Positions 1 through 64,000 of a DNA stretch of 64,000 bases are shown here, one piece after another. The stretch is taken from contig OZ038379.1 in assembly GCA_964036045.1 (NCBI GenBank), positions 20,150,001-20,214,000 of the forward strand, given 5' to 3'. This DNA comes from Eutreptiella sp. 'Long Island Sound 2002' (taxonomy: Eukaryota > Protista > Euglenida). Position 1 is the first letter of the stretch. Every line of letters begins with the position of its first letter. The translations under genes were made by a program, and so were the position numbers. Under the pieces are notes generated by a model, which saw only the letters and a program-made list of their open reading frames with translations, was not told where the DNA came from and searched no databases.

Positions 1-199
1 CTCCCCCCCCCAAGGAAATGATAGTGTAGGAGTGCTAGATTTTCACTCGCTTGTCCCTCAACAAATTGGCAATAGCAAGTTGGTGTTTCCCAGCACATTG
101 CGTATCATGTTTTATTTTGTGGTTCTTAGATGGAGCTGAGGTACTCCGAGATGGCCTTTACGTCTTGTCAATTTTCTTAGAGATGCTTTGCAGGAGCAG

Positions 200-1790
200 G
201 GGGGCTGCTTTCTATATAGGCCTCTGTGTTACCAGTGGGTGATCACAGGTACTATAAGTCTTTTGGGAATTGAACATTTTGTTTGCCTTTTGTCTAGGGG
301 TTGGGAGGTGCGGAGGCGGACGCTCCTTGATGAAATGTTTAATGGTTGTCATGGGGGGCTTGTGCCTGCTCACCAAAGCCTCTTTCAGTTGAGCAGTGCG
401 AAGACCAGGAGACTTCGGGGGGACATGTTGACAAAGCAATTCACTGGCTGACAATAGAAGTAGCGTTCGAGCAACACTACGGAGCCCTACTACCGTCCGT
501 ACCCCGTCCAACCACGAGAGAGCATGAGGACCAAACGTGAGACCCCAAGACATTGCTGCGCGCTCACGAAAGGATCGCATGGTATAGCTAAAGGCCAAGC
601 AAGAAACGGCGTCCATAGGGTGTCCCTAAGGCCATGCAAAGGCGATTACACCCTAAGCATGACCATACAAGGATAGAGAAACGTCGTAGTTCTGACTCCG
701 CCGAACATGCATCTTCTTGGTTTTCTTCGTCCAGGATCCAGTGCGCCTTTGGGATGAAAAAAATGAATGGCAAATCAGCCTGATGCAACCTACGCAATAA
801 GAAATGCCATCTTTGCCCGATGAAGCAAAGCGTTCATGAAACACCTTTGCTCGATTCTACGTATGTAGTAGTAGCCATTCGTGTAAAGACGCTGAATCGA
901 GCTCAGCAACTCCTCGGCGAGATCATAAGCCCGAAGTGACGTCAACGAATCCTTGACAACAACATTATCAAACGTCTTCTTCCAATCGACGTACAAATCG
1001 CGCGCCCCCTCGCTCCCGGGTCTCTAGCTGGACACCACATCATTGATGTGCCCGCACCTATGTCACTAGCGGCGCCTGAATTGGGTATGGTTGATGAGCC
1101 CATGTGTCCAACTATACATGTCCACCGTTTGGAGCAGTAAAGAGGCCGGCAGTTTCACTATGGATGGTATCAAACAAATAGGTCTATAATTTTCGGAAGA
1201 ATGTCTCTCATCTTTTTTTGTATAAGAGGCACACTACCGGAGACGACCAGTGTTCCGGAGCTCGGGCACTCAACACCATGTTATCTGCGTCTAAGACTTG
1301 CCTACGGATACTGTCCAGGCAAACGTTCAGAACGTCAATATTCAAATGTCGTTCCACTGTGCTCCCCACGGGACACGCTGCCATGACTTTGGAGTCAAGC
1401 TGTTCCATGGTGGCCGTCCCAAGTTTGTCTTTGCGCAATTCGGTGGCGCATTTAGGAATACATTGGAAACAGTCTTCTAGCACCTAGTCTTTCTTCTGAA
1501 AACCCGGGTCTCCCCCAAGGATGGATGTTGTTTGTGTAAACATTTGTCGCAACTTTTCCCAATCGTGCTCTAAAGATGGCATTTTCTCCTCCCCATCCGA
1601 TAGGGAGAGTACTTCTTTTGCGGAGGGGTCTTTTGCGGTTTCTACCATGCACTTTGTGCAAGCTCCTCGTACGAGAGCACGGTGGAGTCGTTTCTTTTGA
1701 TGGTTGGCAATGAACAATTTCCATTGCAGGAAGAAGAAGTCACTAACTAGGTCTTTTGTGAGGTACTTGAGCCACGCCAAGTGTCCCCTA
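200..1790 (-). mobile_element. Degenerate non-LTR (LINE) retrotransposon, ORF2 reverse-transcriptase region
   Basis: Minus-strand fragments read RAPEHWSSPVVCLLYKK (about 1210-1260), SENYRPICLIPSIVKL (about 1150-1195), MYVDWKKTFDNV..LTSLRAY (790-996) and MDAVSCLA..SWGLTF (about 550-616). These match LINE RT motifs in the correct order but are broken by stops and frameshifts. Confidence 0.75.
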
Positions 1791-1859
1791 TTCTTTGTTA
1801 AGTAGTTTCAACTAACGCTTCAAATGTTTTTCATTCTTTTTAGAGCCTTAAGCACACAT

Positions 1860-3150
1860 GTCAAAGTCAGTAGGGTGGCCCATTGATGCTTGTGGGGTGC
1901 CATGCCAGCAAATAGAGCAAGAGCACACATAGGAGACTGAACTCTCTTGTCTAGATCCCCTGCTCTGCTACCTCTTTGCTCTATGTGGATCATGTACAAC
2001 GTTTGCCTAGGTTTGGTGGCTATGACACCTATCCACTAGTACCTTGCAGCCTATGGTACTTCACCCATGCCTTCCCATGCAACAAGAAAATCACAGGTGA
2101 GCACATTCCAAAGATACTCGTAAAACAATCGTTCAAACTGTATGGGGCACCCAAACAGGTGTACTACGATGAAGATGTAAGCACCCATTCTGACACCGGG
2201 TGGTAGAACAGTATGTCGAATGAACAAAATATGCAGCTAACCACAGTTTTTCCAAACAGACACACACACACACACATACACACACATACACACACACAAG
2301 TCTATCCTTCTGTGTGAGAGACAAAACCGTGTGGTGAAGCAAAATGTGCGTGTGCTCATGAAACAAGAGAGTGCCCAAGATTGGGTGCACCTGCCATGGG
2401 CAGTTTTCACCATCAACTCCCAACGGAGTTGCTCCACTAGTTTCATCCTCCAACAACTTTGGAGGGCCCCTTAGTTGGTATTTCCAAAACCTCTTTCACT
2501 GAAGACTTCACAAGTTCTTTGGGTGACTGGCTTCAAAAAAGCAAGATCTTGCTAACTAGGCTGCAACTAATGCAAAAGACGTTCGTGAACATAAACTAAC
2601 CAAGCGGAACAGCTTCAGCCGTGCGGCGACCTATAGAGTTGGTAACCTCGTGTTGGTGCACCACTCGCATTTGCCTTCATGGCTACGCATGGCTTACAGA
2701 CCCATGTCTTGGCCCTTATCGAATTATAAAAGTGGATTGATGCACAACTACTACTAAGAGCAGTCCCCGTCTAGGTAGGGAACAATTGCGTGCAGCAAAA
2801 CGGTTGAGACGCTATCACTCCCCCGAGGATATGGGGTGGGATAAGTGGCATCTCAGCAAATGTGAAGTTGAAAAAAATTGCCTAGAGAACCCGGCCACCC
2901 CAAAAGAGCTTGACAAACTTGAAGAGACGACTGCTGAAGAGATGGCAGTCGATTGCTACTACATGGTTGCATGAACCTCACGTCACAAGTATAAGCAGGG
3001 GTAGAAATTCGTCACGCTTTGGGTGGGGCATGGGCTTTTGAGACAACTTGGCAGCCCACATCTGCCTTCATACCACTTGAAGGGACTACCAATCCCATTT
3101 TCCGTTCTTATATCGTTTAAGATGCGCAACTCCTAACCCGCACTCAGACC
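1860..3150 (+). mobile_element. Degenerate Ty3/Gypsy pol fragment (integrase + chromodomain), same family as the element at 62514-64000
   Basis: LYVDHVQRLPRFGGYD..YGAPKQVYYDED (1976-2206), LCERQNRVVKQNVRVLMKQE, DPCLGPYRII..SPRLG and AEEMAVDCYYMV..KYKQG*KFVTLW align collinearly with the intact integrase-chromodomain ORF at 62514-63929. Many stops and frameshifts. Confidence 0.85.
2258..2298 (+). repeat. Imperfect (CA)n microsatellite inside the old Gypsy integrase
   Basis: Sequence reads acacacacacacacacatacacacacatacacacacac. Confidence 0.9.
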
Positions 3151-3422
3151 CTGTTGCAGCGCAAGAGGACGAACCAACCGCCATAACCCTACCTTGTTGC
3201 CCTTCGTAACCGAAGTGAAAGCGGTAGCTAGCTTCAATACCAGGTGCTACTGTCTGTACGTCCCCTTTTGCCTTTGGGAGTCTCCTTGGGGCCACGCCCG
3301 CGGGCGTATAGGCTCCCCCTGGAGGTAGGCTTCCTCCCTACTAATACATATAGGGCTACCTCCCCATACTTGGCTTAGGTGAAAATGCTCCTACAAGGCG
3401 TCTGTTGTTCACTCCCACCAAC

Positions 3423-3770
3423 AAAGAATCTGCAGCATTCTGGAACAGCTGCAAATAGCTTTATTTGTAGTTATTTTTGCAACTTGTTTTCCCTTTTACA
3501 TAGTTCAAGTACCATTGAAGAATCATTAAACCTTCAAAGTAATTAGAACTTGCGCACAAACTGTCACCGCCACATAGCGCCCTCATTGTGGCGAAATTGA
3601 TCTCTTGATCAAAAATGTCGTGAATGAGACTCTGGCGCCCTTGGTGGGCTTTTTTACAGCAGTTTTGATTTTTTCAAGCTTTCTTTTTATTGTTAGATTA
3701 ACCCCATCAGTTGTAGTTCAAGAATAAAATATGAATTGGATGAAAGTTGCCATAGGGCACTTTTTGTAGT
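3423..3770 (+). repeat. AT-rich dispersed repeat, copy 1 (copy 2 at about 4852-5225)
   Basis: Collinear blocks are shared with 4852-5225: gaatctgcagcatt, atagcttt.tttgt.gttattttt.caa, tcattaaacctt.aa..aattagaact, ctctggcgccc.tggtgggct, gatgaaag.tgcca. Roughly 70-75% identity by eye. Confidence 0.65.
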
Positions 3771-4851
3771 AGCTGAGGAGAGACCCATAAATGGACTTTG
3801 TTACCATAAGGTAAAAGTAATCCTTAGTGCGCTAGGGTACTAACCTTATTCAACCCCACTGCTACCCTTGACCTTAGGACCTTCGTCAAGATATAGATTT
3901 TAAAGTTGTCACAAGTTTGTTTGGCAAGAATGAGTTCAGAGGGTATGCAACTAAGGAACATTGTTTGCAACACCGTAGAGGCCCCGAAGGTGCCGCAAAG
4001 ATGTGTGAGCTAGTGGTAGCCAAAGGGCCTTGGGAACGCATTGTACATGTAGGAATGAACAAGGGCACCCTTTCATGAAAGCACTGAGGCTCAACCACCC
4101 CGTGTAGGGTTTGGAACCGGTTATGCCCATTAGCTGATTAAGCCGATTAAGTGCAATTAACCGGCGGCAAAAAGACTTAAAATCGAATCGAACCGGTTAT
4201 CTTTTAAAAAAAGTTCCTTTGCCTTGGTAATTGTGGGCGCGCGTGCCGCACTTTGCAGAAAAGCCGCATAACGGACAAAATGCAATGCAAAATCAATGAA
4301 CACTATCCAAACAAGATGAAAGAAAAAGTAAGAACAATGATACGAAGTATGTACAACGGTCAGACCTACATGTATATATCTAGCCGCAATTATAAGTGGC
4401 CATCAGCCTCGCTACCAACGTCTGTTCCCCCATTGCCTTTGCCAGGTCACAGAAGCTTCGAACCAGGAGTATGTATTCTTCCGTACTGTGTTCCTTGGCA
4501 ATTCACGCCCTCTCTTTTGCTGTCCGTTACTGCATGTATTAGCCAAAGCTTTAGATAGATTACAGCTACACTTACTGAACCAATCAATTTATTCAATGTT
4601 TTGTGCTTGTGTTGCTGAGTCCAGGGAGCTTTTTCTATTCGCCAAACTGTGTCTTTTCTGTACGGCACTAAAATGACTTGAAACGGTTCTTGTGGTCGCC
4701 CAACAAAAACATTATTACACCTTCAGTTTTTGGTAACCAAAAAACATAGAAACCTTGTTAACAAAACGGTAATGTGTATGGTGCTCCGTCCCCGCACTTA
4801 GTTTAGGTAAAATTCTCCAAAATGGTGTCAATGATTCGCTTACACCGGGAC

Positions 4852-5225
4852 GGAATCTGCAGCATTCAAGACTACCTTCAGATAGCTTTCTTTGTCGTTA
4901 TTTTTACAAATCTTTATCCCTTTTAGATAGTTCACGTGCATTTGAAAATTCATTAAACCTTTAAATGAATTAGAACTGGCGTGCAAATTGTCGCCGCCGG
5001 TTGCCGCCGTCGTTTGGATGCCAGTGATTTTTTTTTTAATGAAAAAGGTGGTGAATCAGCCTCTGGCGCCCTAGGTGGGCTGTTTTATGTCAATTTTTAA
5101 TTTTTTTGTGCTTTTTTCATTATTTTGAATTATCCTAAAAATGCCTTGATAAATTATATTTCTGCTGAAAATCAGCAGAGCAAGTTCAAGTTTAGGAATA
5201 GAATACGATGAAAGATGCCACAGTA
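4852..5225 (+). repeat. AT-rich dispersed repeat, copy 2
   Basis: Diverged direct copy of 3423-3770. Confidence 0.65.
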
Positions 5226-5559
5226 GTTTGAGTACTTTGTTCCTCAACATACAGCTCCATTGAAACCATGTAAATTGGTCGGCGATGCTTGGAATCCACG
5301 ATGATTGCGCTGCGAAGATCCTTTCCTTTAATTCCCACAAACTTTCAAGCAGCCGGGGGGGGGGGGGGGGTTGAACCACAAAATTGTAACACCCCAGTAA
5401 AACCGGACTGGCATCAATGTCATTGTCATCTGTAGCTTCAATGTCATTGTCATATGTAGTTGGGGCACTGGTCCATGAACGTTTGTAGGGTCCAGTTCAC
5501 AACACAGCTAGGTGCAGGGTTTGGGAATACGTGCCTTTGGTGTAGCTGTGGGGGGGGTT

Positions 5560-6050
5560 GCCCGGTGTGCTACTTTTCCGTTAACGGTCCCAACATTTCA
5601 AGGGCAACAGTTACCCTGAAAACATGCAACGCGTACTTAAAATTCCACAGGTCAGCACTCCATATGCCACCAATGGAACTGATGGGCATGGAGTCCGTGA
5701 AATGTGTCATAAAGCATGGAAAATTGGGACAATGGTTGAAAAGATTCAACTTGTCAGCCCGGCGAATTTCTTGTACAACATGGTTAAGACAATCGCAAAC
5801 ACGGGAAACGCTTGAGCCCAAGACGCCTCTGAACATCCTTTGTGCATCCATTCTACCTGCCCCTGCTGCTGAACAGGGACAGTGTAAAACTTCCTTGTGC
5901 AGTCCTACAAAGTCTTGAACAACTGCTCATGCTCCTCATCATCGAGAGGGATGGACAAACTGGCTGCAGCAGGCTTTGCTGCAGGCTGCTTTCCACGTTT
6001 GGGTGCAGGTTTGGGTGCGCCTTGAGGGAACACTTTCAGAGGTCTAAAGA
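5560..6050 (-). pseudogene. Possible decayed hAT transposase C-terminal (dimerisation) fragment
   Basis: A stop-interrupted frame reads ..PSVPLVAYGVLTCGILSTRCMFSG, which loosely resembles the hAT P-x-L-x-x-A-x-x-x-L..S..ER-x-FS motif. Weak support. Confidence 0.3.
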
Positions 6051-7354
6051 GTGCAATGGGTCAGAACAAAGGAGGTGCACATGAGATCTGACAACGAGGT
6101 CTCACAGTTGCGCAGTCATGTGCAATATGACACTGATATGCTTTTTTTCACGAACTAGTCAGTGATAGGGATGGTCATCACCCTCCGGAATCACTCCGAG
6201 AAATCTCACAGTACATTTGGGGGGGGGGGGCTGGACAAAGGGGGGGGGGTGTACCAAAGGGTTGAGGCTGCAAGCAGGTCATAAAGTGCTCCACACATGC
6301 ACGTCCTGGTATGCATGTGCAGCAATTCCTCAGTTCGATCACATCACTTCGGCTTCGTTATTAAAGGGTTGAGGGGGGGGGGGGGGCTGACACGACGTGC
6401 ATATGGCGCAGAGAAAAGGCCGTCTGGTCCAACCAAACACCCACAGTTACTGCTTCAGGGACCCCTCATCTAGGGGTCATATATCCCGCCGCCCCTTGAA
6501 ACCCCCCGAGTCATGGATAATAATGGGCGCTTGCCCCCCCCCCCCCTCCTTCCCCCGAGAGGGGAACTGTCACTTTGACTGGGTTACCTTTCGTGTGACC
6601 GCCCTGAAAACCAGCCACGCCGCTCAAACAAAGAAAACAAGCACTTCCTTCCATGAGATACTTCCCTTTTTTGACCAAAATAATCTTGTGTGTCTAACTG
6701 GCAACAGTTTGCAGCCACAAAAAGAGCCAAAACATGGGATTCTTCAACCCTTCGAGGGGGCCAAGATTCTTCGTTTCCGAAAAGGGGGGGGGGGGCATGA
6801 TTCTTCATTCTGGGTGGGGGGGCCATCGGGATGGGGGGGGGGGGGCATTGGCAAGGGGGGGGGGGGGTAGCCAGTAGTTCATATACAGCTGCTTGGTATG
6901 GCCAGACAGCTCAATCTCTGCGCTGTGCGAGCGCCGCGTCAGGTGCTCCACCCGAAATAGCCTATCTTTCACATGGCACACAGCGTAACCCCCGCATGAG
7001 GAGCCCCCCCCCCCGCCCTCCAAAGCTGCAAACTTGCAACTGGCATAAAAGCGAACATGGCAAGTGAGGCCTCAACGTGAGACCATCCTTTCCGGTGCTA
7101 TGCTGGAACGGTGCTATTTTGCCTGCTGATAGCAGTGATTGCCACATATATCTTTCGGTTGGGGCAACCATTGATTCGCATGCCTGAGATTTCTGGTAGG
7201 CCTGGTCACAGCAAACTTGCACTGCAACCAATGTGACCACCCCGGCTGGTGAGTACATCTTGGGTAGAGAAGGTCAGAGAATCATGCACACCAGACAGTA
7301 TGTGACACTGCAACACCATCTTGGGGATGGGTTGCTATGCTATGCCTAGAACTG

Positions 7355-7417
7355 CCACCACCACCACGACAACGACGACGACGACGACGACCACCACCAC
7401 CACCACCACCACCACCA
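7355..7417 (+). repeat. (ACC)n/(ACG)n trinucleotide microsatellite
   Basis: Directly visible; it produces the poly-T, poly-V and poly-P ORFs in the track. Confidence 0.9.
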
Positions 7418-9779
7418 GCATTGCAGAATCAAGAACAGCATGGGCAGCCAACACAAGATTGGCAGCCAAAAAAAAACGGCAAATTTGGCAGGAAAAGTTG
7501 CTCCATTGCATGTGCACTGCCACAGCAGTACACTGGCTCACATCCCTGGGCTTAAACCCCTGATAGAGATCTTTTGAGCTGGAAATGGGCACCAAAGACT
7601 GTTCCACACACCATGTGAGTCTGCACTCTCATGCATTGAGATTTGGCGAAGAAAACCCTTCTCTGCAAGGCTCAGCATGCAAGCTCGCTACCGTAGGTGA
7701 CTGCCAACATCATGTACATTGCACAAGTCCACGCAAGGAAGGCTGCACTCAACATGACGTGGGTCGTTGCTACTGCTGGAGAGGAAGCCACACCACTACT
7801 GCCTGTATGCAAAACAACACCAAAACGAGCTATACGGAGCAATGATTCGACATAAATATCCAATAGGGGCCAAATGGAGGAAAGGTATAGAATCTGCCAT
7901 TTGATTGGAGTTCAATAGAGAGAGTGTGCATATTTAGGAGCATAGGCCTTGGGCTTGAGGGCACTGAGTCCCACCGTTGCTTCCCCAAGGGTCGTTGATT
8001 GGGAGTTCAATAATACCCTCTTCCAATGCTTCTCGGGGACACTGTCAAGCGGAATCCATCCCCTAAAAACCATGTCACTGGCAAACGGTTAGTGACTGTC
8101 CCTAATTGTGCAGTCGCCATTGGTTGTCAACCCCACTGTGCCAAGGCACGTGCAAGATACAGGGGTGTATGTTTCGTATCGGTTGGGACCTGACTGCATA
8201 TTGGACAGAGGGATCAAGGAATTCAGTTGATGGTCATACATGTTGCGGGTTGTGGCGACGATGTTGGGCATTAAGATGTGGAGCTTTGTGGGTGCTTCCC
8301 ACGCACCGCGCGCCCTGCAGAATTCAAGCATCCTGCGTTCTAGGCCAGGCTGCACAGCACAGCCGCAGGACTTGAAACGCAAAGACACGGTGGCTTAGTG
8401 CCCACGTGCAAGGAGGGTTGAGGATGCACACCCTGATGTACGGTGTGCACCATGCAGCAGCACTCTCTGTGGGTCCAAAATAAAGAATGTGCTTGGCATT
8501 TTATAGCTGCAAAGTGTCGGAGTTTGTGGGCATCAAAATATTGTAAAGGGACTGGGTGGACCAGCCCCTGACCCGGTTTTGGAAGAAACTCTGATATAAT
8601 GCAATTTCCTCGAGAAAATTCCAAATTGCGGAATTGGCAAACTCAACCAGAGAAGGGGATGTATGCTTCACCACTAGTGGCACGCACTACAATGCTTTGG
8701 TTCAGCGAACTGACCGAAATTGCGCTGTGCTCAAGGTGCCTGCAAATGTGGCTGTCAAATTGCAAAGCTCTTGATCACTTTGTTGAAATGCGGCTGTATG
8801 ATATGCAAAAGTGCATCGTTTGTTCAACAGTGTTGAGAAATACAAACGTAGAACATGTAGATGTATGTTCCTTGTTATTCAGAAGGGTTTAGATTCAGAT
8901 CATCTTGGGCACCAGCCAAGATCCCAGCACAAGTGAACAATCCACTACCCACCCGCAGCATATATGGGTGGCGTCGGAAAGGGAGAGAGTTTCGCGGGGG
9001 CCAGCTTTGTTGAGCCCTGGAACCACAACAATTGCTGTGTTGGGCCAAAGCCCTATGACACCTGACATGCAGGAACGGTTCGTAGGGGATTGTAACATAC
9101 CATTGGCTTGGTGCCAACTGCCGTCAAATAATGACAATGGGTCAGGCTGGTTACATTTTGTTGAACGCCCAAGCCGAACACAGACTAGGGCACCGCACCA
9201 TTGCTTTGGCATGAAACGGGCCTCCACACAAACTGCAGACTATCAGTACCCCCCCCCCCCCCCCCGCCCCTTGTCCAAGCACGCCAAAAGTCAGAAAAAC
9301 GACGGTCAGACAGGCTCATGTGCTTAGCTTCAATGATGCATTGGCCATCACCCAGGGAATCTCAACCTCAGCAATCTTGTCCAACAGTGCAACTTGTCCG
9401 ACAAGGCGGTGAAGCCGCTGCCCACGTATCGTTCTTTGCTAAGGCAGCGAAGCCGCCTCCCATCACTGTTCCTCAGGTCAGGTCAGTGGTCGGTGGTCAG
9501 AAGTCGGGTATTCCCTGCTCCTGCACCGTCCCCTCTTTCTGGTCGTCTCACTCACATCTGTACTGAACAGGGAATCTTCCGACTCACTGTCACTGAACCT
9601 ACTGTCTGACGATGCTACTATGGATGTGCTGTGGTCTGTGTCCCGAGGCTCCATGAGGCCTCTGAGGACGCGGATTTCTCTCCGGTCCCTTCCCCGTCTG
9701 ATGACGAGGCCCCTGAGTCCATGGGGTGCAGTCCCAGTGCTTCCCACTCCGGTTCTGTCCTACGTCTCTTATTCTTCGG

Positions 9780-10690
9780 GTGCTGCAACCTGCCGGCCTC
9801 TGCCAGCTGGTCTGCGCGTTCATTCCCTTGCAGTCATACATGGGATGGGGTCCACTCCAAGCGTACGCCCCCCCCCCTGGTCCCGCAGCTGCAGAATGGC
9901 CTCCCATAGGTCGCGGTGTCCCACCTCCCCTGAGGCCGTTCTCCACCCAGCCGCCTCCATTTGGGTGACCAGTCCATGATCCCCTTTTAGACGCATTCTG
10001 AGTCTAGTACCACTACCATGCGTTCACCGAGTTGTCTCAACCTCAGCGCTCGCGGGACGCCTCTCAACTCTGCCCGACTGACACTCTGTCGCTCATGTGG
10101 CGGCACGGGGGCGGAGTAATTGCGTTGTGATGCCTCCCCAAATATACGCCGAAACCAGCTTGCCACCACCCTCCCACCTGCTTCGCTGACCCGTCCGTAA
10201 ACACGACGATCCAGCCTTCCCCTTGCATCACTGACAGCCGACTCTCTAGTTTGTCCCGATAATCCCCCCCCTTTTTTTCCTTGGCTTCCTGCGCTGAAAC
10301 CTGCACACTGGGTCGCAGGAAGACCGGGGTGGGGTCCCTTCGCACGAAAAACATCTTGTTGTCAACCCAGTTGCCCTATTGTTCAATCAAATAACTCAGA
10401 TCTTTCCGTGACACTGTCATATCTTTCTGTGCCCTCCATACCTCTAATACTGTCTGCCACCTTGCCACAAAGTCATCCAACGAGGGTCGGAGTTCCAAAT
10501 ATTTCACACCGCATCGTACTGACCACTGGGCTTTTTGTGCAGCCCATAGCACAAGTCCCTGCATGCTTTGCAGGGACACCACCGGCTCTTCTAAAAGAAG
10601 TCGGCTGGGTCCAATCACCCCCCCCCCTTCTTTTGGGATTACCCCGAATGCCTTTCTCACTGTATCAAAAGAGAAAGGCGCGAACATACA
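9780..10690 (-). mobile_element. 3' part of a non-LTR retrotransposon with C-terminal RNase H (decayed)
   Basis: RNase H motifs occur in order across frameshifts: WIVVFTDGSAKQVGG (about 10180-10225), SRAELRGV.RAL, VVVLDSECV, HV*LQGNERADQLAEAG (about 9790-9845). They are preceded by an L1/Tx1-like C-terminal segment LVLWAAQKAQWSVRC..RPSLDDFVARW (10376-10687). Confidence 0.8.
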
Positions 10691-11624
10691 GTAGTCGTAG
10701 GCTCATGTGCTTAGACAAGCCCGTGATTGCGCATGACGCGCAGTACCAAAAGAACGTATGTTGCCGAAAACCTGTCTGTACCTCACCCTAACCACAATTG
10801 TTGCAACGCACGATGACAAAATGTGCCGGCAATTCCGATACCCACTTTCCAAACTGTGCATGTGTTGCATGAGCTTGCACTAATTTGCCTGAGCCCACAT
10901 TGTACTATTAGGAGGGGACACATACAGTGGCGCACCCCTCTTGCGCATCATAGGAGCATGAAACTCATGCCCATTCCGCATGTACCTCACGTGAAAGAAA
11001 CCATCCACACAAGTGGAAGGACCAACGATTGTGGTGGGCACATGTTCACAGGTGGACCAGGGAGTGGCAACATCAGCCATGGCTGAAAATCACACCAAAA
11101 CAGACAGCATTGGGTCGTAGTTGCAAGTGGAATGTTGGTATGAGCACGAGGAACTACCAGAAGCATGATCCAGCTCCCCTTTCCCTTTGCAATCGAGGCA
11201 CAACGCCGTAACGTCACATTTCTGACCATAAAAACGCAGTCAGAAAAATCCAGAAAAAACGACAGTCCGATGGGCTCATGTGCTTGGACAAGGCAGTGCT
11301 TGGACAGGAGGGGGGGGGGGGGGGGGTAGATAGGCCACGCTGCAATGCGTGCAGCACATGAGCAGAACCAACGATCCCTGTTTTGTCACAAACAACATGT
11401 GATCAAATCAACCTAAAGTTTGTTGTCTCGTTTGTCAAAGAGGTTGCATGCATACCTCTAGCGTGAGGCTGATCATGGCTGAACGGGGGTTCTTTCAAGG
11501 AAACCTCTTTCGCTTTACTTAGCCACACTACTCTTCTGCAACACCAGCTGTTGTGGCCCTCCTTCCTTGCACGGGCAAAACACCATATGTTGCGTCGTTT
11601 TCATCACGTCAACGGCCAGGTCTC

Positions 11625-11800
11625 CCACAGTGCCAGGCCAGGGCCGCGTGGTGCAGCGCCGTCAGTCCCCGCTTGTCCCGCCCGTTGACCGCCGCGCCGA
11701 GCGACAGGAGATACCCGGCCGCCTCGACCGCCCCGGTCTCCGCGGCGCAGTGCAGCGGGCTCTTGCCCTCACCGTCCGCCCAAGTATAACAGCAGCAGCT
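11625..11800 (-). pseudogene. Isolated ankyrin-repeat coding fragment (orphan exon or captured gene piece)
   Basis: GKSPLHCAAETGAVEAAGYLLSLGAAVNGRDKRGLTALHHAALA is a canonical ankyrin repeat with a GC-rich codon pattern. The upstream LLLLYLG is in a different frame and a stop follows soon after. Confidence 0.7.
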
Positions 11801-12392
11801 GCGGCAACACTGACAACAAGTAACAGGCTGCTTGTGCCATTGCATGTGCAGTGAGTAACTTGCCTTGTGTTGTGCTACCTGCCAAAATGAATTGCGATTT
11901 CCATGATTCTTTCCATGTCTAAAAAGCGACAGTTGCGGGCTGTGGAACTGTGGGTGCTTTGGGCTGTAAGTATTGGGGGGGGGGGGGGTTGTGGGCAATG
12001 CGTTTGTGTGAAATTGGGGCTCCAGGGGTTTCTGACTGTGGTACTGCAGGAATCTGTGGCCAGTCAGGAGCTCTCGGAGCTTCGGGGTGTGGAGCACTTG
12101 GGCTATGTGCAGCTCTGGAGCTGTGGCTTTCAGGAGTGCGGGGCCTTAGGGGTATAGGGTTATAAGGAACTACAGGGAAGTACAGGAGTGTGGGGCTGTG
12201 GCATTTTAGGGGGCTTTGGCGAATGCTCCGTTCAGCATTGTAGAACAACAATGTCATGGCTCTCGCGCCAAACCTCCTGCTTTCCCACTAAAACACTGGT
12301 TGGTCAGCCAAAGAAGTCCTGACCAGGGTTTTCAAATAAAAATACGTACAAACCGCATCGAATCCGACGAAATGCACAATGTGAAACCTTTC

Positions 12393-13940
12393 CTAATTGG
12401 AATGCCCCCAAAAATCGTTTCCTGTGGGGGATGCGAGGGAAAATCTAGGCGGTTGTTCTTCCAGCAGTTGTTCGGCCTTCAGTTCTTCAAGGCGCTCAAA
12501 GTATGCAGAGACAGTCTCACGAGCGTTGTAATCATCGCAGTAATCCGGGTATTCCGGAATCTTGCCATGCTCGGTGAGTTCTATGGCCTTTTCGTAATCT
12601 CGAATGCTCGCCTTCCAGTCACGGATGATGGAGTACAGCTCCCCACGAAAAGCGTACTGGCTGGCACGATCTGCGTTTGCAGTTGTGCCTGCCATCCACT
12701 CGGACACGTAAGTGATGGCCTCGTCAACGCGACCATCGTTTACCAATGCAGATGCTTTGAACTGCACAGGTTTCAGGTCGTTGGGGTAGATCCGATGGGC
12801 TTGCTCGATGTCGTCCACGTCTACGTCGCCGAAACAGACAGCGCGGTCGCAATAAGCGTCGGATTGGACCTTCGGATCTGTTGCAGTTTCAATGATGGTG
12901 GTGTAGTCCTTGTGCGCGGCGTGGGAATCTCCCAGGTGCTCATTTACAATGGCACGGATCCTCAAAGCCAAGGGGTAGTGAGGGCAGATAAGCAACGAGG
13001 CTGTCAGATCCTCCAAGGCTTCTTCCATCTTGTTGCTGTGGTACCAACAATCAGCCCGGTTCGCCAGTGCCACAAACGCACGAGTGTAATTGAGTCGGAG
13101 GGCAGCTGCATAACAATCGATGGCCTTGGCAAATTCTCGAAGCCCTTGATAACAAAACCCGAGCTCAAAGTGAATCGTGGCATCGTTTGGCTCCAAGCGA
13201 AGGGCTTCCTCAAGGAGCTCGCTGGCATGGCGGTCATCACCGTAGGTGTACAGGATGCAAGCTTGCAACTTGAGACTCTCCACACGAGATGGTCGTTGCT
13301 GCAAGGCACGATCCATGGTGCGAATGGCACCTTCGCAGTCACTGAGGATGAGAAAGGCCTTTGCCGCCCAGTAATATGCCTTAATCATCCTCGGAAAGAC
13401 GGCGATGGCAGTCTGGAATTTGTCGAGGCTTTCCCAAGGAGAATTGGTGGTAGCCATACGGAGCAACCCTTCGTGCACATATTGCTCAGCCCTCTTCTCC
13501 GTCTCCTCCACAGCAAAGCGGGCCACTGCGGCCCAACTGCTGCACACGGTGGCAGCCTCCGAGAGGGAACGGAGAGGAACAAAGGAGAAGACGTCGCCGA
13601 ATACGTGAAATGGGAGTCCCATTATCACAGACTTTGGGTGTTCGACAACCTGGACTACCTGCGTGCCCGGTGCAGTTTTGAGAGTTTCCAAAGGTGGTGC
13701 TGGGGCTGCTGACGTCTTTAGACATTGCTGAACCACAGCTTGAAGTTGGAGCAACGACCATTCCGCCTCCAAGTCTTCATCCAAATCAACCGTACACTGG
13801 GCAACAAGGCTCTCATGTGCATGTGCACAGAAGAGCCTGTCCTCTTGCGGCATGAAGATATCAACTGTACTTGCAGTCATCACTAAAAAATATGCGAAGG
13901 TCTGTTGCATGTAAGTGGTTGCATGCAAGGTGGATTTCAT
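12393..13940 (-). CDS. Intronless F-box + tetratricopeptide-repeat (TPR) protein, 515 aa (true start may be Met21 at 13880)
   Basis: 1548-bp uninterrupted ORF. The F-box-like segment MGLPFHVFGDVFSFVPLRSLSEAATVCSSWAAVAR is at aa 107-141. It is followed by multiple TPR-like helical pairs, e.g. ATIHFELGFCYQGLREFAKAIDCYAAALRLNY and YAFRGELYSIIRDWKASIRDYEKAIEL. Confidence 0.88.
   Translation of the reverse strand: MKSTLHATTYMQQTFAYFLVMTASTVDIFMPQEDRLFCAHAHESLVAQCTVDLDEDLEAEWSLLQLQAVVQQCLKTSAAPAPPLETLKTAPGTQVVQVVEHPKSVIMGLPFHVFGDVFSFVPLRSLSEAATVCSSWAAVARFAVEETEKRAEQYVHEGLLRMATTNSPWESLDKFQTAIAVFPRMIKAYYWAAKAFLILSDCEGAIRTMDRALQQRPSRVESLKLQACILYTYGDDRHASELLEEALRLEPNDATIHFELGFCYQGLREFAKAIDCYAAALRLNYTRAFVALANRADCWYHSNKMEEALEDLTASLLICPHYPLALRIRAIVNEHLGDSHAAHKDYTTIIETATDPKVQSDAYCDRAVCFGDVDVDDIEQAHRIYPNDLKPVQFKASALVNDGRVDEAITYVSEWMAGTTANADRASQYAFRGELYSIIRDWKASIRDYEKAIELTEHGKIPEYPDYCDDYNARETVSAYFERLEELKAEQLLEEQPPRFSLASPTGNDFWGHSN
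13881..13896 (-). promoter_or_regulatory. Candidate 3' splice or trans-splice acceptor just upstream of Met21 of the F-box/TPR ORF
   Basis: Minus strand reads gcatattttttAG|tgATG: a T tract, then AG, then ATG two bases later. Confidence 0.35.
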
Positions 13941-14245
13941 TTTGAGTGACCCTCAAGAGTGAACCAATCATTGACCGATCATAGACTCGAGCACAAGTCC
14001 TGTGAAGTGTGTTTCATGTCATTGTATGTAGTGTGACACATAAATGCAACCAGCCAAACAAGACGGTGTGTGCGGCATATATTTGCAGTGCCAGTGCAGT
14101 GCAGCTTCTCCTTCGATCAAAACTCACAACAACTGTTCGATCAGTGGTCGTTGTACGCTCCCGACGAGGGCGTACCCCTGTACCAGATCGCTGCTCCAAT
14201 TGCATGCCCGGCCAGTGGGGCCGGTTTTAGAGGGCGGGCGGGTGG

Positions 14246-14395
14246 GCGTCTGTAGACATCTGTACAACTGACTGGGGCCCTCACAAAAGAAAAGGACTGC
14301 AGATGTAGGAACAGCAGTCCAAGTGTAACAGTTTGCATCTCTCTTTTCCCCACCCCACCCTGTGCACAGAACCTTCATTCCTTCGGAACATCAGT
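14246..14395 (+). repeat. 150-bp terminal direct repeat (3' copy of the YR element)
   Basis: gcgtctgtagacatctgtacaactgactgg...ggaacatcagt; about 10 mismatches versus 19297-19446, no indels. Confidence 0.92.
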
Positions 14396-15059
14396 TCCGT
14401 CGGCCGGGGCGGGCAAAAAGGAGCTCAAGAGTGCACAGGCAGGCAACAACGTTGTATAGGTATGGAATTGCTGCTGGAGTGACTGCAACAAGTCTGCTTC
14501 TTCGAGCAAAACTCACAAAACCGCGAGCGCATGCGAGCCAATATGGAGCGACGCGGAAAATCTACCTTGCCGCGAGAGAACCGAAGGCAGGGCAGGACAG
14601 TGCTGCGCTCATAGCAGTCGGCACCCAGCGAGCATCCGTAGCCTGCCTGTGGCCTTGGGCGGAGGGAGAGGGTGCTGCCGGCCGAGGGCCCTGACTGGCA
14701 GGCCATCATATCACCCTAACAAATTGCTGCGGCCTGCAGCTGGACAGAGCCCAACCGAGGAGGGAACGTGTGTGTGCGTGTGTAGGCCAGCGCTGCACGG
14801 CCACAGGGATCGGCGCCGCGGTCGCGTCACCCCTCCACCTAGGCCGAGGTTGGGCCCACAAGGGCCACGTGCGTATAAACACACCCCATCCCGCCCCGGC
14901 CAGCCAGAGCTTCGGAGGCGGCGGTCCCCCGGGCTGTCCCCCGCTGCCGTCGCGCAACGGACCTTGCGCAACAGTCATGAGCGGGCACAAGGAAAGACGC
15001 TGGGGAGCGGTGCAGATGTGTAAAGCGCGTCAAAAGGCGCCTGTGAGTTCCCCGAAGCG

Positions 15060-15430
15060 GAGCGCCGTCGCTCGGCCTCGGCTGTGGCGTCACTCCATGA
15101 CGCCCCGCGAAAACATCTACTCAAGGGGTCCACGGGATTACAAGCGGACGGCACCCGAAATGTGGACACCTGCAGATTGCTCCAGGCCTTCAACCAGAAA
15201 ATGCGGCGGAGGATACGGTGCTGTACAACTGAATCTGGCGCTGCCCACATCCTGGTAGCGTGGATGCGGGAGGCGTCGTTATCGATTCCCACGGCAATTG
15301 AGTGGAGGCGGTTCCCTGCTGCCACTTTCATCGCTGCGTAGGCAGTATAGAGCTCCGCCTACCGAAGGGAAGACACCCACTTGGGGCATCGGTATGAACA
15401 ATATATACCCGGGGCCCCCACGTCCCCTGC
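15060..15430 (-). pseudogene. RNase H domain of the YR retroelement
   Basis: One frame reads TLFSDAA..R*AELYTAYAAM..VGIDN..FRVPSACNPVDPLSR, giving the D-E-D-D catalytic layout typical of DIRS-group RNase H. It has one internal TAG at an expected Gln. Confidence 0.8.
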
Positions 15431-15682
15431 CCGGAACCCATTGCCATCCAAGGCCGCGTCGCTGAAAAGAGTAAACGTGCGCTTGCATGAGCCTGTGGCG
15501 CGGTGAAGGGTGTGCTGGAAAGCCCAACATGAGAGCCGTACCCGTAGACGTTACCAGCGCGCGTGTGAACCAGTGTGATCCCGCGCACATACTTATATGA
15601 CCTTGCGAGGAAAGGTGCCCGTCCCGCCAGCGGCCTGAGCACCCATTGTAGCCCTACGTGCCATTTGCCTGGGGCAGATCCG

Positions 15683-17428
15683 TCAGCGGCCCAGCGCGTG
15701 AACCCACAGCCGTGTGGCCGCCGTCATCATTTCCATCGTGTTGGAGATGGACCGGGTGATAGAGTTCGGTCGCTTTCCGATGAAAGTGATGTCGGTGGTG
15801 GGCTCCATTTCGGATTTGGGGCTTATGATATATCCTGCTGCTCGCAGAGCCTGCGCCGCCGCCTGAATAGCCTTTGCTGCCACCCTCTGCGAGCGCGCCG
15901 TGATCAGGACATCGTCGAGGTAGACATGCCAGGTGGCGGAGTACCCACGCAGCGCGGACGAGACAATGCCCTGTACTAGGCGTTGGCATATGACTGGAGA
16001 ATACTTCCAGCCAAATGGCAGGGTGGGAATCCGCCAGCGTTGCCGCCCCGCTCGCATGACAAATGTCCTTCTCCAACTCCGTGGTAGCCGTATGCTCCAG
16101 GAAGCATTGCTGAGATCGAGCTTGCACATCCAGAGTTTCCCCGGCACCTTTGTGGCGAAGATGTCCCGTATTTGAGTTAGCGCAGGCAGCCGCGCCTTCG
16201 GCTGAGGGCGTGGGTCCAGTGCGTTTATTGTAGTGGCATTCAGCAGGCACCTGCATTTTGAGCTGGACTTGGGACGCAGGAAGGCGGAAGCCATGGGCGG
16301 TGCTGACGTGGGCTTTACCCCTTTGGCGACCATGTGGATTGACTGGAACATGCAAAGCAGTTGCGGGGACCCCCATTTATGGCGACGCAACCCTGGCTGC
16401 GCGCGGGGCACCACGGCCCGATAGATAGCCCTCAGCCTGCGTGGTACACAACGGCGCCACAGAGACTTGGCGAAGCTCACTTTGCCCGCAGGTGCAAGCC
16501 CCGCCGCTGCTAGGGCCTGTGGAATGTGCAAGACCGAAGGTTTGCGGGGCCTGGGCGTCGGCTCGTCGTAGAGCATGCCATCGTCCACGTCGAGTCCTTC
16601 GTTGGCCAGAGCTCGCAGCACCTTTACAAATTCTGCTTGGGCTGCATCTCCGCCACGAACGTTCCCAAGAGAGTCGAAGATGTCCATGAGGGCACTTTCG
16701 ACCATGGCGCAGCGCCCCCGTCGCACTCCGCGGAGCTGAGATACCAATATGCACGCTGTGTGGGCGCATTCGTGCAGCCGCTTCCCATCAGGCCCTGCGC
16801 GGGCGCTTGTCGCCAACCGCGTCCCAGGCCTCTTCAAGCCTGTTAGGTCCTGTAGAGCGCGTCCCTCTCGCCTGTCGCGGCAGTGACTGCCCCTGCGGGA
16901 TCTCGCAGCGCAGCCAAGGCGCCTAGAACTAGAGGGTGGTGCCAGGACAGCCTGTCCAGCCGAGCTCCCGTGCCTCTGGGTCCAGCGGCGTGACGAGCGG
17001 CCCACCAGGATGGAATTCCCTGTTGCCTTGGGGTCAGGCGTAGACCCTGAGCATCTGCAGCGAGGCCTAGCTGCCCTAGAGGAGAATTGCAGGTGTGGAC
17101 GCCCCCAACATACGGAGTTTGCCGGCACCATACAGTCGCCACGCGTGCCACCGGAGGAGCACACACCCTCATCCCGGTCGACCGATGATGCTGCGCACCT
17201 AGGAGTGCAGAATTGCGCGGGTGCTGGCCTAGGCAGCCCTATCGGGGTGGTACCTGTTGTGTGCACGTAGAGCGCGGAGGAATGTCCCCCACCGCACGCC
17301 CTAGGTACTCGCCATTTCTGAGCAGTCTCCTGCGCGGCCTTTCGCACCGTTCCAGTAAAAGGAGCCGTCCCGAAAGCTGAGTGTGACCGCCTCCTATGTG
17401 CGCAGCCCCAGGCAGATGTTGATGGCAC
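15683..17428 (-). CDS. Reverse transcriptase ORF of the YR retroelement (RT core about 15700-16400; N-terminal part overlaps the YR frame)
   Basis: Motifs CRCLLNA, CKLDLSNA.WSI, LPFGWKYSP, HVYLDDVLI and GYIISPKS..P..ITFIG are DIRS/VIPER-type RT motifs. Confidence 0.9.
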   Translation of the reverse strand: MPSTSAWGCAHRRRSHSAFGTAPFTGTVRKAAQETAQKWRVPRACGGGHSSALYVHTTGTTPIGLPRPAPAQFCTPRCAASSVDRDEGVCSSGGTRGDCMVPANSVCWGRPHLQFSSRAARPRCRCSGSTPDPKATGNSILVGRSSRRWTQRHGSSAGQAVLAPPSSSRRLGCAARSRRGSHCRDRREGRALQDLTGLKRPGTRLATSARAGPDGKRLHECAHTACILVSQLRGVRRGRCAMVESALMDIFDSLGNVRGGDAAQAEFVKVLRALANEGLDVDDGMLYDEPTPRPRKPSVLHIPQALAAAGLAPAGKVSFAKSLWRRCVPRRLRAIYRAVVPRAQPGLRRHKWGSPQLLCMFQSIHMVAKGVKPTSAPPMASAFLRPKSSSKCRCLLNATTINALDPRPQPKARLPALTQIRDIFATKVPGKLWMCKLDLSNASWSIRLPRSWRRTFVMRAGRQRWRIPTLPFGWKYSPVICQRLVQGIVSSALRGYSATWHVYLDDVLITARSQRVAAKAIQAAAQALRAAGYIISPKSEMEPTTDITFIGKRPNSITRSISNTMEMMTAATRLWVHALGR

Positions 17429-17780
17429 CCACCACTACGAGCTCCCACTCTTGTGGAGATGAGCAAAGTTTGCAGAAGGCCCGGAGGGTCTCCATTGAAG
17501 CCCAAAACTTGTGCGTTGCCGCAGGCACGGCTGCATGGAACGCGGAGATCGCCTCGACGAATTTCCAGTCCATCGGGACGACCAGCCTTTCAATCCAGCC
17601 AAATTTCTCAAGCACCCGGACAGCGGACAGGAGTTTCTTCGGGCCTACCTCCGACATGGAGTTGCGCGCGAAGTTGAGCATGTGGTCTTGCAGTGAGGTT
17701 CTCGCTGACGCTCCCGGCTGCTTCTCGAGGGTGCTCGCAAATCGGTCCAGTGTTGCTGCATACCCGTGTCATGTGTCTTT
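17045..17780 (-). pseudogene. Tyrosine recombinase domain (stop-riddled)
   Basis: One frame reads HGYAATLDRF..CLGLRT*EA..LRWHAWRLYGAGKLRMLGASTPAILL*GS*ASLQMLRVYA, which contains R, HxxR, (W) and Y catalytic positions. There are six in-frame TAG codons between about 17060 and 17395. Confidence 0.75.
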
Positions 17781-18174
17781 GGAGAGTCCTCGTACTGCCG
17801 TTGCGTCGTATGTGGCGGCGTATTCCTCACTGGATGCCCGTTGGAAACGACGTATGGCCTGCACGAGAGTGATCGCGTCGGCACATCAGATGGTGACCGC
17901 CAATCTTGGATCAATGAGAGCAGCAGTGGATGCCGAAGCCCCTACTGTGTCATCTGCAGGTTGATAGCCGGGCGCAATGTCGGCGGCAGATGGCGAATCG
18001 GGGCCGGTGCTGGTGGGGGGGGGGGGGGGGGCTGTGGGCTTGGGGAGGGCCGCATTGCAGGCGCCTGTGGATGCTAGCCCTCCATGCCCCGCGTCCCATC
18101 ATCGCTTGCGGGCAAACTGCCCTTTACAACCATGAGCGCCTCCTTGCCAATACCAGTGTGGATGTCCACAAACT

Positions 18175-19294
18175 TTACATGGCGTCTTGGGTGGCCTCGA
18201 GCAGTTGATAAGATCTCCCGTGTTGCGCGGCCTGAAATGGGGTTCTCCCTTTATCCAAAGGAAGGCTGGTGCTCTTGCGGAGTTGACTCAAACGTCTTTT
18301 GGTACTCCCCGGCAGGCACAGCGGCTGGGGCCTTGGTACTGCGTGCGCGGCCGTCATCGAGGATCCCGAGGAGCTGAACGAAGAGGAGGATGACGTGTCT
18401 GTGGAGGAGCACGAGCGGCGCCCGCCACTGGCTCGCTTTCCTTTCTGCGCCCGCTTTTTGGCCATGTGGGTGTTCTCCTTGTGCTTTTCTTTGGCCTGCA
18501 GGTGTTTGTCCTTCAGCACTGCTTGTGCTCCCTCTTTAGCTTTCAAGATCGTCCCAGACGTCTTGTGCCGCATCCAACAACCCCACACCCGCCGAGTCCA
18601 TGGAGACGTCCATGCCATCTGGCCTTCTATCAATTTGCCCAGACGTATGGCCCACTTCGATGCTCCTGCTTGTTTTCTCACGGCGTGCACATGTGCTTTT
18701 GTGGGTGCGTACTTGTGCGGCAGCACTGGATTGGCCTGGTTTGTTTGTACTCCGCCCGCGAACCCGCTGCCCGCCAGCCTGTCCCCCGATGGAGATGTGA
18801 CTCTGTGAGCGAATTCACGTTGATGCTCCGAACGCTGCATGAGCTCAATGAAAGAGAAAGCGGCCTGGGCTTGTTTTGGAACCAGATCAAAGCTAGCGAC
18901 GTCGATGTCCCATCGTACAGCCAGGGCGAATAGAAATACATCCCGATAGTAGGTGAAAGATGAGTTGACGATGGGCAAGCCGAGTTCCCGGTGGAACAGC
19001 ACCGCACACCTCGTAGTATTCAGCCCCTCAGATTGCTGCCAGAACGCATATCCGCGGTCAAGCACGGCGTTGCGGCTGTCGACCAGTATGTCATTTGCAA
19101 ACTGCGGCGATGCCAGGAATTACGACCAGGCCCCGTCCAGCATGTGTCGGTCTTCGGCCATAAGCTTCTCCCTTTTTCTTCTTCCTTTTTTCGATTGTGT
19201 CGGCCTTGGGGCTGCTACGGTGGGTGATGCCGTGCACGACTGTCCACTCTCGAGTTACTGGTGTGATTCGCGGGTGACTGCTGGTGTCGGCCAT
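18175..19294 (-). pseudogene. ORF1 (gag-like position) of the YR retroelement, no recognisable domain
   Basis: The ATG at 19294 lies immediately inside the 5' repeat. One frameshift in an A-run and one TAA link it to the 296-aa ORF 18175-19065. Assigned by position only. Confidence 0.5.
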
Positions 19295-19296
19295 CA

Positions 19297-19446
19297 GCGT
19301 CTGTAGACATCTGTACAACTGACTGGTGCGCTCACAAAAGAAAAGGACCGCAGATGTAGGAACAACAGTCCAAGTGTAACAGTTTGCATCTCTCTTTCCC
19401 CCACCCCGCCATGTGCACGGAACCTTCGTTCCTTGGGAACATCAGT
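19297..19446 (+). repeat. 150-bp terminal direct repeat (5' copy of the YR element)
   Basis: Direct copy of 14246-14395. Confidence 0.92.
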
Positions 19447-19772
19447 GCAGTCACCATCATGCAACCCCTTGAGTGAATGTTTTTTTTGTGGTTGTACCAT
19501 AGTGAAACAATCAATATGTTGTCACCGAAATTTACGCTTCAGGTCCACACATACGAGACCACTACAACCTTTGTACAGCTGCTTTGAGCAAGCATTACCT
19601 TTTGGCCAGGCGTGTCCAGGAGGAAGTTTCTAAAACAGATTCTTCATGGCAGAGTCTTCCTTCTCCTCATTGATTTGGGGGGAACTCATTGGATGGCTTG
19701 TGGGTGCAAAAATTGCACGTATTTCTTTCTATTTGTTTATCTCGGTGTTGAGCATGGTTTGTTGAATTACGC

Positions 19773-20185
19773 AACCCCTACCTTCTCGGGGGTCCCCATT
19801 GCTTGCCACAGGGAGAAAATCAGAAATGGGTTGGATCTGGGCAAGATGGCTTCATAGGCCCTGCCTTCTCGGGGGTCCCGATTGCTCAGCACGGGGGAAA
19901 TCAGAAGTGCAGCTTAACCCCTGCTCGGCGGCCCAAATCTGGCCAAGAAGGCTACATAACCCCTGCTTTCTGGGGTCCCTGATGCGAAGCACGGGGAGAA
20001 AATCACAAATGGGCCGGATATGAGCAACATGGCTACATAACGCCTACCTTCTCGGGCTCCCCATTGCTCAGCATGGGGGGGAAATCAGAATTGGCTGTGT
20101 AATCCCTAGATTCTAGGGGCCCAAATTTGGGCAAGGCGGCTTAGTAACCCCTTCCGTCTCAGGGGTTCCCAATGCTCAGCACAGG
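19773..20185 (+). repeat. Degenerate tandem array with alternating about 82-bp and about 105-bp units
   Basis: The core cc(t/g)tctc(g/a)ggg..ccc.attgctcagcacggggagaaaatca recurs at 19781, 19864, 19966, 20047 and 20154 (spacings 83, 102, 81, 107). Confidence 0.8.
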
Positions 20186-20409
20186 GAGAAAAACATTTCG
20201 TGATGGTTTGCGGTTTGTTGTAGACACCAGATCGAATTCGCGCCTCCGTCCCATTGGGCCGTGAGGCATGTGCATGCCTCACCTTGGAGGCCTGCACTAT
20301 GGGTGAAGGCCTGCACCCACACTCATTGATGTATGTGAGTCATTCATTGGTGAATCACAAGTTCCACTGAGCTGTGCAGTTGTGGCGTCCGCTGTTTCTA
20401 TGGGGGAAG

Positions 20410-20575
20410 GGGGGCGCACGCACAAAAAACCATTGTTTCTAGGGGGGGGGGGGGGCACGCGCAAAAAACCACTGGTTCTAGGTGGGGGGGGGGGGCACGC
20501 ATGTGCAAAAACCCGCTATTTGTACGGGGGGCGCGAATAGGCAAAAAAACGCTAGTTCGGGGGAGGGTTGTTTGT
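20410..20575 (+). repeat. About 38-40-bp tandem repeat built on G-runs (GnCACGC..CAAAAAACC..)
   Basis: Four to five visible units. Confidence 0.7.
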
Positions 20576-20794
20576 GGCATGTTTGTTTTTTTCTGTGTCT
20601 GTAGGCCCACCTGTAGTGTGGGCAGAAGTGGCGGTGTTGCCGTGTGGGACGGCAATATTGAACAGCCGCCGTGCTAAGGGACACGAGACGGCCCACGTGG
20701 CCAAGTAGTGGCCCACCCGGTCATCCTTCAGGGTCTAGGAGCCCCACTCAAGTCCCGAAGTGCCTTAGATAGTAGGGAGGGATCCTCTTCGCTT

Positions 20795-21349
20795 GAGGAT
20801 GCTGCGAGAGGGGTAGTGGAGGGATGTATCATTAGGATGAAGCGTCAAAAATCTAAGCCTAAGATAGGGGACATGCAACAATGCACCAGGGGCAATAGCA
20901 AGCATGCACGGCGGGGCAACAAACAAAATGGCACTTCTTGGTTTAGCTTTTCTCGTTCTAATCTTGGTTTAGTCTAGGCTAGAACGCCCAGACGATGTCG
21001 TTCTAGGCGAGAACGAAACTGGGTTTTCTAGCATGTACCTAGGATCCCACTGCAGTTCGCGTAGAAGCCATTGGTAGAGGTATGTTGCCACAAGGTCAAC
21101 CCCTAGTACCGCCTAGCGAGCTTACAAATTTGGGGACAAGAGTGCATGTGCTGCCTTTGGCCGCCAAGGTGAGTCCCCTGCGAAGTGCGGGAGGTTATCC
21201 AGGCGCAAAGTCCGGGTCCGGTTGTGGGTTGGCTACCCTAAACGGTGCAATGAACCATGTCTTCACGGCGGAGTTGCCTCGGACTGCCGTTCTTCGGAAC
21301 CGGCGAAGGTCGCATTGGGCCTGTTGCATACCGGATCTGACCTTATGGT
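20795..21349 (+). repeat. 555-bp direct repeat, copy 1
   Basis: About 99% identical to 25179-25733 (offset 4384; four substitutions seen). No TG..CA ends and no TSD. Confidence 0.93.
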
Positions 21350-21949
21350 TTGGCTCGTTCCCTGGACTTCGCTCCCTCAAGACACGGGCACAGTATAAGT
21401 CAAACAACCATCTGACGGGCGGGGGCGCGCGGCCCCGGTGTGCGGATGCATTGTAAGTAGATCGGTTTGGGATGGCGCGGGTTCGGGGGTGGGTGGGTGG
21501 GAAGTAAAATATAATGCACACTGTGGAAAAGAGAGGCAGTGACGCCAAACTGGGGTTTCTTGGGGAACCCTAGGTATGGTTCTCTAGACTTCGCCCCCTC
21601 AAGACGCGGGCACATTATAAGTCCAACAACCATCTGACGGGCGGGAGCGCATGGCCCCGCCCTATCACACCCTGTCACCACCGGCCGCACGCATCGGGCG
21701 GCAGAGCCGCAGCTGTGTCGCTGGAACTATTAGGAGCTACCAAAGGGGGCGGGATAAATGTCCACAAGCAGGGTTTCGGTGCGCTGGGGGTGGCATTCCA
21801 CACCTGTGGTGTGTGGGACAGGGTAGAGGAGCCACAAGTGGGCCAACCTGCCAAAGGTTGGAGACAAGATAGTAACAGGCGCGCAACCTTCACCGCCGCG
21901 TTGTGATAGAATAGTTTCACACAAGTGCAGGGGGGTAAAGAGACTGGTA

Positions 21950-24900
21950 AGTTTATAAGGACCGAGGCGATGCAGGGGCAAGGTAGCAGTGCAGCCCAGC
22001 GCCACACAGAGCCACAGCGCACGAGGGAGTGCAGCAGGGGCCAGATGATTGGGCGACTAGTAGGATGAGGGATTGGCGCATCTGCTCGACTTCCAGCTTC
22101 TAGGCTAAGAGCAGCGCCACAATTTCATGCATCTAGCCTTGGTCCGAGGCGTTGTCGCCCGTGGCACGACCTGCAGCATCCGGGGACGGGATGCCCGTGA
22201 AGCGGAGCTCTTGGAGGTCGGGTCGGAGGCCTTTGCGGGCGGCGTAAGCGCCCAGGGCACACACCACGCTGCCCTATCGATGTCAAGCCCCGCAGCCGCT
22301 ACGAGTGCGGCCGTCTGCTCGGTCGTGGCCTCGACCTCCATCAGAAACTCCTCAAAGTCGACCTCCCACCTGTCCAAGTCTTGTGCATATGTGCTGCGGC
22401 CCGCAATGGCGGCGTATGGGCCTACGACCCAACGCACCCATCCCTATACCGTCGGGTGCGGCTGTGCGGGTGCTGTCCCCAGGCCCGGAGCTGTGGTGCC
22501 CTCATCTGTGTCCTTGCCTGGCACACGGCGGAAAACCCCGGCGATGAAGTCGGGCTGTAGGTGGCACCGCCCCTTGTACGCTGCCATGGCACGTGTGGCC
22601 TCCTCCGTGCTGAGGGCCACGCCCGCTCATGTGGCCATGGCCGCCACCGCCCGTCTGGCACCTCTTGTTCTGTGAGGGCTTCGAGGAAGCCCGGCTCCCA
22701 CTCGTCGAGCGGCTGGTCAAAATGGGCAGTCTTGAGTAGGGCCTGGTATGGGCCCTGTACCCATTTTGCCCATGCAAGGAGGGATGAGTTGGACGCCGTG
22801 GTAATGCCAGGGGCGCTCTCCGCAGGTGTCATGGTGGCATCTCCGTTTGTGGTGTCGCCTTTCGCCAGCATTCCGCCACATAGACGGTCGAGGAGTTCCA
22901 AAGTAGATCCCTCCCCTATGCCATACTCTGCCAGGGTGCAGCCACCGCGGACCAGCTGCTTGCCCGCAAATACCAATCGCTGCCGATGGGTCGGGCGTGG
23001 ACTCGTTCGCGGATTTTCGTTCGGATGTCGCGCACACGGACATGCCATGATTGGACACAAAATGTCATGGTACGCCCCGTGTCCACCCGCACGAAGAGCT
23101 GGTGCACAGGTGCGCATTCAGCACCATGGGTTGCCATGCCGTCCGCTGTTGTCCTGCCACCGCGCGTCGCTGAGGCCACTGCCTCGCCATTGCTGTGGGC
23201 GTGGCGGTAGGGTGTGTGCCCGACGCCCGCTGGTGTGCCTTCCATGATTGCCATGTTTATCGGCAATTTCGGGGCCTCCATCGCCGGATCCTGCCGCATC
23301 TTGCGCATCCCGGCACTTGCTGCCGGCGCGTGCGCGGTCTCTCGTTGGGCCGCTCCCGGTGTAGGGGTTGTCCCCAGTCGTTGTGCCTACATGTCGGCCG
23401 TCAACCGGTGGGTCCAAGTCCACGGTGCCCTGCGGTGGCTGTGGCCGTTAGCAGGCTGCCGCAGCGCCGTCCGCATCTTGTGTGTTGCGCAAAAGTGGTG
23501 CTGGTTGATGGTGCTGCAGTAGGCCGCCAAGCGCACCAACGCCTCCAATGCCTCTGCACGCCCATCCAGCACTGCTCGGTAGCTCGCCTCGGCCTCTAGA
23601 TCCTGTGCCCGGACGCAGCAGGCACGGTTCAATGACTGTTGATCCCCCGTTAGGCCGTGCCAAGCGTGTCGCGGCATGTAGAGGATGCTCACAATCCTCT
23701 GGGCAGTCCTGAGGCACGGTGCATGGAAACAACCCCACATCAGTGGGCCGTCATACTGCCGGCCTGTCAGCCCTAACTGGGTCAGTGCGTGGGCGACGAG
23801 CCGGAGGGGGACCGTGAGGGCGGCCCGGTGCTCAGCAGGAATCAAACTGTACATGCGCGCCCAAACATGGTGTCACTGGCCTCATCGGGATGTGCGTGCA
23901 TCGGTGCCATATCCAGCTGCTGGGTCGTGTAAGTCTGAGTCCCCTCTGCTCGCATCTCCACCGCACTCGGCGCCAAGATACCAGTGTTGCTACAGTGAAA
24001 CGCTAGCCTGTCACCGTTGGGGGCCAGCTGTTGACGGCAGACCTCTAGTCGCTGCCAGCACATCCGCAATGCCTGTTGGGCTTCACCATGGCGCTGCCCT
24101 CGCTGCTGTTTCAGGCTCACGTGGAAGTGTAGGCGTGGGCGGCGGCGGTACGATCGACGAGGTTGGCGGAGTGGTCGGTTCCGGTGTCTCCAGAGGAGGC
24201 TGAAGTCGGGCCGCTTCCGGAGGCGGCAGAGGCGGCGGAGCTTCGTGCGTCGGTGTGTACGAGGGTGTCGTTGCTGTGCACACGGGTTCGTGGTCTGAGG
24301 GGCCATCTGAACAACGTCAGCCGCTGGCGTGCTGTCCATGATGGCCACGTGCGTTGCCACGGCCCCCATCGCCGGATCCTGCTGCACTGGGCGCATCACG
24401 GCACTTGCTGCCGGCGCGTGCGCGGTCTCCGGCCCCACCAGCGGCGCTGTTTGGGCAGCTCCCGGTGTTGGGGTTCTACCCAACCGCCGTGTCTGCACCT
24501 TAGCCTCGGGCTGCCACAAGGCCGCTTGCAGGCTGTGCCACTCCTCCACAAGGGTCTGCAGCCGCGCATCCGTGTCATCCCGGGAGCGTCTCTGCTTCTT
24601 GTGGGACAGCTGCTTGTCCTGCACAAGCTCTACCGTGCCCTAGTGCATCTCGGCGTCGAGGCAGGACACGGTCCCGCGGCTCCTGGTGTCAGTGGCTAGC
24701 CGGTCGACCATGGGCGCGTCGCTGCGCTGGGCCGCGCTACCCGTCCGCAAAGGGGCGACCTAGGCCTGCGTGCGGTCCAGGCGCGCTTCGAAGTCAGCCG
24801 GGCTAACGTTGCCGCTGCGGAGCCAGTCGTCAAGTTCGGTCTAGAGGATGGGGAAGTTGGAGGCAATGTTCACCTGGCACGATGCGCTGACGTGCTCGGG

Positions 24901-25150
24901 GTACACGGTAAGCCGCTTGTCGTGGCGGTGATGTTGCCGAAGGTGTAGGCGTTGGGGACGGTGGAGACGCCGTGAATGCGGGCCATGCGGTACTTGCGGC
25001 CATCGGCGTGGCCGTTCAGGAGGATGCGCGCAGGGCAGCTGCAGACCATGTCATCGGCGGCCTGCCGCTATTTCACCCGCTTTTCCGGGTCGTCGCTCAA
25101 GAGGCGCACCGATAGGGCCTCCGCCAGATCGCACCTTGAGGTGCCTGCGG
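21950..25150 (-). pseudogene. Long decayed ORF region (about 1000 codons) containing a ubiquitin-like domain and an internal peptide repeat; probably mobile-element cargo
   Basis: GC-rich, codon-like frames are joined by frameshifts and TAG stops (25140-24400, 23840-23390, 23310-22100). An internal repeat is present: PTPGAAQ..ETAHAPAASA.MR...QDPAM at 23236-23390 and 24337-24500. Confidence 0.6.
22872..23104 (-). pseudogene. Ubiquitin-like domain (one frameshift)
   Basis: HQLFVRVDTGRTMTFCVQSWHVRVRDIRTKIRERVHAR / PTHRQRLVFAGKQLVRGGCTLAEYGIGEGSTLELLDRLCGG aligns end to end with ubiquitin, including the QRLIFAGKQL, TL.DY.I..ESTL.L and C-terminal GG features. Confidence 0.85.
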
Positions 25151-25178
25151 TTTTCACTAAAAAAATATGATGCACACG

Positions 25179-25733
25179 GAGGATGGTGCAAGAGGGGTAG
25201 TGGAGGGATGTATCATTAGGATGAAGCGTCAAAAATCTAAGCCTAAGATAGGGGACATGCAACAATGCACCAGGGGCAATAGCAAGCATGCACGGCGGGG
25301 CAACAAACAAAATGGCACTTCTTGGTTTAGCTTTTCTCGTTCTAATCTTGGTTTAGTCTAGGCTAGAACGCCCAGGCGATGTCGTTCTAGGCGAGAACGA
25401 AACTGGGTTTTCTAGCATGTACCTAGGATCCCACTGCAGTTCGCGTAGAAGCCATTGGTAGAGGTATGTTGCCACAAGGTCAACCCCTAGTACCGCCTAG
25501 CGAGCTTACAAATTTGGGGACAAGAGTGCATGTGCTGCCTTTGGCCGCCAAGGTGAGTCCCCTGCGAAGTGCGGGAGGTTATCCAGGCGCAAAGTCCGGG
25601 TCCGGTTGTGGGTTGGCTACCCTAAACGGTGCAATGAACCATGTCTTCACGGCGGAGTTGCCTCGGACTGCCGTTCTTCGGAACCGGCAAAGGTCGCATT
25701 GGGCCTGTTGCATACCGGATCTGACCTTATGGT
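25179..25733 (+). repeat. 555-bp direct repeat, copy 2
   Basis: Direct copy of 20795-21349. Confidence 0.93.
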
Positions 25734-27699
25734 CCATCAAAGCGCGCACCGCCGCTGACGTGTTCTTTTGTTCGTCCACTGCTAGCGTTGGCTTGGGGTG
25801 CGATTGTACAAATTAGGATGGGGCCTATATCATGGTGTGTGTTCTCTTGACGGGGTGTGGATGGTCATTTTGGGGCAACAGGTGTTGCTTGGGCCATCGT
25901 GTCATATGGAGCTTGGACTTTCGGAACGTGGGCAACGGTAAGCGGGACACCCAGCCTATGACAAGTGGCGGAACGTATTTGGTGCGGCTTTGCCACATAT
26001 ACACCTTTGTGGCCCCCTGCGTGGGGCGAGGTCACAACTTGCGCAACAACCGGCGGATTGATGCCCCAGAACTTGGGTGTGAAAAATAGAGGCATCCAGC
26101 CTGCGACCTCTTCAGTGTGTGACAAGGTCGCGGGGTCAACATTGGGTGTGTGTGCAAGGGCAAGTTGTTGCACTGTGTGCGCACTGCGTGGGCACGCACG
26201 ATGAAACCTAGCCAGGGAAGAAGGGAGGAAACCACCCTACAGTTATGCACGCTTCAAAAAGGTCTTCATATCCTTGGTGGTTGGTGGTTGTGGCCAAGCG
26301 CAATCTGCTTTTGCGTGAGTGTATTGGAAGATGGTGGCAGCCTTATGGGGACATAGGCATTCTGCCTTGACCCGATTGGGGCCCAACTTGTAGCAATATG
26401 CAGCACTGTGTGGGCCATTACTGATAAGCCACGCTACCGATTTGCAATGATCCGAGAGTGCAGATAATCCACAAAGCACATTGTTTCTTGGAGATAGGAA
26501 GGCAATGGCCATGAAAGTTCGAATCCGCTTTGGAGTGTGCAACACCCCACCTGCCGATTTGTTGTGTTGTGAATGTACACAATGTCCAATGATTCCCCAT
26601 CATCATAATCCCCCATCCACCTTTAACAAAGAACGTGCAGCAAAACTAGGTAAAAATGGGCCAAAATGGCTGAAAATGGCTGAAAATGGGTGGCAATTCA
26701 AATGTGCCACATCCTCAATGCACAAGAAGCGTAAAAAAAAAACCTGCTATGGGACAGCGGACAGCAAACTTGTGAAAAAGGGCCATGGGGGCATGGGTGC
26801 ACAGCGCGTGCAGCGCAGGCACATTGCGCACATGACAGGAAGAAATTGGGGGCTTTTGCTACAATTGGCAATATTCTTGCCTATACAAACCATACTACAC
26901 CCCTACAACGTTGGACGGCCTCATGTTTCACCCCACCCCCAGCATAAGAGATGCCAGTGTACCTAGCCACATCAAAGACACATGCGGGAAAAAAGCAAGA
27001 ATAAAGTTTGTCCTTAACTCGTAGTGTGAATGCCATACTCCCCTTCGCTTAGCATACGTACAGAACCTGCATTACTCGACATAGCGTCCACACCCACAAC
27101 CTCCTTTCGGCTATGCACAGCCACACGGCGATACCTCTTGTTTCGCGATGGGATTTCTGTGCTGTCGGCCAATGAGGAGGACGAATCAGAAGTATCTGCA
27201 CTTACAGTAGAGCCACCGGATTTGTATTGGGCAAATCCGGAAAAAGATACCACGAACCTACAAGAAAGGATGCACAACAACACATACCAATGCACCAGAT
27301 TTGTGGGCAAAGCATGCATGCAACTCATATAAATGCATAACACGGCTCATTGTTACGGGTACTAGGCACTACTATGAAGGTTGGGCATGGTCCTGCACAA
27401 ACTTTGCGCACAGTGCGGGCACGGCGCGCAATACACCCCTCATAACTAGGGTTCAAGTAGTTGCCGGCATACAAAATGTTGCACTACATGTGCACTACGT
27501 GCACAGCATTCCCCAAGCATTAGGTCTTGCAGTCCCCCTTGTGCTCGGAGTTAATGCCAAAATGTGGGAGGCTCTGGGGGAATGTTTGCCCGGCGCGCGC
27601 CCGGCGCGCTACTTTTAGACTATGTTCCCCCCAAAGAGCCCCCAAGCACACCCCTTGGAAACGCCCTTCGAATTAGGTGACCCAAACTTCCCCAGCTCA

Positions 27700-27880
27700 A
27701 GAAAGTTGCAAACTGGGGTACACAGTACCACTCTCGCTCCTTTAAGGGCAATCTTGGTCAACACCTTAGCAAATTGGGAGAATGGGGGGTTAGGATAGCA
27801 CAACCGCATCGATCTCCAGTAGAAGCGATAGGCGTCATTGAGGTATCGCGAGCAGTAGAGCTGCATCATAACATTGGTCC
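27700..27880 (-). pseudogene. N6-adenine DNA methyltransferase-like fragment (DIRS-type MT domain)
   Basis: NVMMQLYCSRYLNDAYRFYWRSMRLCYPNPPFSQFAKVLTKIALKGARVVLCTP contains the NPPF motif IV and the following VL.KI....VL..P pattern of Dam-like MT domains in DIRS elements. Confidence 0.75.
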
Positions 27881-27984
27881 CACAAGTGTGGGTGTCAATA
27901 CATTCAGTACAATAGTGCTCCTTACACTCATCCCAAACTACAACGGTGGAGCGTTATGGCAACACAACACACACACTTCTGCCT

Positions 27985-28300
27985 CATCCTTTGCCTCATC
28001 TTGCGTGCCACAACCGAGCAAACAGCTGCTCAATGCGTGCCCTATACCACCCGTGCACGTCATTATAACATTGTTGGCGGGCTGTCAAAGTGCCATTCTT
28101 TCTTCCAATGAATGGCACAATGACATGAATCCGGCCCTTATAAGCACCATCATGGCCCCCAACTTCGAAATCAAAGAAATCACCTCGGGTACGAGAAGGT
28201 CCATACCCATCCCAAATCTGCTGATGTCCCGGGGGCCAAGGGGCAAATCCATATAATGTTGCCCAACATATCAACGGCAACAGTCCACCGGTAGGGCACG
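27985..28300 (-). pseudogene. PIF/Harbinger-type (DDE_Tnp_4) transposase catalytic fragment
   Basis: VAVDMLGNIIWICPLAPGTSAD, then after a frameshift GHDGAYKGRIHVIVPF..LTARQQCYNDVHGWYRARIEQLFARLW. These are the second D and E motifs of Harbinger transposases. Confidence 0.8.
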
Positions 28301-28399
28301 GGTAAAAAAAGATGCGCGGCGCGCGCCCGGCGCGCTAACGTTCCCCCTCTGATGGACGCTCCCAAATGGAGTTGAAATCGCCCATGATGACTCCCAAAT

Positions 28400-29927
28400 T
28401 GGGCAGTTGCGCTCACCACTGGCGGAGGATCTCCCAGTGGTCTTTGGTAAAGGAGCCATGGATGTTTGCAATGGTGAACAATGGCTGGCCCAAGAGGGAT
28501 AATTTAATGGTGCACGCCATGTTCAAAGGATCGCTTTTCAACAAATTCAAAGCCTTAATCAAATTTATAGGAACCTTTCCTTCTGAATAGAGCTGCGAAT
28601 CCTTCGTCAAGAAAACCAACAAATGGCCGAAATGATCCAGCCACCAATTTTCATGGGTGCGCCAAATAGCCCACGGTGTGGAAAAATAATTTTGGGGGGC
28701 AACGTCTTGTGTAAACCATCTCCGCCACCGTGATACATACCGCTTTGCATGCACCACAGCTGGCGCAATTTCAAGAAGTGCAACCGGTTGAGCATCCAAT
28801 GATTTCATGACTCTTTTGCCACATTGTTCAACGCATGACCAAAGCAAGGCACCCACCATGCATTGGGACACAACAGCTTCAAGATAGCATTGAAGGCCTT
28901 TTTTTGCTTTGAATTGACGGCCTTTTGTAAAACCGATGCCAAGTCCTTTACAAAGGCAATCCCCTTTGAAACATGAACCCCCAATGTGCCAAGCGCCGTG
29001 AAAACGGCCGTGCCCAATTCATGATGTTCAACTCCATCATTGGGGCCCTTGCACTGCAACACCTCAGTGGTCACCACCAAAACACGGCTTCCAATATCCA
29101 ACAAAATGTTGATGATGGCGTGACCCTAGTTGTATGTCCATTCATCAGTCCCAACCCAAACTTTGGAACTGCCTTTGGCAACTTTGCGACGGGCCCCAAT
29201 GTGGCATTAATGCACACAATCAACGCTACGGTACAACGTGTCCCCTTTGGCAATGCAACGAGAAACAGTAGTGCATCTCCGAAACTTCCAATTTGTTGGG
29301 GGGAATGCCTGCTTGCAAAAAGGCTGCAGCAAAATCATACGACATCATTTCCTTGTGCTTCATACCATCCAAAAGAGACTTCAAGTCGACTTGCTTTTGA
29401 GGGGCTACCACAGTTTCGGCTTGCTTGCTTGTCCAAGCGTTGTTGCTACCCTCAGGCTGCTCAAATTTGGGCTCGAATTTGGGCTGCAATGGTGCGGAAA
29501 GAGCAAGTTCATCAGTTTTGAGCAATCATGCTTCGCTTTCTTGTGGGAATTCCAATGTGTTGTTTCACAGTATTCTTCTCCTTGTGGTAAATTGGTTGTT
29601 CACAAAAGATACACCACATGGTGTCCCCTCAAACCGTCATCTCGTCAGGAAATTGTTGTGCTCTTTTCCGGGCTGTCATTGTTGCACCACGGGTCCGTTT
29701 CCTCGCCTTTTTCGTGCCTTTGCCCATACCTTTAGCATGAGACCCAGAGCCTGAAGTGCCAGAGTCGGGCATTTGTGTGCACATAACTGCGGACAGGACA
29801 ATAGCAGGTGAGAAAAGCCATGGAAAATCACGGAAAATGACAGATCATTACGGAAATGGGTTTCGGGGAAAATCACGGAAAATCGCGGAAAACCATGGAT
29901 ATTCACGGATTCGGTTTGATTGACCTG
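28400..29927 (-). mobile_element. Decayed hAT transposon with CGGBP1-like zinc-finger transposase
   Basis: Motifs in order: MTARKRAQQFPDE..MWCIFCEQPIYHKEKNTVKQHI (zinc finger), FLQAGIPPNKL, VWVGTDEWTYN*GHAIINIL (first catalytic D), WVPCFGHALNNVAK (CxxH). Subterminal GGAAAATCACGG repeats lie at 29820-29895 and a candidate CAGG terminus at 29927. Confidence 0.8.
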
Positions 29928-30389
29928 TTGTGCTTTTGTGTTTTTGTTGCACCTAGTCTCGGTATCTGCGAGGCTTATCCTATGTACTTCCCTTCTTTGT
30001 AGTCCCCCCCACGGCCACTGTAATCTCACAACATCTACTAATGTCATTTGGAACGGAATTTTGAAAGCATGTTGAATGCAGTACACCATTCGTGGCTTTT
30101 TGGGAGAAAGAAATGAGTTGATTGCTCGAATTCTCCATCATTCAGAGCACACTGCACCCCTACTTAGTTCACAAATTTTGAGTTCATGCAATACCACCTT
30201 CAGGCAGCCCTTTCATTGCAACCCAACAGCAATGAAAAAGAACATATTCACACACAATCAGAGACATGTGTCATCCCAGTTGGCGCCTTCTTCTACTTCA
30301 CCCAATCCTGTACAGGCACATCTTGAGGCGACAAAATCACTTGCTGCATAGCACTTGGAGAAGCAATGCTCATGCTGGACACAAGCACG

Positions 30390-30412
30390 CACACATGCAC
30401 ACACGCAGACAT

Positions 30413-30458
<46 letters not shown>

Positions 30459-30566
30459 CAAAAAACTCCCAACACAAACACCCTGGGTGCAAACAGGGCA
30501 ATGCACTGGACAATCAAGAACAGCTTGTCAGGCCGACATGGAGTGTGTGAAACAGGCCATGCGGCA

Positions 30567-30605
<39 letters not shown>

Positions 30606-30610
30606 GGAAA

Positions 30611-30641
<31 letters not shown>

Positions 30642-30642
30642 C
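30390..30642 (+). repeat. (CA)n and (GA)n microsatellites
   Basis: Runs at about 30395-30452, 30565-30607 and 30610-30640. Confidence 0.9.
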
Positions 30643-30779
30643 AACCAAAGACCGTCCAGCATGCCGGAAATTCACATCTTTCACAGTCAATAAACCAGTG
30701 TTACTTCGTTAGCAGTTGAAAGCCTGCTTGGGCTTCCACATGACAGCACGTGGTTCACCCTATCATCCACACTCCATCA

Positions 30780-33700
30780 CCTCAATGCAGACTCTGCCAT
30801 TAGCTAAACTGACAAGCTGCTCCTGTGTCACGACTTTCGGGGTATCCACACACAGCTGTCGTGCACACAAATTGAAATGATAACTTGTTCCACCGACATA
30901 GAAAGATTGCAAGATCAGATGCCAACAACCAAAGACACAGCTACGTGGATTTATGCATAATTTACACATGGATATGCAACCAGCCCGATCTGCATACACA
31001 TGCACGCAGACACAAATTCCAAATAGCAATGCACCAGGCGTCTGCTGTTCCCTTATCACCTGTCATGGTAAATTTCAACCGAGGCGAAAGCTGCCGTACC
31101 AGGCCTGAGAGGATGCAAAATTCCAAAGACGAAAAATTAAATGAATCATCTCAGTCCTTGGAATCAAAATTTTGAAACCACAATGCCCAAAATGTGGTTA
31201 GAAGGCAGAGGCTTCGTCATTTCCCTGTTATGATCCAGGGAGGACAACTGTTCCTGGTGCTGGAACACAGGGGATATAACGGAAATAATCATTTTGAGGC
31301 TTGTGACCCAGCTTTGCAAAAGACAAAGCGTGGTATATAGCCTTTCCAAAAAATAAAGAACTGTTAAGCTGTGCTTGTGAAATGAGGATGAAGCAATACT
31401 ATCCAACGGAACCTTCCATTGAGAAAACCAAACAAAAGATGCTTCTGTCCGTTCCCTGAGACTTTGGTAACTCCAATTAAAACAGTGCCCACAAGTGCGA
31501 CGGATCTTTATTTTCACATCTCAGTTTCAGGCGAAGTGGCAGATCCTCGGGAATTGAATCGCATTGGTCGCACTGCACATTGCCAGATGAACTCAAAGAC
31601 AGACCTGTGCCAAGAGAAAAAAAAAACATTTCAGTCCCTCGAATGTCAAGATACTGGCAGCATCTGGCACCGCAGTCCTCACCTGAGCAGAGCAATCGCT
31701 GTCATACCAGCCCTGCAGAGCTCTTCTTGGTTTGTAAAGAAGAGGCCTGGGCTCCGCCTCAGTGGTTCTTCCTATGTGCCCAAACTTGACCTCCATCGCA
31801 CCCAAGCACCACCTTTGTCACCCCAGAATCGGTGAATCAGTGGGACCAGGAGCCTTTGGCGCCACAACTCCTTAGCCAACTCCTTATCCACATATACACC
31901 AAACACACACCAGCAACCCCTTGAGTGGAATCCAGGGGGAACATCGCAGCAGAATACAACTGCAACGCTGATACAGGACAAAGCATCTATCCTGGCCCCA
32001 GTCTTGCTTTCAGAGGGGTACGCTGCACATGGGCTCTCACTCGCCTTGGGTCAAAGACACAAAACCAGTGTGTAGAGGTGCGCTGAGCCAACCAGCGCCA
32101 GGGGTCTGGCATCGTACAAATACAATGCTGACACCCTGGTCTTTCGCTGCACGCAATCTGCCCTGCCTTACGTCTGCTGCAGGGCACATGGTCGCGTGCC
32201 TTCCACAACCTCTGCACTGCTGAGGTGCTTGGAGAGATTGGTGGACAGCGGAGGGTAGAAGGCGGGGGCAGGGTCCCGAGATCCGGGACGCTCCCCGTTT
32301 CGGATCGGCCTCAGAGAATCTTCAGAATGGCTGAAAAGGATGTTTGACAAAATTTCAGACGTGCAAAAATTCTGTGGTGCAGCAACTCATCAGCTTTTTG
32401 CACAACAGGGGGGGGGGGGTGCCTTGAGGTATGCCTTCACACACGACTTCACGAACAAATTGGAAGTGTGAAAATGAACATCAGCAGCCAGAAACAGCAG
32501 TAAACATTGCACTGAACATGCAGCAGGAAGGCCGTCGCTCACTTCTTCCTGTGAGAGGAGGGGGGGTAATGAAGAGGCGTTGAACTTCATCTGGGACACC
32601 TGAAGACTGGGGGCAGCGAGCTAAATGCGTGGTTCTGGGGTTGGGGGGGGGTTCATGACAGGTCGGGGCGGTGGGGATGCCCATGACGTCCATCTCCTTA
32701 GGGTCATATGAAAGCAATATCCTGGGCTGCCCTTGTCACTTGACACCTGGACATTCACCTGAACCGTGTCGTGCTTGAAAAGAGTGCTTCAGTGAGATCT
32801 GTGTGGAGGAGAGACGGTGACGGGTCACGTGAACAGAGACAGGGAAGGTGAAACAAAATGGCTGTACACATGACTGCACACGGCGTGGGTCACCATAAGA
32901 GGGGCCTACGTCGAGTTGTGACGGAGAAGAGATGAGGGAACAGCGCAATAATGCGGCGGCTAGGTGCCCATCCAAGCAACAAACACCTTGCGGGAAGAGT
33001 GCTCCAAGGGCGTAGACAGGGGCCTACTTAAACAGTTAAATGGACAGCGAGGCCTGTTGTCGAACATGGGCAAGGAGACTGTGTGCGCGTGGGTTGTGCA
33101 CCCAACGACCCCACTCGTTCTTGTGAATCGGATCCCCAAAAGGCGTTGTGGGATGATACTTGTAGGTCAACTTACACTGAAGAGCCTCCTGCACTTTGGC
33201 CCTCGCTACCACAATCTCGGCAACAGGAAAAATTGGAGACGGGTGCCGTTCCCTCCATAGCAACTGTAGCAATGACGCCAGTAAGCCCCATGATGCAGCG
33301 GCCGCACGCACCAACACACTTGATGCGATTCACTGGCAAATGGCTGCCATGTACAACACGGACGGACTGGATCACGGACCAATCCCCCCACCGCATATTG
33401 TTGACAATATAGCTCGGGAGCAACTTGCCCTTTGTGAACACGTCATCTCCAATCATTTCAACAACTTGAGATTTCTGCAGCTGGCACATGCCCAAGTTTG
33501 CTGCCACTTCAGTCAGGCAAAATCCACTTCAAGGATGACCCTTAATGCAATGCGCGGAAGGCCGCCCCCCCCTTCCCCTGGAGGGCCCTGGAGCAACAAT
33601 TCACACACCACTATGGACATACAGATATGGCACGGATCAGAGGTATGCACTGAGTATCCACACGGACCTCAGGCCAAACAGGACAGACAGATGTAGGTCA

Positions 33701-36300
33701 GGGTGAAGGTTGGAAGGGATGAGGGAGAAGCGAGCAGGGGCATGTCAGAGGCTGCAGTACCTTGGTACAACTCAATGGTGAATGTACACATTGCAAGCAA
33801 GGGCATGAGGAATCACAGTCAGATTGGCAGGTGAATTCAAAGCTCAAAGCTCTGTGTGTGCAACTTGGGGTATGCATGCATTGGTCCTGGGGATGAAAGG
33901 CATGACATTGGCGGTGCAGAGGAACCCCTTTTGGGGGGGGGGGTATTCAGATAGGGGTAACCTACCATACACCCACCCACGCTGTGTCTGGTCCTCCCAC
34001 TACCCCCTTGGGGCTGCCGTGTTTTGTGGCTTTGGTATTACAAAGCCACAGACTGCACTCGGATCTTCCACAAAAGCCGCGCTCCGGTGTTGCACCGACT
34101 CTCCCAGACACAAACTAAGACAAGTAGCTTGCTCCACAACGACCCCACCACCTCACAATGTCGAGCGGAAGGGTGTTGCAGCGCGGCCACTTATGTTTGC
34201 ATGTCATTGGAACCTTGTAGACAGATCTGGAGATGGCCGGCCGCATCGCGCACAACGCAATAGACCTTGCCAAATGAAAGGGGTCACAGGGGGCACTGGC
34301 GCCTCTCTGACTTTCGGACAAATGTGGGATGGTTTGCACTGATACAACGATTAACAATGAGGTGGTGGAGTTCAGGCATTGTGAAAAAATACACAATATC
34401 CTTTTGACGTGGGGTCTGATGGTTGAAATAAATGCGGCCATAATGCAGAGTCTCATGAAAGTCTCGTGACGTTCATGCTGCTGAGGGTCGCACTCCATGA
34501 AACAAGACAGAGGTGCAGACCCAATGCCAAGATCAATGGGGCTAAATCAACCAAACGCTCCACGAAACGATTCAGCTCTGATGTCGGCACACCAATGGGA
34601 AGTCCTTGGCACTAAGATATCCCACAGCTCAAAAAAGAAATCAAACCACCACTGTTGCAGCAGAGGCGACGGTTGCAGTGAAAGCGAGGGCAAGCACTTG
34701 TGAATCAGCACCACATCCCACACCCAAGCTTAAGATCCAGCTTGATGACAAAACATAACCTTCTCTCCAGTCTGATCTCGATGTCAAAATTCAGATTGAT
34801 GCCTGCAAGTTGCAACGGGCACTTCATGCTCCCTTTCAGGGGTGATTGCTACAAAGAATATTCAAATTACACCCCCCCCGCAGAGCTCAACATGCACACC
34901 GCACATGGTGTATGAATGTCTCACACCAGAAAGGGTAAATACATACAATCTGTGCACAGAGCTTATGTGCATTCACTGGGATACTCTGGGATGTATATCC
35001 ATTCAGACACTGTTTACAACATGTCCACAATGTTCCAGAGATGAAACATAAATTCAATCTCTTTGCCAACTCCCACAAAAAAAAAGGAATCGGCAACGTG
35101 TTCAAGCAAACCAAGGCAAAGCTGCACAGGAGTGTGCAGCCGTAACGAAGCTGACTGCAGAATCAACCTTGTTCGATGCCCTCTGCAAGGAGCCAGGTAG
35201 CCAGGTTGCCGCTGGTTCTGGAAGCATATGATCATCCGCAGAGCAACCAGGTCTGGAAGTCCACTGGAGGGCTGGCCAGTGATAGGAACAGCAAACGAGC
35301 GCAGGGCTGGGCACCAGCCGCCTCACCCCACATCAGGTTCATTGCACAGGCACCGGTGCAAACACTGCACCCGGTGCCTGGACCTGTTGGTATCTCTGTC
35401 CAGCAGCTTACGTATGGCGAGACCTGTGGTTGGTGATGAAAGCAGTATACATCTTCGGTGGTGCCGGAAAGGCAAACATAGTCAGACACTCACTACAGGC
35501 GGTGACCTCAAAATGATATTAATGTGAACATCAATGCAGGCCATTAGCTGCGGTCAGCGATAGCGATATCTGTTGAAGCAGTGAGCCAAAGGGAAGACAA
35601 AAAGAAAGAGATGGAAGCCATGCCCCAACGACGATCCCCTTGCACATTGTGGGGCCGACAAGGGCAGTGCAGGCGGGTATCAACAGTGGCACGGCCCTCT
35701 TGCCAAAGGCTCCTTCCAACGGAAAGCCTCCCTGCCTGCCTGCTTCCTGTAGTGAAAGGTAAGAAGAAAAAAATGGGCAGGTTGCCCTGCCCAGACCCAC
35801 TGACGTGAGCCAACAACTAAAGCTAAACCTATGCTGGGGAGGGTTGGGGCAGGTCACCACAAAGACTGGAGGGATACAGGCATAACGGCGGTCATTGAAA
35901 CACCATGCGGCCTCGGATGACGGATTTCTTGGGTCGGCCTTGCACGTCACCATCTGACATCTTGACGCCAGGGCCAGGCTGTGGAGAACAGAGGAGGAGA
36001 TGACTGGACATGACACACAAAACAATACGCAGGGCCACTCACTAGCCGCCGAATAAGAGGTCTGTGGGCCTGAATCGCGTTCTTCAAGGCACGAGCAACC
36101 GGTTTGTCGCAAGCATGGCAGAGCCCACTTTGCAGATCATACAGTAATACGAGCAGAGAGCCGAATGCCAGCAGAATGGCAATCAGGCAGCAGCTGATGG
36201 CATGAACAAAGACCAAGCAGGATGCGTTGTCTTAAAGCAATGATCAGTCCAAACAAAACGATTGCCGTATCGCCAATGTTCTGTGCTTCAGACAATGCTG
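30780..36300 (-). other. Possible further small minus-strand exons (3' continuation of the TOG gene or a second gene); unresolved
   Basis: Several AG..GT-bounded, protein-like segments, e.g. GINLNFDIEIRLER (about 34760-34803), KSQVVEMIGDDVFTKGKLLPSYIVNNMR (about 33392-33474) and IVVARAKVQEALQ (about 33178-33217). I could not chain them in phase. Confidence 0.25.
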
Positions 36301-36799
36301 CGCTCAATTTGATGGAGAGAGCAACACGCGACAAAAACGCGTTGCAGAGGCAAGGCCAGAGGCAAGGCAATGTTTCAAATTGTTTTCCAAACTATTTGGT
36401 GGCATCCAAAACTGCACGCACAACAAAAGCTGTCAACAAAAACTAAGCAGAGCAGGGAGTGCACACCATTTGTGTGATGTTCATATTCTTCATCGCCATA
36501 GAAGTGGCATCCCTAGGATGGAGAGACAGGTGAATGCTACACGTTGCGACAGCTAAAAAGCATAAAGATGGCGGTCAGCCAATAGCAGGTAATGCACCCT
36601 GGGCTGTTGATGTATTCTGGCGTTTGGGGGACTGAGGTTGACTGGTGGGGTGATGGGTGTTGACACCAGCTGTTCCAGCTGAGGAGTCCTTGCCTCGAAA
36701 AATAAGGGTAAAGGGTGACGGAGTACGATGACACGATCCCGTTGCACGAGCTAAGGAGAAGGACAGTAGAGTAGCTGGCACAAGGGCTGGAAAACATAC

Positions 36800-38566
36800 G
36801 CTGCTGGACGAGGTTGGGCCTTCCCAATCACCACATGGCCATCCTCCTCATATTCAGGCTCCGGGTTTGTCGATTCCTTTTCCTTCTTCCATTCTTGCAC
36901 CCTCTCCCTCATGGACATTGTCTCAGAGGTCTCCATATCCCTGCATCCAGATTGAATTGAAGCTTTGCATCACGTTAAACGCCAGAAACATGAGGCATCC
37001 CCACAGTTGAATTCCAGCGTGATTGCGACAGAGACGGTGAAAAATAAGAAATAAGAAACAGCAATTTGCATTCACTGTGCTCTGGGAGCTCTGGGAGCTT
37101 AAACAGGTGCAGAAAAGGCGGTTGGTCACTACAATCCAATCCAATCCAATCGTGAAATGTGCTGCCCAAGTGCGCAGACCAAGTCAAAAAGCACCACGAC
37201 TGATCAGTGAACTTTTCGCCATGATCGCAGGTCACTACATGTTTCGCCAGTGCCACAAATGCAACCATTTGTACATGTGACCACAGGCTGCCACTGAGGA
37301 TGGTCACCAGTTGTGTCACTGTGACAGCTATCGATATGACAGCAATGAACATCAGGCATCCCAAAGAATGAACCACATACCCAAGCGTGTTCGGGAATGA
37401 CTTGGGTCGTTTACGAGCACTGTCCTTTGCCTCCTGTGGAAACAGCAGCAGTACAAATGCAAAAGTCTGCCACGCCTCTATATGTCGCATGTGCAGCCAT
37501 CCTCCAATCCCTGGACAACTGCAATTTGGCCGGCCAGCAAGTTCATCCAGGCTGAAAAAAGGGATGGTCCACAGCACCTCATGACTCGTCCCTTACACAA
37601 AAATTGGGGTGGGCAATCAACAGGCAGCACCCTAAGCAAATCCACAAACCCCAATGGCCGACCCACCCACCCACTACCATCCTCGGGTTCAAGCATAAGG
37701 GTGGCTCTGCAAGCCGTGCGGTCCCTGCAATTTGAAGATTAATGGCAGCGTGCAAGCGTTAGACTGGGATTGGGGTGTGAATGAAGCGTCAGTGTAGGCC
37801 ATGCAGCCTAGCGCGGAGTTACATGCGGCTTGGGGTGGGCGAGGATGCTGTGGCCTGCAACTGTGTGGGAAAAGATCATGGAGACGAGAATTCCTTAGAA
37901 TGAATTCTCTTCACTTTACGAGTTTACTCCAAATGGGGCCAAAAGGAGTGCCCATGTAAACCCACATGCAAAAACTTTGCACGGTGCGCACTGGTGCGTA
38001 CAACACCCTCTCCCACACAGAAAATCTCACGCGTACACCCAGCTTTTGGTGTGGGCTATGGACTGAGATTAAACGGACGGAAACCAAACCCATGCCATAA
38101 TAACAACCGTAACGTCAACCTCAACCCCAACTGCAACCACCACCCACTGCCTTACTCCGGCAGGCCGTTTTCTCACTCACAAACCTCTTCCTCGACACCA
38201 AGAGGCTGCACGATGTTCGCCAAGCGCTGGATGGGTGCCGACTTTGTGCGGTCCTTCCGCGCAATTTTCATGATTTTTGACTTCAATTCCTGCGCATCAG
38301 AGAGACGGCCTACACGATGGCGTCAAGCCGGGGCAGGGCACGGCTGCCCTGACTGGGAGTTGGGGGGGGGGGGGGGGATAAAAGCTGGCAGACGACCATA
38401 TAACATAACCGGTGTTCAGTGCCATGTCTTTTGTGTGACCTGCTTGTTGTTGGTTGAGGTCAGCCCTGAAGGGGGATGGATACCCACAGGGGCAGAGCAT
38501 GTTTGCCGTTTGGCACTGCCGATTCACGCACTTGGCTGCACTTTGTGGAGGCGTGTCTCCAGACTA

Positions 38567-38601
<35 letters not shown>

Positions 38602-41600
38602 AACGGGGAGGGGGTTAGCCAGAAAGCTGGGTGGAGGGAGGTTGAGTAGTGCAGTTTTGTGGGTGGAGTAGGATGTCCCACTGCTCACAACGGCCGCGTG
38701 TTTCCAAGTGCAGCCTGATGATCAGTATGCATGAAGCGCCATCTCTGCGCACTTTCGAAGAGTCCGTACTGCGCTGGCCTTGGGGCATCGCCTTTCGGCT
38801 GGTCACCATCGGGCCTCAGGAGCCCCTTTCGAGACAGGTGGGGGAGGGTCTGTAGAACGGCGTCTTTAGGTCCTCTCCCCTGGGATTTAGGGCCTTCGAA
38901 TACCGCACGTTGAAGCGCTTCCATCAGATTCAGCCATAAAGGAGTCCAGCAGTTCCTCTTCATCGCGGGCCAAGGGACACTGCCCGCAAAGGTCACGCGA
39001 TGTGGAAGCGGCGAACAAGACTTTTGATAAGGATGGGCCTTTGCCGGGCTCCAGCTGTTTTGCCATCCCACGGGAGTTCAGCGGCACGCCAGTCAGAACG
39101 TCCGCCTCTGTAGTACCACCGTGGCCACACTAGTGTAACCGTACCACACAGCACACGGGGTGGTCTGTGTCATATTGCCAAATGAGCGAGCCTCAGTCAG
39201 AGGAACGAAGGGGACGCGAAGCGCTTGGCCTTGGCCGGGGCGCAGGAGGGGGAGCAGTGAAGCAAATTGTCCCGCAGCAGCAATGTAACGGCATGAGGCG
39301 CGGCACCCCCGCTCCCCCACCCCTCGTCCCCTGTGCATTTGTCAACTTTGTGGAGGCCTGACAATCAAAAGGTTGAGGCGTTGCAGATGTTCCGTGCGCC
39401 CCAAACTGAAGCAGGGGTTTGATTTCCGGCACGTGGGCCCCCGGTTGGAGGAGCTCAAGAGTCGGATGTGCGCTGCCGCCGTCCGGTTCAGGGGGTCTGG
39501 GCGTGGCGGACCCAAAGCGCCTCGTGTTCTTCGCCGTCTCCAACGCCCGTCGGTCTGCAGGCCTGTCCGGCACGGCCCCATTTCCATTATCACCAAAATC
39601 GATCCAAATCCGGGTCAAAAGAATGAAAAATGATCTGGAAACCCTCGTGAAAAACTGAGCAAAAATGGGCGAAAGGGGCCAAAATAAAGGCGAGTCAGAA
39701 GGCAAACTTGGATGGGGCACACGGAGTACATGCAACGTAAACGGGGGGCCGGCCTGAATTGGAAGGGGGTGTTGGGAAAGGGGGGGGTCTGAGACCAAAA
39801 ATTTTGTGTACCAAAAATGGCCCGACCAGTTTTTCCCCTTTATGAATTTCGTTTTTCCCACTTTGGTCACTTTGGTCTAGGAGAAGGGGGTCCGGCGGGG
39901 GGGGGGGAGGACATTGCCAAAAAAAAAACAACTCTAATTCAGGCCTTGGGGGGGGGGTTTAAAATCCTAACTATGAAAGGGTGGAGCACTGCACCATACT
40001 ATCTGGACATGGCGCCTCCTTGTGGGTGCGCGTGTCTCGCACAAATCAAGCAGCTTGCGCACGGGAAGGGCCTTCAGCACCCTGATACCATATGTAGCCC
40101 GGTCTGTTCATGCGCATTGTCGTACAGCACTACGTTCGCCATACTACTACCTGCAGGGCCACTCGCACCACATACACGCACATACGTTCACAAGGGCAGG
40201 CTTCTGATTCCGCAGGTATGTACGTACAATGTTGCCCGCTTTCTTGTACACCTCCAAAATGAGATTCACAGCGGCCTTGCGTACCTTTCCGTTTGGGCTT
40301 TGAAACGTGCCCACTGCAAACGTCATTGTGGCCTGAATGGGAACAGGGCCAAAGCACAGACACAGATGCACCAATCATTCAACACCGGACAATGCAAGCA
40401 CACGGGAAAAAAACGAACATTTCCACGGAGCACGGGTAACGCATGCAGCAACGCATTCTCAACATTTTGAGTGGTTCACCATGACCACCGCATTGCAGCC
40501 TCTGCCCACACGTGTTCACTGCGAGGGCGTGCCGTACACTCTGCAGGCGCAGAATAATGTGCTGAATCGTGAACTGTCAGGACATAAACGGTGGCAAGGG
40601 AAAAAATTGGGCTCGTTATCTGTTGACACTGTCGCCCTCCACCAAAGAGAGACTACGACCCCGGCTCAAGCCAAATGCCCCCCTCCTCCCTCTGCTCTGG
40701 TTGGCTGCATAAAGGAGGTAGTATCAGCAAATTTACCAGCACACTTGCGGGCACCATGTGTCCCGTTTGCGAAGAGAAGGGACCTCAAGGGGACGATACA
40801 CCAATCAAACAGAACAAGTATGACAGACAGGAGTGTAGTTCATCCAAGCATCCTTTGAATCTACACACGACGACGACTCGCCCTTTTTCTGGGATAACTA
40901 CCCAAACTGAGCGCCATAGACACCGCAGGAAAAGCATTTGCACTCTTCCAGGACCCCGCAATTCTCAGCCTTCAGTCCGCTGACGATCTGCAACACCATA
41001 CAAAACCAGGGCTTCCACTGTGTGTCCCCGTTCGGTATGTTGTATGACAAGGCAGGTACTTGTGTGTGTGCATGTGTAGGTCTTTCCATGTGAGGGCGCA
41101 CATGCCCCTGCGCGTGCCAAGGACATCCGGAGAGATCCAACGCCTTGAAGGGCCTGCGTATGCATTTGGAGGTGGGCGCTTGCTGTTGGGCTTCATGTCC
41201 CTGTCGGTCTACCTCTCTTTCTGTTCGCGCAGTACCATGCACGACCAACAGCCACATGTGCGGCCACTTCTGCCCTGTGAAACCGCCCCGAAATCACAAC
41301 AAATTAGCAGAACAAATCAGCAGAAGTGATGGGGGACCCAGGGCTGCACTTGTGACTTGTACACATACTACAGGGGGTCGAGAAATGTCGCCATACAAAA
41401 CCGCAGCACTACAGGGCCGCAGCACGCCCCAGATGGGTCCCGTGCCGTCAGCAGGAGGCCAGGTCATGCATGACCCATGGGCACCAAGCGGGCACCGTAA
41501 CCCAAATGCCCAGCCACGGGTCCCACGTAGCTACAAACTCAAAACGGACAATTGCCGTAATTGGGCACGTGCACTTAACAGAGAAATGTGAGACTGGGCA

Positions 41601-44600
41601 CAGACCGCCGAATACTTTGCCGCAGCACTGGATTTGCACTGCCCTGCAACACCGACAGCTTGGCCAGTGACGCCAAGGAGACAGTTGTTGAAGCGGAGAA
41701 CACCGCTAACACCGCAGGACGCTCGAGAAAGAGCACGCCGAGCGCCAGGCAGCAGCTCCCTCTAGTTCACCGACCCCCTTCAAGGTCAGCAGCCATATCT
41801 GTGCGCTGGAGTGCGGTGTGGGTGTGGGTGTGCATTGGGCAGACAGCATGTTTTAGCAGCAGAGCATTGTTTCTGGCGGAACCGCAGCCACAAAATGGCA
41901 AGTCATACGAAATTCAAGGAGCGCAGGCATACCTCCGTAGAGAGTCCTCCCGTATTGAATCCGAACTGCTGAACGAAAACCTCCAGCAGCTCCAGTCGTG
42001 CGACCACAATCCTACGGTGACACAAGCAGAAAGTCCAGACCAGAGTTGTGGCCACGGCAGTGTGCAGGCGGTACCAATTCAACGCAAACTCTGAGTTATG
42101 CAAACCAGTGCCCTCTGGTGTGAAACTGTGGCCCACAAAAAAAACACCGTTCCGCATGGATCATGGCGCAACTGCCAGAGAACCCCGGAGCACCAGATCA
42201 ATGACAGGCGATGATGTGGGGGCTGTGGTCCAGAACGCTGGGTTGTTCAGGACAGGCCGTGAAAATGCTGAACACTTGTGAGCAGACTTGCCGTGAGCGT
42301 CCGCCAGGTCAGGCGTGATGAGAAACAACCGGGTCCTACTGAATCGGGACACACCGAGGTCCAGGCGCGACAGCAGCGAATATTTCCGAGTAACTGTCCC
42401 CCCTGCCGGGCACTAGTGGCATGTCTGAGGGTGGCAGTACAGATTTCCATGCCCCATTTGACAGGTCCACAAACAACCACGAAAATCCATCCCTAAACGA
42501 GTGCCTTCTGCTGCTGCATCCCAGGGATCCTGATAGCGGTCCCCCCCCCCCCAGCCCCCCCCCCCCCCCCCCCCCCCCGAGTGACGAGTGACGAGTGACA
42601 CATGGAACGCACGAAGCAAATACGCAGAGATGGGCGCCACCGGACAACTCACAATTGCTCGAAGTGTTCATGTGGCTTTCTTGTTATAGTGTTGACTATG
42701 TTACTCACTACTGTCGCTGCTACAGCTACTGCTGCAGCTAGAAATGGAGCTAAAAGACGATGCTGAGGAGCTTTTTTCTGAGCCTGGTTGTATGCAGCTA
42801 GCCGTTTCTTGCCAGTCAGATGGCACTGTCCGCTGAACCAGACTACACAGTCTGTCGCTTGCTGAGCTGTCACAGTGCGCAATTGCTCCACAAGTGGTGA
42901 TAAACTCGATGGTGGTGTGGCAAACATGTCGAACAACGTGGGCTGCTTCTGCGGTGGTGTCAAGGGCAGAGCAGCTGCAGCACTGGGAGTTGCAGGGGAT
43001 GCAGAATGGTCTGCTTCAGCAGCAGCAGCAACGCTGTCCTCGGTGTCGGCAGCAGCGACAGCCTGCAGAGCAGGAGCATGTGCCTGGGCAACTAGCCCGG
43101 CACAGCTAAAAGCAGCAGCAATCAATGCAACAGCAGTGGCAGCAGTGGCAGCCTCCATTGCCCTCTTCTTCATCAACTTCTTCTTTTCGCGGGCTCTCTT
43201 GGAGGTGCATGCGCTCACTGTAGGGCACTGAGGTGAGTGCCCAAACTGTCCGGTGCAGCGCTGTTCCCTAGCACCCTTTACAGGCATGGTGACAGACTAT
43301 GAGAAAAGAAGGGGCAACATCTGTCACTGTCTATCTGTCACTCTCCATCTGTCACTGAGTGACAGATAGCCCGACCCCCCCCCCTCCCCCCACCCCCACC
43401 AAAAAATTGGACCCCTTCTTATCAAGATCCCTGCTGCATCCTCAACGACGTGCCCAGCCCAATGTTTCCACTGTTTTGAGTCATTTCAAATCCGCCCCCG
43501 GCAAATAGAAAGGGCATCTTGTGACTGCCAGCAGGACATTCGTGGTCCGGAATCGCTATTTGTCCCGCCATACCAAATTCCCTTCTGCGTTCAAAGTTCG
43601 TCTGAGCGGTTCAGGAAGGCTGCCTCCTCTGCCACAATCCTGTCGCGCATCATGGAAAACGAACCGCATTTGCCAGATTGATGCTTTTCAATCACTCATG
43701 GTGTGGCCAAACCGGCTTGGACACATTTCGGGATTGTTCAGGGAAACAGACAATCCGTCAACCCTTGCCGCAATTGTCATTCTGGGGCCCTTCTTGGCCA
43801 TCGAGGGCGAAGCGCAGAGGATTAGGGACAAAGGATGCATTGCCCGCTGCCATGTTATGATCATTCTAGGATTGACACGGCTACCATGGCCTACCGCACG
43901 TGTGGTCGCAATACTGGGTATGTGGTGCAGGCTCCGACGGCCTTTGGACTCGCATCCAATGAGGTCGGATGAACTCGCTCAACGATCGTGAATAACAATC
44001 GTCCAGCGAGCTCGTTCACACATACGACACAGTCAAAGCGCTATCACGCCGACCACACGGGGCATGCACGGTTCTCAGCGTGCAGCCCCAACAAGGCACA
44101 AACGGACGGGGCAACCAGCAGCCGAAAGCTAGTTCAGACATGGTCTACACATGGGGGAAAAGACTCAGCTCGCGCGCTTCATGGACATGGAGGACTGATT
44201 TTTGCAATTCATTTGGGTTGAACTCTTGTGTTTTCTCTCATGCGCCACGCAATGGAAACGCTGAGAACGTACCTACTGCCCCGGCAGTGCCACCGTGTGC
44301 ATGTAGACCGCACTCCTCCAAAACAGGACCATCCTTCATGAAGGAAAAACAGGTGTTTCAATACGCCCCACCAAACGTGTCGCAGCCAAATGACAGCGCC
44401 GGGCCAATCAATTACGACAATTGGTGGGTAACAAATACCACTTACCACCACCTGACAACAAGTAGCATTCAACTGACAGCATTTGGCAGCAGTGCTGAAT
44501 GAAGAAAAGTATGGCCATTAAATGCTGGCGGTTGGCCGGGGGTTGGCCGATAACCTCCAGCCCAGTGGGCCATCCTGAAGGACCGTCCTTAGCAAAAAAA

Positions 44601-47600
44601 AACCTGGGCCCTGAATGACGGCCCTGCTCTAACACCACCGCCGCCCGGCGATCTTGAAACTGAGCCAGACCAGGCAGTGGGCAGCGTCTGCAATGGTGCC
44701 GTCCTGTGGCGGATGGTCTTGTGTCCACACTGTGCGGGTTGTCTCTGGCAATGCGGCCTAATGGGGTTGAATGGAATGGAATCCGGGAAGTTGAAGGACA
44801 GGGTGATGACCGCTACCACTGTAGCAGGCCCTAAGGCACTCAGGGTTCATGCATGGGAGGGACACCACTCCTCGATCAAAACTGACCTTTACATATCAAC
44901 CAGAAAATCGAACGCTCATGGCCCTTCATCCCCGTACAGCATACCTCCACTGATTCAAGTTCTCAATCGGCGAGAGCAAATATGTGGCGACAAAGCCGAC
45001 TCCAATTTTCTGCAAGACAATTATGAGGAAAAGCGAGATGACCTAGACTTCAGAGAAATGCGGATGAATGCTTGGCTGTAGCTCCCTGTGGACCATTGCA
45101 GACGGCAGTGGATTATATATTGGCGTGATGTACCTGCTGCTTAGCGACTGCAGTGAGAGTTTCCAAAGTCGTGGTCTTGACCGCTGTGTTCAAGTCCCCG
45201 GCACGGCTGATCAGCAGGGTGATGATATTCTCCATTCCTAGCTTAAAATCATTTTCACCGATGGCTTCTGAATACGCCTCTGAGGACACATGCAAGGAGA
45301 GTTGGCAGAACAGTGCGATCTAGGGGGGCTTCGGTCAAACGAAAGTGGTTCGAAACTCGAGATATGATGCGAAAAGCAAGAGCACTACCTGCCACCATAC
45401 CCCGCCCATGGCAGCTAGCATTGCCTTCCACGTGCCCACTGCCTTTCCCAACATCTGCTCAGACACCTTGTACGTACAGCCGTAATGCATACCTGCAGCT
45501 GACCACACATCGAATACCACATCCACACCCTCTGCGAGTATGCTGCGCTGTTCCGCGAATGCCTTAGGGACGGTCCAAAGGAAATAGGGTGTTTGGGACA
45601 AGCGTCCCTGATTATTGGGAGGGCAGGGGGAGGGGACTGGGGTGTTTGGAAAAATCATCCCCAAATGACAGCGGCGTTTTGTGTCGGCAAATTTTGCCAG
45701 ATCAAATTTCGCCCTCTCCAAAATTACCCCTTCCATCTCGCAATATACAACACCAGAACATACCGATTACAATTTAAACCAATCACAACACCATTCGTAA
45801 TGCACGGAATACATTGCACCATCACCCTACCTGACATCCACCCAGACGCTCAACCTTCCACACGCAACCCCTCCCATCCCAGTGACCCCCCCACGCGCGC
45901 ACACACACCGAGTGCTGACTGCAGCACATTGCAGGACATAGTGTACACGATAGGCACGGCATCCTGCAAGCCAATCATCAACACCCGGCAACAATGCATG
46001 AAAGATTTCTTGGCAATATTGGGAGTCTTCGCCTGTGCATTTGGCCCCAAGGGATCTCCCCATATATTTCCAAGGTCCAGCTGCTGACGCAACCGGTCCA
46101 ATGCATTTTCTCTCAGCTTCCATTTCTTCGAAAACAGGCACGAGATGCCCGGACCGAAGGCCTGATGTGTGGGACAGTACAATTCAGTACAAGGTTGGCT
46201 GTTGGGGTTAAAGAGGTCAGTCGAGGACCAGCACTGAACACCACACCCCTAAGCCTACCACAAGCGCAATAAAACATGGCAGCACCCACCACGGTCGAGA
46301 GGGCGGAGGTGCCCTGGTTGCTGAGGCACTGTGTCACTCGCGCCTGTGACTGAACGATGAGGCATCTGTGCAGCTGTGGCTATGCCCTGTGGCCTGTGGG
46401 AATTCGTGGGAATTGGCTGAGAGCCAGAGGGGATCTGCCCGAACTAGTGAGAGCCCTTCAGAATGGGCAGGAAAGGGTCTATTTTGAGTGATGGTCGTCA
46501 CTTTTGGAGCACTCGGTGGTTTGGAAAGCCGAGTCATCCCGAGCGGCAGACTAGCTCTCATCAATGCGCAGAGAAGAGGAAATGGTTTCTCCTACATCGA
46601 AAAGCTGTTTCAAGCTGCATCAGACCAATTTCAGGACAGTGAACAGAGCGCCACCGTCTGCTAGCGTTGGCATCAGGCCTGGGCGTAGCACTGCAAATGC
46701 GGCACGGTGGCGGGCAGGGTTTGAAAAAAGCTTTCCTGGTGAAACAGCCCCCCCGCCCCCCACCCTCAACCGGCAGCCGTCAACCCGGGGGCTCAAGAAA
46801 TTTGTACAATATCTGCCAAAAAAAGATTCGTGATGTTTCAGTTGAATCTGGTGCCAAGGGCTCCAGTGTGTCAACCCCGTGTGTTTGAAACGTTCGGTGG
46901 CTTGGACTGTCGAGTGCATGATCTGTGACTGTTTCACAATCATCTCCTCAGTGCTGCCGTGGCAACCAAAGGGCTGGCTGGTGGTGAGCGACGTATTTCT
47001 CCCCCCCCCCCCGCTGCACTGCGACAGAGATCTCAGAAACTTCCTATTGTCTGATGCTTGGGCACGAACGCCACTACGGCGGAGGCAGACAACGTTTTCG
47101 GTGATAGTCGGGCGCTCGTGCTCATGTCGTGAAACGTCCAATACTACAAAGGCCGAACAGGACCCAGGGAACTGCAACGCAATGTCACAACAACATCGCA
47201 ACACCCACCCTGACATACCTCAACCAGGGGCTGCATTTTGCGAGTCTCTTCTTCTGAGAACTGCTCCACCACATGCAAGTCGTCTGGGAATGCAACGCAG
47301 GGTGCAGGGAGGACGCATGAACGACACATTATCCTTCTGCTGCTGGACATCTTGAGTTGGGATTGTGTGTACAGGCTGTGCTGTTAGTTGGTTTTTGGTG
47401 GAATTTGCAGGTCGGCACTGAGCAGCAGGCGCGGGGCTGCATCCGCATCTGCGGACGTGTGCATGTCGCATCTCGTACCTTGGGGAGGAATGAATGCTGT
47501 GAAGTGCACCGCATTTCCCCCGGTTTATGGATTGTCTAGCAGTCATTCCTTCATACCCTGAGGCACACGCCAACATTGTAGAACCCTGTACAGCCCATCT

Positions 47601-50600
47601 CAAATTTGCCGACCTGTGAATTCCACATGTTCTGCCGAACCTGCTACTTCCCACTGCGCTCCTTCAAACCCATTCGTGCAATCCTCTGTAATTTCCTCCC
47701 ATGTCCGATGTCCAATCCACCGCAAACCAACCCAAGCTCTTGCAGCCATATCATTTTGTATGTCCGATCCATATGCTCCTGCACAACTCTCCACAACCCT
47801 CGGCATTACTTTTGACCCCTCTACAGCCGTCTTCAACCCTGCAGTGCCACCCAGCGCTCTGTGATTCTGCACACATTACTCGGTTTTTGAACCGCGACCA
47901 ATCACCAGTCACCCTCAGCCGCCCTTTCTGGTGCACGACAAACAGTGTGACCCTCCTCCGTCCAGTCTGTCATGCTCTATCACCCTGGGCAATGTACTCG
48001 CCTTCTCCAAAAGCTTCATCAACCCGAGTTCTCCGATTTCTATCAACCCTCTACACTTCTGAATACTTTGGCTCTGACCAACACAGCCCCTCCAGCAATA
48101 TCCAACCCTGATCACTTTTGTCTGACACGCTTCACTCGAGCATCCTGACCCAACACAGCATACACTCAAACTCCCTGTGAGCCTCTACAACAAAACTCTG
48201 CAACCTCAGGCTCCATGACCCTGCAAAACTCACAAATCCTCTGCAACCCGAGACTTTGAACTTGAACTGCGAGTACTTTTTTTCGTTCGTTTTTCGTTCA
48301 TTCAGGTGATTGGGCCTGTGGGTGTGCACATCTGGGCTCTTTTGTGTCTCCTTGAGTATGTGCACTTTGGCCAATAATTGGCTTCTTCTCTCTCTCCAAC
48401 ATCCATTGTCCACGTGTTATAGACCATTCAGTGGTTGGAGTTGGCATTAAGAGCAAAGCGCATCCCAGAAGGCTCAGCCAAAGCTCAACACATGCCAAAC
48501 ACAGGCTCATACCAAACCTGACGCAAACAGCACGGCTGACGGATGCCACCGGCGGCTGCTTACACCTGCGTGACATTGCACAGTGGGCAGGCGGTTGCGT
48601 ACCTTCCTCTTGCGTCTTCACGTCTGCATCCGTCAGTGCATCAATGTCACACAGCTCCACCTCAATCTCTGTCTTCAGGAACTACAGCACGGGCATGTAG
48701 TTGGAAGCGGCCCAACACAGCACTCAGGGAGAAAAAATTGGCTGTGGGTCAAACAGAGCAGTTAAAGAGCAGACGGGCCAGGAGCAAAACAATTCCTCAT
48801 TGGGAGGCACTTAACTGACACCGAATTGTGTTCACCGCTTGTAGCATCTTCTGTGAGCTGTGATGCATCGTCTTGAGGCGATGGGAGGTGTCCTGCCTGC
48901 TCCACTTACCGCCTCTGAAGACGACTGCATGGCTCTGGGGCAAACGATTTGGCATCTCGCCCAGGCATGCAAGTGGCATGATGCTAAGAGCATCATCCAC
49001 AGACACCAGCGCGGTATTTCGGCTACGACACATCACCATCGATACATCCAAACCCACCGTCACCGTTGGTGAACCCCTAAGACGTTGGCCAACCTTCAAT
49101 GTCGACGGCTTGCAGCCACGTAGATACATCTCTGTGCGCTTACCCAATCTCTTGTAAGCCTCCACGACAACCAGTGACGCCTGCTTGCGCACCCGTGGAT
49201 TGCTGCCATTCAGGGCGTCAACGATCACCGCCATCACTCTCTGCGGAAATTAGCGCCACGCAACGGGGCTCCCACACCGGAAGGCAGGGAAGGCGGGGGC
49301 TTGGTGGGTCGACAAAATGGTGGGAGGGTTTGGGGGTACATGCACGGGATTGGTAGCGTCTGTGGCGTCTCGTCAGAACCCACCTCGGAAGATCTGCGGG
49401 AACATCCTCGTCTTGGGCTACCCCCTACGCCGCATACCTCAGGGGACAATCCACTGTCTGCATGCCCAAAATTGTATTCTGTAATGAGAGCCAATATGAG
49501 ATTCAGGCGCGCGATGACCTGCTTGAAGGCATTCATGTTCTCAATGGGCGCTGTACAGAACTCCGAGACGAAGGAGACGCCTACTTGAGGCTGTGCCGCC
49601 AGGAAGAGAAAAACATCGCTGGCGGCACCGCAGATGCGGGAGTTCATATCGCCAGTGCGCTGGAGCAGCGTGGGAAGGAGGGGCCCGAGATGCTCTTTCA
49701 AGACATCGGGATTGATATCTGACGCAAAATCACCTGCAGAATTGGAGGGGAGGCAGCGCACAGTCAGAACGGAACGTGCACCGTGGTCATAGGGCCAGAC
49801 CCATGTTCTCTGCGCCCAGTTCCCTCTCAGGATTTCGCACTGCACACGGCGCCTGGCCCTCCCCCTGCTTCCAAAGTGCCTCACCTGATCCCCGCCCTGG
49901 AAGACAACAAAAATGCGCAAAACACTCCGCAACATGTCCCATCCCTGACAAGCGACCCCAACAGAGAGTTCTACCAACACCAGCGTGCGTTGGGAAATCA
50001 CATGTAAGACCTCATATCACTGGAGACGTGTACGACGCACGTCACGTACCATACGATCATCATCCCAACAAAGCATCCCTGAATGGTATCCTCCGTCATC
50101 CACCAGGCCCTCCGACCCAGCGAGCTGATACCACCCAAAAAATGTGTGCAGAAAGGTCATCTGGGTCGTTGTATTTAGCGAAAGGGTTGCTGAGGGCTGC
50201 CTAGGATTGTCAACCTTGAGGAGACCTTATGACATCTGACAGGGCTCGAGACGGGCTCTCTAGAACCCTGGAATTGAATCATTGCTACAATCTCAGCAGC
50301 TGTGGACCCCCAATAAGTGAAAATCCCGTTCCAAACCAAAACACTTCACCCATGGGCAAGTTTACCGGCACGCACCCTGCCTGCATGACCCCCGCCGCAC
50401 CCCGCTTGCACAACATCTTGGGTTACGCGGCAGTCAATGCCCCGTCCTGGGACATCATGTTGCGTGCTTGTTGCGGTCATCGTATTGCTTCGTCAGTGGA
50501 TTCGGCTGCGGCAGGTCCCATCCCCAAGCATGCTCCCCCTCCGCGTGTACCGGCGCTCGTACCCTCCCAACGGTGGTCCAATATCGCCCAGGGCCCCCAC

Positions 50601-52893
50601 ATCCCACATGCTGTGGGCCCTGCTGAGCACCGGAGGCCCGTCCAGCCTCTCCTCCTCAGGCGCACGACCCACAGACCGTGCCGAGCTGGCCAGGGCACAC
50701 ACGCAGCGCGCAATACATCGGCGCACGGCCACAAACTTGTTGCTGGGGGGCGGGGGCGGAGGGGACGGGATAACGCAACCCCCTGTGTGACATAAAGTCC
50801 ATCTCTGGTTGCTTTACGGGATAACGCAACCCCCCCCCCCCCCGCAACTTTTTGGGCACGAGGGTGCCTTTTCGGATACATCTCTGCAATGTCATCTACA
50901 CGGGTTTAACGAGCCATGCATGGACAATGGTAAACGAAGACTGATGATCAGACTCAAAAGACACCCCCGCAATCCCCAATCGTCATAGATAAAACGCTTA
51001 CTGGCCGATCCAGGGAAGTATAAGTGGTGCTGAAAGGCATGTCTCCCATCGGTGCTGATCTCATCATGCTGTCACCATTTGGTGACTTTGTCCGGCTCAA
51101 AGCCCCCGGGCCTCAACCAGCTCACATCTCCCAGCCTGAAAGAGCTCGACGCCTCCAAAACTCACCATCCAGCTCAAACCTTCCCAAAAATCTTTGAAAA
51201 TTGCGACCTTTTCAAATTTTCTTCACTGCCCATCAAATTGGCGGAGAGTCCCACAACGTAGCAACACCCGCAAGCAACACGCAAAACATGTTCGGGCGTT
51301 CCTCGTCTCGGGTAGCTAATACAGACACAGCCGTTTGTGCGGCACTGGCACTGCGAAGCCCACCGGACTCATCTTTCGCTTGTAATTGCCCCGCCCGTCC
51401 CTCGCAGACATCCCGGTGCTTCCGGCACAAACCCTCCTTTTTTTTGTGCACTGGGGTATCACGCACCGCTCTGTGCCGCCCGTGTGACCACGGGCCCACT
51501 GAGCATCGCAAGTTCCTAACATTCTGTCTCAAGAGATGTCCCGAAAACTGGACTCAAGCTGGAAACTGCTCTTGGGGTCCTTTTGTCCGAACCAACGACG
51601 ATTTGAGCCGGACCGAAATATGAACAAAAGCGACTGGAGGTCAACGGACAAAGATTCGGGGCTACCCACGAGCTTCGACCCCCGAGATTGCAGGCGACCC
51701 TACTGCAATGACGGAACCGAGCGACAGGGACGCGGACGGAAAATCCAATCGGATAAGAGATCACACACGGCGGTACTGATTTAGCGTCCAACGAGCAGCA
51801 CACACACCCACGACAAGCTTGAAGAACTCCATGCACTGCAGGTAGACTTGAAGGACTGAATCAAGCAGGAGCGTCGCGACCACTTGCATGAAGACTTCAA
51901 GCATTCGCGTCTGCAAAACCGAGAAACCAAATTGCAAGTAACAAGAAGAAGTAACGGGCGTGCGTAAGTTGCTTGGACCGGCTGTCACGATGCTCATCTT
52001 GCTGTAAAAGCTGACAGCAGTGGCTTTGGTACCGTTTAAAAATGATTCGTTTCCGGTCGCTACTTGCTGCTACTTGATATTCGCACAGTCTTCTACTCGC
52101 TGGTTTTGCTCGTGCTTGCCCTGTTTACTGCAGTCTGCTCATCTCCTATCTTGTGTTTGAGGGCAGGGGCAGAGACAGATGCGCTGGCAGGGTATGGGGA
52201 CACGGGTCAGGGCAGGGCATGGCGGGAACAGGGGCAGGAGCAGCGGCAGAGGCAGGAGCAGGCGCACGCAGATTTGTGCAGCTGAATGCGGCGGGACTCT
52301 GTATTATTCCATTCAGCACTGTTGCCACTGTCTGGTCCTGTGTGGTACGAGCTGGAAAATTGCAGTAGCCAGCAATCCACAGCACAAGCAGCATGGATCA
52401 ACCGTCTGACAGTGTAAACATGGATTGGACGTGGTCAAGCAATTCTAGAAGAACTAGTAACAACCAAACAGCACAAAAAGAGCGCAAAGAACATGGCCGC
52501 CACACCAAAATACAAGCATTGCCAACACATTTCGACTCCTGGGGGCCTAATAGCGATTGAACAAGCCCCTGAAATGCGATCCCAGAGTAACTGGCTGGTG
52601 GTAGTCACGCAACGACGACGACGACGACAACAACAACGACAACAACAACACCACCACCGCCACCACCAACCAATCAATAACCAACAACAACAACCAGTAA
52701 CAACAATATCCAACAACAATCAACGACCACCAACAACCTTCAACAACAACCGGCAACAACAACCAACAACCAACAGCCAACAACAACCAACAACCAACAA
52801 CAACCAACAACCAACAACAACCAACAACCAACAACCAACAACCAACAGCAGCAGCAGCAGCAGCTCAGAGTTCCCGGCGGCGTGTGCAGACAC

Positions 52894-52929
<36 letters not shown>

Positions 52930-55900
52930 TGCATGATCAGACAATCTTATGGTTATTGGTCTCCCAACAGCAGCATGCATTTTGAAGCAAAAAATTGAGA
53001 CCTTCACACTCTTTTTGCTGGACTTGTACGTGAAAATTGACGCCGTGACCTCCTTCATAGTGTCCATGCGATGGATCCATTTCTGGCTGTACAGCCCTCG
53101 CACGATTTCTTCACCTGGGGAGACCACAAAATGGCATATACAACGTGCGCTGACGTAACCATCACGCGGCACCACGAAACTACAATGTCCGACGCGCACC
53201 ACCAATGAAGCAATTCTCCCGGCATTTGCCTTCCGAGGGTTCTTCTTCGCAGAAGCAGAAGATGAACATCGATGCCAACCAAAAACCATCGACTGTGGCT
53301 TGTCAACCACCGTATCATTGGTATGCAAACAAATTGCTGCCTCCTGAAGGCATTTTCCAGCGCCAGCAGTTTGCAAACATTTGTACACAGCTTGATGTCG
53401 TTGCCACTATCACCAGCACAATCTGCATGCCCAATCTGAGGTCCGCCCAGAGTTGGGCCCGCAAATCGTAAGCTCACCCCTTGAATTGCACCGTGGAATC
53501 TCCATGGAATCCCCATGATTGAGACAGCGTGTATCGTGGAAGTCCCCTGAAAGAGTTACGATGTGGTTTGCGTTGGATTTTGCATGTCAATAATGACGGA
53601 TGCAAAAACTGTGATTGGGCCGGATGTGGAAATGGGTGGTGCGCAATACAGGTACAGGATCGCCGTCTGCCGCATGGGAGCAACGAATGACCAAGGAACA
53701 AAAACTTTGTCATTTGGAGTGAATGCTGAAGAGGGGAATGGCTCAATGTCAGCTTATCAAGTGCTGTAGGTCTTTGCGAGGACATGACATGTTCTTCTCT
53801 ACCCTCCACCTCGTAAAATTGTGCACCACCTTGCAATGAACTCATCCAACACTGGGGCACCCTCTAGTCCACACCGGAAATTCCACTAGCACTTCAGACC
53901 CCTAGGGATCGGAGTTCTCCGAGACGTGCTCGCAGGAGAACGCCACCATTGGTTTTCACCATTGTGGACGGGGCACTAGTGCACCAGCGCAGCCCTCCTC
54001 TACGTGAGTCCTCAACACACCGAACACAGCAATCATCTTTGATGACTTCTCGCGCTGCTCTTCCGTCAATTCCGCGGGCGGTGCAATTGGCTGTTGGGGT
54101 TGATCCGCAATCCCGACACCGACACCGATCTGGACCACCTCCTTGGGCCCGATGCTTGCCGGCTTCTCTGGTTTGTCCGCAGAGTCTCTCAAAGTTGCGG
54201 GTTTTGAGTCTCTCAAAGTTGCGGGTTTTGAGGGCTTCTTGATCGATCTGGGTGGCCTGCAGAATTGTAGAACGCTGCTGCAGGTGGCTCTCATGGGGGG
54301 CACACAAATAATGGGTGAACAATGGAAACTCGCCTCCCTCGTACACCTTGCCTTTGCTCACGAAAGGGGAGAACAACCACACATCCGCCGGCATGGCATA
54401 CCCCGTTTCTTTTTTGTTTTCTCCGTCTTTTTCTTTTTTCTCACTTGACTCCTGTGATGGTGGCAACGTTGCTTGTATCGAAGTTCTAAAGGTTCATAGC
54501 TCCGCAAATACAAAACCAAGCAATGAGACATTAGTTTCTTGCACGAGGATTGGGTCTCATCGTTTGTTGAACGTGCAGTGATGGGGCGAGGGACAGCACA
54601 ATTGCAATTACGTTGTGGCGATGTCCAATTTGAAGTTGTCCATTGGTCTCGAACACGTGTTGTGCTCTATTTAGTCTTGCGCCCTTTCGCGTGCATGTCC
54701 ATTTTCCTTGCACCAACCCCCCAAAAGGCCCAACCAAATCAAGCGGTGGCGCGTAAGTTGGGTAGTCGTGTAGCCCGTCGCTTCAAGCTCACGTTGTCGT
54801 CGTCTCGAGCCCTACCCTAGCCTCTTCTAGCACGCGCGTAAACCTATCAGTTCCATCTTGGCAGCACAAAATGCCACATTACACGAGGACCGCGGGTGAT
54901 TATGGGGAATGCAACACTAAGTCCCGGGGCGTTTGGGTTACTATTTGCCGAGTATGTTATATGTGCACGGTACTTTAATGCAAGCGATCGATGACGTTCG
55001 TTGCTAGACGCATGGCACGCGTAAAACGCGCGCTAACGGCTTCGGCAGCTTTGGCGGTTAGGCTATTCTTGCAAAGGTAGGGACGGGTCGCACATTCATG
55101 GCTCGAACTTCTTTCGCAATTGGAGCCATCGGTGCATCTCTGCTTTTGTATCAATTGTAAGGTGCATTCTACCTTTGCTTCCGCTTCCCGTTGTTCTCGC
55201 AACTTCTCGGCGGTTTTGGCAACAGGGTGATTCAAACGTTCCAAAAGTGCACGCGGTGGGGCTCGCTTCGTGGTGAAAGGATCTGCGAAATGAAACGGAG
55301 AATTTTGATTGCATTCATGGCCAACCAAATTAAACAACAACCGGTGTCTACAGCAACCCGTGTGTACGTGGTATCACCGAGAACAAACACTGTTCTCCAT
55401 CAAACTTCATGCATCACGTAAATCATGAACGGCCGAAACTTTCCAAATTTTCACAAATGTGATGCAATTGCCCAATAGAGGAAAAGTTGGCATCTTCACG
55501 TCCAAATCACACCTTCATGACACACACTCCCTCTTTGGCTGCCCTGCGTATGGGCAAACCGCACGTTGCACGGTGCCGATGAATGTTGGGGAAATGTAGA
55601 ACGCTCCAGACGTGATAGGTGCATGGTGGATCGTGCCCAAATCGTAAATGATCGTGGATGGCTACCATTTTGCCCACGTTTGCCTCAATTATGATGGGAT
55701 TGCTTTGTGCCCCGTGGTTTCGACAGCACGATGAATTACTTTGTTTTGCCAAATGAAATGGAGGGTGCGTTCGTACGTGCATTCGTGCAATGAGCGTATG
55801 CATGTGCATAGATTGTTGTTCCAAAATTCTGAAAGGCGATCCGTGTCGCATTGCCCATGCGATCGGGCTCCTCGACACGTATGTCTATTTGTGTGTGAAC

Positions 55901-57572
55901 ATCCTTGTCGGAATTCACGAATACTTCCCGATGATGGATGAATGCACGTCTTTTTGTCGCAGATACGGACCTACGAGGTTGCGTGCACATTAGTGTAAGC
56001 AAACTCTAAAATGGACTTTTTTGCTTGTTCTCGAAATTGCGACCTTGCGCAAGAGAATCAAAGTTCGACAAATGAGCCGAAGTGACGCAATACTCTCGTT
56101 ACTGTTAGTTTCACTTAGCCCTTGACCAAACCATTGTTCTCTATGTTCATGATCTGGACGTACGCACGATGAATGTGTCCAAATGCAAGGGATAGTTTTA
56201 GGCATGCAACAAGCATTCAATTGTTTCGCCGTATGGCTTAATTGCTAAACATACCAAAATCCGGCGCGCCTCCAAAACACTCATTACAGGCTGTATCGGG
56301 CGTGTTGGAGTGCGTGAGTGTTACACTAGCACAACACCAGGTACAAACAACCGCTCACAAATGTATTACATGTCATAGTAGTCATGATTTTGAACGACGA
56401 ACAAAACAAATTTCTTCTAAAAAAAATGCGACCGTTCACCGAATGAGCCTTGGTCGGGTTCAAACAAGCACCGTGACGCCTTCGGGTTTCACTTTTGCAA
56501 AGTGTCGATTTCCATCGATGCATCCGATGGAAAAAGCGATTAATTCCTAGGGCACATCGCAATAGAATATGACGAGTTTGGTTAATGGGTCACGTCAAAG
56601 CCTCGAGGGGCCTCGTCCTTACTTCCCGGGGGAATAACGAAACAAAGCCAAACCCACATCCCGCAAAATTCGAAAAAGCAACGAACTAGGATCCGTGGAT
56701 GTGATCCGAAACAACGCTACCCATTGCAAACTTGTTCAAACTCACTACATGAACGAGTAAATTTAATCATAAGCGTTGGGACCACGGACATGTATGGGGA
56801 ATTGTCGAAGTGGCGCACCCATCCACCTCCCTTGAAACATCTTGCCACCCATTACTCATGGCTAGTGTATTAGGGTTGTAAAGTGGTGCACCTTTTTGGA
56901 GAAAGTTATGCACCCGCATAAAATGGACAAAGTAATGAAAGGGGTGATGCGTTTGGTCGTAGTTACTCAATCCTAGCATGTACACCTTAGGTAAATTACG
57001 TAAGGCATCCTCTCCCGTACTAGGGCACGATGACTCAAGTCCCGTTGTACCTTTAACCAATGGTTCTTGAGTTGGAGTATGTCCTTCTAGAAAAATTTGA
57101 CTCTTGAACAACGCTCTAACAATCAACAAAACACATGCACAAAGCATTCGATTTTCCGTGGTTTGACAAACGCCAAAGCTCGCACAACGGCGCACTATGT
57201 GCGCACTGTTGGAGTTGGAAAGAAAGAAGCTCGTGGCGAGGCGGCCCAACGGGAATCCACGAAGAACTAGCGCGGCGAACAAAAATGATGGTTTAAAAAA
57301 AAAGCATAAACCTCCAAAAGCAAGAACTCGCACATGGCAAGTGGGCGATCAAAAATAGATAAGGTAATTAATTACCTTAGGAGGAGTTCAAGTCGCAACA
57401 TACCGCCCATTGCTAAGTCGAAGCACACCGCCTTCGGAGTCGGTGATGAGGTTTGGAGGGGCGCCATTTCGACCATTGCCATTTGCTTTTCGGCCGGCTT
57501 AGAAGGAGGCTGTGCGTCTTCTTTTTCGAGATTCTTCGGAGGTTTCTTCGGCTTGGAGCTACTTTCGATTAG
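36800..57572 (-). CDS. Multi-exon gene encoding a protein with two tandem CEP104-like TOG (HEAT-repeat) domains; 5' and 3' ends not determined
   Basis: AG/GT-bounded exons: 57572-57429, 55282-55173, 54451-54402, 54256-54021, 53114-about 53005, 51910-51808, 49733-49438, 49240-49094, 48681-48603, 47283-47219, 46161-45909, 45279-45134, 45009-44945, 42011-41933, 40332-40186, 38979-38909 (tentative), 36940-36800. All junctions from 55282 to 53114 and from 51910 to 40186 join in phase. TOG hallmarks: VFGEEIVRGLYSQKWIHR / AFGPGISCLFSKKWKLRENAL; LLQRTGDMNSRI / LLISRAGDLNTAVK; ALNGSNPRVRKQA..EAYK / FQSPNGKVRKAAVNLILEVYK. Confidence 0.8.
38567..38600 (+). repeat. (TG)n microsatellite
   Basis: Directly visible. 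Confidence 0.9.
40186..47283 (-). CDS. TOG domain 2 exons (47283-47219, 46161-45909, 45279-45134, 45009-44945, 42011-41933, 40332-40186)
   Basis: The spliced translation EQFSEEETRKMQPLVE|AFGPGISCLFSKKW..GLQDAVPIVYTMSC..ALE|AYSE..RAGDLN..KQQ|KIGVGFVATYLLSPIENLNQWR|IVVARLELLEVFVQQFG..TE|ATMTFAVGTFQSPNGKVRKAA. All five junctions are in phase. Confidence 0.87.
42522..43433. mobile_element. Non-autonomous hAT element (912 bp) in an intron of the TOG gene
   Basis: 14-bp TIR CAGGGATC(C/T)TGATA, perfect 8-bp TSD CTGCATCC (42514-42521 and 43434-43441), and subterminal GTGAC/TGTCAC repeats. It contains a 212-aa Ala-rich minus-strand ORF (42649-43287) with no DDE motifs. Confidence 0.9.
49094..54256 (-). 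CDS. TOG domain 1 exons (54256-54021, 53114-about 53005, 51910-51808, 49733-49438, 49240-49094)
   Basis: The spliced translation ELTEEQREKSSKMIAVFG|EEIVRGLYSQKW..|TRMLEVFMQVVATLLLDSVLQVYLQCMEFFKLVVG|DFASD..TGDMNSRI..VIARLNLILALI..PE|RVMAVIVDALNGSNPRVRKQA matches the CEP104-type TOG layout. Confidence 0.85.
52612..52930 (+). repeat. Compound (ACG)/(AAC)n/(AGC)n microsatellite tract in a TOG-gene intron
   Basis: Directly visible; it generates the poly-Q/N/S/L/V/C ORFs in the track. Confidence 0.9.
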
Positions 57573-57785
57573 CTACAAGAAGGAGCACACAAATGCTTGA
57601 CAAACGCACCTTTACTTCAGCTGGCCTATCGTAGATTATGATAAGAATGAAGTGGAACCTTGCGAATGTCTTCTTCACCATTCAGAAAATCCAGGATTGT
57701 GGATTTTTATTGACCTCCTGAGCCAGTCGTTCCAATATGGTTCTTGTGTTACTGTGTGCAACAGGTTTGAGGCGGTTTCTATATC

Positions 57786-57880
57786 CAATATCCGCGGCCT
57801 GTGGTAGATTGCGCGCCCAATGTGACGGCCGATAGGCCGGCACATTGGAGCGCGCAATCTACCACAGGCTGCGGATATTG
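57786..57880. repeat. About 44-bp near-perfect inverted repeat (hairpin) closed by a GATA loop
   Basis: caatatccgcggcctgtggtagattgcgcgcccaatgtgacggcc-GATA-ggccggcacattggagcgcgcaatctaccacaggctgcggatattg. One mismatch, one 1-nt bulge and one G-T pair. Confidence 0.9.
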
Positions 57881-57959
57881 CCTAAATGTGATAGGGGTCT
57901 TATTGTTTTTACTATTTTTACTTTTCTTTTTGCTAATTCAGGCTTTGTGGCGCTTTGTG

Positions 57960-58913
57960 GCATGTCAAAGGCCCAAACCAAGATACTGAAGCTCAATGCA
58001 CAGGGCCCGCCACCTATCCATGTCTGGCTCGACAATGTCACACGGATGTTAGAGGAGGAAGCGCCGGAAGGTTTGTACCAAGAAGCGCCCGCAGGACCAC
58101 AGTTCATGGGAGATTTGTTTGACGATGCACCAGCCGATCCACAAGGTGAAGAATGTGTGAGTTACGTGAACGCTTTGAAATGTTGCAAGGCCTTCACTGC
58201 TGCAAAGGACCTCATCGGAGCAGAGTTTTTTGTCGGTGGACGACTGGTTCATCAATTGGGCGCGCTATGTCGGCAGTGCACATGCTCTCTTGGATGCCGA
58301 AGCAGAGAATGTAACTGCTAAGATCTGTTCACATGGACACGTACGTGTTGAAGCTCCGACACGTACGTGTTGAAGTCCCAACTCGTACGCACTGATTTAC
58401 CAAACCGTACGCACCGCGTACGATTTTGGCGCAAAATCGTACGCAGCGCGTGCGCGTTTGGTACCCAGTGCGTACGGTGTGGAAAATCAGTGCGTACGAG
58501 TTGACCTTTCAACACGTACGTGTCCATGTGAACAAAAAAGGCCACATCTTAAGCAGGAGTTGATGGATCGCCACTTGCAGTATGCCATTGCAGTCTAGAG
58601 CTCCAATGCGAAGCAGCGAAAACCAAAGGTGTACACGCTCAGTCCGAGGAGTTTCGTAAAGTATACGAACGCATTCATGCATGTATATTGCCGCAGATTC
58701 CCGAGTTCTGGTTTCTACGTGCACAATGAGTACATGATGCCTCGCTACTGGACGATGATGAAAGATGCAATGCGACGCTACAGGTTATGGTACTTGCAAC
58801 AGAAAAAGGCACCGAAAGAGCCACCAGTAACGGATGAGCAGCTGCCCAAGTTGTGCCGCAGCACTGATTGGAATTCGCCGGGTGCCAGGCAACTGATGCG
58901 ACTGATAAAGTGA
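57960..58913 (+). pseudogene. Decayed ORF resembling the N-terminal half of a Crypton/DUF3504-type tyrosine recombinase, interrupted by a foldback element
   Basis: Reading continues across the MITE into RKPKVYTLSPRSFVKYTNAF..MKDAMRRY..KAPKEPPVTDEQLPKLCRSTDWNSPG, which recalls the Crypton YxPxSL and PITxEExxKLxxS..xP segments. No catalytic C-terminal half is present. Family assignment is from memory of motifs. Confidence 0.4.
58326..58534. mobile_element. 209-bp foldback MITE-like element
   Basis: Perfect 27-bp TIR (58326-58352 / 58508-58534), inner perfect 19-bp IR (58380-58398 / 58484-58502), central perfect 13-bp stem with 3-nt loop (58416-58444), and nine CGTACG hexamers. No TSD seen. Confidence 0.88.
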
Positions 58914-61269
58914 GATTGAGCCCCAGGGAGTATATATTTTGAACTCAGGGTGTACTTTATTTGAACTCAGAGCAGATTCAGATCAATCATCATCATTCAT
59001 CATCATCATCATGCATCATGCATCATGTGTCATGTGTCATGCATCATGTGTCATGACATGCTGGCGCCGTAGCATGTGTTTTTCACATTCCAACCCAAAA
59101 CTTCACTTTCGCTCAGAACTAACACAACCACAACCCCACTCTTATGGGCTCCTAAGAAGGTTATACTATTCATTTTTCATAACTCTTTGAATTTGGATGA
59201 TCACATTTTTGACATCATGGATTGTCATGCATGTCATGCATGATCGACTCATTTTGTGAGTGATACCACACATACTACCTTCGAAGGAGTGTAAGGTCCC
59301 TAAGGGACCTCTATTTACTCTACAACCCTTTTCCATGGTTGTCCCTACTTCTACATGTATTTTAATGCCTATTTGGTGGGTCCCAAGCATGTTTCATGTA
59401 TTGGGGGATCCCAAGAGTATACCTAGGCCTAAGCCAAGCCCCAAACACAAGAGGAGAGAAGAGAGATAGATAGAGAAAAGTTTATAGTGGTTTCAGCACT
59501 GTGTTTTGCCTCTCCTGCTGCTTGCTGTTGGTGTAGGGTTTCCTGCTGCTTGTTTTTGGAGATGAAAAGCTTTTGTTTTGATGAAATCCAGTCAATCCAG
59601 GATAGCCGAAGCCAATAGTATGCAAGGAGAAGAGAATCAGGATCAAAGCATGAAGGGCTGCAGTGTAAACAGTGAAAGATGATTGGATATTCACAGAAAC
59701 TGCAACTCAGGTCAAATCGGAATGCATATTCACAAAGATAGCTCAATTGTTTTGGAAAAGAGTTGGAAAACTGCCCCATGGTCACTCTATCTCCATAGTG
59801 CCATCTCAGGAGATGTACACTCTTTGTTTTGGGTCCCATATGTGCTGAGGTGGCAGGGCATGTGGCGATGAGGTCACTGCCATGTCACATGGGATCTTCC
59901 TACTTAGCTAGGCTGACCAGGAATTGAACCCAGGACCTCTCAAAAAGAGGTGCCCAGCCCCCTAGGGTGCATACCACTAGGATAGCTAAGAATTCATGGA
60001 AAAACATAGATAAATTCATAGGCTCTACCTTGGATATGTCAGTTCTCAGTCCACTCAGGAAAAGATGATCTGCCTCACATTGAAAGGGGATTAAGGGGTC
60101 CACTCCATATCCTGATTGGGTGTTTGGTTCCATAGGTCAAAATGTGTTGTCACCAGTTTTGGTGGGACCAATACTAAGATAGAAATGCATGGATGCTCAG
60201 TGCATCTCTAATACAACTAGAGTATGCCTCAAAGCAATGGAAAAGCACTTTTTCTTACTCCCCCCTTGTGCTGTGGTGGCCACCACTGTCGCATTTTAGG
60301 AAAAAGGGAATTTTTCTTGGCCTTTCCTTGGTTTCCACATCTACTTTTAAATACCTATAGTTTCCCTCACACAGAAAAATGGGCGCTCACCATGGCTGGC
60401 GCTCTTTTGCTGCTCTGTTTGTAACATTTCCTACAGAAGACTCAGCGCTCATGGCGCTGCCGGGGCTCCTGTGGCTTGGTTGGGTTAGTTTGGGAGCATG
60501 CCAGAACATGTGCATGTGCATCCCTCCCTCCAAGATGCAGCGCGACACAAACCCAACGCAAGACACAATATACATACTCGCATGGGTTCTCGTAAACCTG
60601 CTGGCGACTTGTGACCTGTCTTAGGGCGAAGGGAGTCGTAAAAAAAAATTAAATTGCCCCTTGGTGGGGTTTTGGGTTCTGCTCAGTCTCTCCAGGCTGC
60701 TGCGTTTCGGCCAGAACACGGCCTACTCAGCGAGGCTGCGCGTGGGTATCTGCAGAGGCAGGAATGGGAGAATTATGGACGAATCCACGCAAAAACGAAG
60801 CGACGACACCAAAATACGTCGAATGACGGCCTAGAATTTTTCTGAAACAACACACCTGAGCAGAATCCAATTGTGCATCAGAAGCACATTTGTATAAAAA
60901 TTATAGTCATCTCTGAATTTTTTAAATCCAGAAATTCATACGCATAAAAAGGCGGCGCGCAGGAGCGGCTCCTAGCGAAGCGCCGGAAAATGAAGAAATA
61001 ATGGAATTATAAACGTATGTCTCACGTAGTCTTGAAAATGACGAGACACACATTGATAAATAAACATACAGATTCCACCCACACTAATAGAAGTATCGAA
61101 AATTCAAGAATTCGAAAATCAACGAAAAAGACTTCAATGAATCAGGTATAAACTACAGGTATGCTCGTCTCGTATGCCGCATACACATTGCTCGTCTCGT
61201 GTCTCCGTGAACGAGTCTTGTAGCGGCGCTAACAATGATAGGACGCGATAGAAAGATTGCAGATGATTA

Positions 61270-62246
61270 GAGGTCAGATCAGGGTGATTAGACATACACA
61301 CAAATGCATAGCAACGTTCTTCGCGTGCGCCCCTTTTCTCCTCTCACCTTGCTTCACTCTCCAGCGGTAGGTAAGGTAGGTACGCCCAGGTGGGGCCACC
61401 CCCTGGTGGAGTCCGTGATTGCGGTGAAGATGGGCAGGTTTGCCCAACGCACTTGCGCATGCTCGCGCATTCACACACGCATTAAAGGGTAGGCCACGCG
61501 AAGTGCGCACGGTAAACCTTGTTTAGGCTACCCAGGGGCTCCTCGGTACGTTCTTTAAGAGAACCTGAGGAGTCCCTTAACGCTTGCTTGCTTGACAGGG
61601 GTAGCTGATTCTTCAGCGTGTTTGCGGACAGTGTATTATAGGTCACTCTGAGAAGCGTATAATACGTGGAGAGTGGCTTGGTTCCTCCGCCGCAAACGCC
61701 CCTTCATTTGCCTTTGCTTTACAGGTGGGCAGGTAGGGTGATTGGTGCAGCAGCATACCATTTTTTTCATGCCCTGCTAAACAAGGGCGCAGATCACACA
61801 AACAAGTAACTCCCCTCTGCCTGTGGCAGAGCAGGGAGTCCGACTCCATCGACATCTGCGCCGTGCACGCAAGAGCACCTCTTCCCTCCAAGCCCTAGCA
61901 GGGTGAACGCGTTGTGGCGTCCCCTGTTAGGCCACAGTTGCTTAGCAGCGCTGTGTTCTCTTGTCATTTCACAGGAGGGTCGCTAGGACCCACGACATGT
62001 TCTTCAACAACACCAAGTAGAGTGTGCGTGTAGGAGTGGTAGTCCTGAGTGGGGGCTTGAGCCAGTTGCGCAGTGCTCGCCCACCAGGATGGTGCCACTG
62101 TAGGGTGTGTAGGACCTGTAGTGCGTGTGTCACTGTCCCACCCGTTTCCTGCAATTTTAGCAGGGTTGGTGGGCTGTGGCAGTGGTTAGGTCAGTGTTTT
62201 GGCCATTTAGCAAAACGGCGTTTTCATGCCTTCATAGCTTTTGGCC
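61270..62246 (-). repeat. Putative 3' LTR of the Gypsy element
   Basis: A purine tract AGGGAGGGG directly followed by TG on the minus strand at 62255-62245 is PPT-like. The distal end cannot be fixed because the 5' LTR is outside the window. Confidence 0.3.
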
Positions 62247-62513
62247 ACCCCTCCCTGTAGTAGACAGATAGGTAGGGAAAACAATATCTGGATTAGTACG
62301 CTGGGTATTCCCCAAAGGTTTTGCGCCAGCACAGAAATTGGGCGCATAGGGGAGGGGAGACCCGGGGCGTACCCCGTGGCATCAATAAGCCAACCCTCCA
62401 GTTTTAGCAAGCGTGCAGACTTGGGTATAATTAGGACACCACTTCTGCGGCTTGCCTTCAGGACCTTAGGAATAGCACACTCACACATACGCTTTGGCAG
62501 GTAAGGGTAAGGT

Positions 62514-64000
62514 TCAGTCCCTAGCTTTAGTCTTGGAGGCAAGCGTCTCAGCGAGCCTCAGCAACTCACCAAGGTTGTTCTGGGACAAGTAGTCAACCAG
62601 AACTGAGTTTAGGCGTCCCTCAGGTAGAACAAATGCAGAGAAGGGCTCCCAGGTGGCCTCTTCGACTCCAAACCCTTCCCAGAGGGTGAGGAAGCGCCAA
62701 CCCTGGCGATAGCGGTGGCGTAGGACAGACTTCACCAGGTAGAAGCCCTCCTTAGCCATCTCCTCGGCGTTCATGTCGGGGAGTTCACCTTCAACTTCCA
62801 TAGGGCTGGCAGCCCCTTGTAGGTCCAGAGCGGCGATTTCCTCGTCGTTCAGCTCCCACTCCTCCCCACAGAGGTCTTCAGGATCATAGTAGCGCTTCAG
62901 GTGTTGAGCAGCGCACACCAGGGTCCCCCCTAGACGGGGAGAACACCGCACAGTGATGCGGTGTCCATCCACTGATAGAATCTTGTACGGCCCGAAGTAT
63001 GGGTCATCGCTGGTAGAGCGTGGCCAGGCGGGTAGTCGACTGTGGTGCACCAGCACCCAGTCCCCCTCTTGGTAGGTGGCCGGTACTCGGTGCTTGTTCT
63101 TCTTGTTCCACTGACGCTCCCTCACTCTCTGGAGCATAGCCTTGGCCTTGTCCACCTTCGCTTGTTGCTCTTGGACCCATTCACCCACAGAAGAATGGGT
63201 GTCCTCTGGATAGGGGGCATGTAGGAACCATGCCGGGCGCCCGAGGAATAGCTCATGGGGCGAGTAGCCAGTAGCTGAACTCTCTTGGGAGTTCATCATC
63301 AAGGATATGAAGGGGAGTAGTCTCACCCAGTCTCTGGTGCGTTCAGTTTTGCACCATATCCGTACGTTGTCCTTCAGGACACGGATGTGTCGCTCACATA
63401 GGGGGTTGCTCGTGTGAGAGTAGGGAATCCCCGTAGACACCTGGACATTGAGGGATCTCAGGACCCTCTTGTACCAGCCAGTATCTGAGCGTACTCGTAC
63501 GTCCTCATCGGAGTTGATCTCCTTGGGCGCCCCATAGACACAAAACCACTCCTTGATAGTTTCCTCCCCGGTAATATGCTTGGTACATGGGAACACCCTG
63601 GTAAACCTGGTCAACCCACAGGTTACCACGAGGGCGAAGTCATAGCCCCTGAACTTCGGCATCTCCGTGTAGTCCACGTATAGAACACTGTTAGCACAGT
63701 GAGGGATGGGCAGGGTCGAGTAGAGACCTCTGTCCCTGATATCCCCAGGTTTACAGGACCGGCACGGGCACTTGTCCATGATAGGCTGGAGGGTTTTCCG
63801 CAGTTGGTCGTCAGTCCACGTAGTGTGGAACCACTGCTTGAACAGCCTCAGGGTACGGTCAGCACCCACATGACCACTGGACTCATGGGTCCACTTCAGC
63901 AGCGCTGGGACTCGGTCACTAGGCACCACGATGCGGTCCTCGTGCCAGAGGTAGCTCTTGTCCCTCTTCCACTGGTCTTGGTTGACCAGGAGGGGTTCAA
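62514..64000 (-). mobile_element. Young Ty3/Gypsy (chromovirus-like) pol: integrase + chromodomain, frame open to the window edge
   Basis: HHCC zinc finger (THESSGHVG..CPCRSC), DDE core (YVDY, NSDED, LCER), GPY/F motif (YFGPYKI) and chromodomain (FYLVKSVLRHRY..FLTLWEGFGVEEATWEP). No stops from 64000 to 62514. Confidence 0.95.

Follow-up and report, generated by a model that had tools for sequence, protein, structure and literature searches.

CAG and CTG sites in transposon copies of a euglenid accumulate C-to-T changes at the rate of CG sites, a footprint consistent with symmetric CWG methylation

The window analyzed here is a 64,000-nucleotide stretch of the ~2.28-Gb genome of the euglenid Eutreptiella sp. 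(G000:C2:20150001-20214000; features in Table 1). It contains an old retroelement whose flanking 150-bp direct repeats (14246-14395 and 19297-19446) are 93% identical and whose closest copies elsewhere in the genome share 73-82% identity with it. The stretch 16920-17400, for which a reading of the sequence alone had proposed repeat-targeted C-to-T hypermutation in the CWG context (CAG or CTG), lies inside this element. Two of its frames are recognizable by blastx against a member of a young family, L031: the reverse-transcriptase (RT) frame is 43% identical over 895 aa to the RT ORF of L031, and the broken ORF2 is 48% identical over 345 aa to the intact ORF2. An RT ORF spanning 15683-17428 (minus strand, 581 aa, RVT_1) stays open over the whole claimed region, where it overlaps ORF2. 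In the young family, the 435-aa ORF2 (L031:2638-3942) and the 880-aa RT ORF (L031:3086-5725) likewise overlap by ~860 nt in different frames, and both overlapping frames have been kept at the protein level in the old copy of the window (16878-17578). Searches of Pfam, PHROGs and PDB sequences with the intact ORF2 returned no family match, which leaves the label of tyrosine recombinase, given to this ORF in the sequence-only reading, without support from these collections and standing as an earlier reading only.

Table 1. Features of the window (positions in the 64,000-nt stretch).
Feature	Position	Strand	Remarks
Old retroelement, ~5.2 kb	14246-19446	-	flanked by 150-bp direct repeats
Reverse-transcriptase frame of the old retroelement	14990-17578	-	homologous to the RT ORF of young-family L031
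Broken ORF2 of the old retroelement	16878-17912	-	homologous to the intact 435-aa ORF L031:2638-3942
Cluster of 7 CTAG	16921-17310		starts 16923, 16929, 17067, 17076, 17199, 17229, 17301
555-bp direct repeat, first copy	20795-21349	+	contains the 7-CTAG cluster 20974-21118
555-bp direct repeat, second copy	25179-25733	+	99.3% identical; 7 CTAG at 25358-25497
Young Ty3/gypsy-like copy	59474-63991	-	integrase + chromodomain ORF 62514-63929

All seven CTAG of the first cluster are in-frame TAG stops of the minus-strand ORF2. This frame is interrupted by 12 stops (8 TAG and 4 TGA), and alignment to the intact protein places at least four of the TAG opposite Trp and one opposite Gln. As 10 of the 12 CTGG in the intact ORF2 are in the phase nnC TGG, a G-to-A change at CTGG, that is, C-to-T at the CAG of the other strand, nearly always yields an amber stop. 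In related copies (L002-L006), sites 16923, 17067 and 17076 read CCAG, 16929 reads CTGG or CTGA, and both 17229 and 17301 read CCAA; 17199 is ambiguous. The CCAG and CTGG found in these copies at CTAG sites of the window confirm the direction of change.

Recounting CTAG returned exactly the numbers first given: seven in 16921-17310, seven in 20974-21118 and one in the 1548-bp F-box/TPR CDS (12393-13940). The second cluster, with starts at 20974, 20979, 21003, 21028, 21039, 21103 and 21113 (7 in 145 bp), is found again, equally spaced, in the second 555-bp repeat. It is thus older than the duplication and was inherited whole by both repeats, at odds with a gain after duplication. The segment 21345-22044, which begins just inside the first 555-bp repeat, is part of a ~600-bp high-copy repeat whose copies number in the dozens and share 80-88% identity; many overlapping, closely packed copies of it lie on contig C25 (~3.22 Mb). 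Local order-2 Markov simulations reached at least seven CTAG in 390 bp in 42% of cases, and the count of the first cluster is not significant against chance alone; the 145-bp cluster was matched in 1 of 500 simulations. Because so many simulations match the first cluster and the second is inherited, cluster statistics alone cannot carry the claim. Across the window, CTAG occurs 136 times against 135.6 expected from an order-2 Markov model; the observed number is 0.55 of the expectation from base composition.

The 12 stops quoted as examples in the sequence-only reading all exist as TAG, eight of them after C. Its statement that TAG makes up most of the premature stops is correct for the ORF2 of the window but not for the RT ORF of the young family (5 TAG, 7 TAA and 5 TGA), which rules it out as a general rule. 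The old element does retain plentiful CpG, as had been noted (397 CG in 5207 bp, ~0.85 of expectation). For the window as a whole, CpG stands at 0.71, CA at 1.34 and TG at 1.33 of expectation, and CWG trinucleotides at an observed/expected ratio of 1.2, without depletion. A comparison of this last ratio between unique and repeated DNA is unusable as a measure of repeat targeting, since CpG decay itself feeds CWG (CGG to CAG, CCG to CTG).

Substitution spectra were obtained from family A, a young 5.0-kb retroelement family with 30 copies (L031-L060) that are ~98% identical. A change was scored when a single copy carried it (n = 752), the column majority setting polarity. Private C-to-T changes per 1000 site-copies amounted to 5.6 at CG, 6.3 at CAG and 6.4 at CTG, versus 3.2 at CCG and 2.1 at CHH, and the excess of CWG over CHH corresponded to an odds ratio of 3.07 (p = 7e-14). 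CAA, CAC and CAT scored 1.2, 1.9 and 1.1 per 1000, respectively (CAH 1.5), against ~6.3 for CAG, which makes the G at +2 decisive. All four combinations of strand and context (CAG or CTG on either strand) were raised, at 5.2-8.1 per 1000. Variants common to at least two copies followed the same contexts, with 53 per 1000 sites at CG, 63 at CWG, 18 at CCG and 22 at CHH, and T-to-C changes, scored as a control, showed no comparable context excess (1.5-2.7 per 1000). Family A copies gained 36 CTAG, 34 of them out of CTGG or CCAG. Expressed as a rate, this is 13.8 gains per 1000 CTGG/CCAG precursor-copies, as compared with 0-1.3 for the other one-step precursors. The majority state of the family contains 5 CTAG where 17 would be expected from composition, so the motif was not a feature of the master copies that their descendants simply retained.

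The pattern recurred outside family A. In family B, an older family comprising the element of the window and four copies at 75-86% identity, C-to-T rates were 73 at CG, 82 at CAG, 65 at CTG, 9 at CCG and 26 at CHH (p = 6e-5), and the lineage of the window on its own behaved in the same manner (p = 0.02). Ten further pairs of repeats, drawn from several families and scored without polarity, gave 97 at CG, 98 at CWG, 13 at CCG and 27 at CHH (p = 4e-15); among them are a recent tandem duplicate and unrelated repeats in nested positions. All of the sizeable data sets derive from the retroelement loci of one superfamily's surroundings, together with repeats nested next to them. Pooled Mantel-Haenszel odds ratios relative to CHH were 3.33 for CWG (p = 2e-35), 3.16 for CG and 0.93 for CCG. 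CG-only mutation simulated through the same pipeline yielded a CWG/CHH ratio of 0.93, not significant. Context ratios were alike at 1-2%, 5-12% and 15-25% divergence, and assembly error is therefore no explanation for them. In all three data sets the outer C of CCG changed no faster than CHH, though the inner CG is reportedly methylated by default.

The sole different element class compared was the gypsy family represented at the end of the window. Assembled contigs of public runs provided 17 usable transitions (from 40 of 329 variant rows), distributed as 6/350 at CG, 3/382 at CWG and 7/1524 at CHH, a spectrum that agrees in direction and is not significant. This family is very abundant, with 11,570 first-look candidates in the genome and 36 scored copies at 95-97% identity. 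About 40% of the 31-mers sampled from the window copy also turn up in metagenome runs of several studies (estuary, sediment and urban); the search for further sources of copies found no record encoding the gypsy ORF and confirmed no relative in metagenome contigs. The plus strand of this copy displays a strong asymmetry between TAG (101) and CTA (26).

Collectively, these data establish that C-to-T change at CWG in transposon copies runs at about three times the rate of other non-CG cytosines and equals that at CG. The excess is specific to context, symmetric between strands and evenly spread over copies. The raised CWG rate in repeat copies and the origin of CTAG from CCAG or CTGG, both proposed by the sequence-only reading, are borne out by families A and B and the ten pairs; its picture of CWG as the hypermutated context must be amended in that CWG is not affected instead of CG, both decaying at equal rates. 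The CTAG cluster of the window is a local case of a process that each of the repeat families compared in this genome displays.

We also searched the genome for enzymes that could act on these sites. Matches to the C5-methyltransferase domain (PF00145) occur in at least 55 places, many of them multi-copy. Six of the matches listed are full-length in a single ORF. More than 30 multi-copy matches consist of the N-terminal half only; these sit in ORFs 313-381 aa long and are probably carried by retroelements. A few split matches at C14:495.8-497.8 kb, C18:13.915-13.916 Mb and C23:25.524 Mb resemble intron-containing host genes. Exon-by-exon searches, which are insensitive in an intron-rich genome, found the BAH domain in one place, far from every PF00145 match, and no match to DNMT1-RFD. 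The chromodomain search produced 28,654 candidates, of which 150 were scored, and retroelements swamp its signal. Co-location of BAH, RFD and Chromo domains in this insensitive genome search accordingly identified no chromomethylase-type gene.

Published work on related organisms supplies several candidate activities. E. gracilis possesses DNMT1, DNMT2, DNMT4 and DNMT5, DNMT4 being the clade of fungal RID (PMC7463849), and retroelement-borne methyltransferases sister to DNMT4 have been described in Euglena (bioRxiv 10.64898/2026.05.21.726589). Euglena DNMT1 branches within chlorophytes, and CHG methylation is treated as having arisen with CMT in streptophytes (PMC12344493). CG methylation of E. 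gracilis is reported to be near-default; the nanopore calls came from a model restricted to CG (PMC12455990) and so speak neither for nor against methylation at CWG. In the literature searched, neither non-CG methylation nor a process resembling RIP is described for Euglena.

The most plausible cause of the footprint is that transposon DNA carries symmetric 5mC at CWG, which then deaminates, a reading in which we infer the methylation, its writer enzyme and its aiming at repeats from substitution patterns, and which we consider probable. According to this model, 5mC would be set symmetrically at CWG on transposon DNA, alongside CG methylation, and would deaminate spontaneously to T at CAG and CTG on both strands. 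In the window, C-preceded Trp codons (CTGG) and one Gln codon (CCAG) of the Trp-rich ORF2 would thereby have turned into amber stops; the overlapping RT frame stayed open. Changes that are symmetric, uncoordinated and evenly spread are what would be expected if stably modified sites deaminate slowly and one by one. Moreover, the rise at CG and CWG, but not at CCG, parallels a preference intrinsic to plant chromomethylases, as ZMET2/CMT3 favor CWG over CCG (PMC9256654).

One aspect of the spectrum is not predicted by simple 5mC deamination. In family A, C-to-G changes at CWG (43/15320) exceed those at CHH (42/42906) by 2.9-fold (2.8 vs 1.0 per 1000; p = 3e-6) and are raised 1.8-fold at CG, and C-to-A changes at CWG are up 1.6-fold in family A and 4-fold in family B. 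The C-to-G excess may reflect a modified base being excised or bypassed, or else errors of base calling where sites are modified. Both transversions would also suit a hypermutability of CWG independent of 5mC, arising from another modification or lesion (for example, oxidized 5mC followed by excision) or from a repair bias, and euglenids do contain unusual bases such as base J (PMC12455990). Nonetheless, C-to-T is by far the largest excess and the C-to-G excess at CWG was not replicated in family B. The strict requirement for G at +2, the strand symmetry, the ranking of CWG above CCG and the parity of CWG with CG all match a methylation-deamination footprint (enzyme preference from PMC9256654). 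We regard the 5mC-independent explanation as unlikely.

A repeat defense resembling RIP, also entertained by the sequence-only reading, would have a RID/DNMT4-like or AID/APOBEC-like enzyme convert the C of CWG to T in duplicated DNA without stable methylation. The signal does come from repeats, the sole DNA compared, and in a recent tandem duplicate (L003/L004, G000:C5:8020626-8029268; copies ~4.8 kb apart, sharing 99% identity over 3.6 kb) CWG accounts for 6 of the 11 transitions. The DNMT4 of E. gracilis, the DNMT4-sister enzymes of Euglena retroelements and the many multi-copy PF00145 matches in this genome could provide the catalyst. RIP in Neurospora follows a CpA dinucleotide rule, and RIP and processive deaminases leave strand-coordinated bursts. 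However, family A shows no strand coordination of C-to-T changes within its copies (chi-square p = 0.90), neighboring events falling on the same or on different strands in a ratio of 157:158. Heterogeneity among copies is not significant (p = 0.10), no copy is hypermutated, and the CWG changes of each copy rise with its other changes (Spearman 0.41). CAG and CTG are equally affected on both strands, the other CA contexts lag far behind CAG, and CG is elevated to the same degree. These observations disfavor a RIP-like system, to which we assign a low probability.

The view that no biological process is involved, with the CTAG clusters due to chance or inheritance and the spectra to assembly, base-calling or alignment artefacts, is largely refuted and very improbable: it can draw on the Markov simulations of the first cluster, the inheritance of the second and possible assembly errors at modified bases among private differences at 1-2% divergence, but the ratios recur at all divergences, in variants of several copies and in the lineage of the window, and neither the CG-only simulation nor the T-to-C control has an excess comparable to that behind the pooled CWG significance.

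Returning to symmetric CWG methylation, we lean, by a modest degree, toward a host euglenid that maintains this mark on its transposons by means of a green-alga-derived DNMT1-like or a DNMT4-like enzyme, which would amount to a CHG-type silencing mark outside plants, either acquired with the plastid or of independent origin. DNMT4-like candidate writers may be retroelement-borne and linked to a chromodomain. CHG/CWG methylation is generally regarded as having originated in the plant lineage, in connection with chromomethylases. If the proposal is true, the mark traveled with host genes of the green secondary plastid or arose independently, and CG-only methylome calls in Euglena miss a context with a footprint as strong as that of CG. 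It would also explain the load of amber stops in old Euglena transposons, and estimates of transposon age in this ~2.3-Gb genome must then take CWG decay into account. A CWG footprint of the strength of the CG footprint in a euglenozoan is of interest for research on the evolution of DNA methylation.

Among known systems, bacterial Dcm resembles the activity described here in that its motif, CCWGG, includes CWG. A Dcm-type motif was rejected, as within CCWGG the inner C changes no faster than the cytosines of other CWG sites (family A, 5.8 vs 6.4 per 1000; family B, 71 vs 66). Fungal RIP, exerted by RID of the DNMT4 clade, is similar in its build-up of C-to-T changes in repeated DNA and in that DNMT4-type genes figure in the Euglena literature. 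It differs in that hypermutated copies, strand-coordinated runs and a CpA rule are missing here, CG equals CWG, and accumulation appears clock-like. Ordinary decay of methylated CpG by deamination is evident in the same copies, with C-to-T at CG ~3-fold up, and agrees with the depressed CpG and raised CA/TG (~1.3) of the window, but it accounts neither for CAG and CTG being raised to an equal degree nor for the conversion of CCAG and CTGG into CTAG. Plant CHG methylation by CMT3/ZMET2 differs in its host, the present one being a euglenozoan in which the pattern is read from substitutions and no chromomethylase gene was identified; in addition, the outer C of CCG here lacks any excess. In other respects the likeness is close: CAG and CTG are affected symmetrically, as seen through their mutational proxy, CWG is favored over CCG, and both features occur alongside CG methylation in transposon DNA. 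A combined CG and CWG deamination footprint is the pattern left by plant chromomethylases.
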